NCBI GenBank assembly: GCA_965215565.1
Contig: CBDCDZ010000004.1
Coordinates: forward strand, 672,001-736,000
Direction: 5' to 3'
From: Trueperaceae bacterium
GTDB lineage: Bacteria; Deinococcota; Deinococci; Deinococcales; Trueperaceae
DNA length: 64,000 nucleotides
Below, one piece after another: positions 1-64,000 of the stretch. The translations under genes and the position numbers were made by a program. Under the pieces are notes generated by a model, which searched no databases, had not been told where the DNA came from, and worked only from the letters and a program-made list of their open reading frames with translations. Positions within the stretch are counted from its first letter, which is position 1. Every line of letters begins with the position of its first letter.

Positions 1-583
1 CGAGCCTGAACTGCGCAGGACGCGCCGCAACGCGGAGCAGTTAGAGCGTCTGGCGTACCACGACTTCTTAACGGGCATCGCCAACCGCCGTCAGGTCGAG
101 GTCTTGGCGCAAATTGCCCTCGCCTCGGCGCAGCGGCGGCGCGAGAGCTTCTCCGTCTTGATGCTCGACATCGACCGCTTCAAGCAGGTCAACGACACGT
201 ACGGTCACTACGTCGGCGACGAGATTTTGCGCGAACTCGCCGCTAGGCTTAGAGGCGAGTTGCGCGAGAGCGACATCTTTGGGCGTTGGGGCGGCGAGGA
301 GTTCATCGTCATCACGCCTGTATCCGCAACGGAGGAGGGGCGCGCCCTCGGCGAGCGGCTCAGGCTGAGCCTCAGAGCGAGACCGCTCGCCAAACGTCAC
401 AAGGTCACAGTAAGTTGCGGCGTGGCGAGCTACAGGCCGGGCGACTCGCTAGATACGCTCATAAGCAGGGCTGACGCCGCGCTCTACCGCGCCAAGGAGG
501 GTGGGCGAGACCGAGTTGCCGTCTCCGAATTCGATAGGGTGGACCTCAGCTCTCCTGCTGGCTCGCCTCCGAGCCGTGTTTAG
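1..583 (+). CDS. Diguanylate cyclase (GGDEF), 5'-truncated by the window edge
   Basis: Motifs LDIDRFKQVNDTYGH, RWGGEEF and RADAALYRAK; reading frame continues upstream of 104. Confidence 0.9.
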   Translation, partial: EPELRRTRRNAEQLERLAYHDFLTGIANRRQVEVLAQIALASAQRRRESFSVLMLDIDRFKQVNDTYGHYVGDEILRELAARLRGELRESDIFGRWGGEEFIVITPVSATEEGRALGERLRLSLRARPLAKRHKVTVSCGVASYRPGDSLDTLISRADAALYRAKEGGRDRVAVSEFDRVDLSSPAGSPPSRV

Positions 584-902
584 CCTCTTCGGACGCCCTC
601 TCCTCCTCGTCTGCGTCTTCTGAATCGTCCACCGCACCCGTCGAGGCTTTCGCCACCTCTTCCGCCTCCTCCGGGTCTTGGGTCTCCTCGCCGGGTCCGT
701 GTTCGATAGAGGAGCGGAAATAAGGTCCGGTGGACTTAATCTTGAGGTTGCGCAAAAAGACTTGGGTGCGCTCTTCGTCGTCGGTCTGGAGGGTGTGACC
801 ACCCTCGAGATACACCGTCAGACTCCCGTCCTTATGCGTATACGCAACAATGCGCTCTTGCCCTAAAATGATCTGCCCGTTGCCTAAGTCGATCTCTTCC
901 AT
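546..902 (-). CDS. Hypothetical protein with acidic C-terminal tail
   Basis: 118-aa ORF with AAGGGGA RBS-like sequence before the ATG; overlaps the convergent GGDEF 3' end. Confidence 0.6.
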   Translation of the reverse strand: MEEIDLGNGQIILGQERIVAYTHKDGSLTVYLEGGHTLQTDDEERTQVFLRNLKIKSTGPYFRSSIEHGPGEETQDPEEAEEVAKASTGAVDDSEDADEEERASEEAKHGSEASQQES

Positions 903-1113
903 GTTTCCCCTTAATATTGCGACGTGCTGCTAAAGTGTTGCTTTAATAGCTGACAGAAAGCGATTAGCTTTTAGCTGTTAGGTATTGGCAAAACCCTTTA
1001 AGCTAAAAGCCAATGGCTAAGCGCTAACAGCTTTTCATCTCGAGTTTCTACTCACATCACAGTGCCTATAACGGGATGCTACCCCCTGCGCATCTATAAT
1101 GGGCTGCTACCCC

Positions 1114-2034
1114 CTACGCCTTCCCCGCCGACTTAAACAACTCCATCCGCTTTTTCACCACATTCTTCATCTCATCCCTCGCTGGTCCCAAAATCTTGCG
1201 CGGGTCGAACTCTTCGGGCTTGTTGATTAAAATTTCGCGCACTCTGGTTGTAAAGGCTAAGCGAAGGTCCGTATCTGTGTTGATTTTCGCAATGCCTTCC
1301 GTGACAGCTTTCTCCACATCCTCTTCGTGGATGCCGGAGGCGTATTCAAGCTGCCCCCCCGCCGCACGGAGCCGCTCGACGATGTCGTTGGGCACGCCGC
1401 TCGCCCCGTGCATGACGAGAGGTTGGGGGAGGCGATTCGCAATCTCTACAATGCGCTCGTGGTCGATGTAGGGGCGTCCTTTCCCCTTGTTCGCACCGTG
1501 AGAGGTGCCGATAGCGACGGCAAGATAATCTGCCCCGCTCTGCTCCATAAACCGCTCGGCTTCGTCAGGTTTAGTGAGAATCGCGTCCTCTTCGGAAACG
1601 ACGACGTGCTCTTCAACGCCACCCAAACGCCCGATCTCCGCCTCGACGGTCGCACCAACGGCGTGCGCCGCCTCGACGACGCGCTTCGTCTCCCTGATAT
1701 TCGTCTCTTCATCCTCATGCGACTTGTCGATCATCACCGAGGTGAGCCCGTAGCGGAGCGAGCGCAAGCACGACTCGTAGGAGGAGCCGTGGTCTAAGTG
1801 AACGCAGACAGGCACGCTCGCCTCGTCGCCCAGTTTGACCACCATATCCACCAAATCCTTGCCGCCGTACTTGATTGCGCCCTCAGAAAGCGCCAAAAGG
1901 ACAGGACTTCTCGTCTCCTCCGCCGCCTCCAAAATCGCTTGAGTAATTTCCATGTTGTTCGTGTTGAACGCGCCGACGCCGTAGTTGCCCTTGCGGGCCG
2001 CTGCTAAGATGTCTAAACCTGTGTGAAGTGCCAT
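1114..2034 (-). CDS. fba: Class II fructose-1,6-bisphosphate aldolase
   Basis: HLDHG, GTSHG, MHGASG, KINTDTDLR, FDPRK motifs. Confidence 0.95.
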   Translation of the reverse strand: MALHTGLDILAAARKGNYGVGAFNTNNMEITQAILEAAEETRSPVLLALSEGAIKYGGKDLVDMVVKLGDEASVPVCVHLDHGSSYESCLRSLRYGLTSVMIDKSHEDEETNIRETKRVVEAAHAVGATVEAEIGRLGGVEEHVVVSEEDAILTKPDEAERFMEQSGADYLAVAIGTSHGANKGKGRPYIDHERIVEIANRLPQPLVMHGASGVPNDIVERLRAAGGQLEYASGIHEEDVEKAVTEGIAKINTDTDLRLAFTTRVREILINKPEEFDPRKILGPARDEMKNVVKKRMELFKSAGKA

Positions 2035-2139
2035 GCGTGAAGTATAGCTTACCGTCTGCCCAAGAGGTCAACAGCGGTAGAGATGGGGATTGGTGGAGTT
2101 GTCTTTTACCGCACGGCAAAGGTGGCAAAAAATATTTGA

Positions 2140-2408
2140 CCTTTGGTATGTCTCACGACTTGCGTAAGCGAGGGGGCTACGATGTGTCTGTCATCGGTAT
2201 AGCTCCTGGCTGGCTACGCAATGAGCAGTTTAAGCAACACCTTGAGACAGGTATGCTTGCTCGAGAAGACCTGAAACATACCGAATCTATAGAAAGCGTG
2301 GGCAGAGCTGTTATTGCCCTGGCGACTGACCGCAACGTTCATGAAAAGTCAGGGAAGACAATCTTAGTGCGTGACCTAGCTGCGGAGTACGGGTTCGATT
2401 ATAAGTAG
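2140..2408 (+). pseudogene. C-terminal fragment of an SDR oxidoreductase
   Basis: IAPGWLRNE, TESIESVGRAVIALATD and SGK..LAAEYGF resemble the SDR C-terminus; no N-terminal Rossmann fold and no room for one before fba. Confidence 0.6.
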
Positions 2409-2469
2409 AAACCCCTTCCCAAATACGGAAGGGGTCAAATACACGAAGTTATTTAGGGTTGAGCAATAC

Positions 2470-3060
2470 TTACGCCTTCTGCGCCAACTTCTCTAGCACC
2501 AACTTCGACACGCCGCGCAAGGGCTCAAAGACACCCTCGAACTTAGCGGCGACTGCGTCATAAAACTGGACCGTACCCGTCGGGTCGAGCACCTGCTTGA
2601 TCATCTCGGAAGGCACGGCGTTCGGCAAATCACGCTTGTTGATCTGGATGACGTAAGGGATTTCGCCCAGCGTGAGGTTGTACTCTTTGAGGTTCTCGCG
2701 CAGGTTGCGCAGGCTTTCCGCGTTGGCGCGGAGGCGGTCAGGACCGGAGTCCGCGACGAAGACGATACCGTCCACACCGCGCAAGATGAGCTTGCGCGAG
2801 GAGTTATAGAAAACCTGTCCGGGGACCGTGTAGAGGTGAAAGCGCGTCTTAAAACCGTTGACGCTGCCCAAGTCGAGAGGTAGGAAATCGAAGAAGAGCG
2901 TGCGCTCGTCCTCCGTCGCGAGGCTAACCATCTCACCTTTGCTCTCATCGGGGACTTTCTCGTAAATTTTCTTGATGTTCGTCGTCTTACCCGACATACC
3001 ACAGCCGTAGTAAACGATCTTAAAGTTGATTTCGCGGGCGGCAAAGTTAATGGTGCTCAT
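2470..3060 (-). CDS. mglA: MglA small GTPase
   Basis: [24 protein letters not shown] motifs. Confidence 0.95.
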
Positions 3061-3554
3061 GCGTCTTTCCCAAAGATTCCGTCGAGAAGTGAGTCGGTGG
3101 AGCCTTTCCAGGCGTCGTCAAAAGCGAGTTCGGGGGGCGCGTCGGTGGAGTTGGCGAGCGCCTCGCGAATGGCCTCGACCGTCTTTTTCGTGAACAGCTT
3201 GACCTTGCCGAGCGCCGAAGAGGAGTCAAACACGGTGATGAGGAGCGCCTTTTCGCCGAGTTCTTCGATGTAGGTGCCGATTTCGCTGCCCTGCTGCACC
3301 ATCTCGCGGAAGCCCGGCTCACCCAAAAGTTGAGCGATGGCGGCGTTCGCGGAGTAGTTCGAGGCGACTAAAGTGGCGAGCGAGTCCAAGGAGGGGGGCT
3401 TAGGAGCCCACAGCGCGCGGTTATGCATGAGGACGAAACCTTTGAGGTCGATGACTAGCGCGTAGCGCGCGTGCGTCTTGGTCAACAACTCTTCCAAGAG
3501 CGCGTCCACCTTATCAAAGGTCTCGCCGTAGAGTTCTAGGGACGGTTCTAACAT
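3057..3554 (-). CDS. mglB: MglB roadblock/LC7 GAP protein
   Basis: Roadblock-like sequence coupled to mglA; likely ATG at 3554 with TATAGT 7 nt upstream. Confidence 0.9.
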
Positions 3555-3660
3555 AAGGTTGACTATACGGGTACGAGGAGCGATGTGACGTGGAAATCTG
3601 CATTTGTGAGAGGGAGAGTGTACCGACGTCACAACTGGGAGAGATTGGGGCGCAGATAGG

Positions 3661-3728
3661 TAGCAATGAGCAACGAGCAATGAGTAAAACCTTTTGGACT
3701 CATTGCTCGTTGCTTTCAACTCATTGCT
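3661..3728. repeat. Heptamer-based (AGCAATG/AGCAACG) imperfect hairpin repeat
   Basis: agcaatgagcaacgagcaatgagt...actcattgctcgttgct; relatives at 25171-25336, 53408-53462 and 54469-54549. Confidence 0.7.
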
Positions 3729-3789
3729 TTTTTCTAGCAAGCAAGCTTACAGCGATAGGTCTCTTTAGAGGTCATGCTCGAGTTTATAG

Positions 3790-4392
3790 ATGGAAACACC
3801 CGACCTCAACGTCGTCATCGTCGCCTTAGATCCTCTCGTACGCATGGGACTAGCGGCGGCGCTGGGGTCCGAACTCGAGATAGTCGGACAAACTGCAACC
3901 TTAGCAGAAGCAGACCTCTTCGAGCCTGACGTGATTCTGTGGGACTTTAACGTAGACAAAAATAAAGAGGTGGACGAAGAGGTGGACGCACTCAGCGTGC
4001 CTATCGTCGCCCTCATTCAAGAGGTTGAGGTGAGTGTGACGGACGCGCTGAATGCAGGTGCAACGGGCGTTCTCTACAGGAACGCTGAGGCTGACAAAAT
4101 CGTCGCCGCGCTTCAGGCAGCGTTGAAGGGGTTGGTGGTGCTCGAGCCTACCCTCACCTCTTCGTTACAAGAGGTTGTCTCAGACATCAACGTTGAACCT
4201 CTCACCGCCAGAGAGCAAGAGGTCTTGCAACTGCTCGCGCAGGGCGCGTCGAATAAAACCGTCGCTAAGGAACTGGGCATCAGCGAGTCCACCGCGAAGT
4301 TTCACACGAGCGCGATTTTGGGGAAGTTGGGCGCGAAGAGTCGGACGGAGGCAGTGGTTAGAGCAGCGCAGTTGGGGTTGATTCTTTTGTGA
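3790..4392 (+). CDS. NarL/LuxR-family response regulator
   Basis: Receiver-like N-terminus plus LTAREQEVLQLLAQGASNK HTH. Confidence 0.9.
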   Translation: METPDLNVVIVALDPLVRMGLAAALGSELEIVGQTATLAEADLFEPDVILWDFNVDKNKEVDEEVDALSVPIVALIQEVEVSVTDALNAGATGVLYRNAEADKIVAALQAALKGLVVLEPTLTSSLQEVVSDINVEPLTAREQEVLQLLAQGASNKTVAKELGISESTAKFHTSAILGKLGAKSRTEAVVRAAQLGLILL

Positions 4393-5165
4393 CGGAAGTT
4401 ACTACTGTGCTCGAGCCCACCACTCCACCTCTTCCCGTCGTCGCCAGCATCCCGCACAGCAGCGCGTTCGTACCGGAAGAGGTCAGAGCATGTTTCGTCC
4501 CCCGATACCGCACCGCTCAACCCAACGTGGATTGGTACTTGGACAAGCTCTACGACTTCTTACCCTCGCTCGGCGTCACCGTGATTAAAGCCGACTTCAG
4601 CCGCTACGTTGCCGATGTGAACCGCCCTCTGCGCGAACCTCTTTATGGGTCTTACAAGACTTCGGTGGTCTATGAAAGCTCGACCTGGGGCGAACCTCTC
4701 TACACGCAACCTCTTGACGCAGAAGAGGTTCAGCGCCGCATCGAAACGTTTTACCTCCCCTATCACGCCAAACTAGCCGAACTTTTAGAGCGCTCGAGGC
4801 GCACCTTTGGCAAGGTTTATCTGCTCGATTTGCACAGCTTTATGGGACCGATTGCCGATGACATTTGCTTGGGCGATGATAATGGGCGCGTGAACGCTGA
4901 GACGTTGATGCCGAAGTTAGAGAGAAGTTTTCGAGGACATGGCTTTGGCGTGGTCGGAAACAAGGTCTTTACAGGTGGATATATCGTCAAGCACTATGGG
5001 CGGCTGCCGCAGACCGAAGCGGTGATGGTGGAGGTGCGTTATACAGCGTATTTACGGCACGAGGAGTTAGATAAGGATGTACCGCCAAGGGCGCAAGTGA
5101 GAGAGTTGGAGGAGGCGAAGGGGAGGTTGCGAGAGGTCTTTAAGGAGTTCTTACCTCAGTTGTGA
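4389..5165 (+). CDS. N-formylglutamate amidohydrolase family protein
   Basis: SIPHS, SRYVADVNR, YLPYH, LDLHSF motifs. Confidence 0.9.
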   Translation: MTEVTTVLEPTTPPLPVVASIPHSSAFVPEEVRACFVPRYRTAQPNVDWYLDKLYDFLPSLGVTVIKADFSRYVADVNRPLREPLYGSYKTSVVYESSTWGEPLYTQPLDAEEVQRRIETFYLPYHAKLAELLERSRRTFGKVYLLDLHSFMGPIADDICLGDDNGRVNAETLMPKLERSFRGHGFGVVGNKVFTGGYIVKHYGRLPQTEAVMVEVRYTAYLRHEELDKDVPPRAQVRELEEAKGRLREVFKEFLPQL

Positions 5166-5201
5166 CAAATATGCTTAGAAGAGAACTAGAAATAGTGAAT
5201 G

Positions 5202-5645
5202 TTAATCGTGAATTTTTTTGTAAGCGCTCTCTACTCTCGGATAAAAATACCAAAGCATCGAAAAGAGAACTGGAATTAAAAGAATAATGAAGACGATACC
5301 TGACCAGTTAGCTTGAGCAAACGTAAGAGCAAGCGCATAAGCAGAAATCAATGACATAGCAAAGAACATATTTCTGACCATCTGCCACCAGGCTGATTTA
5401 TTTTCCTCTGTAAAAGGTGCTTCGATAAGCATAGTGAGGAAGTGGTACGCAAAACCTCCAGTAAAAAGGAGAAGGGAAATCCTAACAAACGATAGGAGGT
5501 TGAAAGGGGGAGCGCCCTGGCTTGCGTCAATCACCCAGATAGTCGTAGTGCTTAGTAAAATCCAGAACACTATCGCTAACATTCGAGGTGCATCCGGCGC
5601 TATTTCAAACTTGAAGTTGTTCTTGCTGTTGAATAGGCGTCTCAC
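5202..5645 (-). CDS. Hypothetical membrane protein (about 4 TM), low GC
   Basis: Hydrophobic segments; GTG start with TAAACT 6 nt upstream. Confidence 0.6.
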   Translation of the reverse strand: MRRLFNSKNNFKFEIAPDAPRMLAIVFWILLSTTTIWVIDASQGAPPFNLLSFVRISLLLFTGGFAYHFLTMLIEAPFTEENKSAWWQMVRNMFFAMSLISAYALALTFAQANWSGIVFIILLIPVLFSMLWYFYPRVESAYKKIHD

Positions 5646-5820
5646 ACCGATAGTTTACTCTCTAAAAGAAAAAGTTACATCTGACTAAAATTGCATTTCA
5701 GTTAGGAGTATCATCCGAAGCGCTGATTCAGGCGTGGCTTAGGGAGAGGCTCGAGGACGAGAAAAACGCTGCTTGAAAGTTCCCAAGCAGCGCCCTCTCT
5801 ACCTCTTTATTCCCCACCTC

Positions 5821-7950
5821 TTAACGCGGCGGCACCGCCTTCAGCACCGAGAGCTGTCTAGGCGGCAAGACGATTCGCGAGCCCGCGTTAAGGTAGCGGG
5901 TGCGCCTGCGCCGCGCTTCGGTGGCCCAGACCTCTTCCCAGAGCCAACTAGGTTCGTTGGGCGGCTCGGGTAATATAAAGCGGCTGGCCTGTTTGCCGTG
6001 AAAGAGCATCAAAAAAGTTTCGTGCTCGGGTGTGCCGCCGCGCATGAGTTCGCTCGAGGCTTCGCCGCACAGCAGCATCCCCAACCCCTTGAGCTTAGGG
6101 TCGTTCCAGTCGCCGTCAGCCATCTCGCGCCCGTCCGAATGCCACCACGATACGTCGCGGCAACCTTCCTCTTCGCGCCCGGTCAGGAAGTGGCGACGGT
6201 GAAAGACGGGGTGCGCCTTGCGAAAGGCGATGAGGTCTTTAACGAACGAGAGGAACTTCCGCTCGCGCTCGTCCAAGCTCCAGTCGTACCAGTTGAGTTC
6301 GTTGTCTTGGCAATAGGTGTTGTTGTTGCCACCTTTCGTGCGCGAGAGTTCGTCGCCGCCCAGCATCATCGGCGTGCCCTGCGAGAGAAAGAGCGTCGCC
6401 AAAAAGGTGCGCTTGCGCGTTTCGCGGTCGCGTAAGACGTTTTCGTCCTCGCTCTCGCCCTCTTCACCGCCGTTATAGCTCATGTTGTGGTCTTCGCCGT
6501 CGCGGTTGTCTTCACCGTTGGCTTCGTTGTGCTTCTGGTTGTAGCTGACCAGGTCTTGCAGCGTGAAGCCGTCGTGCGCGGTGATGAAGTTCACTGAGTG
6601 ATACGGTCTGCGCCCGTTGTGCGCGTAGAGGTCGCTGCTGCCCGTGGTGCGCGTAGCAAGTTCGGGCGTTGAGCCCGCGTCGCCGCCGCCATGCCAGTAG
6701 CCGCGCACCGTGTCGCGGTAGCGCCCGTTCCACTCGGCCCAGTACCAGGGGTAGCCGCCGACTTGGTAGCCGTACGGACCGATGTCCCAGGGCTCTGCGA
6801 CGAGCTTGACCTTGGATAAAACCGGGTCTTGCTCGAAGGCCTGCATCATAACCGAGCGCATCTCCACATCGTGCTGTTCGCGAGCCAAGGTTGTCGCGAG
6901 GTCGAAGCGGAAGCCGTCCACCTGCATCTCCTGGACCCAGTAGCGCAGCGAGTCGGTGATGAGCCGTACGACTTGGGGATGCCCGGCGTCGAGCGTGTTA
7001 CCTGTGCCCGTATAGTCCATATAAAAGCGGGCGTCTTCGGGGTTCATCTTGTAGTAGCTGTGGTTGTCGATGCCCTTGAATGAGAGCGTCGGTCCCATGT
7101 GATTGCCTTCGCCCGTATGGTTGTAGACGACGTCCATGATGACCTCTAAGCCCGCGTCGTGCAGGGCGCGCACCATCATCTTGAATTCGCGCACCGCCAT
7201 CTTGGGGTCATGCGCATAAGAGGGTTCGGGGGCGAAGTAGTTGAGCGGGTTGTAACCCCAGTAGTTCGACAAACCCTGCTCAACCAAGTAGCGGTCGTTG
7301 GTAAAGGCTTGGCAGGGGAGCAGTTCGATAGAGGTGACGCCCAACGAGGTGAGGTGCTCGATGATGGGCTCCGAGGCGAGCCCTAAGTACGTCCCGCGAA
7401 GGGCTTCGGGCACGTCGGGGTGAAGCTTGCTGATGCCCTTGACGTGGGTTTCGTAGAAGATAGTCTCTTCCCAGGGGACGTTCGGGCGGCGGTGATCGCC
7501 CCAGGCAAAGGCGTCCTCGACGACCATTCCGAGGGGTGCATAAGGGGCGCTATCCGCGCCACTCATGGCGAGGTCTTCGTTTTCATCACCGACCTCATAG
7601 CCGAACAGCGCGTCGTCCCAGGTGAGAGAGCGTCCCAGCGCTTTGGCGTAAGGGTCTAGGAGAACCTTGTTGGGGTTGAAGCGGTGGCCGTTTGTAGGGT
7701 CGTAGGGTCCGTGGACGCGGTAGCCGTAGAGCTGACCCGGACGCACACCGGGCAAGAAGCCGTGCCAGACAGGTCCGGTGCGTTCAGGTAGCGTGACGCA
7801 GCTCGCTTCTTCCGTGTCGTCAGGATGGTTGAATAGGAGCAACTCGACGCGCTCGGCGTGTTGGCTGCTGAGGGCGAAGTTGACGCCCAAGCCGTTCCAG
7901 GTTGCGCCCAAGGGGTAGGGGTGTCCAGGTCGTAAAATCATCCTCACCAT
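5821..7950 (-). CDS. glgX: Glycogen debranching enzyme / isoamylase
   Basis: [31 protein letters not shown] motifs of GH13. Confidence 0.95.
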
Positions 7951-8450
7951 GCTACGTTGCAAGGTCTTTTACAAAGGCGTGAAGCTTACAATTTCAGGTG
8001 ACGTGTCCGCAAAAGCAGGGTTTGCCGAGAGGTATCTCTGCTGCCTACGTCATATGTAATGTATAGCCTATGTACAGTCTGGGCTACGCTTTAGGGCAAA
8101 CTCGAGCTGCAGACCCCAGCAACGAGGTTACCGACGCGCAGCGAGGCTCAGAGCGGACCACCAAACTGAATGAAGACAGTGTCATGCTCCTATCAGAAAA
8201 AGAGAGGGTGTTCCCCATACAATGTTCGGGAGTGACGAACGCAGATAGAGCCACGGTGCCAACTTGCTACAGTGAAAGTTTGGGTGAAACTTCGTCAGAA
8301 CGAAACGCCACTGTAGCAAAACCGTGACGAAGCTGTGACGAAAAGCCTGCGCCCGAGCGGGCGTCTTCGTTACCCTTGTAGACACAGCGCTCATCCGAAA
8401 CAGGAGGGCGGACTCCAAACCACACGCATCACGACTCCAACAGGAGGATC

Positions 8451-9221
8451 ATGTCAATTGCAGCAAACTATCTCAAAACTACGGCGACGATGCTGTTAGG
8501 GCTCTCCCTCATCACCGTCTGCCTCGCCGCGAGCCAAAGCGACGCGGACTTCTACAGTTCAGGCTCGACTGACGGGTGGTCCAGGGAGTTTTCAGTCGGT
8601 GAGCCCTACAACGTCAAGCGCGTCTCCGCCCCAACCAGACGCGGCGCGTCGGCGCTGCGCATGGAGACGCGCTACGGCGACGCGGGCAACGGCTACCACA
8701 CCGAGATGGAAAAGCTAGACGCGGGGGTCCCAGGCGAAACCGCTTGGTACGGCTTTAGCACCTACGTGCCCACCTCTTGGGTGGACAGTGAGCAGATCGT
8801 GATCGTCGCGCAGTGGTGGAGCCATAACTCAGCAGGTCCGCCCCTCAGCTTTGAAATCAGGGGCGACGAGTGGCTCCTTGCGCAGCGTTGGCAAGAGCGG
8901 CCAAGCGGCAAGGTGAAAGAACCTGTCAGCGCTGTGCGTAAGGGGGAGTGGACCGACTGGGTCATCGAGGCGCACTGGTCAGACAGGGACAGCGGCTACC
9001 TCAAGGTGTGGCGTAACGGCGAGGTAGTCTATGAGCGGCGCGGACCAAACATCTACCGCAGGACCAAGAGCTTGCGCTTCAAGCTCGGTCTCTACGTATG
9101 GCCCTGGAAGGACGAACGCCCCTCACCGACGCGCAGCAGCCCGCGCGTCATCTACCACGACGAGGTCCGCATCGGCGGTGAAGACGCGAGTTATGACGCG
9201 GTCAGCCCGGCTCGCCCGTGA
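8451..9221 (+). CDS. Secreted polysaccharide lyase-like (beta-jelly-roll) protein
   Basis: Signal peptide; WYGFS, QW, GYLKVWRNG, FKLGLY, YHDEVRIG pattern; AGGAGG RBS. Confidence 0.75.
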   Translation: MSIAANYLKTTATMLLGLSLITVCLAASQSDADFYSSGSTDGWSREFSVGEPYNVKRVSAPTRRGASALRMETRYGDAGNGYHTEMEKLDAGVPGETAWYGFSTYVPTSWVDSEQIVIVAQWWSHNSAGPPLSFEIRGDEWLLAQRWQERPSGKVKEPVSAVRKGEWTDWVIEAHWSDRDSGYLKVWRNGEVVYERRGPNIYRRTKSLRFKLGLYVWPWKDERPSPTRSSPRVIYHDEVRIGGEDASYDAVSPARP

Positions 9222-9222
9222 G

Positions 9223-9465
9223 CTAGCGCCCCGTAAACGAGTGCGAGGTGAGCGGCATCCGCTGCTCACGCAAGGTGCCCGCTTCGTCCACCGAAAGCTC
9301 CCACACGGCGAGTTCGGGGCGCAGCTCGTACGCCCGCAGCTCGAGCCGCCGCCGGAACTCCGCGTCCCAGAGGTGCCGGTGCGCCAAGAGGTGCTCCAAA
9401 AAACGCGGCGGCACGCAGCCCCCTAGTGCAAAGTCGAGCACCTCGAGCAAGTCACGCTTATCCAT
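9223..9465 (-). CDS. Small hypothetical protein
   Basis: 80-aa ORF with TATAAT 8 nt upstream of the ATG. Confidence 0.5.
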   Translation of the reverse strand: MDKRDLLEVLDFALGGCVPPRFLEHLLAHRHLWDAEFRRRLELRAYELRPELAVWELSVDEAGTLREQRMPLTSHSFTGR

Positions 9466-9681
9466 CTGACGCTATTATAGCGCGTCGCTACCGCCATAGC
9501 TGTTTCGGGACGAGCGGCGAAACGTGGTCACGGTCTCAAATAAACAGCAGTTCCAAAACATACTGAGACAAAGTGTCGCAGGTATCATTACCGAACGTGT
9601 GCTGCTTACGCAGTTTTCCGAAGGAAACGACGTTCTCAAAAGTAAGAGTGTCTCAAACCAGATGAACTTAGTATAGAGTTG

Positions 9682-10620
9682 TCAAGCCCCCTTCCACCTC
9701 TGTGGGTGCTGCTGAGTGACTTGCAGCATGAAACGAAAGAGTTCTCTTGCGAGATAGGTTTTGAGACTTCTTAGAGCAGCCCGGCGGGTCTTGCCTTGCT
9801 GCTGTTTCTTGTCGAGATAGGCTCTTGTCGGTTCGCTGTGGCGCAGTCTGACTTGGGCAATCATGTGAAAGGTGCGGTTGAGCCGACGGTTGCCGCCGAT
9901 GTTGAGTTGCCTTCTCTTCTGACCACCAGAAGAGCGCTCGACAGGCGCACAACCTGAATACATGGCAAAGGCGTGTTGTGAACGAAAGCGTCGGATGTCA
10001 CCTGCTTCAGCAAGTAGCGTGGCGGCGTGAACGACGCCGACGCCAAAGACCTCTAAGAGTTCAGGCATCAGTTCGTCAACGAGGGCTTTCATCGCCTGCT
10101 CGAGCGTCTTGAGTTGTTCTTTAAGCACTGCAATAACGGCTTCGACGGCTTGGCGAGCCACCTCTAGCTCAAGGCTCGCTAAGCTCAGCTTGTGCGCTGT
10201 AAGCTGTTTAGCTAGCGCTTCTCGGGTGCGGGTCAGATGTTTGAGGTCTTCAACCGCTTGCCGAGGTGCAAACGTAGTCAGCTCAGGATTAGCCAAAGCA
10301 GCCCGAGCTACGTTTTCAGCGTCTACCTCATCACTCTTCTTGCGTCCTCTTTTGCTGCGGTACTGACTCGTCAGACTCGGACTAATGTCCACAACCTTAT
10401 GGTCCTGCCCGAGCAACGCTTGACTCAACCTCCGAGCAAAGGGGTTATTCGCCCCTTCAATAGCGCACCGCTGAACGTCATAGCGCTTTATCCAGTGCTC
10501 CAAAGTTGCCAAGCCCTCAGCCGTATTCGTAACGGTGCAGTGACCTAATACCTTGCCCTGTTTATCTAACGCTGCTGCGGTATGGCTCTGCGGATGTGGA
10601 TCAACCCCTATAATGACCAT
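9682..10620 (-). CDS. IS110 recombinase/transposase (DEDD RuvC plus Tnp20 serine domain)
   Basis: GVD, IEG and KSDEVDA acidic tetrad; GCAPVERSSG serine motif; GNRRLN; AAGGAGG RBS. Confidence 0.97.
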   Translation of the reverse strand: MVIIGVDPHPQSHTAAALDKQGKVLGHCTVTNTAEGLATLEHWIKRYDVQRCAIEGANNPFARRLSQALLGQDHKVVDISPSLTSQYRSKRGRKKSDEVDAENVARAALANPELTTFAPRQAVEDLKHLTRTREALAKQLTAHKLSLASLELEVARQAVEAVIAVLKEQLKTLEQAMKALVDELMPELLEVFGVGVVHAATLLAEAGDIRRFRSQHAFAMYSGCAPVERSSGGQKRRQLNIGGNRRLNRTFHMIAQVRLRHSEPTRAYLDKKQQQGKTRRAALRSLKTYLARELFRFMLQVTQQHPQRWKGA

Positions 10621-10639
10621 ACAACCTCCTTAGGTTGCT

Positions 10640-10779
10640 GCTCACGGTAGCTGCTTATCCGTCTATGAGGCTACTAAGCGTCTTAGTATCAGGCAAGCTC
10701 CGTGTAGCTTAGTGAGCGAGGTGTGCAGTTCATCTGTTAGCCCTAAAGCTGATACTTGCTGGGCATCACCTCGCTTCTC
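10640..10779 (-). ncRNA. IS110 bridge RNA with target-binding and donor-binding loops
   Basis: LTG AGCAAGTATC (10751-60), RTG CAGATGA (10730-36), LDG ATACTAAG (10682-89), RDG ATAGACGGA (10658-66), each pair inside a closing stem; RNA ends are approximate. Confidence 0.9.
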
Positions 10780-10800
10780 TTAATATACGGATACCTGCTA

Positions 10801-10841
10801 AAAAAACGGAAGAGGTCCGCTTTCTAAAGCGGACCTCTTCC
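10801..10841 (-). terminator. Intrinsic terminator of the aconitase gene
   Basis: GGAAGAGGTCCGCTTT/AAAGCGGACCTCTTCC hairpin followed by a U-tract on the minus strand. Confidence 0.85.
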
Positions 10842-10865
10842 CTCTATTCTCAGTTCTCTGTAGAC

Positions 10866-12815
10866 CTAACCCGCCGCGCCCAAACGCTCGCGCACTTGGT
10901 TGATCAGGCTACCCGCCAAGACCATATCGACTTGACGCGCGCTCATCTCGTGCTCCGCTTTGTAGCTCTCCCCTTTCGTCTCGTTGACGACTGTGACCGT
11001 AGCGCTCCCTTCGAGGGCGTCACGCACGCCCTCGAGTTTCAACGTGTCCCCTTGTTCGATCTTATCGAAGTCGGCTGGGTCAGCGAAGGTGAGGGGCAAG
11101 ATGCCGAAGTTATTGAGGTTCTGCCAGTGGATGCGGGCGAAGCTCTTAGCTAAAACGGCTTTGACACCCAGATAGCGCGGGGCGATGGCGGCGTGTTCGC
11201 GGCTCGAGCCTTGCCCGTAGTTGTCGCCACCGACAATCATCGAGCCGCCCTCGTCTTTGACCTCTAGCGCCCGCTCCGTATACGACGGGTCCACCTGATA
11301 GTAGACGAACTCGCTGATCTTAGGAATGTTCGAGCGGTAGGGCAGCACGTTGGAGCCGGCGGGCATGATCTCGTCCGTGGAGATGTCGTCGCCCACTTTG
11401 AGAAGGACGGGCAGCGTCAACGTATCGGACAGCGGCTCGAAGGGGGGCAGGTCTTGAACGTTGGGTCCTTTGATGATCTCGACCTCTTCCCCGTCTTGGG
11501 GCGGCTCGTGGATCATGCGGGCGTTGACGGTGATCTCAGACGGCTCTTTATACTGCGGGTAGGGCATGTCCAGCGTGCGCGGGTCGGTGATGACGCCTGT
11601 AAGCGCCGAAGCCGTCGCCGTTTCGGGGCTGCAGAGGTGCACCGCGTCCTCTTCGGTGCCGCTGCGCCCAGGGAAGTTGCGCGGCACGGTGCGCAAGCTG
11701 ATGCGCCCCGTCGCGGGCGCTTGACCCATGCCGATGCAGCCGTTACAGCCCGCCTGGTGAAGGCGTCCGCCGCTGCGGATGAGCGAGGCGAGGTGGCCCT
11801 CTTCGGTTAAGTTTTCTAGGATTTGCCTCGAGCTGGGATTGATATCGAAGGACACGTCGGTGTGAACCTGCTTGTCCTCGACCATCATCGCGGGCACCGC
11901 GAAGTCGCGCATCCCAGGGTTCGCCGACGAGCCGATATAGGCTTGGTAGATTTTCTTGCCCGCCACGTCGCTGACCGGCACGACGTTTCCGGGGCTCGAA
12001 GGCAACGCGATCATCGGCTCGACCGTGGCGAGGTCAAGCTCCTCAATCTTATCGTACTCCGCGCCCTCGTCCGCGACGATTTCTACCCAGTTGTCCTCGC
12101 GCCCTTGCGACTTGAGGAAGCGCTTGATCTCGCCGTCGGACGGGAAGACTGTGCTCGTCGCGCCCATCTCAGTGCCCATGTTCGCAATCACGTGGCGGTC
12201 CATCGCCGAGAGGTTGTCTAAACCGGGTCCGAAATACTCGATGACGTAGCCCTTCGCGCCGTCCACGTCGTAGCGGCGCAGCATCTCCAGCACAACATCT
12301 TTGGCGCTGACCCAGTCTTGCAGTTCGCCCATGAGCTTCACGCCTAAAACTTTGGGCATCTTGATGTATAAGGGCTCGCCCGCCATCGCCAAGCAGACCT
12401 CTAAACCGCCCGCGCCGATAGCCAGCATGCCCATCGAGCCCGCAGCGGGCGTGTGCGAGTCGGAGCCTACGAGCGTCTTGCCAGGAATGCCGAAGCGCTC
12501 CATATGGACGGCGTGCGAGATGCCGTTGCCGGGGCGCGAGAAGTAAACGCCGAACTTTTCGCAGGCGCTCTGTAAGAAGAGGTGATCGTCCGGGTTCTTG
12601 TGATCCGCTTGGATGAGGTTGTGGTCCACGTACTGCGCGGAGAGTTCGGTTTTGACCTTGGGGAGACCCAACGCTTCGAACTCGAGCATCACCAGCGTCC
12701 CCGTTGCATCTTGCGTCAAGGTCTGGTCCATCTTGAGCCCGATCTCTTGGCCCGCCGTCATCTCGCCGTCGACGAGGTGGCTTTTGGTGAGTTTTTGTGT
12801 GACGTTTTGCGCCAT
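10866..12815 (-). CDS. Aconitate hydratase (compact 649-aa type)
   Basis: QDATGT, DHN, DSHT, CNGCIG, RNFPGR, GSSREHA motifs. Confidence 0.92.
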   Translation of the reverse strand: MAQNVTQKLTKSHLVDGEMTAGQEIGLKMDQTLTQDATGTLVMLEFEALGLPKVKTELSAQYVDHNLIQADHKNPDDHLFLQSACEKFGVYFSRPGNGISHAVHMERFGIPGKTLVGSDSHTPAAGSMGMLAIGAGGLEVCLAMAGEPLYIKMPKVLGVKLMGELQDWVSAKDVVLEMLRRYDVDGAKGYVIEYFGPGLDNLSAMDRHVIANMGTEMGATSTVFPSDGEIKRFLKSQGREDNWVEIVADEGAEYDKIEELDLATVEPMIALPSSPGNVVPVSDVAGKKIYQAYIGSSANPGMRDFAVPAMMVEDKQVHTDVSFDINPSSRQILENLTEEGHLASLIRSGGRLHQAGCNGCIGMGQAPATGRISLRTVPRNFPGRSGTEEDAVHLCSPETATASALTGVITDPRTLDMPYPQYKEPSEITVNARMIHEPPQDGEEVEIIKGPNVQDLPPFEPLSDTLTLPVLLKVGDDISTDEIMPAGSNVLPYRSNIPKISEFVYYQVDPSYTERALEVKDEGGSMIVGGDNYGQGSSREHAAIAPRYLGVKAVLAKSFARIHWQNLNNFGILPLTFADPADFDKIEQGDTLKLEGVRDALEGSATVTVVNETKGESYKAEHEMSARQVDMVLAGSLINQVRERLGAAG

Positions 12816-13079
12816 GCTTCACCCTCCTTGTGGTGACAAATTAACTGTATCTGCTGCTCTAAGCGTAGCGCATGGCGGGCGTTAATAACGTAGTTCATCT
12901 CTAAGTCGCACCTATTGTCACTCCACAAAGGGCGAGGTCCGGTTTAGCCTCACAACCCGCGCCCTATCTATCTCCTCGCCGAAAAGTGGTGCCAGCGCAA
13001 GCGCGACGCACCTTGAACCAAGCGAGATGGGCTGCTCTAAGCCCGTCAGCGCGGCGCTGCGATTTCTCGGCGGCTACAT

Positions 13080-13988
13080 TTAGTCGTCCGCGCCGCCACT
13101 CACCGAGTCGCCCGGTATGTCCCCACCAAAGTCACCTCCGGTGGCGCTCTCATCCCCTATCTCTCCGCCGGGACCTTCTTCGCCATCTTCATCAGGTGCG
13201 CCGCCCGTCTCGGACCCTCCGGTGAACTCACCTACGTCCTCGTCAAAGTCCTCTTCGTCCTCCTCGAAGTCATCCTCGAAATCCTCGTCGAACTCGCCGT
13301 CCGGCGCGCCGCCCGTCTCGTCACCGCCGCTAGGGTCTAGCTCGGCGGGCGCGCCGAATACGTAGGCTTCGCGCAGGCGCGCCACGTCGTCGTCGTCCAC
13401 GACGCCGTCACCGTTGAGGTCGCCCGAGACGCCGACGCCACTCTGCCCGAAGGCGGCGGCGAGGTCTGCGAGGTCGTAGAAGTCCACAGTGCCGTCGCGG
13501 TTGACATCTTCGGCGGCGAAGCTCTCGAGGCTCGAGATCGCCCCCCTGTCCGCTTCGCTCAGGCTCGCGGCTGCGCCCGCCGGGAAGACGGGATTCATGA
13601 CGCCGCTCTCGTCGCCGCTCAGTGTGCCCAGACCGAGCAAGACGCCCGTCTCGTGCAAGAGGGCGCGGCGGCGGAGGTCGTTTTGAGGCTCCAACGTCGG
13701 GTTGAGCAGAATGACGACGCGGCGGGTGTCGGCTTCCGTGCGCTGCACGGTCAGCGAATACGTCTCCGGTCCGAAGTCGTCACCGCCGCCGTAGCGGACG
13801 CGGTTCTGCGCCTCTTCGGTGACGTCCGCTTCGATGTTCGCGCCCTCGACACCCTCCCACGTCGAGAACGCCGCCGCCACCGCGTCCGCCAAGTTGGGCG
13901 GACCCCCTTCGCCGTTCACCTGATAGTCGATGGCGAGCACCAAGCCGCCCAGAATGAGACTGCCCAGCGCAATACCTAACCGCCTCAC
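13080..13988 (-). CDS. Secreted matrixin-like domain (degenerate zinc motif) plus dockerin-like domain plus acidic tail
   Basis: LLHETGVLLGL...SGVMNP; duplicated Ca-loops DVNRDGTVDFYDL and DLNGDGVVDDDDV. Confidence 0.75.
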   Translation of the reverse strand: MRRLGIALGSLILGGLVLAIDYQVNGEGGPPNLADAVAAAFSTWEGVEGANIEADVTEEAQNRVRYGGGDDFGPETYSLTVQRTEADTRRVVILLNPTLEPQNDLRRRALLHETGVLLGLGTLSGDESGVMNPVFPAGAAASLSEADRGAISSLESFAAEDVNRDGTVDFYDLADLAAAFGQSGVGVSGDLNGDGVVDDDDVARLREAYVFGAPAELDPSGGDETGGAPDGEFDEDFEDDFEEDEEDFDEDVGEFTGGSETGGAPDEDGEEGPGGEIGDESATGGDFGGDIPGDSVSGGADD

Positions 13989-14551
13989 TGGGGGTCCTCG
14001 AAGCGCGTCACGAGCGCGTCTAGGAGGGCGTCGGTGCCCGCGCCCGCGCCGTCACGGGTGACCTCGCCCGCTTCGTCTAAGCTGAGTACGCGCCCCGTTT
14101 CGTCGCGAAAGCCCTCCTCGGACAGCCGCCACAGCCCCTGCGAAAAGCCCACGATAGGCGAGTAGTAGGGCGCGTCGTATGCGAACACGATGACCTCTTC
14201 GCCCAAGTTGAGCTGCGGCATCCCCGTTACGACGAGCGAGCGCCCGTCGTCCAACGTACCGCCCAAAAAGGCGAGCGTCGCCGTTTCGCCCAGCTCGCCC
14301 GTCAGCGCGCGCGTTACATCGAAGGTGACGACGGTGTAGGGGTCTCCGTCACGCTCCTCGACGTTCACCTCGGAGACCGTACCGTAAAAAGCGGTCTCGG
14401 CGCGCGTGGTGAGTTCGTCCAGCGTGAGTTCGGCGTAGGTCGTAGCGAAGGCGCACGCCGCGGTGAGAAGGGCTAGGGCGGCGACGAGGAGACGGCGCTG
14501 TCCTCTCGCCCACTGTATTCTGGCTTGCTCAGAGGTCGTTGGTAGTTTCAT
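13985..14551 (-). CDS. Secreted protein resembling domains that accompany matrixin proteases
   Basis: Signal peptide; LDELTTRAE..GTV, GG....VTGMP..GE.V.VF, VG..QG pattern; 4-bp overlap with next gene. Confidence 0.65.
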   Translation of the reverse strand: MKLPTTSEQARIQWARGQRRLLVAALALLTAACAFATTYAELTLDELTTRAETAFYGTVSEVNVEERDGDPYTVVTFDVTRALTGELGETATLAFLGGTLDDGRSLVVTGMPQLNLGEEVIVFAYDAPYYSPIVGFSQGLWRLSEEGFRDETGRVLSLDEAGEVTRDGAGAGTDALLDALVTRFEDPQ

Positions 14552-15396
14552 CAGTCGTTATCTCCGTCAATGTTGGGGTCATCGGTAGGGTCTCCCGAAC
14601 CGCCCGTCTCGTCGCCACTCGCGTCGTCCAAGGTGTCGTCAAGGGTGTCATCGTCAAACGTATCTGGCGCAACGCCGCGCGTGACCTCCGCGAAGGCAAA
14701 GGCGCTATCGGCGGCGCGGAACTCGGTGCGGGCGGTGACTTCGGTTGTGCTGGGCTCGAGGGGTCTCAAATCGAAGGTGAAGATGCGAGCGCCCCCCGAA
14801 AACGCCTCGCCTAAAAACGCCACGTCCACGTTGAGTTCGCCCTCCTCGGCCTCCCTGAAGAACGCGATACGTCCGCGCGTCGCGCGGACGCTACCCGGCA
14901 CGAGTTCGAAGCGGTTGGCGTCCCAGGTGAGGAGCGTGCGAAACGCCCTCAAGTCGCGGGCGTCGCTTATGCTCACAGGCACGGTGAACACCTCGCTCAT
15001 CTCGGTCTCCGGGACGCTGAGGTCGAGCGTGGCGGGGGGCGGCACCGTGACCTCTAAGGTGTACTCCTGGAAGGTCTCGGAGAGGTTGGCGTCCGAAACG
15101 CTCACCGTGAAGGTAAAGGAGCCCGCTTCGGTGGGCGTGCCGCGCAGCGTCGCCCCTTGCAATTCCAGACCTGGCGGCAGCGCGCCTCGGCTCACCTCGT
15201 AATTGTAAGGACCGAGCCCCCCAAGGACCTCGACGTCGTCGCTATATACTTCACCGATAAAGGCGGGGTCTAAGGTCTGCTCGAAGATGCGCAGCCGCTC
15301 GCCCGGCGTGTCGATTTCGGTGCCGCAGCTTAGCAGCGCGCCCGCGAGCAGGCTGAACACGAGGACCGAAAGAGAATGGCGGAAGGGATGGGTCAT
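14551..15396 (-). CDS. Lipoprotein with Ig-like domain and cohesin-like domain
   Basis: Lipobox LLSC; GALPPGL..GTPTEAGSFTFTV Ig pattern; TVPVSIS..L.WD...FEL..SG...FTF cohesin-like pattern. Confidence 0.7.
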   Translation of the reverse strand: MTHPFRHSLSVLVFSLLAGALLSCGTEIDTPGERLRIFEQTLDPAFIGEVYSDDVEVLGGLGPYNYEVSRGALPPGLELQGATLRGTPTEAGSFTFTVSVSDANLSETFQEYTLEVTVPPPATLDLSVPETEMSEVFTVPVSISDARDLRAFRTLLTWDANRFELVPGSVRATRGRIAFFREAEEGELNVDVAFLGEAFSGGARIFTFDLRPLEPSTTEVTARTEFRAADSAFAFAEVTRGVAPDTFDDDTLDDTLDDASGDETGGSGDPTDDPNIDGDND

Positions 15397-15466
15397 GCTG
15401 CTCAGCGTATCAGGTTCGGCTTAGAGGAGTTTTAGAACGGGGACAATGTGAGGTTTTTGGCAAGAA

Positions 15467-15692
15467 CAGCAGGTATCCGTATATTAAATGAGGTGCTGCT
15501 AGGCAGCAAACTGCGTAACTAAGTACTCCAGCCTAAATAATCTAAACTATTTTGGAAAGATTTCTCCCTGTAAGATGCGTTTCGTCAACCTCTTTAGTTT
15601 AGGTTATTTCCACGCACCTACTTATCATGTATATTCTGAGATGAGATTCCGTTAAGCTGCGCCTAACTGTCTCAATATGTCACGGAACTGCT
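15467..15692 (-). mobile_element. Degenerate MITE A copy carrying an IS110 left-end junction
   Basis: 15468-15487 is identical to the reverse complement of 10780-10799; MITE start AGCAGTTCCGTGACATATTGAGACA read on minus from 15692. Confidence 0.75.
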
Positions 15693-15753
15693 CTCATAAA
15701 GACGCATACATGAAGACGCGTAGCGCGGTTCACCGCACTGATAAGATGCCCCT

Positions 15754-16338
15754 ATGAATATCGCTACAGTGCTCTATCACGAGGTTCACGAGCTGGATGT
15801 GGTCAGTGTGTATAGCGTGATCCGTGCGGCGTCGAATTCCGTAGCAGAAGATGACCTCAACCTCTTCACCACGGCGAAGTCGCGCAACTCGGTGCAGACC
15901 TCCGGCGGGCTGACCGTCACACCGCAGTGGGCGTTCATGAGCGCGCCCGAGCCAGACGTGCTCGTCATTCCGGGGGGCGCAGGCGTGGACGCGGCGAGCC
16001 GCGACAAGGCGCTGACCTCTTACTTGAAGGACAGAGCGGCGGGGGCGCGGCTGCTCGTGAGCGTCGGCACGGGCGCGTTTTTGCTGGGCGAACTTGGGCT
16101 TTTGCGCGATCTGCGGGCGACGACGTGGCTGCCACTCCGTGAGCGGCTACTAGACTACGAAGTCGGCGAGGTGGTCGAGGCGAGAGTCGTTAAAAACGAG
16201 CGCATCTGGTGCGCGGGCGGCGCGTCGGCGGGGTTGGACGTGGGGTTGGAGCTGCTGCACGAGTTTTACGGTGAAGAAATCGCGGCGAAGGCGGCGGAAC
16301 GCCTCGCGTATCCCTTTTGGCAGCCCGTAGCGCTGTAA
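15754..16338 (+). CDS. DJ-1/PfpI family protein
   Basis: DVLVIPGG and SVGTGAFLL (usual Cys replaced by Gly). Confidence 0.85.
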   Translation: MNIATVLYHEVHELDVVSVYSVIRAASNSVAEDDLNLFTTAKSRNSVQTSGGLTVTPQWAFMSAPEPDVLVIPGGAGVDAASRDKALTSYLKDRAAGARLLVSVGTGAFLLGELGLLRDLRATTWLPLRERLLDYEVGEVVEARVVKNERIWCAGGASAGLDVGLELLHEFYGEEIAAKAAERLAYPFWQPVAL

Positions 16339-16342
16339 GGTC

Positions 16343-17254
16343 ATGCAGGTCTTGAACTGCCCGGTTGACGAAGCGATGTGGCGACGGTGGGAGGCGCATT
16401 TTGCGCCCCAAGCGCAACCTTTCTTTCTCTCTGAAGGTTGCGCAGGTATGTTTGCGTCACAGGTGCGCTGGACGCGGCGCGAGTTCGGCGAGATGCGTGC
16501 GCCACTCAGTCTCAGTGATACGTTTCAGCTTTATGAGGTCAGGGCCGAAGCAACGTGGGCGTTGTGGTTGGACGAAGCAGCGTTCTTTAGCCTGTCGGCG
16601 TCGGCGCGGCGTCTGCTGCTTGAGGAGCAGCGACGTTTAGGGCGCGGCGGTGTGGTTGCTTTGGATGATTGGCTGGATAAGGCTGGACCTGCTGACAGCG
16701 TTCTGCTCGAGGCGGCGGCGGACGGCAGTTCGTTCGTCTGGTGGACCTCTTTGTGGCGCAAGCTTACGCCCGCTCTTCGTCGGCGTGTCTTACTGTCCTT
16801 CGTCGCATCTGAACGGCTACCTTGCGAGCGCCACAACCTTTCTAAGGAACGTTGGCAAGAGGTTGACGCCCGCTTTCCGGCTGTTCGCTCCTTAACGGGC
16901 ATGTTCGTTTCTGAAAGCGGCGCGAACTGCTTGAGCACGGTGGTGGCGGCGTGCGGCGTTCCTGCGGTAGCTGAGGTCTGGCTCCACTCGGCTCCTTTTT
17001 CGAGGTGGTTAGAGGCTCGAGCGACAGAGACGGACGATCTCGACGCGCTAGGAACAGTTCTGGTGTGGCGGTCGCAGGATGAAGTTCAACACGCGGCACT
17101 TTGTTTGGGTGACGGCTGGGCGCTCCACAAGGAGGCGCAGGCGTGGTTCGCGCCGCGTCAGGTGGCGGCGCTGAGTGACGTGAGAAAACGTTGGGACACA
17201 CCGGACAGTTCGGTCACGGGGTACGCCGTAGAGTGGAGCCATAGAAAGAGGTGA
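16343..17254 (+). CDS. Hypothetical protein with possible C-terminal papain/NlpC-like Cys-His domain
   Basis: SGANCLS and QHAALCLGDG motifs. Confidence 0.55.
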   Translation: MQVLNCPVDEAMWRRWEAHFAPQAQPFFLSEGCAGMFASQVRWTRREFGEMRAPLSLSDTFQLYEVRAEATWALWLDEAAFFSLSASARRLLLEEQRRLGRGGVVALDDWLDKAGPADSVLLEAAADGSSFVWWTSLWRKLTPALRRRVLLSFVASERLPCERHNLSKERWQEVDARFPAVRSLTGMFVSESGANCLSTVVAACGVPAVAEVWLHSAPFSRWLEARATETDDLDALGTVLVWRSQDEVQHAALCLGDGWALHKEAQAWFAPRQVAALSDVRKRWDTPDSSVTGYAVEWSHRKR

Positions 17255-17935
17255 GTGATGGCCCGAGTCATCGTCTTTGATGTGAATGAAACGCTTTTAG
17301 ACTTGAACGATCTAGCCCCGTATTTCGAGCGTGCGTTTGGCGATAGAGCGGTGCTGGACGCTTGGTTCAAGCAGATGATTGAGTCCGCGATGGTCGGCGT
17401 GATTACGGGTGCGTACGCGGACTTCGGTGAGGTGGCGCGAGCGGCTTTGGAGATGACCGCTAAGCGCGAAGGGGTTGACCTCTCCGAGGAAGACAGAAAC
17501 GCCATTTTGATGGGCGTGCGTAAATTGCCCCCGCATCCCGAGGTGAGAGACGCACTAGAAACCTTACAAGAGGGTGGTTTACGCCTCGCCGCCTTGACCA
17601 ATTCAACATTAGAGGTGGCGCAGTCACAACTGACACAAGCAGGCTTAGCAGGGCTTTTCGAACAGATTCTTTCGGCCGACAGCGTCAAGCAGCTTAAACC
17701 CGCCGCTGAGGTTTATGAAGAAGCTGCCAAAGCTCTTGGTGTTGAGACCTCTGAGATGCGGCTCGTAGCGGCGCACGCTTGGGATATCGCGGGGGCGATG
17801 AGGGCGGGCTGCGCGGGCGCGTTCGTGGCGCGTCCGGGCAAGGTTTTAGACCCGCTCGCGCCCGAGCCGGATGTGGTGGGGGATGATTTGTTGGAGGTGG
17901 CGCGGAAGATTCTCGAGGTGGAGGGCGCGGTGTAG
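17255..17935 (+). CDS. Haloacid dehalogenase type II
   Basis: FDVNETLLD, LTNS, KP, AAHAWD motifs. Confidence 0.9.
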   Translation: MMARVIVFDVNETLLDLNDLAPYFERAFGDRAVLDAWFKQMIESAMVGVITGAYADFGEVARAALEMTAKREGVDLSEEDRNAILMGVRKLPPHPEVRDALETLQEGGLRLAALTNSTLEVAQSQLTQAGLAGLFEQILSADSVKQLKPAAEVYEEAAKALGVETSEMRLVAAHAWDIAGAMRAGCAGAFVARPGKVLDPLAPEPDVVGDDLLEVARKILEVEGAV

Positions 17936-17983
17936 GGACCGCGAGGTAGCGCTGCGCACGAACCGATGTGAGACAGCGCTGAT

Positions 17984-18012
17984 GTAAGGGAGGGTTTCAA
18001 ACCCTCCCCTAC
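17984..18012 (-). repeat. REP-like palindrome (GTAG type)
   Basis: Minus strand GTAGGGAGGGTTTGAAACCCTCCCTTAC; a similar GTAGGGACAA..TTGCCCCT lies at 45592-45618. Confidence 0.55.
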
Positions 18013-18073
18013 GCCGCTCACTTCATCCCCAAAGACCTCTTGACACCTTCGCCTCGAGCCTGCTAACCTCTTA

Positions 18074-18097
18074 ATATATGAAGATATGTTCAGATAT
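18074..18097 (+). promoter_or_regulatory. SmtB/ArsR-type operator
   Basis: ATATATGAA-N6-TTCAGATAT inverted repeat with TGAA..TTCA core just before the ATG at 18104. Confidence 0.75.
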
Positions 18098-18103
18098 AAG
18101 GCT

Positions 18104-18400
18104 ATGAACAACGAATTCACACAAAACACTGCGATTCAACTCGCCGAACTCTTCCGTACGCTCGGCGACAGCGCCCGCATCCTCATCCTCGCCGCGCTGA
18201 GCGAACGCGAGCACAGCGTGAGCGACCTCGCCGAACGCGCCAACCTGAGCGAGTCCGCCGCCTCACATCACCTGCGGCATCTGCGGCAGACGCGGCTCGT
18301 CAAAGCGAGGAAAGAGGGGCGTCACGTCTTCTATAGCCTGGACGACGAGCACGTAGAGCAGCTCTTGAGGTGCGGACTCGAGCACGTCTTGCACGGCTGA
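18104..18400 (+). CDS. ArsR/SmtB metal-sensing repressor (alpha5 Zn/Co type)
   Basis: SESAASHHLR and YSLDDEHV..LEH motifs. Confidence 0.92.
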   Translation: MNNEFTQNTAIQLAELFRTLGDSARILILAALSEREHSVSDLAERANLSESAASHHLRHLRQTRLVKARKEGRHVFYSLDDEHVEQLLRCGLEHVLHG

Positions 18401-18428
18401 AACCGAGCTTCGCCGAACGCTTAATCTC

Positions 18429-19361
18429 ATGGGGGGAATAGTGGCACACGCTCACTCAGATGGTCACGCGCACTCTCACGCGCCTAAAAACTTCGGACGC
18501 GCCTTCGCGATTGGCATCGGGCTGAATACGCTCTACGTCATCGTCGAAGTCGTCATCGGTCTGAGCATCGGCTCGCTGGGTCTCATCGCCGATGCGGGTC
18601 ATAACGCTAGCGACGTGCTCTCGCTCATCATCGCTTGGGTGGGTGCGAGTTTGGCGCGGCGCAGCCCGAGCGCGCGTTACACGTACGGCTTAAAGCGCTC
18701 ACCGATCATCGCCTCGCTCTTCAACGCGCTCTTACTCTTCGGCGCGATGAGCGTCGTGACCTGGGAGGCGGTTCAGCGACTGCAAGACCCCGCGCCGCTG
18801 CCTGGTCTGACGATAGTCTGGGTGACGCTCGTCGGGCTCGTGGTGAATTTCGGCACGGCGTTTTTGTTCGTGCGCGGGCGCGAAGACCTCAATATCAGGG
18901 GCGCGTTCTTGCACATGATGGCGGACGGGCTCGTGACGCTGGGCGTGCTTCTCGCGGGCGTCGCCTTTATCTTCACGGACGCCTACTGGCTCGACCCCGT
19001 CATCAGCCTCGTCATCGTCGCCGTTGTGCTATGGAGCACCTGGGGGCTCTTCGCGGACGCTATACGTTTGTCGCTCGACGCTGTGCCGGAAGGCATCGAG
19101 CCCGACGAGGTGCATGACTACCTCAGGGGTCTGCCGAGTGTCAAAGAGGTCCACGACCTCCACATCTGGGCGATGAGCACGACTGAAACCGCGCTCACCG
19201 CGCACCTCGTTCTAACCGATGAGGCGGCAGCGGGCAATGGGCTGCTCGAGAGAGCGAACGAGGGCTTGCACGACCGCTTCGAGATCGTGCATACGACGTT
19301 GCAGCTCGAGTACGGCGAGCCCGCCGACCCCTGCGGTCAAGCCTCGCCCGAGGTTGTTTAG
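18429..19361 (+). CDS. czcD: Cation diffusion facilitator, Co/Zn/Cd efflux
   Basis: DAGHNASD, AFLHMMAD, HDLHIW motifs; His-rich N-terminus. Confidence 0.9.
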   Translation: MGGIVAHAHSDGHAHSHAPKNFGRAFAIGIGLNTLYVIVEVVIGLSIGSLGLIADAGHNASDVLSLIIAWVGASLARRSPSARYTYGLKRSPIIASLFNALLLFGAMSVVTWEAVQRLQDPAPLPGLTIVWVTLVGLVVNFGTAFLFVRGREDLNIRGAFLHMMADGLVTLGVLLAGVAFIFTDAYWLDPVISLVIVAVVLWSTWGLFADAIRLSLDAVPEGIEPDEVHDYLRGLPSVKEVHDLHIWAMSTTETALTAHLVLTDEAAAGNGLLERANEGLHDRFEIVHTTLQLEYGEPADPCGQASPEVV

Positions 19362-19489
19362 GAAGGGCGAGAGCTATACCGTTCGCACCGTTTAGGCGAA
19401 TTTATCGGTGGCGTCGAGGTGACCATTGTCCCCCGGACAGCGTGACAAAATGAATCGATGGACTTTCACCGAGAGAGAACCCCCTAGTT

Positions 19490-20134
19490 ATGACCCGCCC
19501 CCAGAAACTCACCTTAGCCACCTTAGCCGTCCTGATACTCGCGGCTCTGGGGTGGTTGGTCTATATCCTCTTCGCCCCCCAAGAAGACCCGCTCGCCAGC
19601 ACGCTGCAACGCGGTTACGAAGGTCAGCCTACGCTCGGCAACGACGACGCGCCCGTCAAGGTCATCTTCTTCGAAAACTTTTTGTGTGAGCACTGTCGGG
19701 CGTTCGAGGCAAACGTCATGCCGCAGCTTAAACGCGACTATATCGACACGGGAGACGTCGAGGCGTACTACGTCAACCTTGCGTGGGGCGGCGAACGCGC
19801 TCTCCTAGCGGGTCTAGCGGGCGAGTGCGCCTACGCACAGGATGAGGCGGCGTTTTGGGACTACAAGTCCGCGCTCTACGAGGCGCAAGAGACCTGGCAG
19901 GGAGTGAACGATTTAGCGGCGGCAGCTCGAGATATCGACGCTTTGGACGCCGACGCGCTCCGCACTTGCGTCCAAGAGGCGCGCTACCAAGAGGAGGTTC
20001 AGCGCGACTTGGACCTCGCCGAGCGCGTCGGCGTGCAGGGTACGCCCTCGCTCGTGGTGGGTAATCAAGGCTTCCAAGGTCCGAGCTACCACACGTTGCG
20101 GCGCGAAATTGAGGCGCAGCTTCGCGGGAGCTAA
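19490..20134 (+). CDS. DsbA-family thiol-disulfide oxidoreductase
   Basis: CEHC, GVQGTP, N-terminal membrane anchor. Confidence 0.9.
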   Translation: MTRPQKLTLATLAVLILAALGWLVYILFAPQEDPLASTLQRGYEGQPTLGNDDAPVKVIFFENFLCEHCRAFEANVMPQLKRDYIDTGDVEAYYVNLAWGGERALLAGLAGECAYAQDEAAFWDYKSALYEAQETWQGVNDLAAAARDIDALDADALRTCVQEARYQEEVQRDLDLAERVGVQGTPSLVVGNQGFQGPSYHTLRREIEAQLRGS

Positions 20135-20202
20135 CGCGGCACCCTACCTCGGCTGTTGCGCGGTTTCTTCGCTGAAAAGATGCGCGTGCTAAGCTCGAGG
20201 TC

Positions 20203-21270
20203 ATGGACACGCGCCCCAGCCTCCTAGACCTCAACCTCGCGGACCTCCCGACGGACGGACCGAGCTACCGCCGCACGCAGCTCGCCGGGTGGCTCTACGA
20301 GCGGGGCGCGCTCGACTTTGAGGAGATGAGCAACCTGCCGAGAGGCTGGCGCGAAACGCTCGCGGCGCACTACACGGTGAGCCCGTTCGCGCGTTCCGAA
20401 CGCTTCCCCTCGAAAGACGGCTCGGTGCGCTATCTCTTCACGCTCGCTGACGGCAAGCAGACTGAAGCCGTCTATATGCCCTACGCGGACCGCAAGACGG
20501 TCTGCATCTCCTCGATGGTGGGCTGCCCGGCGGGGTGCGCCTTCTGCGCGACGGGGGCGCTAGGCTTCGGGCGCAACTTGACGCGGGCGGAAACCTTGGC
20601 GCAACTCCTAGACGTGGCGAGAGCCGAAGGCTTCGCGCCTAAAGAGATTCGCAACGTCGTCTTGATGGGGATGGGCGAGGCGCTCCTCAACTACGACAAC
20701 GCGGTGGGCGCGATTCGCACGATGGTCCACCCGCAGGGGCTCGACATGTCGCCGCGCCGCATCACCTTATCCACGGTAGGCTTGCCGCAGAAGATTCGGC
20801 GGCTCGCCGGCGAGGACCTCTCGCTCGTGCTGGCGGTGAGCCTGCACGCGCCCGACGAGGAGACGCGCCGCGCCATCATCCCTACAGCGCACGCGCATTC
20901 GATAGACGACATCATCGCGTCGCTGCACGCCTGGTTTGAGGCGACGGGGCGGCGGGTGACGGTCGAATACACGATGTTGCAAGGCGTCAACGACGCGCTC
21001 TGGCAAGCGGAGGCGCTCGTGGAGCGTTTGGACGGACTTTTGGCGCACGTCAACCTCATCCCTTTCAACCCGTGGCAGGCGTCTCGGTTTCGCTCGAGCA
21101 CCACCGCTCAAATCAAAGCCTTTGAAACAACCCTGCGCCGCGCGGGGCTCTCCGTCTCGGTGCGCTTTAGTCGCGGGCGCGACGCGGGCGGCGCGTGCGG
21201 TCAACTCGCTCTGACGCAAACCCCTAGCCCACTGCCGAGCGGTGCGACGGGCGGACTATCTCCTCTGTAG
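20203..21270 (+). CDS. rlmN: 23S rRNA m2A2503 methyltransferase (radical SAM)
   Basis: [23 protein letters not shown] motifs. Confidence 0.95.
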
Positions 21271-21327
21271 TTTGAATCTATAGCTTAGACCTCTTCATGG
21301 TTTGATTGACCACGCCGCTCTATTATT

Positions 21328-21428
21328 TAGCAGTTCCACGACATACTGAGACAAAATGCCGCAGATATCATCTCGTAAAGTGCGTGCTACTCAAAGTGAG
21401 AGCGTCTCAAACCAGATGATACCTGCTA
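21328..21428 (+). mobile_element. MITE A, intact short copy (empty IS110 target)
   Basis: TAGCAGTTCC...CCAGATGATACCTGCTA with ATT on both flanks. Confidence 0.85.
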
Positions 21429-21701
21429 ATTCTTTCAGGCGGTGTACCACGTTTCGTATGTGCAGTAACGCAAGAGCCGCGAGAGAGGCAGATCAGTTTT
21501 TGCGTACACATAAAATGGGACACCTTCCCTTTCACGGCTGTGTTCTCCGCCACATCAAGTGGAGTGAAGATTCGGACACTCGCGCCCGAAAAGCCGTGCT
21601 CGTGTCGGATTTAATATATGAGGGTGTGCAAGGCGTACTACCATGTCCCGAATCTCGCTGTGTTTGCGCTCTCACGTAGGCGGCACACTTTGGAGGCATG
21701 A

Positions 21702-23282
21702 ATGAAGAGCATTACTTGCGGCGTTCTGATCATAGCGTCGGCTTGCGTGACTCTAGGTTACGCGCAGCCTAGCTGGGCTGAACCTGCTGCGCCCGCACCG
21801 TCACAAGCGTCGTCTTCGGACGAGCGGACGAGCTTGTCGGCGCTCATCAGAGAGACGCGCAGCAACCCCAAAAATGTTGAAGCGTGGCTCGCTTTGGGTC
21901 AGCGCTACCTGGATAACGGTGTGCTGGAGAAAGCCAAGGAGAGCTTTTTAGAGGCGGTCACGCTCGATTACCTCTCGGCGGAGGCGCATTTCGGCTTGGG
22001 GCTGACCGAGTACGCGCGGGGTGACTTCGCGGCTGCTCTATTCGAATTCGGCGAAGTGGCGCGTCTCTTCCCAACGCGCTTCGACGGTCACTACAACCGC
22101 GCCGTCACCCTAGCGAAGCTGCGCCGCACCGAGGAAGCGGTGAGCGCGTTTCAAGAGGCGATCGCCCAAGCCGAGCCCGAAGCGAGCGCCGAGGCGCGAG
22201 TAGACGCCTATTTGGGGCTCGCCGAACAGCTCAAGACGTTAGAGCGTTTCGGCGAGGCTGCTGAAGCCTACACCGCTGCGAGCGACGTGACGCAGGATAG
22301 TCAGCAGCGCGACGAGTTGACCTATAGACGCGCCGACGCGCTCTACCGCGCGGGGCAAGGGCTAGACGCGCTGCCCAGCTTGGGCGCTCTGGAGGGTGAC
22401 TACCGCGCCGACACGCTCGTCGCCGATATCTACGCGCAAGCCGGACAGAACGACTACGCCTTGCGTTCACTCAACCGCGCGATTCGCAACGCGGCGTCTG
22501 CGGGTGACACGGACGCGCAAGCTCGCCTCTTGACGGAACTCGGAACGTTGCAGCGCGAACTCGGGCGCGAGGCGGACGCGGTTAGCTCGTTCGAGCGGGC
22601 GGTGGAAGTTGACGGGGACTCGGGCCAAGCTCTATACAACTTAGGGCGCAGCCTCTTAGAGAGCGGACAGCCCGAAGCGGCGCGAGCGCCGCTCCAGCGG
22701 GCGCTCAAGGCGGAGAGCGCCGCTGAAACCGAAGGCGCGGTCTACCTCGCTCTAGCCAACGCCTTCGAGCAGCTTTCCCAGTTCGACGAAGCGCGCCGCA
22801 ACGCCGAAGCCGCCGCGCAGCGCCTTAGCGACGCTAGCGCGCGCAGCGACGCAACCTTTATCACCGGGCGCTCGCTCTACCGACTCGGCGACTACCGGGG
22901 CGCGCTCATCGCCCTAGAAGACGTTGTTGCCGCGCAGCCCGGAAACGCCGACGCGCAGCTCTGGGCGGGCTTGGCACACTATCAAGCGGAACAGTACAGG
23001 AGCGCCGCGCAGTTCTTTGAACGCGCCGTGCAACTGAACCCCGAAAGCGCCGAGGCGCGCGTCAACTTAGGCGCGGCGTACCTCGCAGCGGAGCGCTACG
23101 AAGACGCCGAGTTGGTCTACGAACTCCTCATCCAGCAGACCGGCGGCGACGCGGACACCTACTACAACCTGGGCTGGTCCCTCCTCTCGCAAGGGCGCGG
23201 CAACGAGGCGCGCCAAGCGTGGCAGCGTTCGTCGGAGCTAGGGTACACGCCCGCTCGCACCGCGCTGAGGCAGTATTTCTGA
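21702..23282 (+). CDS. Secreted tetratricopeptide-repeat protein
   Basis: Signal peptide plus many TPR units (AWLALG, AHFGLG, YNLG). Confidence 0.9.
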   Translation: MKSITCGVLIIASACVTLGYAQPSWAEPAAPAPSQASSSDERTSLSALIRETRSNPKNVEAWLALGQRYLDNGVLEKAKESFLEAVTLDYLSAEAHFGLGLTEYARGDFAAALFEFGEVARLFPTRFDGHYNRAVTLAKLRRTEEAVSAFQEAIAQAEPEASAEARVDAYLGLAEQLKTLERFGEAAEAYTAASDVTQDSQQRDELTYRRADALYRAGQGLDALPSLGALEGDYRADTLVADIYAQAGQNDYALRSLNRAIRNAASAGDTDAQARLLTELGTLQRELGREADAVSSFERAVEVDGDSGQALYNLGRSLLESGQPEAARAPLQRALKAESAAETEGAVYLALANAFEQLSQFDEARRNAEAAAQRLSDASARSDATFITGRSLYRLGDYRGALIALEDVVAAQPGNADAQLWAGLAHYQAEQYRSAAQFFERAVQLNPESAEARVNLGAAYLAAERYEDAELVYELLIQQTGGDADTYYNLGWSLLSQGRGNEARQAWQRSSELGYTPARTALRQYF

Positions 23283-23348
23283 GTTAGGAAGTCTCGAGTC
23301 CAGATGCGCAGAGTCAAGTCCTGTGTTGACGAATAAAAGAGCTTGTGA

Positions 23349-23381
23349 AGCAGCGCCCTCGGTTGAGGGCGCTGCTATTTT
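23349..23381 (+). terminator. Intrinsic terminator
   Basis: AGCAGCGCCCTC-GGTT-GAGGGCGCTGCT followed by ATTTT. Confidence 0.8.
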
Positions 23382-23410
23382 GCACCTTTTAACTTAGCTG
23401 AGGCTTGATT

Positions 23411-23705
23411 TAGCGTTTCCACTTATCGTTGCTTGGACGAAGTCATTCCCGGAGGGAAACTTCGTAAGCGAAGCAACACTTCTTCGCAGATTTCACAGCT
23501 TGCTGTAACGGAACTTCATCATAATCAAGTGCGTGCTACATTTCTAAAAGCTGCTCCGCGTGAGCGAGCAGACGGAGTTTTCGCAAGGCGAATTACGAAG
23601 TTTTCCGATTACGTAGTTTTTGCGCAGCAAAAGGAAACAGTGTTTTCTACAGTGAGGGTGTTGCTTTGCAAAACTACGCATACTCAGACTAGATAATACC
23701 TGCTA
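23411..23705 (+). mobile_element. MITE A, long degenerate copy
   Basis: TAGCGTTTCCA...GTGCGTGCTA...CTAGATAATACCTGCTA. Confidence 0.7.
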
Positions 23706-23867
23706 CTTATCGCTAAAATCTCCAATTCCCGCTAGCGAACAAAGGGTTGCAACTCCTTGTTCATATTCAGTGAGCATTCCAGAGTAAAGCCACTACCATA
23801 TTTACAACGAGAAGCTCGAGAGAATTCCCCATGACCTCTTCTGCTCAGTCCGTCCAAGCGGAACGCA

Positions 23868-23978
23868 CAGCAGGTCCAAACTATACTGCGGCGGATGAAC
23901 GCAGGTGGCATCTCCAAACGTATAGGCTAGTCGGTGTTTTCTCGAGTGTGCGCGTTTTTGACCAGATGAACTTAGTAT
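23868..23978 (+). mobile_element. Degenerate MITE A copy ending in an IS110 right-end junction
   Basis: CAGCAGGTCCAAACTATACTG start; 23961-23978 is identical to 9657-9674. Confidence 0.7.
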
Positions 23979-24048
23979 GAAGGCACCGAAGAGATATCCC
24001 AACACAGCTTACACCCCTCTCGCCGCGAGGTTCGTTAAAATTGAGGTC

Positions 24049-24558
24049 ATGAAGCGACTTCTGATGCTAAGCTTCCTCCTAACCTCATTCGCCCTTGCTC
24101 AGCCCACCTGCGAAACTCTAGTGGATGACCTAGAGACCGCCTTTGGCGAAGCCGAGAGCCTCATGTCCGAAGTCGAAGTCGTCGCCAACGGGCGCGAGAT
24201 GGGCTACCAGAAAGCGCGGCTCTACCGGGACGACGCGGGCGAATTGCAGAGCGAAGTCATCGAGGAGCGCGGACAGCGCCCACCAGAGGACGAGGGCGAA
24301 GACGAGGGCGACGAGGAGTTTAGCTTTAGCTGCGAGGGCAACGAGTTGGAACTCTTAGGCAGCGACGGTTCGTACCGCTTGACCTTACAAGAGGACGACG
24401 AGGAGATTCCGGTGGACGAGTACCGGCTCGAGTTCACCCCCCGAGAGGGTCGCTACGTGCCGCGCTCTATCATCGCGAACTTCAATACGACGTTCGTGCT
24501 CATTCCGGTGAGGGGCACATTTACGACGAAGCTGAGCGAGTGGACGTTTCCTGAGTAG
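24049..24558 (+). CDS. Secreted hypothetical protein
   Basis: Signal peptide MKRLLMLSFLLTSFALA; TAAAAT 7 nt upstream. Confidence 0.7.
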   Translation: MKRLLMLSFLLTSFALAQPTCETLVDDLETAFGEAESLMSEVEVVANGREMGYQKARLYRDDAGELQSEVIEERGQRPPEDEGEDEGDEEFSFSCEGNELELLGSDGSYRLTLQEDDEEIPVDEYRLEFTPREGRYVPRSIIANFNTTFVLIPVRGTFTTKLSEWTFPE

Positions 24559-24612
24559 CATTTCAGCGAGTCAGCCAATCAGCTTGTCAGGAAAAGCGAA
24601 AACCCTTGACCG

Positions 24613-25173
24613 ATGATAGAACCTACGAACTCATTCTTGATGACAGATTTCTACGCGAGAGACGCCGAAACCGTCGCTAGAGACCTCTTGGGTACAACGC
24701 TCGTTCATCGCCACAACGGTTTATCTCAGCGCTCCCGCATCGTCGAAACAGAAGCCTACATCGGCACGCACGACCTCGCCTCGCACGCCTCGAAAGGCAG
24801 AACGAAGCGCACCGAGGTCATGTTCGGTCCACCGGGACGCGCCTACGTCTATCTGATTTACGGTATGTATGACATGCTCAACGTCGTAACCGGACGAGAG
24901 GGTGACGCCCAAGCGGTATTGATTCGGGCGGTGGAACCCCTCGAGAACGTCACGGGCAAAACGGATGGTCCGGGCAAATTGACGAGAGCTTTGGGAATCA
25001 CTCGAGACTTGAACCGCCACGACCTCACAGAAGAACCGCTCTGGTTGGGGCCCGGCACCCCGCCCCAAGAGGTCATCACCACCACGCGCATCGGTATCGA
25101 CTACGCCAAGGAGTGGAAGGACGCGCCGCTGCGGTTCTATGACGCGGGAAGCCGGTTTGTCTCGAGAAGATAG
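24613..25173 (+). CDS. DNA-3-methyladenine glycosylase (MPG/AAG family)
   Basis: IVETEAY, AYVYLIYG, VLIRA, GPGKL, RIGI motifs. Confidence 0.93.
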   Translation: MIEPTNSFLMTDFYARDAETVARDLLGTTLVHRHNGLSQRSRIVETEAYIGTHDLASHASKGRTKRTEVMFGPPGRAYVYLIYGMYDMLNVVTGREGDAQAVLIRAVEPLENVTGKTDGPGKLTRALGITRDLNRHDLTEEPLWLGPGTPPQEVITTTRIGIDYAKEWKDAPLRFYDAGSRFVSRR

Positions 25174-25383
25174 CAATGAGTGAAAAGCAATCTAGTCAAG
25201 CTGGTGGCTTTAGCTTCTGAAGGAACGATTACGAAGTTTTCGCAGAAGCGAAACGGTGAGCAGCGAGTAAAAAGCGTTTGACTTTAGCTTTCAACTCACT
25301 GCTCGTTGCTTTCAACTATCTTTTACTCATTACTCAAAAACGACAACCTCTCCCCCTAGTCCGATACCCTGTTACAGTGGCCT

Positions 25384-25809
25384 ATGCTCGACACCCGAAC
25401 CTTCAGAAGTATCATCGAAGACCTCATCCCCATGAACCGTTTTTTGGGGCTCAAGTTAGAAAACTTCGACATGGACACGGGCGACGTGACGACGCGCTTA
25501 GAGATGCGCCCCGAATATTTAGGCAACGCCCGCCGCGCCATGCCCCACGGCGGGCTCATCTCCTTTTTGATTGACGCCACAGCGGGCGCGTCCGCCGCGC
25601 TTTCTCTGGACGACTATTCGCTCATCGACCGCGTCGCCACGATCGACATGCGCGTGGACTACCTCAAACCTGCGAAGGGAGGGGTGCTCCTGACCTCTTC
25701 GACGGTCATGCGCCCCGGCAACCGCATCATCAATGTGCGCAGTGAAATCAGCGATGAGGTGGGCACGCTCGTCGCGCTCGGCTCGAACACCTTTAACGTG
25801 GCGCGGTAA
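25384..25809 (+). CDS. PaaI/hotdog thioesterase
   Basis: HGGLISFLID and TIDMRVDYL motifs. Confidence 0.9.
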   Translation: MLDTRTFRSIIEDLIPMNRFLGLKLENFDMDTGDVTTRLEMRPEYLGNARRAMPHGGLISFLIDATAGASAALSLDDYSLIDRVATIDMRVDYLKPAKGGVLLTSSTVMRPGNRIINVRSEISDEVGTLVALGSNTFNVAR

Positions 25810-25813
25810 CGCA

Positions 25814-25990
25814 GTGGATTTACAGCGCTTAGCCACCTCCTTTCTGCTCTTCACCGTCGCCATGCTCGGCTTTAATACCATCGGCTCGGAGCGGACGTTT
25901 ACTGAAGCCATCCCCTTGAGCCTCTTTCAAGGCGTCGTTTTCGCCTCACTTGTTTACGCTTGGGAGTGGTACCGCAGCAGGAAGAAATGA
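25814..25990 (+). CDS. Small two-TM membrane protein
   Basis: GTG start after the thioesterase stop; two hydrophobic helices. Confidence 0.5.
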   Translation: MDLQRLATSFLLFTVAMLGFNTIGSERTFTEAIPLSLFQGVVFASLVYAWEWYRSRKK

Positions 25991-26012
25991 CCCGAAGAGA
26001 TGACCCAAAGAA

Positions 26013-26921
26013 ATGAAAGGTGAACTTAGTGCGGCTGAATTAGAAACCCTGAGCCACCGCTACGGCTGGACGGACGCAACCGCTTCACTTCTTCACAGCG
26101 GGGAAAACGAGACCTTTTCGGCTGAGTCACAAGAGGTGCGCTGCGTAGTCCGAAAGTATCGCCAACGCACCCTCTCCCCCATCCGCGCCGAACTCGCCTG
26201 GATATCGGAATTGTCAAAAGAGGTGGCTGCGCCCCTAGTCCTCCCCACAAAACAAAACGCCCTCTTCACGCAGATAGACGGTCAAATTTACGCAGCGTTC
26301 GAGTACCTCGAGGGTCACTTTATCGAGGAGAACACCGCCGCCAATCTCTTCCGTTTGGGGCAGCTTTTCAACAGACTTCACATCACCTCAGAAGGGGTCA
26401 TGAAGAGGATGCCACCAACTTGGATAGGCTGGCAGCGTCCAACTTTCGACCGTCAAGAGGTCATCCAAAAGCCGCTCGAGCACCTCACAACCGCCGACTT
26501 CTTGACTAGTCAAGATAAAGCGAGATGTGAGCGTGTAGCGGCGGAACTCAGCGAGCGGTGGCGACTCACAGAGAAGACCTTCATCCACGCAGATTTGCAT
26601 TTTGGAAACGTTTTAGAGCGAGAGGATAGTACGTGGTTCTGCTTGGACTTTGGTGAATGTGGCTTCGGCTCGAGATATTTTGACCTGGGCGTCGTCAAGT
26701 TTCACCTCATGGCGGAGAGTGGGCTCGAGTATCTTCCCGACTTTTTAAGAGGTTACGGCGAGACTATTTCAGAGCAAGACTTGAGCCTCGGCACGGCGGC
26801 GCGCATCTTTTACACGGCGGGTAAGGTTCCAAAGCGCTTGGATATTCCTGATTTGGCTAAAAATCCTCGGGCGGTCATTCAGCGCTATTTGGGGTATCTC
26901 GAGTCGGAGTTGGAAGGGTAA
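26013..26921 (+). CDS. APH/homoserine kinase type II-like phosphotransferase
   Basis: HADLHFGN and LDFGEC motifs. Confidence 0.88.
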   Translation: MKGELSAAELETLSHRYGWTDATASLLHSGENETFSAESQEVRCVVRKYRQRTLSPIRAELAWISELSKEVAAPLVLPTKQNALFTQIDGQIYAAFEYLEGHFIEENTAANLFRLGQLFNRLHITSEGVMKRMPPTWIGWQRPTFDRQEVIQKPLEHLTTADFLTSQDKARCERVAAELSERWRLTEKTFIHADLHFGNVLEREDSTWFCLDFGECGFGSRYFDLGVVKFHLMAESGLEYLPDFLRGYGETISEQDLSLGTAARIFYTAGKVPKRLDIPDLAKNPRAVIQRYLGYLESELEG

Positions 26922-27054
26922 TACCCTTTCCGGTTAAACACGCGACTTTATCGCGTGTTTAATCCCGAGCGGATGCGAGTAGAAAAAGTACGGATTCCGG
27001 TGAGTACGGAATCAACTCCGAAGGAGTTTGTGCAGTAATCAACCGGAATCCGTA
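26922..27054. mobile_element. MITE family B (133 bp, resembling Deinococcus small repeat elements)
   Basis: TACCCTTTCCG...CGGAATCCGTA ends, TAA duplicated at both flanks, internal CCGAGCGGATGCGAG shared (inverted) with 62607-62739. Confidence 0.8.
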
Positions 27055-27445
27055 TAAGTGCTCACTCAGCACCGTGAGCTTCAAGACTTCACGCTGCCAC
27101 AAAGAGAGTTTCCTCTTCGTCAACTTCGCTAGTCTACATTCGCATTCTTACTGCGCTCCCAGGCGTCTCCCGAACCCTCTTAGGTGTTTCCGTGGGCACA
27201 TCTAACCCGTTGACCTCGCACTGCTCGGCGCGTCTGTGTGCGCTTCTCGCGTAACCTTCTCTATCCAAACCCACCTCATACCTCGTTATACCTCGTTGCT
27301 TAAACCGTCTAACTATGGGGACACCTCTTTAAGATGCGGAGCGACGCATCCAGAACCTGCGCTTTCAAGATGGGGCTTCGCGGCAGACCTAGCTCGTGAG
27401 CAGCCACAGGCGCAGCAAATCACTGGAGGCTCGAGGAGACGATGT

Positions 27446-28618
27446 ATGACACACATCTACCGAATTCTATCGTTTTTGCTCTTTGTAGGCTTTTTAGCGG
27501 GCTGTAGCAGCGGAACGCAAGAGGCTGTCGAGGAGCAGACCACCTTCGCGACGTACACCTTCGAGGCGGAGTCCGACGGGATGGCGCTCACGGGGCGCTT
27601 GGCACTCGACATTTTAGACAACGGACCGGAACGGCTCTTTACAGGCGCGCTCATCCTGGAGGACGGAACGCGGCTCCTCTCGAGCGGCACGATCCGGGGC
27701 AACTTCATCCGCATCGGCTTTCGCGGGGATAACATCGAAAGCTTGGGCGTGAAAGAGCTAGCCATCTTCGGGTGGGGCGCGCTGGAAGGTGACGGTGCGT
27801 ACGCAGGTGACTTCATTGCGGAAGCCACGCCTATGACCGAAGAGGGTGGACCGGAAGAGCGTACGACGGGCACCTGGAGCGCAACGCCGACCTCGCAAGA
27901 TGACGAACCCGACGAGGACAGTTCGGGCGGCGATACAGGGGGCAGCGAGCCCATTGACGAATCTATAACGCTAGCCGAACGCTACACATTAATTGCCTCG
28001 CTCGGAGGTAACAGCTCGGCTAGAGGTGAGCTTACCCTCGAGCCTACAGAAGGCGGCAGGTACGAAGGCGTCTGGACCCTCGAGGATGGCGCTCAACTTG
28101 CAGCGACGGCTGCTGTGGAGGGCGAAAACGTCGAATTCACCTTTTCTAACGAGGAATTGGAGATTGACATCGTCGGAACTGGACAAGCTGGCGACGACGG
28201 GCTACTCACGGGCAAGTACGAAGGCGAAGTCTTCGGCGAGCGTGTCACTGGGCGTAGCTGGACGGCTGAGCCACTTTCACCAGACGACGAACCTGGTGAG
28301 GACCCAGCCCCACCTTCTGACCCAGGCGACGGTGAGACAGAACCCGGCACAGTGCGCGTCGATATCACCGTGGATTCAGAGAACGTGAGCGGCACCGTTA
28401 CAATTGAGAGGATATTAGAAAGTGATGAGGTCGAAGTGGTCGCCTCGAGCGAGTTCGCTAGCTCGGGTCAGGGCAGCAGCGCAGCGCAGACGATTGAGCA
28501 GACGCTCGAGCCCGGCGACTACACCCTCAGGATCGCAATTGACGGCTTCGATAGTAACAATGTGATACCTTTCGAACTCGAGCCCGGTGAAGACGAAACG
28601 TTCAATCTAATCGTCTAA
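27446..28618 (+). CDS. Acidic lipoprotein with two repeated beta domains
   Basis: GAGGAG RBS, lipobox LAGC, repeated LEDG...G...WSA/WTA units. Confidence 0.75.
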   Translation: MTHIYRILSFLLFVGFLAGCSSGTQEAVEEQTTFATYTFEAESDGMALTGRLALDILDNGPERLFTGALILEDGTRLLSSGTIRGNFIRIGFRGDNIESLGVKELAIFGWGALEGDGAYAGDFIAEATPMTEEGGPEERTTGTWSATPTSQDDEPDEDSSGGDTGGSEPIDESITLAERYTLIASLGGNSSARGELTLEPTEGGRYEGVWTLEDGAQLAATAAVEGENVEFTFSNEELEIDIVGTGQAGDDGLLTGKYEGEVFGERVTGRSWTAEPLSPDDEPGEDPAPPSDPGDGETEPGTVRVDITVDSENVSGTVTIERILESDEVEVVASSEFASSGQGSSAAQTIEQTLEPGDYTLRIAIDGFDSNNVIPFELEPGEDETFNLIV

Positions 28619-28797
28619 CCTCTTCAACACTACCTGAACGTTCTTTGGGCGCTTCTTCGCAGTTTCGCAAGCGAGAGCCCAAAGAGCGTTTTTCTTGATC
28701 GCCTTTACACTTTACTGACTTGACACTTCACTGTCCTAAAACAATGTCGTACGCTCAGACCAAATAATGCTCGCCGTGCGTGTGATAGCGTACCCTC

Positions 28798-29886
28798 ATG
28801 ATTCACCCCATTCATGAAAAATACGCCAAACTTCTAGTCGAATACTGCACGAGCGTTCAAGAGGGCGAAAACGTCTCTGTCAACGTAGATACGCCCGCCG
28901 AACCGATGGCGCGGGCTGTCGTCCGTGAAGTTTTACGCGCAGGCGGCAACCCCGTGTTGCGCATGAACTACCCTGAAATGACGGAGGACGTGCTCGAGCT
29001 TGCCCCCGAGTCCTACTACGACGCCGAGCCGACCCTAGCTTTAAGCGAAATTAAACAAATCGACGCTTTCATCCGCGTGGGCGCACCCGTGAACAGCCGC
29101 GCTCTGCAAAACGCCGACAAAAGCAAGGTTTCGCGGCTCCAGAAGAAGAACCGCCCCGTTCAAAACATCCGTGTGCGCGAGACCAAGTGGTGCGGCACGC
29201 TCTACCCGACCCCTTCGGGCGCACAGGACGCGGGCATGAGCGTGTCCGAATACGAGCGGTTCGTCTACGGCGCGATGTTTTTGTTCGACGACGACCCTGT
29301 CGCCAAGTGGAAAGAGATTCACGACTTCCAAGCGCACCTCATCGAGCGTCTGAGTAAGGCGAAAGAGGTGCATATCAAAGCGGAAGGAACCGACCTCAAA
29401 CTGAACGTAGGCGGGCGCACCTGGGTCAACAGCGACGGACACAAGAACATGCCCTCGGGTGAGGTCTTCACAGGTCCGATTGAAGACAGCGCGAACGGGC
29501 ACATCACCTATATGGTCCCTAGCGCGGTGCGCGGCGTCGAGGTGGAGAACATCCGCGTGACCTTCCAGAACGGCAAAGCGGTGAAAGCCGAAGCCGAGAA
29601 GGGCGATGACCTCTTGCAGTCGCAGCTTGACACCGACGAAGGCGCACGTTACTTAGGCGAACTCGGCATCGGCACGAACTACAACATCCAAACCCCGACT
29701 AAGAGCATCCTTTATGACGAGAAAATAGGCGGGACGGTGCACCTAGCGCTCGGGCAGTCCTACCAGGAGACGGGCGGGACGAACGAGTCGGCGATTCACT
29801 GGGATATGATTTGTGATTTGCGTAAGGGTGGGGCGATTTATTTGGATGGGGAGTTGTTTCAGGAGGATGGGACGTTTAGGGTTTAG
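28798..29886 (+). CDS. Aminopeptidase, M29 (AmpS/AmpT) family
   Basis: NMPSGEVF, GELGIG, DEKIGGTVHLALG, HWD motifs. Confidence 0.93.
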   Translation: MIHPIHEKYAKLLVEYCTSVQEGENVSVNVDTPAEPMARAVVREVLRAGGNPVLRMNYPEMTEDVLELAPESYYDAEPTLALSEIKQIDAFIRVGAPVNSRALQNADKSKVSRLQKKNRPVQNIRVRETKWCGTLYPTPSGAQDAGMSVSEYERFVYGAMFLFDDDPVAKWKEIHDFQAHLIERLSKAKEVHIKAEGTDLKLNVGGRTWVNSDGHKNMPSGEVFTGPIEDSANGHITYMVPSAVRGVEVENIRVTFQNGKAVKAEAEKGDDLLQSQLDTDEGARYLGELGIGTNYNIQTPTKSILYDEKIGGTVHLALGQSYQETGGTNESAIHWDMICDLRKGGAIYLDGELFQEDGTFRV

Positions 29887-29904
29887 GAGCTTGTCAGCGG
29901 TTCA

Positions 29905-30804
29905 GTGAGTCAGATCATCAGGAGGATGATGAAGTTCGTTCAAACGAGTACAGAGTACGAGCAATATGTACGTGATATTCAGCAGGCGTTATTGAAAGCT
30001 CAGAAACTTGAAACAGTTGAGGCGCTTCATGACATTGAGCTGATGGGTAGTTCGGGACAACCTCATCAGATTGACGTTTACTGGGAGTATAGATTAGCAG
30101 GGGTTACACACAAAGTGGCTTTAGAGTGTAAGCTTCGCAGACGTAAAGTTGATTTGGGAATTGTTAGAGATTTCTGGGGCGTTATTGACGATATATCGGG
30201 CTTGCGAGGAGTCATAGTTTCACCTCTTGGATTTACGTCAGGAGCAGTTCGATACGCTCAAAGCAAAGGAATAGGCTTGAAAGTTATTCGCCCAGCAAAC
30301 GAAGAAGATTACGAAGGTCGTATAAGAGCAATCTGCGTGATTCTACTGCTCAAACAAGCTACAAATTTACACCTTTACATGAGCATTGACCAAGACTGGT
30401 ACAAACTAAACAGAACTCCCCAGCTTGAAGAATTCGTAGCAAATACATCTGGCAAGCTAATTCACACTGATGCAATAGTTGAAGACCGCGATTCTGGAGA
30501 AGTAATTGTAGTCGCAAAGCTGCAAAATCATGTTCCAGTGTTAGAGATAGAAGACATTTCTGGCACACATACTTGGACAAAAACCTTTGATAATGGTTAT
30601 ATTGTTTATCCCGACTATGAGCTAAAGCTAAATAGCATTGAGGTCAAGTACGAGATTCACCAGCTAGAGGAATCTGTAGTTGTAGGTGGCGAAGATGTCG
30701 CGCACGTGCTTGTCGAAGACGCCTTAGCTGGAACGCTATTATTTGTTGACGAACAGGGCTTGATTTCTGGTGACACTGATGAAGAAGGAATTATTGAAAA
30801 CTAA
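29905..30804 (+). CDS. Mrr-like PD-(D/E)xK restriction endonuclease, low GC
   Basis: HQIDV, LECK, GVIVS..GFT.GA..YA motifs; no adjacent MTase. Confidence 0.8.
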   Translation: MSQIIRRMMKFVQTSTEYEQYVRDIQQALLKAQKLETVEALHDIELMGSSGQPHQIDVYWEYRLAGVTHKVALECKLRRRKVDLGIVRDFWGVIDDISGLRGVIVSPLGFTSGAVRYAQSKGIGLKVIRPANEEDYEGRIRAICVILLLKQATNLHLYMSIDQDWYKLNRTPQLEEFVANTSGKLIHTDAIVEDRDSGEVIVVAKLQNHVPVLEIEDISGTHTWTKTFDNGYIVYPDYELKLNSIEVKYEIHQLEESVVVGGEDVAHVLVEDALAGTLLFVDEQGLISGDTDEEGIIEN

Positions 30805-30904
30805 ACAGTACTTTAGCCTCGAGCCCTACCCCTCAACCCAGAAACTCGAGCCTCCAAAACTATCTTCAAAGGGCGCGTGCTAGAATGATGAAAGGAGGTG
30901 TAGC

Positions 30905-31099
30905 GTGACGGTCAAACCTAAAACCATCGGCGCGTCTATGCGTCAGCTTCGTCAAAAATGCAGCTCCGGTGAGACCTCCTCCGCTATCCCACAAGCGATG
31001 GTCGAGAGTATCCGCCAGTCTATGAAGGTTGAAGGCTACGACCTCTCCGCCGAAGAGGTGCGCGAGGTGGCGGAACGCCTACTCGAAAAAGCGGCTTAG
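30905..31099 (+). CDS. VbhA-like antitoxin
   Basis: SMKVEG matches the Fic-inhibitory (S/T)xxxE(G/N) motif; lies directly upstream of the Fic gene; AAGGAGG RBS. Confidence 0.75.
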   Translation: MTVKPKTIGASMRQLRQKCSSGETSSAIPQAMVESIRQSMKVEGYDLSAEEVREVAERLLEKAA

Positions 31100-31103
31100 A
31101 CCT

Positions 31104-31787
31104 TTGTCAAAGCATGTGCGAAAAACTGAACCCTTGGAGACGCTCGAGGGGTTGCTCGTTGATTATGAGGAGATCGAGCCCTATCTCATCGAAGGGGAGA
31201 TAAAAGGACGCACATGGGCGCTAAACAAAGCAGTTTCGTATTGGCAAGCTGAACCAGGTACCGTTGCATCCATTCCTTCAGATGGAGACATCTACGCTTT
31301 GCACCGTGTGATGTTCGAGCACATTTTTGAGTGGGCAGGAAAACCGCGAACAAAGGATAAAGGACCAGGCGGCATCGTTCACGTACCTTTTTACGAAGTG
31401 CGTCAGCAGCTAAGGTTCAGATTTGAGAATTTGAACTTTCGAGTTTCCGAGCACCGAGCAGAAGAGGTTGATATAGACTTCGCCGCAAAGGTTATCGCAC
31501 AAGCGCATCACGACTTTGAATATGTACATCCTTTTACAGATACGAACGGACGCACGGGCAGGACGTTAGACCATTGCACCCTTTGGTACACGCTGGGTAT
31601 TGTGGGCGTAAATTTGCATACCTCACCTCAAATCCTGTATTTTCCTGATGAGGAATACGAGAAGATGTATTTTACGGCACTCAAAGATGCCGATAATAGC
31701 GGCGACCTTTCACTTCTCACGGCTTTTTATAGAGATAGAATTGATGCAGCTATTGAAGAGGTAGAAGAGCGAGTATCACAAGAATAA
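31104..31787 (+). CDS. Fic-domain toxin
   Basis: HPFTDTNGRTGR, close to HPFxxGNGRxxR; TTG start inferred. Confidence 0.88.
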   Translation: MSKHVRKTEPLETLEGLLVDYEEIEPYLIEGEIKGRTWALNKAVSYWQAEPGTVASIPSDGDIYALHRVMFEHIFEWAGKPRTKDKGPGGIVHVPFYEVRQQLRFRFENLNFRVSEHRAEEVDIDFAAKVIAQAHHDFEYVHPFTDTNGRTGRTLDHCTLWYTLGIVGVNLHTSPQILYFPDEEYEKMYFTALKDADNSGDLSLLTAFYRDRIDAAIEEVEERVSQE

Positions 31788-31883
31788 CCTTCGAAACTTA
31801 TCATTTCAGCCCCCCGCCCCAACCCTCAACTCAGGAACTCGAGCCCCACGCTAAACTAGACGTCTAAGCGGAGGTCTAGCCAG

Positions 31884-32135
31884 ATGGCTTCAGAACAGCG
31901 AAAAGTTACCGTGACGTTGCCCGAGGGGTTACTCGAGCGTCTCAACAAAACCGTCCCTAACCGTCAGCGTAGCCTCTTTATCAGCGAAGCGATTGAGGAG
32001 CACCTCGACCTCATGGAGCAAGCAGCGGCGCTAGAGGAAACAGCGGGCGCGTGGTCTTTAGAAAATCATCCGACGATGGAAGACGATAAGGGGATAGATG
32101 CCTGGCTGAAAGAGTCTCGGCGGGACCAGAGCTAA
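31884..32135 (+). CDS. CopG/RHH antitoxin-like protein, no downstream toxin
   Basis: KVTVTLPEGLLERL..RSLFISEAIEEHL..GAW pattern. Confidence 0.75.
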   Translation: MASEQRKVTVTLPEGLLERLNKTVPNRQRSLFISEAIEEHLDLMEQAAALEETAGAWSLENHPTMEDDKGIDAWLKESRRDQS

Positions 32136-32234
32136 ATTTTGAGTACATTGCGAATCTGAGTTTATATCCGCTCTCGAGTTGAATTCAGCACTCTCACCTG
32201 AAAACCACCTCTTGAAGCGGGTAAACTACCTCTT

Positions 32235-33485
32235 GTGACCATCATTCAAGCCGCCGCCGTCCTCATCTCCCTGACCGCCGTTTTAGGCTACGTCAACGAA
32301 CGCTTCATCCGCCTCCCTACACCCATCGGTGTGATGCTGACCGCCCTAGCGCTCTCCTTGGGGCTCCTTATCTTTGGAACACAAGAGGTCAGCCAGTGGG
32401 CGCAGACGTTTTTGGACAACCTCAACTTCAACAGCTTAGTGATGGACGGACTACTGAGCTTCCTGCTCTTCGCGGGCGCACTAACGGTGAACTTGGACGA
32501 CTTAAACGAACAGAAGTGGCCCGTCTTGACGCTCGCAACGGTGGGCATCTTAGTCTCGACTTTTTTAGTGGGGACGCTCACCTACTACGCACTGATGCTC
32601 TTCGGCCTGAACCTCCCGTATATCTACGCGCTGCTGTTCGGCGCACTTATCTCACCGACGGACCCGATTGCTGTGTTGGGTATCCTCAAAAAGCTGAGCG
32701 TTCCCAAACGTATCGAGACGCTCATCACGGGCGAGTCGCTCTTCAACGACGGGGTGGGCGTCGTCGTGTTCAGCGTTTTGCTGAGCTTCGTTGAGGAGGG
32801 TCAGGCGCAACCTAGCGTAGGCGGTGTCGCGCTTCTCTTTGCAGAAGAAGCTATGGGCGGCATCCTCTTCGGGCTCGTGCTCGGCTATCTCACGTATACA
32901 CTTCTGAAGCGGGTCAATAACTACAGCGTGGAGGTGCTGCTCACGCTGGCGGCAGTGATGGGCGGCTATACGTTGGCGCAACTCATTCACACCTCGGGAC
33001 CGCTGGCGATGGTTGTGGTAGGGCTCTTTATCGGCAACCGGGGGCGGCTCTTCGCGATGTCCGAGACGACGCGCGAGCACTTAGACACCTTTTGGGAGAT
33101 GGTCGACGAGGTCTTGAACGCGGTGCTCTTTGCGCTGATTGGTTTGGAGCTTCTAGCCGTGCGTTTTAGTGGGCTCAACCTCGCGGCGGCACTCGTCGCC
33201 GTGCCTATCGCTTTACTGTCGCGCACGGTTAGCGTCGGCGCACCCATCAACCTCTTCAAGTTCCGCCAGGACTACGCGCCCTACACTGTTCGGATGATGG
33301 TGTGGGGCGGGCTCAAAGGGGGGATTTCGATTGCGCTCGCGCTGTCACTCCCCGAAGGAGACGAGCGCGAGCTGATTGAGGTAATGACGTATGGCGTTGT
33401 GGTCTTTACGATTTTAGTTCAGGGGTTGACGGTGGAGCGAGTGGCGAAACGGATGATTGAGAGTTCAAAAGAGCAGAACGCTTAA
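32235..33485 (+). CDS. Na+/H+ antiporter (NhaP/CPA1)
   Basis: SPTDPIAV, GESLFNDG, WGGLKG motifs. Confidence 0.93.
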   Translation: MTIIQAAAVLISLTAVLGYVNERFIRLPTPIGVMLTALALSLGLLIFGTQEVSQWAQTFLDNLNFNSLVMDGLLSFLLFAGALTVNLDDLNEQKWPVLTLATVGILVSTFLVGTLTYYALMLFGLNLPYIYALLFGALISPTDPIAVLGILKKLSVPKRIETLITGESLFNDGVGVVVFSVLLSFVEEGQAQPSVGGVALLFAEEAMGGILFGLVLGYLTYTLLKRVNNYSVEVLLTLAAVMGGYTLAQLIHTSGPLAMVVVGLFIGNRGRLFAMSETTREHLDTFWEMVDEVLNAVLFALIGLELLAVRFSGLNLAAALVAVPIALLSRTVSVGAPINLFKFRQDYAPYTVRMMVWGGLKGGISIALALSLPEGDERELIEVMTYGVVVFTILVQGLTVERVAKRMIESSKEQNA

Positions 33486-34933
33486 ACACCACCCGTAAAA
33501 ATCGACTTCGTCTCCATATACTCAAAAATCCCCTCAGACCCCGCCTCACGTCCGAAACCGCTGCCTTTGATACCACCGAAGGGAGCTTCAGGCGTCGCGG
33601 GAAGCCAATCGTTGATACAGACCATGCCGTATTGGAGCCCCTCCGACATGCGAATGGACGTGTTGAGGTCATTCGTTAGGACAAAAGCAGCTAAACCGTA
33701 CTCGGTGTTGTTGGCAAGCTCCAAGACCTCTTCTTTACCACTAAACTTCACAAGCGGCATGACCGGACCGAAAATCTCTTCGTCGTAGACGGGAACGCCT
33801 GGTTTTACACCTGTGACAACCGTCGGCTCAAAGAAGTACCCTCTTCCGTCCCTTGGCTTACCACCCGTCAAGACCTCTGCGCCGTTCGACGTACTTGCTT
33901 CGACCAATTCCGCCACCCGCTCACGCTGTTTGGCATTGATGAGCGGACCGACGTCCGTACCTCTCTCTAACCCATGTCCAACGGTGAGCGCCTTCGCTGC
34001 CTCTGCTGCTCGCTCTACAAATTCGTCATAGATATTTTCATGAACAAAGAAGCGTTGTGGCGACACGCAGACCTGTCCGCAGTTACGGGTTTTCCACGTG
34101 ACCGCGAGCTTCGCGGTTCGCGCCACATCTACATCCGGGAAGACGAGCACGGGCGCGTTGCCGCCGAGTTCTAAGGAGAGCCGCGTCATCGTCTGCGAGG
34201 CTCCGTCCATCAGCAATTTACCGACTCGAGGACTGCCCGTAAACTGGATTTTGCGCACCCTCGCGTCTTGCAGTAAAACCTCGCCCATCCCCTCCGGCTC
34301 CCCGTTGATGAGGTTCATCACCCCAGCGGGTGCGCCGCCCTCGTGTAAGGCTTGCGCTAAGAGCATCCCCGTGCGCGGCGTGAACTCGCTCGGACGCCCG
34401 ACGACGGTGTTGCCCGCCGCGAGCGCCGCCGCCCAGACCCGCACGTTGTTGTACACCGGAAAGTTCCACGCGGTGATGCTGCCCACCACGCCCATCGGCT
34501 GGTGGATGACCTGGATGCGGCGGTTACTGACCCGCGCCGGGACGGTGCGCCCGTAAGCGCGGACGCCCTCGCCTGCGAACCACTCCAAGTACCCCACCGC
34601 GCTCGCCCACTCCGCTTTGGCTTCACCCAACGGTTTGCCTGATTCTTCCGTCGTGACCCTCGCCAAATCCTCAATCCGCTCCGAAATCCACGCGCCTGCT
34701 TTGCGCAAGACCTCCGCACGTTTGTAGGGGTTCGTCTGTGACCAGGCGGGGAAGGCTTCGGCGGCGGCATCAACGGCGGCTTGCGCGTCCGCTTTATCTC
34801 CGAAAGGAACCTGCTGGATGACCTCTTCGGTGGCAGGGTCTACGAGGTCCCAAGTGCTGCCGTTACCCGCTTTGGTCCACTCGCCGCCGATGAGTTGTTT
34901 GAAAAAGTAGGCTTCTTTGGTTTGGACTGCCAT
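33482..34933 (-). CDS. gabD: NAD(P)-dependent succinate-semialdehyde dehydrogenase
   Basis: AWNFP, FTGS, LELGGNAP, GQVCV, EEIFGP motifs; GABA cluster context. Confidence 0.85.
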   Translation of the reverse strand: MAVQTKEAYFFKQLIGGEWTKAGNGSTWDLVDPATEEVIQQVPFGDKADAQAAVDAAAEAFPAWSQTNPYKRAEVLRKAGAWISERIEDLARVTTEESGKPLGEAKAEWASAVGYLEWFAGEGVRAYGRTVPARVSNRRIQVIHQPMGVVGSITAWNFPVYNNVRVWAAALAAGNTVVGRPSEFTPRTGMLLAQALHEGGAPAGVMNLINGEPEGMGEVLLQDARVRKIQFTGSPRVGKLLMDGASQTMTRLSLELGGNAPVLVFPDVDVARTAKLAVTWKTRNCGQVCVSPQRFFVHENIYDEFVERAAEAAKALTVGHGLERGTDVGPLINAKQRERVAELVEASTSNGAEVLTGGKPRDGRGYFFEPTVVTGVKPGVPVYDEEIFGPVMPLVKFSGKEEVLELANNTEYGLAAFVLTNDLNTSIRMSEGLQYGMVCINDWLPATPEAPFGGIKGSGFGREAGSEGIFEYMETKSIFTGGV

Positions 34934-35062
34934 GTTTTTGCTCCTTCTCATTGATATCTACGCCAAACGGTGTTGTTGCTCGCTGCACTCTAAGTCTAAT
35001 CCAAATCCCTCATCATGCGTTTTGAAACTCCCTGCTCAGTAACACCACATAACACTATTACT

Positions 35063-35082
35063 TAGCATGCTTTGGCATGCTA
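35063..35082 (+). promoter_or_regulatory. Palindrome of two GCATGC sites upstream of the HARE-HTH/MTase operon
   Basis: TAGCATGC-TTTG-GCATGCTA abutting TACTAT and the ATG at 35091. Confidence 0.65.
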
Positions 35083-35090
35083 CTATTCTA

Positions 35091-35390
35091 ATGGTGCGAT
35101 GGAGTAGGCAAAGAAGCAACGCGGAAGCGTTAATGGTTAAAATTCTGTCGGAAAGTCAAGTTCCTATGTCTTTGAAAGAAGTTATTACACAAATTAGAAA
35201 GCTCGACTCAGACGCTTTTCAGGGAAAAACGCCTGAAAAATCACTGTATTCCGTCATCTATCGCAGGGAAAGGAAAAGAGAAAAGCTCCAGAAGACGTCG
35301 GCGTTTATCATTGAGAGAAGGTATGGGGCAACGCTATACAAGCTCAATCCTCAGTTCAACACTTCCGAAGCTGGCGAACAGATAGCGTGA
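35091..35390 (+). CDS. HARE-HTH (HB1/ASXL/restriction endonuclease) winged-helix protein
   Basis: ILSESQVPMSLKEV..GKTPEKSLYS pattern; 4-bp overlap with the MTase; start could be 35067. Confidence 0.75.
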   Translation: MVRWSRQRSNAEALMVKILSESQVPMSLKEVITQIRKLDSDAFQGKTPEKSLYSVIYRRERKREKLQKTSAFIIERRYGATLYKLNPQFNTSEAGEQIA

Positions 35391-36304
35391 CAAAACCCGA
35401 AAGAATACCGCACGTTATCCCGTATCAAGGGAGTAAGAGGAAGCTTGCACGATCTATTTTAAGTCACATCTCTTTTGATGCCGACGTTTTTTTTGAACCT
35501 TTCGCTGGTTCAGCAGCCACAACGATTGCAGCAGCGACAAGTGATGTGGCAAATTCATACGTTATATCCGACAAGCTGAAAGTATTGACTGATTTATGGA
35601 GCATGATCGTTGATAGTCCTGATGAACTGATTCAAGAATACACCTGCCTCTGGGAGTCACAACTGACTGACCCCAAAGGCTTCTATCACCAAACTAGAAA
35701 AGCGTACAACCGAAACCCTACAGCACCAGCCTTTCTTTATCTCGTGGCTAGGTGTGTCAAAAATAGCATACGCTTCAATAGACAGGGCGACTTCAACCAG
35801 GGACCCGACAACCGCCGCTTAGGAATGAAACCGTCCAAGCTGGCTAAAGAAGTGCGAGCAACCGCTGAGCTTTTGAGAGGGAAAATTTCAGTTAGGCACG
35901 GAGATTTTCAGGATGTATTAGAAAGCGCGACGGAGAATGATGTCGTTTACCTAGACCCTCCTTGGCAAGGAACGAGCAAGAAAAATGATCCGAGATATGC
36001 TTACCTGCTAGAACTCGGTAAGTTAGTTGAAGAACTCAGCTTCCTGAATCAGCGCGGCGTTCCTTACTTGCTGAGCTTTGATGGTTCATGCGGTGATAAG
36101 GTCTACGGCGCGTCTCTTCCGCCTTGGCTCAACCTCGAAAAGGTAGCTCTTAAAGCGGGACGTTCAAGTCAAGCAACACTTCTTGGACGCAACGATGAAA
36201 CTGTTGAATCGTTGTATTTATCGCCTGCATTAGTGCAAAAGAAACGGGCTTTAGAGGAAAACACTATCCCGGAGCGGACCATGTTGTTCGAGCAACCGGC
36301 TTAG
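35387..36304 (+). CDS. Dam-like (D12 class) N6-adenine DNA methyltransferase
   Basis: PYQGSKR, FEPFAGS, YLDPPW motifs. Confidence 0.92.
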   Translation: MTKPERIPHVIPYQGSKRKLARSILSHISFDADVFFEPFAGSAATTIAAATSDVANSYVISDKLKVLTDLWSMIVDSPDELIQEYTCLWESQLTDPKGFYHQTRKAYNRNPTAPAFLYLVARCVKNSIRFNRQGDFNQGPDNRRLGMKPSKLAKEVRATAELLRGKISVRHGDFQDVLESATENDVVYLDPPWQGTSKKNDPRYAYLLELGKLVEELSFLNQRGVPYLLSFDGSCGDKVYGASLPPWLNLEKVALKAGRSSQATLLGRNDETVESLYLSPALVQKKRALEENTIPERTMLFEQPA

Positions 36305-37032
36305 TTATCTTCTTGCTCCAAAGTCCTTTTGAGAGTTTCTTTTATGTAGCTCTGTACGGAGCGGTCTGACCGAGATGCACGTTCAGAGAGTCGTTCGTAA
36401 TCTTCTACCTCCTCGCTTTGCCAGACGATGTCGACTCGCCTTTCCTCTTTCGTGGCAACGTGCGTGTAACTCTCCGGGAATGCCCAGTAGCATCTTCGGC
36501 AGATTTCAGGGTCTTTCAGACTGATCAGATTTTCGCAGTGTTCGCACGACCATGATTTCTGTCTTTGCGACGTTCCTGTTAAGAGCATAAAGGCGTCTAA
36601 GTCGTCCTCGTTCGATACATTATCTCCAATAACTTCGTAGGGAATGCGGTGATCAATTTGAAGGTAACGCGGCTGGTATATCTCGTTTGTAATCGCTCCC
36701 CTGCTCCCATACTTTTCCACAAGGGCGTTCTTGAATTTTTTGGAGAAGGTTTTACGCCCTCCCAACTTGTGACGCTCTACATCGCTCGGATTACCGAACC
36801 TGTAAGCGGCTATCTTGCGCCCATCACGTCCTGTTACTTTGAACGTCTCTATTGGGATACCCTGTTCACGCACATCTCGGACAGCTCGAGGTGGATGATT
36901 GTATCCGTAGTCATCTTTGAGCTGCTCAGTAGTTATAGAACCATGCGCAATAATGTGGTCAATAACTGTTCTCGCACGTTTGGCTGTAACTTTCCTCGCA
37001 GCCTCTAAAATTCGCTCGTCAACTTTTGTCAC
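36301..37032 (-). CDS. HNH type II restriction endonuclease, SphI-like
   Basis: GYNHPPRAVRD, LQIDHRIP, KSWSCEHC, CRRCYWA.PESYTHV; resembles R.SphI from recall; converges on the MTase. Confidence 0.8.
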   Translation of the reverse strand: MTKVDERILEAARKVTAKRARTVIDHIIAHGSITTEQLKDDYGYNHPPRAVRDVREQGIPIETFKVTGRDGRKIAAYRFGNPSDVERHKLGGRKTFSKKFKNALVEKYGSRGAITNEIYQPRYLQIDHRIPYEVIGDNVSNEDDLDAFMLLTGTSQRQKSWSCEHCENLISLKDPEICRRCYWAFPESYTHVATKEERRVDIVWQSEEVEDYERLSERASRSDRSVQSYIKETLKRTLEQEDN

Positions 37033-37091
37033 GAGGTATTGTTACTCGAGCTGGACCAACAATCAACACACGAATAGCGCGACAAGTCAAT

Positions 37092-38444
37092 CTATCCTCT
37101 CATAGGCTCTTTCAGCGCCGCCCTAACCGCCTCACCCAGCACCCCCATCCCCTCATCAATCTCTTCATCCGAGAGGTTCAAGGGTGGCAGCAACCGGATA
37201 CAGTTGCTGTAGAGCCCCGCCCGCAAGATGATGAGCCCACGCTTCAAGGCTTCGGCGGTGATGTCTACCACCTCTTGCGCCGTAAGCGGTTTCTTCCCCG
37301 CTCTATCCCGCACGAACTCAACCGCCAACATCGGACCTAAGCCCCGCACGTCACCGACGGATTCGTGTTCGTTTTGAAGCCCTCGGAGGTGTTCCCGAAA
37401 GCGTTCGCCGACTCGGTTCGCACGTGCTAAAAACTCCGGCGCTTGAATCATCTTGACCGCTTCAATCGCCGCTGCACACGCTAGAGGATTGCCGCTGTAC
37501 GTCCCGCCCAACCCACCAGGATGCGGCGCGTCCATCAGTTCCGCTTTGCCGATGACCGCCGAAATGGGCATCCCTGCGCCTAAAGATTTTGCTGTCGTCA
37601 AGAGGTCAGGCGTCACGCCGTAATGCTCCACCGCAAAGAGCTTGCCCGTGCGCCCCATCCCGCACTGAATCTCATCAGCGACCATCACCATGCCGTGCTC
37701 CGTGCAGAGTTCGCGGATGCGCTTTAAGAACTTGGGCGGCGTCGGCAAGAAGCCCCCTTCACCCTGAACGGGTTCGATAACGACAGCGGCGACGGCGCTC
37801 GGGTCCACCTGGGCGATGAAGGCGTGCTCGAGCTGCGCAATCATATAATCCACATACTGCTCATCCGTCATGCTCTCTGGGCGGCGGTAGAGGTTCGGGA
37901 AGGGCAAGCGGTAAACTTCAGGTGCAAACGGCGCAAACCCTTTTTTGAACAGCGCGTACTTGCTCGTCATTGTCAAGGTTAGGTTCGTACGCCCGTGATA
38001 CGCGCCCTCGAAGACGACGATGCCGGGGCGTCCCGTGTATGAACGGGCAATGTTGACCGCCGTCTCGACGGCTTCCGCGCCGCTGCTCATAAAGGTGGCT
38101 TTAGTCTCGCCTGCAATTGGCGCAACCGACGTTAGTAATTCAGCAAGCTCCACCATCGGCTCAGAAGTTGCAACGATGCCGCAAGGATGAATGACTTTAT
38201 CCACTTGGTTTTTAATCGCGGTGACGACGCTCTTAGGTGTATGCCCAACCGCCAACATGCCGATGCCGCCCGCGAAGTCTAAAAGTGTATTTCCGTCTGC
38301 GTCGGTGACGGCTGCGCCATGGGCGCGTTCAACAGCGATGGAGGTGAGTTTCGCTGCGCCTCTTGGCGTGACCGCTTCTCTGCGGGCGACGATAGCGCGA
38401 CTTTTCGGTCCGGGAATCTCGGTGATGAGGTTGATGGTGGGCAT
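37092..38444 (-). CDS. gabT: 4-aminobutyrate aminotransferase
   Basis: DFAGGI, GAEAVE, EPVQGEGG, DEIQCG, AKSLG, GGTYSGNP motifs. Confidence 0.88.
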   Translation of the reverse strand: MPTINLITEIPGPKSRAIVARREAVTPRGAAKLTSIAVERAHGAAVTDADGNTLLDFAGGIGMLAVGHTPKSVVTAIKNQVDKVIHPCGIVATSEPMVELAELLTSVAPIAGETKATFMSSGAEAVETAVNIARSYTGRPGIVVFEGAYHGRTNLTLTMTSKYALFKKGFAPFAPEVYRLPFPNLYRRPESMTDEQYVDYMIAQLEHAFIAQVDPSAVAAVVIEPVQGEGGFLPTPPKFLKRIRELCTEHGMVMVADEIQCGMGRTGKLFAVEHYGVTPDLLTTAKSLGAGMPISAVIGKAELMDAPHPGGLGGTYSGNPLACAAAIEAVKMIQAPEFLARANRVGERFREHLRGLQNEHESVGDVRGLGPMLAVEFVRDRAGKKPLTAQEVVDITAEALKRGLIILRAGLYSNCIRLLPPLNLSDEEIDEGMGVLGEAVRAALKEPMRG

Positions 38445-38446
38445 GA

Positions 38447-38812
38447 TTAGATGTGCTCGAGTTCCCGAACCGTGCGCTCGTTCTCGACCTCGCCCGTATT
38501 CAGCGTCGTTTTAGGTTCGAAGAGAAGAACATGCGCTTCGCTTTCAGCAATGGGTAAGTGCTCCATACCTCTTGGAATCACCACGCATTCCCCTTCCGAA
38601 AGCACGATGTCTTTTTGGTCACGCAACCTAATTATAAGTTGACCTTTCACCACTAAAAACAGTTCGTCCTCGTGCTCATGCTGATGCCAGTGGAACGCAC
38701 CCTCGAGCTTCGCCAACTTTACCGCCGCGTCATTGACCTCTCCAATGACTTTGGGGCTCCACTGGTCACTGAACGAGGCGAACTTCTCGCTGAGGTTGAT
38801 TTTCTGAATCAT
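38447..38812 (-). CDS. Cupin-domain protein
   Basis: WHQHEHEDELFLV..H.P motif. Confidence 0.88.
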   Translation of the reverse strand: MIQKINLSEKFASFSDQWSPKVIGEVNDAAVKLAKLEGAFHWHQHEHEDELFLVVKGQLIIRLRDQKDIVLSEGECVVIPRGMEHLPIAESEAHVLLFEPKTTLNTGEVENERTVRELEHI

Positions 38813-38826
38813 GACTCTCCTAGCCC

Positions 38827-40098
38827 CTAAACCGAAACGGGTGTGGCTTTTTCCAACGCGCCCGCGAAAATCTCCAAAGCTGCGTCAATCTGCTCCGCGT
38901 TCACGACGAGCGGCGGAATCCAGCGGATGATGTTGCTGTAGGTGCCGCAGGTCAGCAGCAAGAGGTTTTGCTCTAAACAGGCTCCGTGGACGCGCTTACA
39001 CGTCTCCGCGTCAGGCTGACCATCCGAGGAGGTGAACTCTGTCCCGATCATGAGCCCGCGTCCGCGCACGTCGCCCAAAACGGGATAGTCGCGTTGAAGC
39101 TCCCGAAGTCCCGACATCAACCGCTCGCCCATCTTGGCGGCGTTCTCAGGTAACTTTTCCTCTACGAGAACTTGGGCGGTTGCTTTGGCTACTGCAAGAG
39201 GTATCGCGCTGCCGCCGCCGTAGGTTCCGCCGTGCGTGCCGGTTTGCCATTTCTCCATCAGAGCGCGGCTCGAGGCTATCCCTGAAATCGGCAAGCCACT
39301 TCCCAACCCCTTCGCCATCACGATGATGTCAGGTAAGAGGTCTGCGTGCTCGAAACAAAACATCTTCCCCGTCCGTCCGAAGCCAGTCTGCACCTCATCC
39401 ATCACCAACATGATGCCGTGCTCGTCGCAGATACGGCGGAGTTCGTGTAGAAAGGGGAGCGGCGCGGGGACGTAGCCCCCTTCGCCTAAGATGGGCTCGA
39501 TCATGATGGCAGCAGTTTCGTCGGGTGCGCTCTGCGATTTCAAGAGGTGTTCCAGTTGGCGCACGCAAAACTCCACTGTCATCTCATCGTCCCAGCCGTA
39601 GAAGTAGGCGTAAGGATACGGCGCAACGAAGACGCCGCCCGGCAGAGGTTGATACTGGTGGCGGTAGACCGTCTTCGATGTCGTCATCGCCATCGCCTGC
39701 GCGGTGCGCCCGTGAAAGCTGCCCTGAAAGACGATGACGTTAGTGCGCCCCGTCGCGTGCCGCGCCAGTTTGAGTGCGCCTTCGGTGGCTTCTGCGCCGC
39801 TGTTTGAGAAGAAAAAGGAGTCGATACCTTCTGGCATAAGAGGTAGGAGGGTGTCGGTCAGCTCGAGCGCAGCCGGTGACACGACGATGTTCATCTGTCC
39901 GAAGAGGAGCTTTTCCGCCTGGTCTTGAATTGCCTTGACGACTTTTGGATGACAGTGACCCGTGTTTGTCACGCCGATGCCGGAGGTGAAGTCGGTAAAG
40001 CGCGTGCCGTCCTGTTCGAAGAGGTAGATGCCTTCGGCTCGAGTGGGCTGAATATGCGTGAGGTGGGTCCAAACGGGTGAGAGGTGTTCTAAAGCCAT
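38827..40098 (-). CDS. Class III aminotransferase (GABA/diamine type), second paralogue
   Basis: DFTSGI, SGAEATE, FHGRT, DEVQTGFGR, AKGLG motifs. Confidence 0.9.
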   Translation of the reverse strand: MALEHLSPVWTHLTHIQPTRAEGIYLFEQDGTRFTDFTSGIGVTNTGHCHPKVVKAIQDQAEKLLFGQMNIVVSPAALELTDTLLPLMPEGIDSFFFSNSGAEATEGALKLARHATGRTNVIVFQGSFHGRTAQAMAMTTSKTVYRHQYQPLPGGVFVAPYPYAYFYGWDDEMTVEFCVRQLEHLLKSQSAPDETAAIMIEPILGEGGYVPAPLPFLHELRRICDEHGIMLVMDEVQTGFGRTGKMFCFEHADLLPDIIVMAKGLGSGLPISGIASSRALMEKWQTGTHGGTYGGGSAIPLAVAKATAQVLVEEKLPENAAKMGERLMSGLRELQRDYPVLGDVRGRGLMIGTEFTSSDGQPDAETCKRVHGACLEQNLLLLTCGTYSNIIRWIPPLVVNAEQIDAALEIFAGALEKATPVSV

Positions 40099-40156
40099 GC
40101 TAACCTTCTTTCGTAAAAGTTTGAAGCCATTCCAAGCCTGCGATTACTCGAGAATA

Positions 40157-41143
40157 TCAGCTCGAATGCCCTAAAACATCGAGAGGTACAGACAATCGTC
40201 CATGTACATCCAAATCTTCCAAAAACTCAGACCAACAACGCTTCTTTACTCGTAGTTCGCAGTAACATCCAGCTTGCAGCATGAAGGCGAAAAGCGTTTT
40301 GTACAAGTCCTCGAGAAACTGCTCTAAATCTTCTTCTTTGACATCTCCGTAAGACAAATAAAGCGCATCTCTGTAGTTGGCTTTTCCGCGGTACCTAAAA
40401 GCTTGATTCAAAAAGCAAATGGTCTTTCCTGAAAGTCTTTCGTCTCTAATTTCTTTCGCTACATTCTTACGGAAATTCTGGACACCTAACTTCTTGAACT
40501 CGCCACCTCTTCTTATATCCTCCTCTGCCTTCCCACGCTCATAGTCAGCCGTGCCCTTCAAATAGGCGAGACAAGCTCCAACTGCTTCTTCTCTATTTGA
40601 AGGAATTTCTTGTCCTATGTGAAAAGAGCTTCCCAAATTTCTGATTGCCTCTTCGTACTCACTCCTTACAAGTGTATCGAGTCTCCACGCGAAAGGGCTG
40701 CTAATGTAACGTTTCTTAGCAATGTGTGCATCCCAAGCTTTAGCCGTTTTTGCGTGCGTTTCCTGCGTTGAACCATCAGAAGCAGCGACCATAGCTTTAG
40801 CCGAAAAATAAATTCCGTAGTACCAAGAAACTATCGCTATCCGGGCAAGGTCGTACGAGCAGTTGACATCTTTCATCACGTAGAGTGAAGAGAGGTTTTG
40901 TAACGCCATGAATGTGTATTCACAAACAGTAGTATCTGCATTATCACTAGCTGGGTTGCGGAGATTGACTTTGCTACTGAGAGAAGAGAAGAGGAAATTT
41001 CTGTCAATATTCTCTTCATCACAAAGTATGGAAAGACCTCTCAGCCAACCCACCGTTCCTCGAAAGGCAAATCCAGGTGCAACTTTGGAGTCGGCACTTT
41101 TCAGGCGTCGAAAAAGCCACTGAGGTCGTAAAACAATCTTCAC
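40157..41143 (-). CDS. Low-GC hypothetical protein with HEPN-like motifs
   Basis: SWYYGIYFSAKA..TH and RYRGKANY resemble HEPN helices. Confidence 0.55.
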   Translation of the reverse strand: MKIVLRPQWLFRRLKSADSKVAPGFAFRGTVGWLRGLSILCDEENIDRNFLFSSLSSKVNLRNPASDNADTTVCEYTFMALQNLSSLYVMKDVNCSYDLARIAIVSWYYGIYFSAKAMVAASDGSTQETHAKTAKAWDAHIAKKRYISSPFAWRLDTLVRSEYEEAIRNLGSSFHIGQEIPSNREEAVGACLAYLKGTADYERGKAEEDIRRGGEFKKLGVQNFRKNVAKEIRDERLSGKTICFLNQAFRYRGKANYRDALYLSYGDVKEEDLEQFLEDLYKTLFAFMLQAGCYCELRVKKRCWSEFLEDLDVHGRLSVPLDVLGHSS

Positions 41144-41151
41144 GCTTTATT

Positions 41152-42510
41152 CTACGCCTCTAAGTCCCGCTTTTCCTCCAAGACCTCTTCTGCACGCTTC
41201 TCCACCTTCCGCTCCTGCGGCGCGTCCACCTCCGCTGCAATCGGCGCAACCACATCCCCCTCATAACTCAGCAACTCGGCGGCGGCGCGTCTGCCGCTCA
41301 GCAGAGCGCCGTGAACGGTGATGGCGCGGTGTTCGCTTTCAGTAGCTTCACCCGCCCAGTAGAGCGGCGGGGTGGGTGTGGCGAGGCGGGCTCTCGAGCC
41401 CTCATGCCCCGGCAACACGTGGCTGTAGCCGCCCCTGGCAAAGGGGTCAGCGGTCCAGTTGACGAGCCTTGCGGCTTCAGCCTTGAGGTCAGGGCGCTCT
41501 AACTCTTCGCGCAACGAGGTCAGCGCGGCACCCAGCGCCCCCTCTTCCCCTAGCGCGAGTAGCTGCGCCGCTCTGTCGCCAGAGACAAACGCGGTCCAAA
41601 CGTGATCGTCCGTCCCATGACCGAACGAAGGCGACCACCACATCGGCGGGTTAAGGCGGCTGTAGAGCGCCATGACCTCTTTCGGGACGATGGGCTCGCT
41701 GAATTTATAGATGAGCTTGATGACTGGACCCATGCGCAGCCCCGCTAGCGCCGTACGCTTGAAGTCAGGTAGCGCGGGCGTAAAGGTGAGGTGTCCTTGC
41801 AAAACGCCTAGAGGTACAGCGATGATGGCGTTGTCTGCGCTGTAATTTCCCTGTGTCGTTCGCACCTCAACCTCTCCGCTCGCTGACCAGATGACCTCTT
41901 CTACAGGCGTATTGAGGTGAACCTCGGTTCCCGCCGCCAAACCCTCGACCAACTGGCTATAGCCCCCCAAGAGCCGATAGTCGCCCAAACCGCTCTCTTT
42001 GCCTTTGTCGCGGAGAAGCTCGAGCATCGCTCCCGCACTTAGTAAACGCGCAGACTCACCTACGGCGTTAGCAAACGAACGCGCCACGTAGCGCAGTTGC
42101 GCGTGGGAGAAGCCAATGCGTTTCAAGTAGTCGTGCCAACATTCGAAGGGTAAAGGGGTTACCTCGGGCAGATTCCAGGTGCGGGTTTGGTCAAAGTCAG
42201 GGTGAGTAGCTCGCGCCGCCTTCATCGTCAGCCACGCGCCGTTTTCCAAGCGAACCAAGGAGTCGTCCGTTTTGCGCCAGTGGAGCGTCTCTAAGTTCAG
42301 CTCGCGAATCAGCTCCCACGTCGCGGCGCGGTCGCCGTGGATGAACTCCGCGCCCAACTCGACGGGTACGTCCGCAAAGTCGTAAGCGGTGTGAGTACGT
42401 CCGCCGATGTGGTCTTTCGCCTCTAAGACCACCACCTCTTCTCCGGCTTGCGTAAGAGACCGCGCCGCCGCCAAGCCCGCCACCCCCGCACCGATGACGA
42501 GCGTGCTCAT
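41152..42510 (-). CDS. Flavin amine oxidase (polyamine oxidase-like)
   Basis: GAGVAG, GGRT, ELGAEFIHG, WAGEAT, TVHGALLSG motifs. Confidence 0.9.
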   Translation of the reverse strand: MSTLVIGAGVAGLAAARSLTQAGEEVVVLEAKDHIGGRTHTAYDFADVPVELGAEFIHGDRAATWELIRELNLETLHWRKTDDSLVRLENGAWLTMKAARATHPDFDQTRTWNLPEVTPLPFECWHDYLKRIGFSHAQLRYVARSFANAVGESARLLSAGAMLELLRDKGKESGLGDYRLLGGYSQLVEGLAAGTEVHLNTPVEEVIWSASGEVEVRTTQGNYSADNAIIAVPLGVLQGHLTFTPALPDFKRTALAGLRMGPVIKLIYKFSEPIVPKEVMALYSRLNPPMWWSPSFGHGTDDHVWTAFVSGDRAAQLLALGEEGALGAALTSLREELERPDLKAEAARLVNWTADPFARGGYSHVLPGHEGSRARLATPTPPLYWAGEATESEHRAITVHGALLSGRRAAAELLSYEGDVVAPIAAEVDAPQERKVEKRAEEVLEEKRDLEA

Positions 42511-43295
42511 ACGTGAGCGCGTCGGATACTAGACTGGGGCGCGGGTTGGCTCGCTTTTTTACGCTTAGGTGCTTCCCAGACGATCAGCATCCCGGTGTGC
42601 GACGCTTGCGCGTCCCAGGCGTAGTTTTCAATCATTCCCACAGGCTTGAAACCTCTGCGCATCTGCACGCTCACGGTGGGGTCGAAGAGGTCGCCGCGCA
42701 TGACCTTAGTGGCGTATTCGCGCACCGACATCTCGCGCTTGTGACGCTGATACCCCTTGAGCATCCCGCCTGCGTAGATGCCGCACAGCCCCAAACGCTT
42801 GACTAAGTCGAACTGCGCCTTATAAAGCGCTGAGCCGATGCCTGTTCCTTGAAAGTCGGGGTGGACCGCCTTTTCAACGCCGTAAAGCCAACATCCTTCC
42901 GGGTCGTGGTTAGCAAGGGTGAGGTCGCCAATGACCTTCTCCCAGGGAAGCGGCTTCTCTGTCGGGTCGTAGCTCGTGCGCAGCGACAGCGCTACGCCGA
43001 CGACTTTTTCTTGTCCGTCTATATCAGCTACGGCGATGAGCTGACCCTTGGAAAAACGCTCCAGCAAGAGTCGCCACTCCGCCAAGCCGAACACCCCTGA
43101 GATGAAGTTGTCCGGGTTGTAAAGGTTGGCGAGGCAGATGACTTCGTAGACGCCGCGCCCGTGCTCAGGTTTTGCTTCTATGATGCGATAATTGAGCTTA
43201 CGACTGCTGGTTTCCTCGCTAGATTTAACTTCTTTACTGTATTTAATAGGTGTAATCGAGATTTGTCTCATAACGGTTATGTCCGAGACAACCAC
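42507..43295 (-). CDS. GNAT acetyltransferase
   Basis: VHPDFQGTGIG motif; start uncertain. Confidence 0.85.
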   Translation of the reverse strand: MVVSDITVMRQISITPIKYSKEVKSSEETSSRKLNYRIIEAKPEHGRGVYEVICLANLYNPDNFISGVFGLAEWRLLLERFSKGQLIAVADIDGQEKVVGVALSLRTSYDPTEKPLPWEKVIGDLTLANHDPEGCWLYGVEKAVHPDFQGTGIGSALYKAQFDLVKRLGLCGIYAGGMLKGYQRHKREMSVREYATKVMRGDLFDPTVSVQMRRGFKPVGMIENYAWDAQASHTGMLIVWEAPKRKKASQPAPQSSIRRAHV

Positions 43296-43830
43296 ACGTT
43301 TGTTAGAGTACTATTCTCTAGCACCTAACCTATTGGTGCGGCGTACGCCACACCAAAACGCTCATATAGAATGAGTTCGTTACAAATTGGGAAAAACTAA
43401 GAAGACGATAGGGTGAGTTTGTTGCCCTCAGCTAACACGCCAAGCCTGCATAAACACAGGGTTAAGTACCGAGCTAAATCAAACTAGGATAATGCGAAAC
43501 GATACTCAAAATCAACTTTAGCGTATCTTTTCCCTGATCGGTTTCTGCTTCTCCACAACCTTCACGCGAGAGGTTTCCTCCCGAAACACAAACGGTTTCA
43601 TTTGGCTAACTCACACTGCAGGGTTGTCTTGAAACTTTCACGCTCCCTTTAACTCGTCTTAGAAGAGTATAGCACGGGGCTCACAGTTCTGTGAAGGGGG
43701 AGAACACAGCGGAGTTTCAAAGTGAAGAAGTAGTCAAAATTCGGTAGTTTTCCTTATGCTGACTACCTTTAAGAAAGCAACTCTAGCGAATGCGCCACGC
43801 TTACCGCTTGCACGTAATAAGATATTCCCT

Positions 43831-44676
43831 ATGAACGAGCGCAAGGGGTTCCGACTCGCCTTTCCGGGTATCTTCTGGTTGACAGTCTTTTTCATGTTGC
43901 CACTGCTCTTCGTCTTAGCGGCGAGCTTTATGTCGAGCGGCTTGAGCGGCGCGCCGATGTTGCCCCTGACTCTGGAACATTACGTGCGCACCTTTGATAC
44001 CTTTGGTGTTATCGTGTGGCGCTCTTTACGCATCGCCCTCTACACGACAGTGTGGTGCTTGGTGCTCGGCTATCCGTTGGCGTTTTTTATCGCGACGCGC
44101 AAAAACTCGGCGGTGCGCCTCGTCCTTCTCTTTCTCATCCTCTTACCCTTCTGGACGAACTTTTTAGTGCGGACCTACGCGCTCAAGTCCATTCTCGGAC
44201 CCGACGGCATTATCAATGCGCTTTTAGCGAACCTCTCGCTCATCACGCAACCGCTGGAACTGCTCTTCACGCCCTTTGCTGTTATTTTAGGGCTCGTTTA
44301 CGGCTATCTTCCTTTTATGGTGCTGCCCGTCTACGCGGCGGTGGAGCGCCTGGACTTTCGCTTCGTCGAAGCCGCGTATGACCTGGGCGCGAACGACTGG
44401 CACACCTTCTGGCGCGTCGTGTTTCCGCTCACGTTGCCCGGTGTGGTGGCTGGCTCCATGCTCGTCTTTATCCCTTCGATCGGCTCGTTCATCACACCTG
44501 ACCTCTTGGGCGGCACGCGCGGGCTGATGATCGGCAACCTCATCGCGCGGCAGTTCGGCGGGCGCAACAATATCACGCTCGGCTCGGCAATTTCGATTGT
44601 ACTCATCGTGCTGGTGCTCATCGGCGTCGTGATCTACATCCGCTACGGACAAGAGAGGCAGGGGGAAGGTGGCTGA
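43831..44676 (+). CDS. potB: Polyamine ABC permease
   Basis: LPFWTNFLVR, YLPFMVLP, EAAYDLGA motifs. Confidence 0.88.
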   Translation: MNERKGFRLAFPGIFWLTVFFMLPLLFVLAASFMSSGLSGAPMLPLTLEHYVRTFDTFGVIVWRSLRIALYTTVWCLVLGYPLAFFIATRKNSAVRLVLLFLILLPFWTNFLVRTYALKSILGPDGIINALLANLSLITQPLELLFTPFAVILGLVYGYLPFMVLPVYAAVERLDFRFVEAAYDLGANDWHTFWRVVFPLTLPGVVAGSMLVFIPSIGSFITPDLLGGTRGLMIGNLIARQFGGRNNITLGSAISIVLIVLVLIGVVIYIRYGQERQGEGG

Positions 44677-45595
44677 TACCTCACGCGACACCTCTTTAAG
44701 CGCGCAGCAACCCGCCGATATGCAAATCAACGAGGGTAAGCTGCGCCGTGACCTCTTCGTTCGCAAAGTCGGCAAAATAGGGCTCTTCGTCACGCCCTTC
44801 GCCTCGTACTTCTTTCTATGGGCTCCTATCGTCGTCTTAATCGTCTTCTCGTTCAACGACGCGCCCTCGGTCTCGGTCTGGCGTGGGTTTACCTGGCGGT
44901 GGTATGAGAACATCTTCGCGGCGGGCTCAGGCGACGCGAGTTTTACAACGACGAAGCTTTTGGAGTCGCTCGGCAACTCGCTCATCGTGGCGTTTAGTGC
45001 GTCGTTTATCGCCACCGTTATCGGAACGATGTTGGCGCTCGCAATTCACAGGGGCAACTTTCCAGGTAAAAAGGTCATCGACGCGCTGCTCTATGTTCCC
45101 GTCGTCATTCCTGAAATTACGCAGGGCGTGTCGCTCGCTATCTTTTTTAGCATTCTTTTCGACTACCTGCAAAACATCACGGGTGGAGAACGCTTGTCGC
45201 TCGGCTTCGGCACGATCATCATCGCGCACGTGGCGTTCAACATCTCATACGTGGTCATCGTGGTGCGGGCGCGGCTCGCGACGATGAGCAGCAACTTTGA
45301 AGAGGCGGCGAATGACCTCGGCGCGAACCACTTTCAAACATTCTGGCGCGTCACCTTTCCGCTGCTCTTGCCCGGTATCATGGCGGGTGCACTCCTCGCG
45401 CTGACGCTCTCGCTGGACGACTACGTGGTGACGTTTTTTACCAAAGGCATCGGCGACGATACGCTACCGATTTTTGTTTATGGACTCCTTAAACAGCGCG
45501 TGTCGCCGGAGATCAACGCGATTTCGACGCTGATGATTCTCGCTTCGACGGTGCTGATTGGGATTTCGTTAGTGTTGCAGCGAAGAGGTTCGTAG
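44669..45595 (+). CDS. potC: Polyamine ABC permease
   Basis: FSFN..WY, EEAANDLGA, SLDDY, SPEINA motifs. Confidence 0.88.
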   Translation: MADTSRDTSLSAQQPADMQINEGKLRRDLFVRKVGKIGLFVTPFASYFFLWAPIVVLIVFSFNDAPSVSVWRGFTWRWYENIFAAGSGDASFTTTKLLESLGNSLIVAFSASFIATVIGTMLALAIHRGNFPGKKVIDALLYVPVVIPEITQGVSLAIFFSILFDYLQNITGGERLSLGFGTIIIAHVAFNISYVVIVVRARLATMSSNFEEAANDLGANHFQTFWRVTFPLLLPGIMAGALLALTLSLDDYVVTFFTKGIGDDTLPIFVYGLLKQRVSPEINAISTLMILASTVLIGISLVLQRRGS

Positions 45596-45602
45596 GGACA
45601 AC

Positions 45603-45896
45603 TCATAAATTGCCCCTCGATGTTGAGTCGTAGTCGAGAATACCCTTGTCTTCTGAGTGTTTCCAAAAGCCTACTGAACCCGTTAAATTTTCATAACTCT
45701 GCCACCGCGTAAACGTTACGCCGAATATCTGTTCTTGCTTGAGAAGATTCTCGAGCGTGAACCATAGAGAGTCCTCTTCCGGACACCAGTAAGCATCTTC
45801 AGCTAAAGCGGGATGTGAAACGACGTGAACCCAATCCTGCTGGCAATTTGGGCAAATCAGCTTCAAGGTACTCTCTTTTTCAACGGATTCTCCCAT
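45603..45896 (-). CDS. Small hypothetical protein with CxxC
   Basis: CPNC..CPEE..LW; lower GC; start uncertain. Confidence 0.5.
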   Translation of the reverse strand: MGESVEKESTLKLICPNCQQDWVHVVSHPALAEDAYWCPEEDSLWFTLENLLKQEQIFGVTFTRWQSYENLTGSVGFWKHSEDKGILDYDSTSRGNL

Positions 45897-46489
45897 ACGA
45901 TCAGTGTCGCCCAGTTATCCGAGGCTTCATCCTCGAGATATCCCTCTAGGAGCCCACGCACCTCGAAGCCGTTCTTGAGTTGAAAGCTGAGCGTGGGGTC
46001 CGTAAGCTCACCTGAAACGACTTTCTGGACGTATTCAGGCACACTGTATTGACCTTTATACGTCGCGTAGCCAGGTAAGACGCCGCCCGCCACAATGCCC
46101 TTGAGCCCTCTTTCTCTGACCAAATCTTTTCGCGCGTTATACAGCAGCTTGCCGATACCGCGCCCTCTGTAGTCGGGGTGGACGCTGATGTCGCCGCCGT
46201 AATACCAGTCGCCGTTCGGATTGTGATTCGTGTAATGGCCGCCCGCGATGACCTCTTGAAAGGTGTGGTTCGGGTTGCCAAAGTCGAAGTCGGTGAGAAA
46301 GCCCGAGCCGAGACCGACCACCTGCTCATGATCTAAAGCGACGAAATCGCCTTCAGGAAAGACGCGGCAGTGACTTAAAAAGTGTTCTTCGCGCATCAGT
46401 TCGTGAGGCGCTAGGGTGGGAAAGCACTCGAGCTGCAACCGCTCCAGCGCTTTGGCGTACTTGGGCTCTATCGTCGTGAGGCGAATCAC
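45863..46489 (-). CDS. GNAT acetyltransferase, paralogue of 42507-43295
   Basis: VHPDYRGRGIG and DPTLSFQL motifs. Confidence 0.88.
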   Translation of the reverse strand: MIRLTTIEPKYAKALERLQLECFPTLAPHELMREEHFLSHCRVFPEGDFVALDHEQVVGLGSGFLTDFDFGNPNHTFQEVIAGGHYTNHNPNGDWYYGGDISVHPDYRGRGIGKLLYNARKDLVRERGLKGIVAGGVLPGYATYKGQYSVPEYVQKVVSGELTDPTLSFQLKNGFEVRGLLEGYLEDEASDNWATLIVWENPLKKRVP

Positions 46490-46493
46490 GTCG

Positions 46494-47633
46494 CTAACTC
46501 AGTAGCGTCGCGTTGTCGTTCTGCCAGGAGACCCGCACCTTGTCGCCCTCTTTGAGCATCGAGCCGAAACCGTGATGCAAGTTTTGTACGCGCACCGCCA
46601 AATCCACATCGCTGCCAGAAACCACGCGGTAGCGCGTGTCGGTGCCGATGTAGAGAGCTTCGGAAATTTCCGCCTCGAGCACCGTGACGTTGTCCGTAGG
46701 TTTATCTGAAGAGGTGGGTTCCGCCGAACCGTTCAGGGACTGTAACGCAATCTTCTCAGGGCGCACCGCCAGAGTCACGCGCTCGCCCACCTCCGCGTCT
46801 AAAGCGTGACCCTTGAAGCGTCCCTCTAAACGTCGCCCGTCGGATAACTCCACAACGCCCGAGTCGCCGTTCTTACGTTGCAGTTTGCCCTCGACGAAGT
46901 TTGTCTCGCCGATGAAGTCCGCGACGAAGCGGTCCGCGGGCGCTTCGTAAATCTCGTCGGCGCGTCCGACTTGCAGCACGCGCCCTTCGCTCATCACGGC
47001 GATTCGGTCCGCCATCGTCATCGCCTCCTCTTGGTCGTGTGTGACGAACACAAAGGTGACGCCCACCTCGCGCTGCATGGTTTTAAGCTCCAACTGCATC
47101 TGCTTGCGGAGCTTGAGGTCGAGTGCGCCCAGTGGTTCGTCTAGGAGGAGTACGGCGGGCTTGTTGACCAGAGCCCGCGCCAACGCGACGCGCTGGCGCT
47201 GCCCGCCGGAGAGTTGCGCGGGTTTGCGGTTGGCGGTGTGGGGAAGTTGGACTAGCTCGAGCAGGTCTAGCGCCCGCTCCTTGGCCTCTTTTTTAGCAAC
47301 TTTCGCCATGCGCAGCCCGAACATCACGTTGTCCAGCACGCTCATGTGTGGGAAGAGCGCGTAGTCCTGAAACACTGTATTCACAGGGCGGTGAAAGGGC
47401 GGAATCCCCTGCACCGCCTCGCCGCGAATCAGCACCTTGCCCGAAGTCGGCTGCTCGAAGCCCGCGATAGTTCGCAGCGTCGTCGTCTTACCGCAGCCCG
47501 ACGGACCTAAGAGGGCGAAGAACTCACCGTCTGCGATTTGCAGCGAGACGTCGTCAACGGCGGTGACGGTGTTCCCCTGCGGGTCGGGGAAGGTTTTAGT
47601 GACCTCTAAGAGTTCGACGGAGGGTGTCGGCAT
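46494..47633 (-). CDS. potA: Polyamine ABC ATPase
   Basis: GPSGCGKT, LSGGQ, VNTVFQ.YALFPH motifs; TOBE-like tail. Confidence 0.92.
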   Translation of the reverse strand: MPTPSVELLEVTKTFPDPQGNTVTAVDDVSLQIADGEFFALLGPSGCGKTTTLRTIAGFEQPTSGKVLIRGEAVQGIPPFHRPVNTVFQDYALFPHMSVLDNVMFGLRMAKVAKKEAKERALDLLELVQLPHTANRKPAQLSGGQRQRVALARALVNKPAVLLLDEPLGALDLKLRKQMQLELKTMQREVGVTFVFVTHDQEEAMTMADRIAVMSEGRVLQVGRADEIYEAPADRFVADFIGETNFVEGKLQRKNGDSGVVELSDGRRLEGRFKGHALDAEVGERVTLAVRPEKIALQSLNGSAEPTSSDKPTDNVTVLEAEISEALYIGTDTRYRVVSGSDVDLAVRVQNLHHGFGSMLKEGDKVRVSWQNDNATLLS

Positions 47634-47680
47634 AGTTAAGCATACAGTAGTCAGTAGTTAGGTGTCAGAATTCAGCATTA

Positions 47681-47852
47681 TAGCAAGTATCATTTGGTTT
47701 GAGACGCTCTCACGATGTAGAACACCGTTGCCTAACGGCAAACTACGTAATTCGCTTTGCGAAAACTTCGTCCCTACGGGCTTTCAGAAAGCAGCACGCA
47801 CATTTGAGAATGATACTTGCGCTACTCCAATCAGCACTTATGTTAACTGCTA
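47681..47852 (-). mobile_element. MITE A copy inside a heptamer hairpin
   Basis: TAGCAAGTATCATTTGG...AACTGCTA on the plus strand. Confidence 0.8.
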
Positions 47853-47893
47853 TATTGTCCCGTCTACTGAATTCTGACTGCTGATTTCTGTTC

Positions 47894-49033
47894 TTACTGC
47901 CCCACAAAGATGCGCACTTCGTCCCACGCGCTGTAGTTGAGCTGTGCCCGTTCGGGGTTCTGTTCGACGAAGAAGAGGTTGTTCCTCGTCTCCTCGCTCG
48001 GGTAGATGCCGGGGTCGTTGGCGAGTTCGGGATCGATGAGCCCCTGCTCCAGCGCCACTGCGTTCGGCGTGCCGTACGCGGTGTAGTTCGCGATATCAGC
48101 GGACACTTGTGGGTCCAAGAGGTAGTCGATAAAAACCTTGGCGAGTTCGACGTTGGGCGCGTCTACAGGGATGGCGAGCGTGTCGATCCAGAAGAGCGTG
48201 CCCTCCTCGGGAATGACGTAGTCATACGTATCGCAGTCGCACTCGTCCATCACCTGGAAGATGTCACCGGAATACTCGACTACCATATCCGCTTCGCCGC
48301 GCACCAAGACCTCTTGTCCGTCGTCCTGGTTGATATACACGACGTTATCGCCGTTTTCGATAAGGTAGTCCTTCGCCCGCTGAATCTCGTCAGGATCGCT
48401 CGTGTTGGGGTCCAAACCGAGTTTGAGGAGCGCCACGCCCATCATGCCGCGAATATCCTCCAACCAACTCACCGAGCCGCTGTAGCTGAACATATCGTCC
48501 CAAGAGGTGACCTCGCCCTCGACGGCTTCGGTGTTGTAGCCGATGCCCATCGTGCCCCACTGGTACGGCACGCTGTAGGTGTTGTCGGGGTCAAAAGGTA
48601 AACCAATAAAGGTCTCACCCAAGTTGTTGAAGTTGGGAATCGTCGTCATATCGACGGGCTGCGCGAGGTCTTCGGCGATCATTAGCGAGAGCACGGTGCT
48701 GCTCGGCACGACGATGTCGTAACCGGGGTTGCCCTGGCGGATTTTAGCGAGCATGTCGTCGTCCGTCGGAAAGGTATCGTACGTAACCGTCACGCCGCAG
48801 CGTTCTTCAAAGTTGGGAACCGTGTCCTCGGCGATGTAGGTTGACCAGTTGTACACGCTGAGCTGTTGCCCCTCAAACCCTTCGGGGCAGGTCCACGCCG
48901 AAGTCTGACCTCCGGTTTCTTGTCCACCTGTTGCTTGCCCACCGGTTTCTTGCCCACCTGTCTGGGCGGCGGCGTAGCCTAACAGCAATATCCCTAGCAG
49001 TAACATCATTGTTAAAAAAAGCGTCAAACGCAT
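47894..49033 (-). CDS. potD: Spermidine/putrescine-binding protein
   Basis: YNWSTYI, GYDIVVPS, PYQWGT, PEEG..W.D motifs; xTGG-repeat linker. Confidence 0.9.
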   Translation of the reverse strand: MRLTLFLTMMLLLGILLLGYAAAQTGGQETGGQATGGQETGGQTSAWTCPEGFEGQQLSVYNWSTYIAEDTVPNFEERCGVTVTYDTFPTDDDMLAKIRQGNPGYDIVVPSSTVLSLMIAEDLAQPVDMTTIPNFNNLGETFIGLPFDPDNTYSVPYQWGTMGIGYNTEAVEGEVTSWDDMFSYSGSVSWLEDIRGMMGVALLKLGLDPNTSDPDEIQRAKDYLIENGDNVVYINQDDGQEVLVRGEADMVVEYSGDIFQVMDECDCDTYDYVIPEEGTLFWIDTLAIPVDAPNVELAKVFIDYLLDPQVSADIANYTAYGTPNAVALEQGLIDPELANDPGIYPSEETRNNLFFVEQNPERAQLNYSAWDEVRIFVGQ

Positions 49034-49145
49034 CTATGCCTCCTTCAGGGTGATCGTCACCTTGAATTAGTTTTACCCTAAATGGAGCGTCGGCGTGAAG
49101 GATTTCGCCTACGGTGCTGCGTTTAATGAAGCCCGTCACGCCACC

Positions 49146-49604
49146 TCATTTCACCAGCCGGAGCGTCAGCGGATAGCGGTACGAGTCGCCGTTCGCCGCC
49201 TTTACGCCCGCGACGATGGGCAAGATGAGCCCGGTGATCAGCGCTGCGGCGAGGGCGAGCGAGAAGAGTACGATGCCTGCGACGCTTTCGTTGATGGAGA
49301 CGATGATGATAAGCGCGACGAGTGCGACGATATAAATGGCCAGCGAGAGGCTGAAATTCAGCGCCTCTTTCGCCTGCGCGTCGAGAAACTCGCTCTCGCC
49401 CTTTTTGATAAGCCAGATGACGAGCGGACCTAAAAGTCCTGGGATGCCGACTAAGCCTACGAGCACCGAGAGGTGTGCAGCGGCAGCCCAGCGCACCTCT
49501 TCTTGAGGGTCTGTTACGCCTCCTACGCTAGGTGGCGCGGCCTCCGCTACCGGTTCGGCGGACGTTTCTGTGCGGGGTGGTTGACTCAAATTCGGTTTAT
49601 CCAT
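49146..49604 (-). CDS. DUF4870-like membrane protein
   Basis: AHLS, GPLVIW, KEALNF, G..YRYP motifs. Confidence 0.8.
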   Translation of the reverse strand: MDKPNLSQPPRTETSAEPVAEAAPPSVGGVTDPQEEVRWAAAAHLSVLVGLVGIPGLLGPLVIWLIKKGESEFLDAQAKEALNFSLSLAIYIVALVALIIIVSINESVAGIVLFSLALAAALITGLILPIVAGVKAANGDSYRYPLTLRLVK

Positions 49605-49657
49605 TGCTTCCTCCTCTCTTTACAGTGTAGAGCACAAGCGCGCGAAAGGTTTATCCT

Positions 49658-49862
49658 TAGCAGTTCCACGACACACTGGGACAGTTGAACGCACGTCTCT
49701 GTCCGTAAGGACTAGCGTTACGGGCAGGCCGCCCTGCCGTTGCGGGATTTCATCCCTTAAAGTGCGTGCTAATTACGAAGTTTTCCGCAGGAAACAGCGT
49801 TTCACAAAGTGAGAGTGCTGCTTTGCAAAACTTCGTACACTCTGACCAGATGATACCTGCTA
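49658..49862 (+). mobile_element. MITE A copy (empty target)
   Basis: TAGCAGTTCC...CCAGATGATACCTGCTA with CCT on both flanks. Confidence 0.85.
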
Positions 49863-49928
49863 CCTCCATGAATTCAGCTTCATCATCTTGCCGTGGTCTT
49901 CCTCATCAATTCCGCTTAAAGTATTCCT

Positions 49929-50528
49929 ATGATTCAAACACTCCTCCTTTGCGCCACGCTATTTTTTACCTCTGCGTCCACGACCTCATACACCACCTCT
50001 GCGCAGCCGGACGACACCTACACCCTCAACCTCACCTTGAACGGACAGCCCATCGACTGGTTTGTGGGCGAATCCGTAAAGCGCAACGGCGACTGGTTCG
50101 ACCCGGTGGGACAAGAGACCGTGCGGGTGCTTTTTGACGGCGGCAGCCTCGAGCTAAACGTCGCCGACTGGGACATCTGGGACTACGCGCATATCATGGG
50201 CGTGAGCTATGAGCGCACGGGCGAGGATACCTACACGATGAGCGCCACCGTGCGCCACGACGACGCGGGCTGGGGCGACTACGCCAACGTCATCAAGTTC
50301 GAGGGCGAAAGCGTCCAGAACGGACTACGCGAGCTTCTGCACCCTCACGTCAACGAGCAGCCCTTCACTCGTTCGCAGAGCGGCGTCGTCGCCTCGGGCG
50401 AGGTGCGCGTCAGCGCGAACGACAACGTGGACGGTGAAGATGGCACGGTGGTGATGCTCGAGCTGGATAGCGAGATGTTCGCCTCTTTAGACCAAGCAGA
50501 GTTGGAGATTGGTTTAACGCGGAACTAA
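49929..50528 (+). CDS. Secreted hypothetical protein
   Basis: Signal peptide; HDDAGW.DYAN and LLHPHVNEQPFTRS motifs. Confidence 0.7.
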   Translation: MIQTLLLCATLFFTSASTTSYTTSAQPDDTYTLNLTLNGQPIDWFVGESVKRNGDWFDPVGQETVRVLFDGGSLELNVADWDIWDYAHIMGVSYERTGEDTYTMSATVRHDDAGWGDYANVIKFEGESVQNGLRELLHPHVNEQPFTRSQSGVVASGEVRVSANDNVDGEDGTVVMLELDSEMFASLDQAELEIGLTRN

Positions 50529-50811
50529 GCGGTAATACTAAAGTGAAGTTTAGATGTCAAAAGTACGACATCTAAACCGCGCGGAAAAGAACCTTTAGCT
50601 GGGCGTATTATGCCGTTATCGACGCGCGTTGATTCAAAGATGCTACCTCTGGCTAAGGGCTTCTCAGCGCGTATCCTCAAACGCTCTCAATTTACGACAT
50701 CGTTCTTTCAGTTTAGTATAAGTTGGCAATCCTCAAGAGAAGAGAGAGACGACTCAAAGTTCGCCTCTCTCTTCTCTTTAACTTCTCGAGCACTGATGCT
50801 GAGCGTTCTCA

Positions 50812-50943
50812 TAGCAGTTCCAAGACACACTGAGACGAAATGCCGCAGGCATCATCACCGAACGTGCGTGCTAAACGTCGCTTCGGGCAGTAAGAGTGTT
50901 GCTTCGCATCGCTCCGCGCACTCAAACCAGATGATACCTGCTA
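50812..50943 (+). mobile_element. MITE A copy (empty target)
   Basis: TAGCAGTTCC...CCAGATGATACCTGCTA with TCA on both flanks. Confidence 0.85.
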
Positions 50944-50998
50944 TCAGATTGAGGAGGGCACTAAAAAATACCTCAACCTCTTGCCGAATCTGGCTACG

Positions 50999-52546
50999 TT
51001 ACCCCACCGGACTTGCCAGCGACGGCAGCCACGTCACGATGCTCGGGAAGAGCACGATCAAGAGCAGCGCCACGAGTTGAATGATGATAAAGGGGATGAT
51101 GCCCCTATAGATATCGGTTGTCTTGACCTCCGGCGGCGCGACCCCTTTGAGGTAGAAGAGCGCGAAACCGAAGGGCGGCGTGAGAAACGAAGCTTGCAAG
51201 TTCATCGCGATCAAGACCCCGAACCAGGGCATCATGTCCGCGCCGAAGTAGCGCAGGGCGATGGGCGCGATAAAGGGCACGACGATAAAGGTAATTTCAA
51301 TGAAGTCGATGAAAAAGCCCAGGAGGAAAATCGTGAGCATCGTGAAGAATAGAAAGCCCCACTGTCCGCCGGGCAGGTTGAGGAGAAACCCGTCTACGAG
51401 CTGCGGTCCGCGCAGCGCGTTAAAGACCATGCTAAACGTCGTCGCGCCGACCAAAATGATGAAGACCATGCTGGTGAGTTTCACCGTCTGATCCATCGTA
51501 TCGAGCAGGTTTTGCAAGTTGAGCTTGCGGTTGACGAGCGCTAGGAGCATCGCGCCGATTGCGCCCGCCGCGCCCGCCTCGGTGGGCGTCGCGTAGCCGC
51601 CGAAGATGGAGCCCAGCACGAGCAGGATGAGCGCTAAGGGCGGGATGAGGTTGACGACGACTTTGTACATCAGCGGCGAGTTCCAGTTGCGCACAAAGAG
51701 CCACACCATCAGCAAAAAGGCGGCGGCGTAGAGCGCATAGAAAAAGAGGTTGACGCCACCCGCCGAGATGGTCAAGAGCTGCAAGATGACGAACAGAAAC
51801 CCGTAGAGAAAGGCAAAGCCGACGAGCATCAGCGGAACTTTGATGTAGGGCGAGACGTCAATAGGTTTGATAGTGCGAGCCTCTAGGGGCATCGCAGGCG
51901 CTTCTTTCGGGCGCGTAAACGCGACGAAAACCACCCACAGCGCGAAGAGCCCCGCCAACATGAAGCCCGGAATTGCTGCGCCTAAGAAAAGCTCACCGAC
52001 GGAGACGCCGATCTGGTCTCCCAAGATGACCAGCACGATGCTCGGCGGAATGATCTGCCCTAGCGTGCCCGAGGAGGCGATCACCCCCGTCGCTAGCGGT
52101 TTGCTGTAGTTGTACTTGAGCATGATGGGCAGCGCCAAGACGCCCATCGTCACGACTGACGCGCCGACGACGCCCGTCGAGGCGGCGAGCAGCGCGCCCA
52201 CAGCCACAACCGAGATAGCGAGACCGCCGCGCAACGAGCCGAACAGGGAGCCCATCGTCTCCAAAAGCTCTTCCGCCAGCCCGGACTTCTCCAGCATCAC
52301 CCCCATAAAGACGAAAAAGGGCACCGCCACTAGCGTGTAGTTATCCATGATTGTGCCGTAGATGCGCTGCGGCAAAATGTTCAAGCGGGCGAGCCGAAAG
52401 GCGTCTTCCCAGGGCCAGAAAGGGACCAAATCGCTGAAAAAGAGGGTGAACAAAAACGCGGTGCCGCCCAAGCTGAAGGCGACGGGGTAGCCAATTAGGA
52501 GCAGCCCGATGGCAGCCGCGAACATCCAGAGTCCGAGATATTCCAC
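50999..52546 (-). CDS. dctM: TRAP transporter large permease
   Basis: SGTLGQIIPPS, ATPTEA, LTPPFG motifs. Confidence 0.92.
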   Translation of the reverse strand: MEYLGLWMFAAAIGLLLIGYPVAFSLGGTAFLFTLFFSDLVPFWPWEDAFRLARLNILPQRIYGTIMDNYTLVAVPFFVFMGVMLEKSGLAEELLETMGSLFGSLRGGLAISVVAVGALLAASTGVVGASVVTMGVLALPIMLKYNYSKPLATGVIASSGTLGQIIPPSIVLVILGDQIGVSVGELFLGAAIPGFMLAGLFALWVVFVAFTRPKEAPAMPLEARTIKPIDVSPYIKVPLMLVGFAFLYGFLFVILQLLTISAGGVNLFFYALYAAAFLLMVWLFVRNWNSPLMYKVVVNLIPPLALILLVLGSIFGGYATPTEAGAAGAIGAMLLALVNRKLNLQNLLDTMDQTVKLTSMVFIILVGATTFSMVFNALRGPQLVDGFLLNLPGGQWGFLFFTMLTIFLLGFFIDFIEITFIVVPFIAPIALRYFGADMMPWFGVLIAMNLQASFLTPPFGFALFYLKGVAPPEVKTTDIYRGIIPFIIIQLVALLLIVLFPSIVTWLPSLASPVG

Positions 52547-52547
52547 C

Positions 52548-53114
52548 CTACACCGCCTCTGTCTCTTCAGTCACTTTGTCGTGCTGCTCGTAGCCTTCGA
52601 CGCCGCGCAAAAAGGCGACGCGCTTGATGACCTCGCTGACCGCTTGGAGGATAAGTAGCCCAAAGGCGACGATGATCACCGTCTTGATAGGGTAAATAGG
52701 CAACCCGGCGGCGTTGACGTTGATTTCACCCTGTTGCCACGAACGCCCCACATATCCCCAACTAAAATAGATACCCATGACGCAGAAGGGAATCAAAAAG
52801 ATAAAGGTCATGACGATGTCCACCCACGCTTTGAGACGCTGGCTGTAGTTCGAGTAGAGAATATCGACGCGCACGTGCGCGTCCTTGTTGAAGACGTACG
52901 CTGCGCCTAAGAGGAAGATGAGGTTGTAAGCGTAAGTTTGCAAGGCGATATAGAGCGTGCCCCCGAGCGAGATATTCAGCGCTCGCCCCAGATTGCGCGT
53001 GATGACATTGAACGCGCCTAAAAGCACCATGATGAGCGTGAGCCAGAACATGACGTAGGCAATCCAAGTGGTGAGCGTATCAATTCCTTTAGAGATGGCT
53101 AGAAGACCCCGCAC
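52548..53114 (-). CDS. dctQ: TRAP transporter small permease
   Basis: HVRVDI motif, 4 TM, AAGGAGG RBS. Confidence 0.9.
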   Translation of the reverse strand: MRGLLAISKGIDTLTTWIAYVMFWLTLIMVLLGAFNVITRNLGRALNISLGGTLYIALQTYAYNLIFLLGAAYVFNKDAHVRVDILYSNYSQRLKAWVDIVMTFIFLIPFCVMGIYFSWGYVGRSWQQGEINVNAAGLPIYPIKTVIIVAFGLLILQAVSEVIKRVAFLRGVEGYEQHDKVTEETEAV

Positions 53115-53133
53115 AGGGTTTCGCCTCCTTTCG

Positions 53134-53248
53134 TCGCAGGTATCAACTGGTCAGGGACGCACTCGGCTAAAGTAAGGAGCTAAAGAGAACGTCTACTCTC
53201 GAGATAACACCTAGCATAGCTGCGCCGCAGCACGTCTTAAAACCGCTA
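53134..53248 (-). mobile_element. Degenerate MITE A copy just upstream of dctQ
   Basis: TCGCAGGTATCAACTGG...AAACCGCTA on the plus strand. Confidence 0.55.
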
Positions 53249-53492
53249 TTCAGTTGCGACCTGCAAAACGTATCGGTGTATCGTATCCGTTCGCACAGTT
53301 GCGCGTCAATGCAAAAAGGGTGTGTAGGGGACGTCATTTTTCAAGTATGAAGATGGTGCGCTTTATAGTTGCTGGGGAATTTTGCGTTGGCTCGGTGGTT
53401 GTATTGGAGCAATGAGTTCAAAGCTAATGAGCAATGGGTGAAACCCTCTAGACTCATTGCTCTGAATGCTCAGCCTCGAGCTACACTGCGTC

Positions 53493-54476
53493 ATGGACCT
53501 CCTCATCTTAGGCGGCACCCACTTCGTCGGGCGGCACATGACTAGAACCGCGCTAGACAGGGGGCACACCGTCACCCTCTTCAATAGGGGCAAGACCAAC
53601 CCCGAGCTGTTCCCTGACGCTGAGCATTTACGCGGCGATAGAGACGGCGACATGAGCGCATTAGAGGGGAGAGCCTGGGACGCGGTGCTGGATATGAGCG
53701 GATATCTACCGCGCATTGTCCGCAACTCGGCGGAGCTTATCCGAGCGGAGCACTACACGTTCGTCTCGAGCATCTCCGTTTACCCCGACGACGTGCCCTT
53801 ACACGCCGACGAGAGCGCCGAAGTGATTCAATTGGACGACCCCACCACTGAAACCATCGAGGGCGAAACCTACGGCGGTCTCAAGGTGCTGTGCGAAGAG
53901 GTCGTGAAGGAAGTCAAGGACGCCGCGCTCATCCTGCGCCCCGGCTTAGTCGTCGGACCCTTCGACTACACGGACCGCTTTGTGTACTGGTCGCACCGCG
54001 TGGACGAAGGCGGCGAGGTATTAGCGCCCGAAGGACCCGGCGTGCCGATACAGTTCATCGACGCAAGGGACTTCGCTGACTTCGCCATCTCCTCTGCTGA
54101 GTCAAGGCGCACCGGAACGTACAACGTCGTGAGCAACGCAGATCACTTCACGATGGGAGAGCTTTTGGAGACGTGCAAGCGGGTGAGCGAGAGTGACGCC
54201 ACGTTTACGTGGGTAGCTGAAGACTTCTTGCTGGAGCAAGGCGTCAGGCGCTTTAGTTGGGATTTACCCCTGTGGATCAAAGAGGAGGACCGAAATTTTC
54301 TGCGCGTCAGCAGCGAAAAGGCGCTCGGTCAAGGCTTGGAGATAAGACCCTTGGAGCTGACTGTCCGCGACACCTTGGGCTGGGACAAGACGAGACCGGA
54401 GGGCGAATTCACTAGGGTCGTATCGAGGGAAAGAGAAAAGAAAATTTTGGAGGAGTGGCGTAAAAAGAAGCAATGA
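53493..54476 (+). CDS. NAD-dependent epimerase/dehydratase family protein
   Basis: GGTHFVG, SSISVY, YGGLK motifs. Confidence 0.9.
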   Translation: MDLLILGGTHFVGRHMTRTALDRGHTVTLFNRGKTNPELFPDAEHLRGDRDGDMSALEGRAWDAVLDMSGYLPRIVRNSAELIRAEHYTFVSSISVYPDDVPLHADESAEVIQLDDPTTETIEGETYGGLKVLCEEVVKEVKDAALILRPGLVVGPFDYTDRFVYWSHRVDEGGEVLAPEGPGVPIQFIDARDFADFAISSAESRRTGTYNVVSNADHFTMGELLETCKRVSESDATFTWVAEDFLLEQGVRRFSWDLPLWIKEEDRNFLRVSSEKALGQGLEIRPLELTVRDTLGWDKTRPEGEFTRVVSREREKKILEEWRKKKQ

Positions 54477-55276
54477 GTTGAAAGCAACGAGCAATGAGTT
54501 TTGTCCTTTCACTTTCGACTCATTGCTCATTGCTCGGTACTCATTGCTCTTCACAGAAAATAGCGTTCGGCAACAAAATAAGGGGTCCCGTTTTGCGCGT
54601 TGAGGAGAAGCTATCCGGCTTGCCTACACACTTCACGTAATTCCGTACGCAAAACGTGATACACCGCAAAACAAAAGGAAACACCCTCTACCTTGTCTCG
54701 CTCTCTCGGTTCTTCCGCACCAAACTCAATAGTGGGATAGATACGCGCTCGAGCCTCTAGTGGCAAAGGGTGTCTCGCTGTGAGGATTGATCTTGATCCT
54801 TATCTATAAATGGTCCTCCTGTTCACTAACTTGGAGCGATTGTAACTCTTTGAGTACAACTAATGAAGGGTGGCAAGTCCTAATTGTCAGGGGCGCGTCA
54901 TGCTATGATCATAAGTTGGGGCTGGAAACTTATACCTTATTATTTTGCAAAGATACCTCACGCCGCTCTGCGCGCAGTTTTTTAGCAAAGGCTATTAGCC
55001 GTTGAGCACCCCTATAGAATCTGTTTTAACTGCTCCAAAGCTTGACGCAAATCGCGCTGCTTCGTATGGTGGATTTGAAACCCACCCCTACCACGCCAAA
55101 ACGTTCTCTCATTCGTGAGCAGCGCTGAGATTCACACTTCGTAGGTTAAAGTCACAGCTCGTCCACAAAACGTAGCGATAAGGCGATCTATTGCTTAGGG
55201 CTATATGCAGGACTCGAGCCTCGCATTCTAGGCAACTTCATAGTTTCGCGCGGCTTTCTAACCTTAAAGTAGCGAC

Positions 55277-55957
55277 ATGAACGTTTTTCTCAGGATCAAA
55301 TCAGCAAGCCAACTAGCTACGCTTCTCACCGTCCTTTTACTCTCCCTTGGCATACTCGCAAGCTGCGGACCCGTCAACCAAAACGAGAGCGCTACAGACG
55401 GCGAGACGGCGACAGTGGACGGCGACGTCGAGGAGGGCGCAAGCGGCGAGCCGGTCTTCGAGGCGAACGACAGCGACAACGACAGCATGATGCGAGACGC
55501 CACCCAAAATGAGAACAGGGGCACCTCAGCGGACAGCGACATCGCTTCAGGTGCAAACGCGGCCGATGTCAACGTCAGCATGACGGCGGACGGCAACGAG
55601 GCGTGGATCATCACGAACGTCGAGGGTGCGGTGGGTCTTGAAAGCCCGCAAGAGGGTATCGACGACGACGCCGAGACGGACACGCCGAACCCGACGCTCA
55701 CGCTCAGCGTGGGCGAGCGCTACCGCTTCAACAACCCGCTTTACGACGTTCACGTCTTGCAGTTTCGTAACGGCTCGGGCGACGTGCTCTTGGGTCAAGG
55801 CGAAACACAAGGCTCCTTCGCCGAGAACGAAGAGGTCAACGCGGTCGTGAGCGACAACGCCGTGACCTTTACCGTCACCGAGGCGTTGGCACAAGAACTC
55901 GCTGACTACCGTTCGCGAGAGTACGACGCGATGACGGGCGCGATTCAAGTCCAGTAA
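55277..55957 (+). CDS. Acidic lipoprotein
   Basis: Lipobox LASC; NPTLTL..G.RYRF C-terminal beta domain. Confidence 0.7.
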   Translation: MNVFLRIKSASQLATLLTVLLLSLGILASCGPVNQNESATDGETATVDGDVEEGASGEPVFEANDSDNDSMMRDATQNENRGTSADSDIASGANAADVNVSMTADGNEAWIITNVEGAVGLESPQEGIDDDAETDTPNPTLTLSVGERYRFNNPLYDVHVLQFRNGSGDVLLGQGETQGSFAENEEVNAVVSDNAVTFTVTEALAQELADYRSREYDAMTGAIQVQ

Positions 55958-56031
55958 ACCTCGTTAAGACTTCACATCAGGACAAACAGCCCTTGCCGCC
56001 GGGCGTATGTCCGCGTTTATAATAGGAGCAT

Positions 56032-56310
56032 ATGAAACGTACCGGACTCACCTTTAGCCTCGCTCTAGTGCTCAGCCTCGCCCTCTTTCTCAGCGGGTGC
56101 GGACCCGAGACGCAGCAAGGGCCCACCACCGATTCGTCGCTCAACGTAGACTACGTCGGCGTCGGCAACATCGTGCCGCCCGAAGATTTGCGCAGCGACA
56201 CGCCCGACGTGTTCGCCGCCAAAAACCGCGTACCTCACCAGTATAAAGACCTCAACCCGTACAACTTTTTTGCGGTTTTTAACAACCTCAACCCTGGGTT
56301 GAACCGGTAG
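56032..56310 (+). CDS. Small lipoprotein
   Basis: TATAAT plus AGGAG upstream; lipobox LSGC. Confidence 0.65.
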   Translation: MKRTGLTFSLALVLSLALFLSGCGPETQQGPTTDSSLNVDYVGVGNIVPPEDLRSDTPDVFAAKNRVPHQYKDLNPYNFFAVFNNLNPGLNR

Positions 56311-56327
56311 TCACGGCACAGGTTTTC

Positions 56328-56357
56328 GGCGAGGCTCGAGTCACGCTCGAGCCTCGC
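56328..56357 (+). terminator. GC-rich hairpin after the small lipoprotein gene
   Basis: GCGAGGCTCGAG-TCACG-CTCGAGCCTCGC; no U-tract. Confidence 0.5.
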
Positions 56358-56633
56358 CTCATGGTAGTGGCTCCATCTGGAACGATACGGACGCTGAAGC
56401 AAGGGGTTTCAACCCCTTGTTCATCACCTTAGCTTATTACGTAGAGACAGCAGAAGGAGCATACAGTAGCATTCGACCTGGAATTGCTGTAGGTTCTGGC
56501 GAGGCTCTGTTGCAGCAACATTTAGACCTGCCCACAGCTACAAAGGTGACGCAAGGCTCCTTGTTATACTCAACCCTATGGCAAACGTAACGAGTCACAT
56601 TGGGATAAAGCGGGGTTGGGACTCTCCCCTAAC

Positions 56634-58040
56634 ATGAACCTCTTCGTCATCTTCGCTGTCATCGTTCTGCTGCTCGCCGCCAACGCGCTCTACGTGGCGG
56701 CGGAGTTCGCGGCGGTCAGCGCGCGGCGTACGCGCATTCAAGAGCGCGCGGCTGAAGGCAACCGCGTCGCGAAGTCGCTCCTCTCGGTTTTGGAGAGCCG
56801 GGAGGAACTCGACCGCTACATCGCGGCGTGTCAGATAGGAATCACCTTATCGAGCCTCGTGATCGGCTTCTACGGTCAGGCGCAGTTGGGTCCGTACCTG
56901 AGCCCGCTCTTCGTCCGCTTCGGCGGTCTGCAAGAGGCGGCGGCGTATTCGGTCTCAGCGGTCGTCGTCTTGCTACTCCTCACAACCTTTCAAGTAATTT
57001 TGGGCGAACTCATGCCCAAATCCGTCGCGGTGCGCTACCCCGAGCGTTTGGCGCTCGTCACCACGCCGCCTATGCGCGTGTCACTCTGGATTTTGCGCCC
57101 CTTCATCTGGGTCTTAAATGGCTCGGCGCTGGCGCTCCTCAAGTCGTTTGGCGCGGAGACCTCGCTCGAAGGAGAGCACGTCCACTCGCCCGAGGAGTTG
57201 GAAAGGCTCGTCAAGGAGAGCGCGCAGGGGGGACTCATCGACGCGGGCGAAAGGGAGATGTTGGAGAACGTCTTGCGCATCGAAACACTCGTGGCGCGCC
57301 AGATCATGGTCCCGCGTACACGCATAGTGACGGCGTCTATCGAGGACACGCCCGCCGACCTCTTAGCCAAACTCGTCGATTCGCCGCACATGCGCTTCCC
57401 AGCGGTGGAAGGCAACGTGGACAATATCGTCGGTATGATCCACCTGCGCGACCTCTTCGCATTCGCGCAGGACAACCCGGCGGGCAGCCTCAAAGAGATC
57501 GTGCGCGAGTTGCCCCTCTACCCCGAGTCCATCACCGTAAGCGACCTTTGGGACGCGCTCCGTTTAGAGGGGCGCTACATGGCGGCCCTATTCGATGAGC
57601 ATGGCGGCACGGCGGGGCTCGTGACCCTAGAGGACATCGTCGAAGAGGTGGTGGGCGAGCTGCAAGACGAGTTCGATCAGGAGACCGAGGCGGTGCGCTA
57701 CGCGGACGACGGGCGCGTCTATCTGCGCGGCGACTTGCTCGTTTCAGCGGTGAATAACAGGCTGCTCCTAAACTTGCCGACAGGCGAAGCGGATACGGTT
57801 GGGGGGCTTGTCGTAGAGCAGTTGGAGCACGTCCCCCGACAGGGCGAAGAGGTGCGCGTGGGCGGTGTGTCGCTGCGCGCCGAGCAGGTGGAGGCGCGCG
57901 CCGTCACCGAGGTGAGCTTGGCGACGCCGACGGAAACTGACCCGCTCGCTGAACAGGACGGGCAAGCTGACGTCAAGGTAGTTGAAGGACCGTCCGCCGA
58001 ACCAGCAGACGAGACAACTGAACAGAAGGTACAGACATGA
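56634..58040 (+). CDS. CNNM/TlyC-CBS-CorC hemolysin-family protein
   Basis: AAEFA, QIGIT, GELMPK, DEHGGTAGLVTLED motifs. Confidence 0.92.
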   Translation: MNLFVIFAVIVLLLAANALYVAAEFAAVSARRTRIQERAAEGNRVAKSLLSVLESREELDRYIAACQIGITLSSLVIGFYGQAQLGPYLSPLFVRFGGLQEAAAYSVSAVVVLLLLTTFQVILGELMPKSVAVRYPERLALVTTPPMRVSLWILRPFIWVLNGSALALLKSFGAETSLEGEHVHSPEELERLVKESAQGGLIDAGEREMLENVLRIETLVARQIMVPRTRIVTASIEDTPADLLAKLVDSPHMRFPAVEGNVDNIVGMIHLRDLFAFAQDNPAGSLKEIVRELPLYPESITVSDLWDALRLEGRYMAALFDEHGGTAGLVTLEDIVEEVVGELQDEFDQETEAVRYADDGRVYLRGDLLVSAVNNRLLLNLPTGEADTVGGLVVEQLEHVPRQGEEVRVGGVSLRAEQVEARAVTEVSLATPTETDPLAEQDGQADVKVVEGPSAEPADETTEQKVQT

Positions 58041-59368
58041 TGAGCGTCCTACTTCCCATCCTCGTGATCATCGTCCTCATTATCTTGAATGGGCTCTTTG
58101 TCGCGGCGGAGTTCGCGATTGTGGGCTCGAGGCGCACCCGCGTTGACAAGTACGCCGAGGAGGGCAGCGGGGCGGCGCGCTACGTGCAGCGCGTGCTCTC
58201 GAGCCCTGAAAACCAGGACCGCTACATCGCCATCGCGCAGCTAGGCATCACCTTGGCGAGCATCGGTTTGGGGATGTACGGCGAGCAGTCTATCGCGGGC
58301 TGGCTCTACGGACCTCTGGAGCAATACGGCGGCTTAGGCTACGCCGCGTCGCACACCATCGGCACGATCATCGCGGTCTCCTTTTTAACGTATTTTCACG
58401 TCGTCATCGGCGAGATGATTCCGAAAGCGTTGGCGCTCCAGAAGCCCGAGGAGACCTCCTTTCGCGTGGCGAGGCCGATGCGCGTTGTGGGAACGGTTTT
58501 CCGGCCGGCGGTGTGGGCGCTCAACGGCGCGGGTACGCTGCTCCTCAAAGCGATGCGCGTTCCCGAGCCCGACGCGAAGAGCCGCTTCTACACGCCGCAA
58601 GAGTTTGAGCTTGTCGTCGGCGAATCGAGCGAGGCGGGCGCGCTGGAGAGCGAGCAACAAGAACTCATTGCCAACATCTTCGACTTCAGCGAGCGCGACG
58701 TGGGGCAACTGATGACGCCGCGTCCGCGCGTGATAGGGCTGAGCGTTGACAGCACAAGAGAGGACCTAGTCGCGCTCATCCGCGAGGGGCAGCACAGCCG
58801 CTTCCCGGTTTACGAAGGTGATTTAGACCACATCGTCGGGCTCTTGCACATTAAAGACTTCATCCGTGAGCAGGCGCGAGGCGAGTCCGAGCCCTTCGAA
58901 CTGCGCTCGCTCGTCCGCCGCGCGCCGCGCGTGCCGGAGGGGATGGCGGCGGAGAACCTCTTGGAGTCTTTCAAACATCTCAAGGTGCACATGGCGGTGG
59001 TCATGGACGAGTTCGGCGGTACGGCGGGCATCGTCACCTTGGAAGATTTGATCGAAGAAGTTGTCGGCGAGGTGCAAGACGAGTTTGACCGCGAAACACC
59101 GCCTGTCCAGAAAGTTGACGACGACACACTCTTGGTGCGCGGCGACGTGCTCTTAGATGACCTCAACGAGCATCACGGCTTTGACCTCTCTTCGGAGACT
59201 TCGGATACGGTGGCGGGACTTTTACTCGGCGAGTTGGGGCGTCCACCTAAAGTTGGCGACGAAGCAGAGATACAAGGGGTCCACCTGGGGGCGGAAGAGG
59301 TCGAAGGGCTGGTCATTCGGAAGGTGCGCTTGACGCGAATGAGCAAAGAGGCAGAGGAAGTGTCTTAA
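58037..59368 (+). CDS. Second CNNM/TlyC-CBS-CorC paralogue
   Basis: AAEFA, QLGIT, GEMIPK, DEFGGTAGIVTLED motifs. Confidence 0.92.
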   Translation: MMSVLLPILVIIVLIILNGLFVAAEFAIVGSRRTRVDKYAEEGSGAARYVQRVLSSPENQDRYIAIAQLGITLASIGLGMYGEQSIAGWLYGPLEQYGGLGYAASHTIGTIIAVSFLTYFHVVIGEMIPKALALQKPEETSFRVARPMRVVGTVFRPAVWALNGAGTLLLKAMRVPEPDAKSRFYTPQEFELVVGESSEAGALESEQQELIANIFDFSERDVGQLMTPRPRVIGLSVDSTREDLVALIREGQHSRFPVYEGDLDHIVGLLHIKDFIREQARGESEPFELRSLVRRAPRVPEGMAAENLLESFKHLKVHMAVVMDEFGGTAGIVTLEDLIEEVVGEVQDEFDRETPPVQKVDDDTLLVRGDVLLDDLNEHHGFDLSSETSDTVAGLLLGELGRPPKVGDEAEIQGVHLGAEEVEGLVIRKVRLTRMSKEAEEVS

Positions 59369-59670
59369 ACCCTCCGAGTCACGAGCAAACTATGAGGACG
59401 TGTGCGGTGCGTAGGAAATTTATACATCGTTTCGCGCCGACGGCACATTCGGTTGTGGCGGAGAACGACGTTGCGTGGGGGAGGATTTTACATCTACCTT
59501 GGTCCGCCACCTTCATCCATCTCTGTGTGAGTTAATGCACATCTCGCTAAAATCCGGTACTATCGGGGGAGAGAGCGAAAAGAAAACAGACGTTGTCTCT
59601 TCGTGTTGCGAACGCTACAGTCCGGTAGGCGTATCGGTAACCAGATGACCTCTGTTCCGAGAGGAGCACC

Positions 59671-60795
59671 ATGGCCTTAAAAGCCCCTTCCCTGACTGTC
59701 GGCATCGAAGAGGAGTACCAGATCGTCGACCCGGAAACGCGCGAGCTTAAAAGTTACATCACGCAGTTTTTAGAGGGTGACCACAGCGTCTTGCGCGAGC
59801 TGGAGATTCAGCCCGAGCTGCACCAGAGCATGGTGGAAATCGGCACCTCGGTCTGCGACAACGTGCAAGACGCGCGTGACGAACTCATCGACTTGCGCTG
59901 CAAGGTGAGCGAACTCGCCAGGAGCCGGGGCGCGCGCATCGCGGCGGCGGGCACGCACCCCTTCTCGACGTGGGAGTCGCAAGAGATCACACCCTTCGAA
60001 CGCTACGAAGGGCTTCTAGAAGACATGCAGGTCTTGGCGCGGCAGCTCCTGATCTTTGGGATGCACGTGCACGTCGGTATTGAAGACGAAGGTTTCGCCG
60101 TGGACGCGATGAACACGCTGCGCTACTTCACGCCGCACGTCTTAGCACTCTCCACCTCGTCGCCCTTCTGGGAGGGACGCAACACCGGGCTTCACAGCTA
60201 CCGCAGCGCGATCTTCAAGCATTTCCCGCGCACGGGCTTGCCGATTGAATTCAACTCGAGAGCCGAATACGACGACTTCATCAACGTCTTGGTGCAAACC
60301 AACTGCATCCCCGACGGCTCGAAAATCTACTGGGATTTGCGCCCGCACCACAAGTACTCGACCTTGGAGTTTCGCATCTGCGACCTCTGCACGCACGTGG
60401 ACGACGCGATCTGCTGCGCGTCGCTCTTTCAAGCTCTGGTTTTGAAGCACTACAAAATGCGCACGGACAACGTCACCTTCCGCAAATATCCCTTGCACCT
60501 CATCGAAGAGAACAAGTGGCGGGCGGTGCGCTACGGGATTCAGGGCAAACTCGTCGACTTCGGCAAGCGCCAAGAGGTCTCCACCAAGGATTTGCTCCAC
60601 GAACTCGTCGACTTTGTCGACGACGTCTTAGACGAACTCGGCACACGCAAAGAGGTCGAGCACGTCTTTACGATTTTGGAGCGCGGCTCTTCAGCAGATC
60701 AACAGCTCGAGATTTTCGAGGACACGGGCGACCCGAAAAAGGTCGTGGACTGGCTTATCGAAGAAACCTTGAAGGGATGTGAGCTGCCGGATTGA
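59671..60795 (+). CDS. ybdK: Carboxylate-amine ligase (glutamate-cysteine ligase 2 family)
   Basis: GIEEEYQ, GMHVHVG, YWDLRP, LEFRICD, ENKWRA.RYG motifs. Confidence 0.9.
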   Translation: MALKAPSLTVGIEEEYQIVDPETRELKSYITQFLEGDHSVLRELEIQPELHQSMVEIGTSVCDNVQDARDELIDLRCKVSELARSRGARIAAAGTHPFSTWESQEITPFERYEGLLEDMQVLARQLLIFGMHVHVGIEDEGFAVDAMNTLRYFTPHVLALSTSSPFWEGRNTGLHSYRSAIFKHFPRTGLPIEFNSRAEYDDFINVLVQTNCIPDGSKIYWDLRPHHKYSTLEFRICDLCTHVDDAICCASLFQALVLKHYKMRTDNVTFRKYPLHLIEENKWRAVRYGIQGKLVDFGKRQEVSTKDLLHELVDFVDDVLDELGTRKEVEHVFTILERGSSADQQLEIFEDTGDPKKVVDWLIEETLKGCELPD

Positions 60796-60803
60796 GCCGG
60801 GAG

Positions 60804-61373
60804 CTAAGCGTCGCTCGGGGGCTGTCGCCAGTTTACAGCCTCCGCCCACTCGAGCCCGCCCGCCATCATCACGTCGAAGACGGGGTCTTTGATGTCGTAG
60901 TAGGCATTTACGTCATTCGGGAAATATCTGGCTAGCTGACGTTTGACTTCCGCATAGGCGTTCGCTGCCATAGGACGGGTGCGCAGATATTCACGGCAGA
61001 TGAGGGCGTAGCGCTGGTTGAACCGACCTTGAATCCGGACGTGAACGTGCGAGCGAGGCGCGTCACTTGAGAAGTAGCGTTTCTCGAGCTGCTCCGGCGT
61101 TAAGTCCAAACCCGGCGGACAGTGATCATGGTCGATGGTCCGGAACGTCAACCCCAAGTCCTCGAACGCTTCACGAAAAGGCAAGCTCAAGTCCGCAACT
61201 GTAACCTGAATATCGGTGACGTCTTTAGCAGCCAGACCCGGCACACTCGTCGAGCCGATGTGATGAATCGCCAGAGCGTCCGCCCCTGCCGCTTCACGCA
61301 AGGTTTTACCAAAGGTCGTGAACCTCTGCGGCCAGCTCTCTCTATACGGCACGATTTGAATCACGAGAGTCAC
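60804..61373 (-). CDS. GrpB/UPF0157 family protein
   Basis: HIGSTSVPGLAAK..DI, HVHV, Y..K motifs. Confidence 0.88.
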   Translation of the reverse strand: MTLVIQIVPYRESWPQRFTTFGKTLREAAGADALAIHHIGSTSVPGLAAKDVTDIQVTVADLSLPFREAFEDLGLTFRTIDHDHCPPGLDLTPEQLEKRYFSSDAPRSHVHVRIQGRFNQRYALICREYLRTRPMAANAYAEVKRQLARYFPNDVNAYYDIKDPVFDVMMAGGLEWAEAVNWRQPPSDA

Positions 61374-61384
61374 TCTATCGTAGT

Positions 61385-62278
61385 TTGAGCGGTTGTACCA
61401 TCACCTCTTTTGATGTGAAGCTGAGCGGTGTGGACGAGTTCAATTGGCTCAGCACTGAAATCAACGGGCGTTCTGTCAGCTACGTGCGCACGGGACGAGG
61501 TCGACCTCTCGTCCTCTTACACGGCTTCACGCTCGGGCATAGCACGCTAACCTATGGTCCCAGCATCGAACCTCTTTCTAAACATTTCGAGGTGATCGCG
61601 CCGGACTTGCCGGGGTACGGCTCGAGCGCGCCTTTCCCCCAGCCCTTTAGCACAGAGAATTACATCGACTTTTTGGAGGGCTTCTTAGACGCTCTCAGCG
61701 TAGAAAAAACCTATCTGGTCGGCTTTTCGAAGGGTGGCGGCATCGCGCTCGGCTTCGCCTTGCAGCATCCTGGGCGCGTCTCTAAGCTCGCGCTGGTCAG
61801 CTCATACGCGCTCAGTGGCGCGGTGCAGATACCCTTTCTTCCCTACCTTGCCCTGCGCACGCCCGGTCTCGCTGAAGTCGCGTGGCGCAGCTTGCGCGGC
61901 GTTAAGGGGCTCCTACCTCTCTACCTAAAAAATCTCGTCTTCGGCGACGCGGACAACGTGACGGACGAGATCATCGCCGAGATACGCGAACCTCTCAATG
62001 AAGCGGGCAGCGAACGCGCCTTTATGACCTGGCTGCGCGGCGAGATGGGACCCTTGCGCCTCAAGACGAGCTACGCCGATAGACTCACCGAGTTGCGCGC
62101 GCCGACCCTCCTACTCCACGGCACCAAAGACCTCGTCGTACCCGCGAGACGCGCGAAGCGCGCCGCGAACCTCATCCCAAATGTCGAACTAGAACTCCTG
62201 CGCGGCTGTGGTCACTGGGTGCCGCGCGAAGTGCCGGAGCGTTTTGTGGAGGCGCTCTACACCTTTTTAGAGCGCTGA
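61385..62278 (+). CDS. Alpha/beta hydrolase
   Basis: LLHG, PDLPGYG, GFSKGG, CGHW motifs; true start may be GTG at 61430. Confidence 0.9.
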   Translation: MSGCTITSFDVKLSGVDEFNWLSTEINGRSVSYVRTGRGRPLVLLHGFTLGHSTLTYGPSIEPLSKHFEVIAPDLPGYGSSAPFPQPFSTENYIDFLEGFLDALSVEKTYLVGFSKGGGIALGFALQHPGRVSKLALVSSYALSGAVQIPFLPYLALRTPGLAEVAWRSLRGVKGLLPLYLKNLVFGDADNVTDEIIAEIREPLNEAGSERAFMTWLRGEMGPLRLKTSYADRLTELRAPTLLLHGTKDLVVPARRAKRAANLIPNVELELLRGCGHWVPREVPERFVEALYTFLER

Positions 62279-62388
62279 GCCCTCTCAATCCGACTCACGC
62301 CACCTCATAATCTCATACACTAAGGTTATGCGTCGCCAACATCTGAAACGAACTCCGCCAGGTCTCATTTCTCAATATCTACATCAAA

Positions 62389-62565
62389 TAGCAGTTCCAC
62401 AACAAATTGAGACGAAATGCCGCTTTCTGAAAGCTGCTGCAAGCAGACGGAAGTTTTGGCAACGCCAAAGGCATCATCACCGAACGCGCGTGCTAGTTAC
62501 GCAGTTTTCTGTAGGAAACATCGCTTTACATACTAAGAGTGTCTCAAACCAGATGATACCTGCTA
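62389..62565 (+). mobile_element. MITE A copy (empty target)
   Basis: TAGCAGTTCC...CCAGATGATACCTGCTA with AAA on both flanks. Confidence 0.85.
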
Positions 62566-62606
62566 AAACTATGTATCATTTACAGAGAGCGTTTCAAACT
62601 AGATGA

Positions 62607-62739
62607 TACGGATTCCGTTTAATTCCCTATCACCGAGAAAGGCGTTCGATGATAGTTCATACACTCCATCCGTATCTTTGTTCCCACTCGCATCCGCTCG
62701 GATTGATTCGCTATGTTAGCGAATCAATCGGAGTTGGTA
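62607..62739. mobile_element. MITE B (133 bp) inserted in a partial MITE A end
   Basis: TACGGATTCCG...CGGAGTTGGTA with TGA duplicated (62604-06, 62740-42). Confidence 0.8.
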
Positions 62740-62752
62740 TGATACCTACTCC

Positions 62753-63199
62753 ATGATCTGGCAGTATCAAACACGTATCAGCACGCAACTCTTCGGTTGG
62801 AGCGCGCTAAGCGTCTTCGGCGGTCTAGGAATGTTGCTCCTTCTCAGTGACCCTTTCTTGCAGGGCGTCGGCTTGCAGGGCGTGGTTTGGGGCGTCATCG
62901 ACGCGGGCATCGCCTTTTTTAGTCAACTTGGAATGCGCCGCAAGCTCGCTGACATGGACGCGCCGAACAGCGCGGGCGTACAGCGCGAAGAGGCGCGGCG
63001 GCTGCGGCGCTTGCTCTACATCAACGCAGGGCTAGACGTGCTCTACGTCGTTGTAGGCGTCGGCATCATCTTGACCTTCGGCACGGAGAGCGCCTTCGCG
63101 AGAGGGAACGGCGTCGGCGTCGTTATCCAGGGGACGTTTTTGCTCCTCTTTGACCTCGTTCACGGCGTGCGGACGGGTAGGGTCATCGCGGAGCTTTAG
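62753..63199 (+). CDS. Hypothetical membrane protein
   Basis: WG..D..IA, NAGLDVLY, QG.FLLLFD pattern; 4 TM. Confidence 0.75.
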   Translation: MIWQYQTRISTQLFGWSALSVFGGLGMLLLLSDPFLQGVGLQGVVWGVIDAGIAFFSQLGMRRKLADMDAPNSAGVQREEARRLRRLLYINAGLDVLYVVVGVGIILTFGTESAFARGNGVGVVIQGTFLLLFDLVHGVRTGRVIAEL

Positions 63200-63219
63200 G
63201 TGGAGCGTGGAAGGCTCGG

Positions 63220-63870
63220 CTAACCCATCAAATGGTGTAAGAGGTTCACGACCTCTTCTGCACCTACCTTCTCTTCCGCCAGTATTCGAAGTCGCCCTGT
63301 CTGGTAGAGCCTCTCCCCTACCTCGGTAGCCTTGGGAAGCTCACAGCGGTAGACCTCTATGAACTGCGGGTTGCCCTTGGGCGTGTTTCTGCGCAGATGT
63401 GATTCTATCTGCAGCGCGATCAGTACGCGCTCGAGGTCCGCCGACTGAGGCGGAACACCCCTTATCTTCTTCTCCCTCAGATACGGCACCTGCTCCGTCA
63501 TCGCGCTGCAGCCCGCCCAGGGATCACGCGAGGCGAAGTGAAAAGTGCGTACGCCCGCCATACGAATTGCACCCATGCACAGCGGGCACGGCTCGGTGGA
63601 GGTGTAGAGAACGCTGGTATACGGATTGTGCTGCGCGTAGTCGAAGCTCACGAGCGCGTTCATCTCGGCGTGGGCGAGCGGGTGTCCGGCTAACTGGGGT
63701 GGTGAGGGCGGTTCGTGGATGCGGTTGCGTCCGCTCGAGACTATTCGCCCCTCCTCATTCACGACAATCGAGGCGATAGGCAGCGAGCCCGCGCAGTACG
63801 CCTCCCAAGCGAGTTCGGCGCAGACGCGCCAGGGCTTGGAGAGTGAATTCCAAAAATCTACGGTGCTCAC
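63220..63870 (-). CDS. Zn-dependent nucleoside deaminase (TadA-like)
   Basis: HAE and EPCPLC motifs. Confidence 0.9.
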   Translation of the reverse strand: MSTVDFWNSLSKPWRVCAELAWEAYCAGSLPIASIVVNEEGRIVSSGRNRIHEPPSPPQLAGHPLAHAEMNALVSFDYAQHNPYTSVLYTSTEPCPLCMGAIRMAGVRTFHFASRDPWAGCSAMTEQVPYLREKKIRGVPPQSADLERVLIALQIESHLRRNTPKGNPQFIEVYRCELPKATEVGERLYQTGRLRILAEEKVGAEEVVNLLHHLMG

Positions 63871-64000
63871 AGCACTTGCCCATGCTTTACAACGAGGTCA
63901 TCCAACGCTTCACGCAGCAAGCTCGCCTCGGTGCGGTTCAAGGCGTCGGAGAGCTTGGAGAGCCGCTCTAAGCTCGCTTTGGAGTAGTAGTTGCTCTTCA
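63867..64000 (-). CDS. Ribbon-helix-helix protein, 5'-truncated by the window edge
   Basis: Hand translation KSNYYSKASLERLSKLSDALNRTEASLLREALDDLVVKHGQVL*; stop overlaps the deaminase GTG. Confidence 0.7.
   Translation of the reverse strand, partial: KSNYYSKASLERLSKLSDALNRTEASLLREALDDLVVKHGQVL

Follow-up and report, generated by a model that had tools for sequence, protein, structure and literature searches.

The window (the whole stretch of 64,000 nucleotides that was analyzed) contains an element that is very probably a recently active bridge recombinase of the IS110 group, belonging to a clade with a TC core and guided into the ends of a MITE; expression of the RNA, the circular intermediate, and the chemistry of exchange are ascribed to it by analogy with IS621 and CazIS110. 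The observations that carry this reading are the anatomy of the element, the identity of the site occupied by all of its copies, the covariation of guides with DNA, and the MITE nature of the target (Table 1).

Table 1 Coordinates of the IS110-group element, its predicted RNA features, and MITE copies in the window
Feature	Positions	Strand	Remarks
IS110-group element including both TC core copies	9664-10791	-	Seven full copies in genome G000, contig C4
Recombinase CDS, 312 aa: DEDD RuvC-like domain (D7, E55, D97, D100) and Tnp domain with SS 230-231	9682-10620	-	Pfam, NCBIfam, conservation, AlphaFold/Foldseek
Left non-coding end, encodes predicted bridge RNA	10621-10789	-	169 nt
Predicted -35 hexamer TTGACA, half of circle-junction promoter	9680-9685	-	Overlaps stop codon
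Predicted -10 hexamer TATATT	10782-10787	-	Overlaps TAT of short sub-terminal repeat
Predicted target-binding loop, closing stem and internal hairpin	10715-10775	-	
Left target guide (8 nt + core)	10751-10760	-	9/10, one mismatch at target -4
Right target guide (7 nt with core, 7/7; 10730-10736), then handshake guide AC(U)	10727-10736	-	10/10 to right junction
Predicted donor-binding loop with closing stem	10643-10704	-	
Left donor guide, 8/8, donor -9..-2	10682-10689	-	10680-10681 match neither -1 nor first core base
Right donor guide (9-nt pattern, bulged like that of IS621; 10658-10666) and handshake UA, complementary to target-left TA	10656-10666	-	IS621 pattern: PMC11208158
Predicted 3' hairpin holding recombinase Shine-Dalgarno sequence	10621-10638	-	MFE; pairs kept in 6-8 of 8 homologues
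Intrinsic terminator of upstream aconitase-like gene (named from look of ORF)	10808-10841	-	Directly ahead of element
Left 9 nt of host MITE (target left)	10792-10800	-	3-bp duplication TTT at 10801-10803
Rest of host MITE	9545-9663	-	Second TTT copy at 9542-9544
Empty MITE copy, TSD AAT	21328-21428	-	Intact target and duplication
Empty MITE copy, TSD AGG	49658-49862	-	Intact target and duplication
Empty MITE copy, TSD TGA	50812-50943	-	Intact target and duplication
Empty MITE copy, TSD TTT	62389-62565	-	Intact target and duplication
Empty MITE copy, minor subfamily (A at -4, T at +3)	47681-47852	+	
Right-junction-only scar: 9 nt donor-left, core, and target-right on decayed MITE, without IS	23964-23978	-	

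The left junction of the element reads TAGCAGGTA-TC-CGTATAT and the right junction ATACTAAGT-TC-ATCTGG, and from these two the empty target and the circle-junction donor follow just as the original prediction had reconstructed them; the non-coding end of 170 nt that it described measures 169 nt. The recombinase comprises an N-terminal PF01548 domain and a C-terminal PF02371 domain with a conserved serine, scores 171 bits against NCBIfam NF033542 (cut-off 140), and has sequence matches in the PDB only to IS621 and ISCro4 chains. An AlphaFold model (pLDDT 91) matched 8WT6 in Foldseek (E 6e-18), so that Pfam, NCBIfam, and the IS621 fold agree with the compact DEDD-plus-serine IS110 recombinase that had been proposed. 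D7, E55, and D100 are invariant in 72/72 aligned homologues, and D97 and S230/S231 are present in 71/72. A long left and a short right end (16 nt), an ATA/TAT sub-terminal repeat of 2-3 bp, and no TIR are features of the IS110 rather than the IS1111 group, and a further trait of that group, a short core at both ends and in the empty target with site-specific insertion, is seen in 7/7 copies. In every testable feature the element agrees with the bridge recombinases of the IS110 group.

Mapping of all genomic copies, a check suggested along with the original prediction, placed 7/7 full copies (six identical, the seventh differing by one substitution) at one and the same TC, 9 nt inside a MITE end, and none at an unrelated site; both junctions are exact in all seven, which share the 9 nt of target left, the TC core, and target right. 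Identity of the 111-nt MITE copies to their consensus has a median of 83%, whereas the IS copies are near-identical; the MITE is therefore old and the IS110 burst recent, and the element was recently active. In contigs of run X1, depth on the IS was ~10x that of the flank, which is not a copy number and comes from a run that, like X2, may be the assembly's own sample; in run X7, one contig joins both flanks without the element. A further copy (C4:3452615-3453449) has many small deletions and lies between two copies of the same MITE start, reflecting either decay or an assembly artefact. The congener G056 (L002/L035, C2 ~567.3 kb) has a single copy with the same four guides, with another repeat inserted right after the start codon.

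Passive spread of the seven copies, as MITE cargo or by gene conversion between MITEs, would likewise leave all of them in one repeat family, and two do share extended MITE sequence. The host MITEs, however, differ in length (remainder ~100-186 nt), in sequence, and in their duplications (kept in 4/6 occupied MITEs with a right end, the host of the window copy among them), yet the IS copies are identical, and the likely MITE transposase was not found in this genome. Identical IS copies in divergent hosts largely refute passive spread, which we hold to be very improbable, and guided insertion at MITE ends remains the preferred account.

The multicopy landing site had been called a MITE from the window, and the genome bears this out, with 404 left ends identified by a 17-nt end pattern, a recognizable right end in 270, and a modal length of 111 nt (95 copies), the longer forms being modular. 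A 3-bp direct repeat flanks the TAG..CTA termini in 158/270 copies as against 8.9 (maximum 18) in 2000 shuffled pairings, and alignment of copies nested in other repeats to empty paralogues confirms the 3-bp duplication. Short, non-coding, present in many copies, and bounded by terminal repeats and a target-site duplication, the target repeat is a real MITE. Four copies in the window that had been cited as intact targets are real and intact, although the positions given mark the opposite ends; the ends that carry the target are at 21428, 49862, 50943, and 62565. The MITE end motif was found in 5/5 relatives searched, in three genera. Insertion of the IS parts the terminal 11 nt of the MITE from an inner TGAGAC motif and probably immobilizes the copy.

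With respect to the origin of the MITE, an IS630 element of ~990 bp in the congeners G035 and G056 has ends that resemble the MITE far end at 21/25 and 19/25 positions and a 3-bp duplication; these were 2 of 29 loci scanned, and the link to the MITE is one of end resemblance. Paired-end scans and tblastx with this IS630 element found no MITE transposase in the genome under study, and profile searches there with PF13358, PF13359, PF01609, and PF07592 had a silent control and were uninformative. The usual pattern in the IS630 family is a TA duplication. A TA-duplication model for the MITE was ruled out by the 3-bp duplication outside TAG..CTA; the IS630 elements L158:1402-2394 (G035), L163:1038-2028 (G056), and L103 (C4 ~411.5-412.7 kb) similarly have ends that begin with TA and a variable 3-bp duplication outside. 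A REP/REPIN origin with a RAYT was also ruled out, as the repeat has duplications and the sole Y1 match lies inside a restriction-modification ORF. That match (L105, C4 ~3786.2-3786.6 kb) is a Y1 (IS200-like) domain in frame within a long ORF resembling a restriction-modification methyltransferase. Elsewhere, a MITE copy with a CTA duplication (C4:1933083-1933188, L144) breaks the catalytic ORF of a different IS630 element, and in G047 the MITE-end 15-mer occurs in short tandem arrays of period 22-36 nt (C1:334637-334695, 417511-417621, and others). The window holds at least two more dispersed repeat families (3672-3736, 25289-25327, 53426-53462, and 54461-54551; 23740-23800), and the genome several further ones, into which the MITE has inserted.

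The left end of the element was predicted to encode a bridge RNA of two loops, and the target guides were found as described, with 9/10 matches on the left and 7/7 on the right. For the donor guides the claim stood in part: the left matches at 8/8 and the right at 8/9 if taken as contiguous, but the right is better read as a bulged pairing like that of IS621, and the left is not a plain match to donor left, since it covers only -9..-2 and reads neither -1 nor the core. Similarly, the closing stem proposed at 10715-23/10767-75 is a perfect 9 bp, whereas that at 10643-54/10693-704 is imperfect and bulged. Beyond these four guides, both handshake guides are present, that of the target loop being complementary to donor-left GT and not to target left. 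When the left end was shuffled 5000 times with its dinucleotides kept, 43, 2, 42, and 20 shuffles reached the respective guide matches singly, and 0 reached two or more. The left end has a fold z of -3.0. RNA folding, another of the suggested checks, gave a divided result: the single-sequence MFE closes the guide loops (-57.6 vs -49.5 kcal/mol with guides forced open), so that the isolated RNA folds 8 kcal/mol better with its guides partly paired, whereas in the consensus of eight homologues two stems form, each with an internal loop that stays open and a small hairpin, 17/34 pairs having changes on both sides. The open loops of the consensus and the covariation of guides with DNA agree with the claimed two-loop architecture. 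No stem-loop was found 5' of the target-binding loop, and Rfam returned no family, with two chance-level matches. By analogy with IS621 and CazIS110, the RNA of the left end would be expressed, bound by the recombinase, and needed for recombination as a bridge RNA. The 3' hairpin over the ribosome-binding site may have a regulatory role.

Covariation was assessed among relatives of the recombinase collected by alignment-based scans of genome contigs, a single-protein scan having found none. Fifty-three loci (at least 250 aligned residues, 44% identity) and one paralogue were examined, 37/54 with both junctions; 33 of 34 distinct insertions were parsed (L008 was left out and L043 parsed by hand), giving 24 distinct guide pairs in 10 clusters. 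The parser located guides by the conserved motifs beside them and accepted only TC and GA, which puts pairing of the core outside its test, and the relatives are kin rather than independent, so that the permutation figures are not probabilities. Over the 24 pairs, the left target guide matched its flank at 132/168 positions (permuted 70.9, maximum 97) and the right at 109/120 (permuted 51.5, maximum 72); over the 10 clusters the counts were 51/70 vs 25.9 and 44/50 vs 15.6, each reached in 0/5000 permutations. For pairs and clusters alike, the agreement of target guides with their flanks thus lies far above permutation. The first base of the target-loop handshake pairs with donor -1 in 24/24 (permuted 12.8) and the donor-loop handshake pairs in 22/24 (13.8), and the left and right donor guides match at 185/192 (169) and 48/48 (40.1). 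These donor and handshake signals, strong over 24 pairs, weaken over 10 clusters, in which the target-loop handshake (10/10 vs 8.2, equaled in 514/5000 permutations) is indistinguishable from permutation. Cognate handshake pairing, by which IS621 is blocked, is nearly absent (2/24 and 1/24); the post-exchange handshake state promotes recombination by IS621 (PMC11208158). Five loci (L087, L040, L092, L046, and L098) match their flank poorly on one side. In a relative from G038 (75% identical), both the guides and 3/3 insertions are shifted 3 nt further along the same repeat end, which is natural retargeting.

MITE ends account for 293 of the 295 genomic sites with at most one mismatch to the 14-nt guide. 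At target position -4 the left target guide has a mismatch to the sites in use, the guide being a hybrid of two MITE subfamilies, with one A:C mismatch to the major (exact 15-mer at 230 ends) and one G:T wobble to the minor (52 ends); two genomic sites match it perfectly, and neither is occupied. No preference for the major subfamily was seen, as 7/7 copies in a class of 326/404 ends is within chance (~0.2). It is conceivable that a structure in the MITE is also needed for target choice, the 14-bp match being necessary but not sufficient: the target lies within one arm of the long internal hairpin of the MITE (z -2.3 in one copy and less marked in two more), and such a requirement is reported for ISPpu10 (bioRxiv 10.64898/2026.03.19.712850). 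However, relatives sit at unrelated sequences that follow their guides, and one occupied MITE lacks its far end; nearly all guide matches being MITE ends, the genome data do not separate a need for structure from a guide match. We consider an added structural requirement unlikely and retain choice by the guides.

The linear form yielded no promoter, but across the reconstructed circle junction TTGACA and TATATT are spaced by 18 nt. Excision would join the right end to the left across TC and create this promoter, which would drive a bridge RNA of ~150 nt with two loops and the recombinase message; the circle could be single- or double-stranded. The target loop is expected to pair with both strands of the 14-bp site in the left terminal repeat of the putatively IS630-derived MITE and the donor loop with the circle junction, so that the RNA-protein complex would bring donor and MITE end together. 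Strands would then be exchanged around TC, and after top-strand exchange both handshake guides could pair with the other partner, driving insertion. Insertion would split the MITE end between tip and inner motif, and the MITE would offer the IS ~300 intergenic landing sites. Inserted IS621 is expressed weakly (PMC13626964); expression from the inserted window copy should likewise be low because it stands right behind a terminator. The circle junction was not found in the assembly, nor among the joints listed for four contig sets, and contigs drop rare forms.

Three further places in the genome carry the left junction alone, also at that TC, and one in the window the right junction alone. In two of the left-junction hybrids, the IS and the body of the MITE meet at 4-5 nt common to both, and one retains the 3-bp duplication of the MITE. 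At C4:269795 (minus strand), a MITE far end has its outer 14 nt swapped for the left junction of the IS110, with 5 nt common to both at the joint. Such hybrids would be expected if movement were mainly by copy-out or by direct single-junction transfer (reactions of the target loop only or with half matches) instead of a conservative reaction of circle and target. Recent preprints (bioRxiv 10.1101/2025.10.25.684509 and 10.64898/2026.08.31.748434) describe products of this kind for CazIS110-1 and IS621, respectively, and favor copy-out. Simple deletion after normal insertion, however, explains the shared joints and the kept duplication, and both junctions are exact in every full copy. The single-junction scars fit deletion or half reactions alike; we judge movement mainly by these other routes to be rather unlikely, though deserving some weight, and favor the conservative insertion of a circle.

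The TC core, which had been claimed in place of the CT of IS621, is clade-wide, being found in 41/42 loci on each side with anchors free of any core assumption; 42/53 loci had such anchors, and a few are one locus fetched twice. At the second core position, where the element has C, T is almost invariant in IS621 and is read by G63; N84 reads the partner of the first core base (PMC11208158). The core-reading loop of the element, E-G-A-N-N-P-F, is one residue longer than that of IS621 by HMMER alignment, its G56, A57, and N58 do not vary, and the residue aligned to N84 is S80 (S in 52/72 homologues); these changes in the loop and at S80 may set the preference for TC. On the donor side, 6 nt separate the ATA repeat from the core as against 7 in IS621, and the left donor guide reads -9..-2, 2 nt outward and skipping -1, where that of IS621 reads -7..core1. 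The guide base opposite donor -1 matches in 4/24 (permuted 4.1), and the next matches the first core base in 18/24, though not in the element or most of its closest relatives. The native right target guide spans 7 nt with both handshakes matched, compared with 4 nt in IS621, which also has the 5' stem-loop that the element lacks and targets REPs rather than MITE ends. In its core, donor-guide register, and 5' end the element stands outside the IS621-like subgroup. With IS621 and ISCro4 (IS622) it nonetheless shares the DEDD RuvC and Tnp serine domains (~25% identity, TM 0.7), a long left and short right end, a junction promoter motif, a target loop followed by a donor loop, the bulged right donor guide, handshake guides, the ATA..TAT sub-terminal repeat, and insertion into an intergenic repeat of many copies. 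Target position 4 is non-canonically paired in IS621 as well (PMC11208158).

Several relatives are also found in the ends of mobile elements. A decayed paralogue (C4:421041-421970, L180; 56% identical, with an internal stop and a longer target loop) sits in an IS630 terminal repeat that its own guides match, and intact ends of that IS630 are present at three other places in the genome. Two relatives are inserted 7 nt within an end that precedes an IS6-family transposase, and two at IS3-type frames; the shared target of the IS6-like group fits the GG-4N-G rule for IS6 ends (PMC8944449). A Pfam scan of downstream flanks at 23 relatives' loci detected a transposase in 5, at the junction in 4 of these, the other 18 flanks being in many cases short, and an IS6 transposase was detected in only 2/10 scanned loci with the IS6-like target. 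These findings are suggestive of a clade aimed at IS ends, which they show only in part. A broader proposal, which we put forward tentatively and with slightly more doubt than belief, is that the element belongs, as its best-documented member, to an undescribed subfamily with a TC core, centered on Deinococcota and orthogonal to CT-core IS621/IS622, with an EGANN core-reading loop, a shifted donor register, and guides repeatedly re-aimed at transposon ends (IS630 MITE, IS630, IS6), which it would immobilize. Such a subfamily would be an RNA-guided hyperparasite with a retargeting history readable from genomes, even to a shift of 3 nt along a single MITE end.

For engineering, the element may offer the whole of a 312-aa system that was active recently, its target, donor, and guides mapped without ambiguity, its right guide naturally 7 nt long, and its handshakes matched. 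Whereas IS621 requires T as the second base of the core, it may serve as a tool with a TC core; its shifted donor guide implies that design by the rules of IS621 would program it wrongly. For biology, the element appears to be a clean case of an RNA-guided IS to which a MITE gives safe landing sites in many copies, each of them probably disabled by the insertion, and natural retargeting can be seen among its relatives. In the literature covered, no description was found of the element, the TC-core clade, or an IS110 aimed at MITE ends; ISfinder and the supplements of bioRxiv papers (among them the 72 orthologues in 10.1101/2025.05.14.653916) are outside this scope and may hold a TC-core member, and the supplements of PMC11208160 and PMC11187229, as far as searched, contain no clade motif or taxon name.

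RUP is an IS630-derived MITE. Like MITEs of this type, the target is a structured, modular, intergenic repeat of ~111 bp with an end matching an IS630 terminal repeat; unlike them, it has TA as part of the element, a variable 3-bp duplication outside, and no TA duplication. Bridge RNAs are predicted in 85.7% of IS110-group elements (Durrant et al., PMC11208160), and IS110/IS1111 elements aimed at REPs, Tn21 ends, and IS3 genes are already described. The element is thus a variant of a described bridge-recombinase system, and the surprise is moderate because the mechanism class itself is published. Insertion inside another mobile element is shared with IS4321/IS5075 (IS1111 group), which land in Tn21 terminal repeats, and with ISEc21 (IS110 group), which lands in IS3 transposase codons (PMC11187229). 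In contrast to the hosts of these elements, that of the present one is a non-autonomous IS630-type MITE with hundreds of copies, and IS4321, of the other group, has its RNA in the right end rather than the left. ISPpu9/ISPpu10, IS1594, and CazIS110-1 are likewise described as IS110 elements whose multiple copies occupy one position of a genomic repeat, with a bridge RNA predicted or shown, and by those descriptions they are set apart from the element in both lineage and target.

Follow-up and report, generated by a model that had tools for sequence, protein, structure and literature searches.

Was the 8.5-kb segment that runs from about position 15,468 to 23,978 of this DNA turned around by an IS110 recombinase, or do its two ends carry the scars of separate insertions? 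The window, which is the whole stretch of 64,000 nucleotides analysed here, belongs to the 4.49-Mb genome of a Trueperaceae bacterium, called G000 below. A first-pass annotation had noticed one IS110 half-junction at each end of the segment and proposed a bridge-mediated inversion between a target and an inverted donor, with two decayed insertions as the alternative.

The IS110 element and its target

The reference for the junctions was an intact element in the same window:

9666..10789, minus strand: intact IS110, 1,124 bp, between the cores at 9664-9665 and 10790-10791
9682-10620: IS110 recombinase, 312 aa, DEDD/Transposase_20
10621-10789: predicted bridge RNA of the intact IS110

The recombinase matched PF01548 (E 6e-22) and PF02371 (E 1e-20), showed the motifs D7, E55 and D98/D101 together with an SSGG carrying the catalytic serine, and was matched by the IS621 recombinase with an E value of 3e-16. 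The left non-coding region of the element folds well (z = -3.58) and contains two putative guides, an LTG-like AGCAAGTATC and an RTG-like CAGATGA, which match the target arms. Both guide-like stretches change along with the target in the relative G018, in the one comparison made. A sequence match to a promoter, TTGACA-18-TATATT, spans the computed circle junction and is a candidate promoter. From these features we place the element in the IS110 family, as a member of the IS621 type with a predicted RNA-guided function.

G000 holds seven near-identical intact copies and one decayed copy. All of them were found at the identical site, the seven intact copies with the core TC at both junctions; on the IS strand the target reads AGCAGGTA-TC-ATCTGGT, and its place is the right end of a repeat that resembles a MITE. 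This MITE is present in about 400 copies (402 intact target ends at up to 2 mismatches) and has a target duplication of 3 bp, which was exact in 143 of 200 cases against a shuffled mean of 6. No autonomous parent of the MITE was found among 18 candidates. Regarding the flanks of the intact IS110 copies, four had exact duplications, one was collinear in relatives and two were non-collinear.

The two junctions

The following features make up the two ends of the segment:

15467..15477, plus strand: left breakpoint of the inversion; LT and core (TC at 15476-15477), the last bases at the right end of a MITE, which form the left half of the target of the IS110
15478..15495, plus strand: RD stub; 10 nt agree fully with the IS left end and GAGGTG (IS +18 to +23) comes after them
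15494..15693, minus strand: body of a MITE (MITE2) from the ancestral DJ-1/ORF24049 spacer
15520..15624, no strand assigned: second, unrelated repeat of about 105 bp nested in MITE2, with 3 other copies at 95-98% identity
15694..15696, minus strand: first copy of the 3-bp MITE2 target duplication (TGA on the minus strand)
23868..23969, plus strand: body of another MITE (MITE1), RT and core (GA at 23968-23969); right inversion breakpoint
23970..23978, minus strand: LD stub, in which 6-9 nt come from the IS right end
23978..23980, plus strand: second copy of the MITE2 target duplication (TGA), where the ancestral spacer resumes

The 20-mer of the left junction and the 18-mer of the right one were both where the first-pass annotation had placed them. 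The 20-mer had 10 exact matches in G000, i.e. the seven intact copies and three orphans, and 11 matches when up to 3 mismatches were allowed. The 18-mer had nine exact matches (the seven intact copies, the decayed copy and the right end of the segment) and the count remained nine at 2 mismatches. Since the matches are restricted to IS copies and a few orphans, both strings are derived from the IS and did not arise by chance. The opposite orientation also held, with LT-core-RD on the plus strand and LD-core-RT on the minus strand, and there is no transposase between or beside the junctions, the nearest being the one at 9682-10620. What had been described as a likeness to the start of the bridge RNA is GAGGTG at 15490-15495, which corresponds to the IS left end at positions 18-23; a MITE body is indeed kept at both sites. 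The two junctions are real, a left (LT-core-RD) and a right (LD-core-RT) junction of an IS621-type IS110 that targets the MITE end.

Each end of the segment keeps an IS110 stub of fewer than 25 bases. The 18-mer closes with TAT, 3 nt that overlap sequence of the host and of the MITE end, since relatives read ATGAAG(G) there, and therefore the IS-specific length of the right stub is 6-9 nt. The donor arms break off after 6-23 nt in microhomology joins: the RD stub merges into MITE2 at GAGGTG, a join motif matching that of two other scars (C4:3341777 and L037 of the relative G002), and the last 3 nt of the LD stub are microhomology with the MITE2 end and the host. About 40-50 nt are missing from the right end of MITE2, while MITE1 matches the majority sequence of its class at 72 of 102 nt. 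When the segment was un-inverted computationally at the cores, one target and one donor resulted, and the product geometry predicted by the first-pass annotation, LT-RD and LD-RT on opposite strands, is the one present.

The terminal base of LT was also considered as a ground for its assignment to MITE1, given that 15 of 41 MITE1-like ends are followed by a G, as against 21 of 361 others. This assignment was given no weight, the class having been picked after the list was seen and the closest full-length matches of MITE1 ending in A.

Gene order in related genomes

For the gene order the relevant features are:

15476..23969, no strand assigned: inverted block, 8,494 bp, with DJ-1/PfpI, an unknown ORF, HAD, ArsR, a CDF transporter, DsbA, RlmN and TPR
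15754..16338, plus strand: DJ-1/PfpI gene, head-to-head with ORF24049 in relatives
24049..24558, plus strand: ORF24049, conserved, unannotated and without a Pfam match; right flank of the inversion

We searched 30 relatives and eight of them hold ORF24049; these eight share kinship and yet span five genera, G001 and G002 being of the same genus as G000. DJ-1 lies directly head-to-head with ORF24049 in five of the eight (G001, G002, G003, G005 and G009) and head-to-head across 3.8 kb in G014; in G018 the two genes are split over separate small contigs, and in G011, where ORF24049 is present, no DJ-1 match was found. In G000 both genes are on the same strand, 8.3 kb apart. Furthermore, the ancestral spacer between the two genes reads TTCA-TGA-AG(G) in G001 and G002, and in G000 one TGA comes before the left end of MITE2 (15694-15696) and the second comes after the right stub (23978-23980). 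As the two copies are now at opposite ends of the block, the insertion site of MITE2 has been split between them.

The head-to-head arrangement in six of the eight relatives and the split MITE2 duplication thus establish that the 8.5-kb block is inverted with respect to the relatives, with its breakpoints at the IS110 junctions and with one ancestral adjacency verified. On the left, G001 and G002 are homologous up to 15462. Gene order in relatives was the comparison on which the first-pass annotation had staked the inversion; the block is not collinear, and this result together with the split duplication refutes the alternative of two insertion scars in a collinear block.

The second ancestral adjacency would join the He_PIG gene to TPR; neither G001 nor G002 has it, and the neighbours that these two genomes have in common are others. 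Closer relatives informative for it did not appear in two metagenome scans, and the genome scan gave only G001. The samples X1 and X2 contain a strain at roughly 93-95% identity, with no breakpoint crossed among the contigs listed. The interior of the block is a patchwork of segments that are not linked in G001 or G002, so that the size which the block had during the event is an assumption. A 10-mer, GGAACTTAGT, near the He_PIG flank in G002 was treated as chance, and GC skew across the block was uninformative.

Regarding the duplication of MITE1, it is mismatched across LT and RT (GCA versus TTC). Among 13 equally diverged MITE copies the duplication was exact in two and all 3 bases were mismatched in five. 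Exchange of duplications between the ends is seen for MITE2 (TGA) and not for MITE1, and such an exchange is not specific to recombination between IS copies.

Of the contigs assembled from reads, one of X5, which may be the source sample and hence is not independent, spans 23637-24264 without differences, and none of the pieces listed bridges the left junction. A phase-variable invertible segment of the Piv type would show both orientations in the population; no strand-changing joint was found among the 15 of 54 joints that were listed, contig assembly being a step that drops rare variants.

Over 1.6 of the 4.58 Mb of G001 we compared 600 anchors with G000 and found 194 broken adjacencies. Only 9 of the 194 had both ends less than 30 kb apart in G000, and 4 of these 9 were inverted, the 8.5-kb block included. 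By chance about one close inverted pair could be expected genome-wide, and by rough arithmetic we estimate at about 0.2% the chance of an inverted pair that had been predicted beforehand from the junctions.

Orphan junctions and the role of the MITE

The genome-wide count of orphan half-junctions that the first-pass annotation had suggested gave a mixed answer: orphans do recur, nine of the left type and one of the right type in two genomes, but some of them are simple collinear scars. G000 has four left-type orphans (8-23 nt kept) and the single right-type orphan at the 8.5-kb block. G002 has one disrupted full copy, five left-type orphans (5 to about 65 nt, with just 5-9 nt in three of the five) and none of the right type, and in G001 we found no orphan junction of either type. 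The 9:1 bias has a binomial p of 0.02 for G000 and G002 together. Of the 1,124 nt of the IS none of the nine left stubs keeps more than about 65, and therefore the loss is not random but tied to the IS end. The break in several stubs falls at short words that occur both in the left end of the IS and in the body of the MITE. Selection for a retained -10 box, instead of ordered strand transfer, could be the cause of the left bias.

Seven of the nine left-type orphans were testable for collinearity, the tally leaving out the scars C4:269803 and G002 L034. Three of the seven were collinear in a relative, which means that scars alone do not imply rearrangement. Three others, those at the 8.5-kb block, L035 and L036, lie at adjacencies missing from both other genomes, and at L037 the adjacency is broken against G000 only. 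Leaving out the 8.5-kb block, 2-3 of 6 orphans are at broken adjacencies against a base rate near 0.2, which is suggestive only.

The MITE itself does not mark breakpoints in general. Gaps with a MITE were broken in 16 of 80 cases and gaps without a MITE in 62 of 348 (p = 0.63), and MITEs at broken adjacencies kept exact duplications in 11 of 12 cases. Since MITE gaps are no more often broken and the duplications are mostly intact, we rejected MITE-driven shuffling as a general cause.

Origin of the inversion

The explanation that we favour, with a probability of roughly 0.45 and as one of three routes between which sequence alone does not decide, is a single event in which the IS110 recombinase would have made both junctions at MITE1 and host repair would have joined the stubs to the MITE2 side. 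The recombinase would form LT1-RD and LD-RT1 at the MITE1 target, so that LT and RT would both derive from this one target. The event may have started with a local direct strand transfer from an IS copy in MITE2, or with an aborted insertion or copy-out at MITE1. Host repair would then attach both short stubs to the side of MITE2 via microhomology, and the loss of the IS body would be part of the same event. The step from strand transfer to inversion is one that we infer and that goes beyond the cited passages.

Several observations point to this single event. The surviving junctions are exactly the pair made by a reaction at MITE1, and both junctions of the MITE2 side are gone. The sole right-type scar among the 10 orphans sits at the reciprocal breakpoint. 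The 9:1 left bias parallels the about 10-fold preference for nLT-RD of CazIS110 (see below), what was lost is tied to the IS end, and MITEs are not breakpoints in general. Against it stand the left scars that form without rearrangement (3 of 7), the absence of the He_PIG/TPR adjacency from G001 and G002, the three G002 stubs of only 5-9 nt and the mismatched MITE1 duplication, although 5 of the 13 equally diverged copies look the same.

Moreover, the same end state could have been reached by recombination between two full inverted copies followed by two deletions. Homologous recombination between inverted IS copies produces inversions, with the target duplications swapped at the breakpoints. 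In this case MITE1 and MITE2 would each have received a full IS110 copy independently, the two facing opposite ways; RecA-type recombination would then have inverted the block, and each copy would have been lost later by a microhomology deletion of its own. We regard this as a close rival, only somewhat less probable than the single event. With 1.1 kb of identity it is the textbook route for IS-bounded inversions, it accounts for the split MITE2 duplication, the seven near-identical copies show that insertion was repeated, and the left scar is of the ordinary type of collinear sites, with the join motif of C4:3341777. Nevertheless, there are only stubs at the breakpoints where two long inverted copies should be, so that later deletions are required, and the right copy would have been lost by a type of scar seen at none of the nine other orphans. 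No clear reciprocal flank swap was found among the seven intact copies. Barring local hopping, it also calls for two insertions 8.5 kb apart when only about 13 of about 400 MITE ends have been hit.

A canonical bridge inversion, as the first-pass annotation proposed, would be a reaction between the MITE1 target and a complete LD-core-RD donor in MITE2, the IS bodies being lost before or after. The product geometry is exact, the reaction has been demonstrated for engineered IS621 in the passages cited of PMC11208160, and the junction in the middle of a tandem IS dimer could have served as donor, or else a circle junction that had been captured; tandem IS110 modules are reported as common elsewhere (n=437; 10.64898/2026.08.14.744561, in part). 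However, no LD-core-RD junction was found in the three genomes of the genus (G000, G001 and G002) and no tandem copies among the seven intact elements of G000. In addition, the canonical reaction is scarless and does not account for the two microhomology joins, where about 40-50 nt of MITE2 are also gone. The inversion and its geometry thus stand, whereas a clean reaction between target and donor is unlikely.

That IS110 was uninvolved, the order having changed otherwise (e.g. by MITE-MITE exchange or general shuffling) beside two independent scars, is highly improbable: the order of G000 is much shuffled relative to G001, with 194 adjacencies broken in 1.6 Mb and the 8.5-kb block among the 4 that are local and inverted, but a crossover would have been confined to MITE ends, where empty copies have about 17 bp in common, both breakpoints carry IS junctions of the predicted geometry when G000 has only five orphans, MITEs at broken adjacencies keep their duplications, and the split duplication directly beside the LD stub largely refutes it.

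Comparison with known systems

Recognition of repeats and inverted-repeat ends by IS110-family elements is known, from the parts of the literature that we cite. With the IS621-type IS110 of Durrant et al. 2024 (PMC11208160, passages cited) our element shares the DEDD and Transposase_20 recombinase, the 2-nt core, the LT-RD and LD-RT junctions, the targeting of dispersed repeats and a non-coding region on the left whose guides, predicted here, match target and donor; in that system, inversion between a target and an inverted donor yields the geometry of the 8.5-kb block. Unlike there, the target here is a MITE terminus with, as assigned, the core TC on the IS strand, and the inversion is natural and chromosomal, with no donor site found and with arms cut to stubs.

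Natural inversions at IS110 loci have also been described, 229 of them validated in the cited parts of Hu et al. 2026 (10.64898/2026.08.14.744561). They likewise show one-sided LD or RD boundaries and unequal behaviour of the arms. Those loci were filtered for an IS110 gene, whereas neither breakpoint of the 8.5-kb block has one, so that a transposase-anchored screen would probably miss it.

In direct transfer by CazIS110, the activity for nLT-RD exceeds that for LD-nRT about 10-fold (10.1101/2025.10.25.684509, excerpts). The transfers of CazIS110 and those of IS621 with half matches (Xie et al. 2026, 10.64898/2026.08.31.748434, excerpts) are top-strand-only and ordered, one arm suffices, and their favouring of LT-RD matches our 9:1 bias. 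These are results from in vitro assays and E. coli reporters, ours are genomic scars, and the main text of the CazIS110 paper does not contain the word "inversion". In the cited part of the work on ISPpu10 (10.64898/2026.03.19.712850) IS110 elements likewise lie in dispersed repeats at the borders of rearrangements, causation being left open; the amplifications there exceed 100 kb and lie between full copies, in contrast to the stub-bounded inversion of G000.

In homologous recombination of inverted IS copies the duplications are swapped at the breakpoints, as is seen here for MITE2, but the full copies are absent at the 8.5-kb block.

Engineered bridge inversions and natural inversions at IS110 loci are therefore already published. 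An inversion marked only by guide-sized IS110 stubs was not found in the literature searched, most subscription journals lying outside it, and neither was an RD-biased class of IS110 micro-scars, on which Fig. S5 of Hu et al. may bear. It is quite possible, at somewhat less than even odds, that the block is a natural chromosomal inversion which a bridge-RNA recombinase began and host repair completed, with nothing but guide-sized stubs left, and one case of a general scar class that has not been counted. Such a class would consist of aborted IS110 strand transfers by which chromosomes are rearranged, and after which micro-scars with an RD bias stay behind and a transposase does not; the two G002 orphan junctions at derived adjacencies hint at it as well.

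The locus bears on whether bridge recombinases themselves rearrange natural chromosomes or just supply homology. It offers a base-resolved natural case and a signature that can be searched for, namely breaks in synteny with LT-RD and LD-RT stubs but no transposase, and in the 9:1 scar bias the ordered strand transfer seen in vitro has its counterpart in genomes. If the reading is true, deletion and inversion by-products are relevant to IS110-based genome editors.

Finally, the inverted structure is likely to be fixed now. Its reversal would be an excision-type reaction, which is mostly single-stranded and, in the cited part of PMC13626964, inefficient for IS621 (about 1% versus 70% in vitro).

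Ends of the inverted block

The following features lie at or beside the ends of the 8.5-kb inverted block (window coordinates):

15457-15485 (+), promoter-like site
15520-15624, repeat of about 105 bp inside MITE2, the MITE body beside the left stub
23977-24558, ORF whose ATG at 23977 lies across the right junction
24049, likely conserved start of that same ORF

Regarding the left stub, the promoter-like site combines a host TTGGCA with the TATATT of the stub's right donor arm, at a spacing of 17 nt (10/12 match), and points toward the DJ-1 gene. Such sites numbered 2 against 0.8 expected, which is a weak excess. This site could have favoured the retention of the left scar.

The repeat inside MITE2 belongs to a second repeat family, with other copies in the same genome (G000) on contig CBDCDZ010000004.1 at 3126839, 4098906 and 242107, and the same nesting was found again at 3126839.

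Gene order and possible rearrangements in G000 and its relatives

In the whole-genome comparison of G000 with its congener G001, gene order was broken into blocks of a median 2.8 kb, and at the loci compared G001 and the second congener, G002, had a common gene order. The MITE was rejected as the cause of the shuffling in G000. A further local inversion signature was seen at contig positions 400822 and 406136, with a transposase-like sequence, putatively IS256-like by its motif, at one end.

In G002 there are two orphan left IS110 junctions, L035 (C2:1816083) and L036 (C2:2075325), whose gene adjacencies are absent from both G000 and G001. No reciprocal right junction was found in G002 for either one, and they are possibly one-sided IS110 rearrangements.

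IS110 copies and targets in G000

The following contig positions refer to G000. At 3452632-3453300 there is an IS110 copy with numerous small deletions and no left junction, preceded by a duplicate comprising an intact target and about 70 nt of MITE; the assembly has possibly merged an empty and a filled allele here. Another IS110 occupies 421020-421970 and is more divergent, at 56% amino-acid identity.

Genome-wide, 47 of the 292 scored MITE right ends carry recurring inserts of 21-24 nt, of several kinds, at most 2 nt from the IS110 core (for example at 122750, 804638, 18558 and 610154), which resemble the cyanobacterial SDR micro-elements, SDR5 among them. Finally, at 179848-179945 a 27-nt unit is repeated four times in tandem, each unit with one intact IS110 target.
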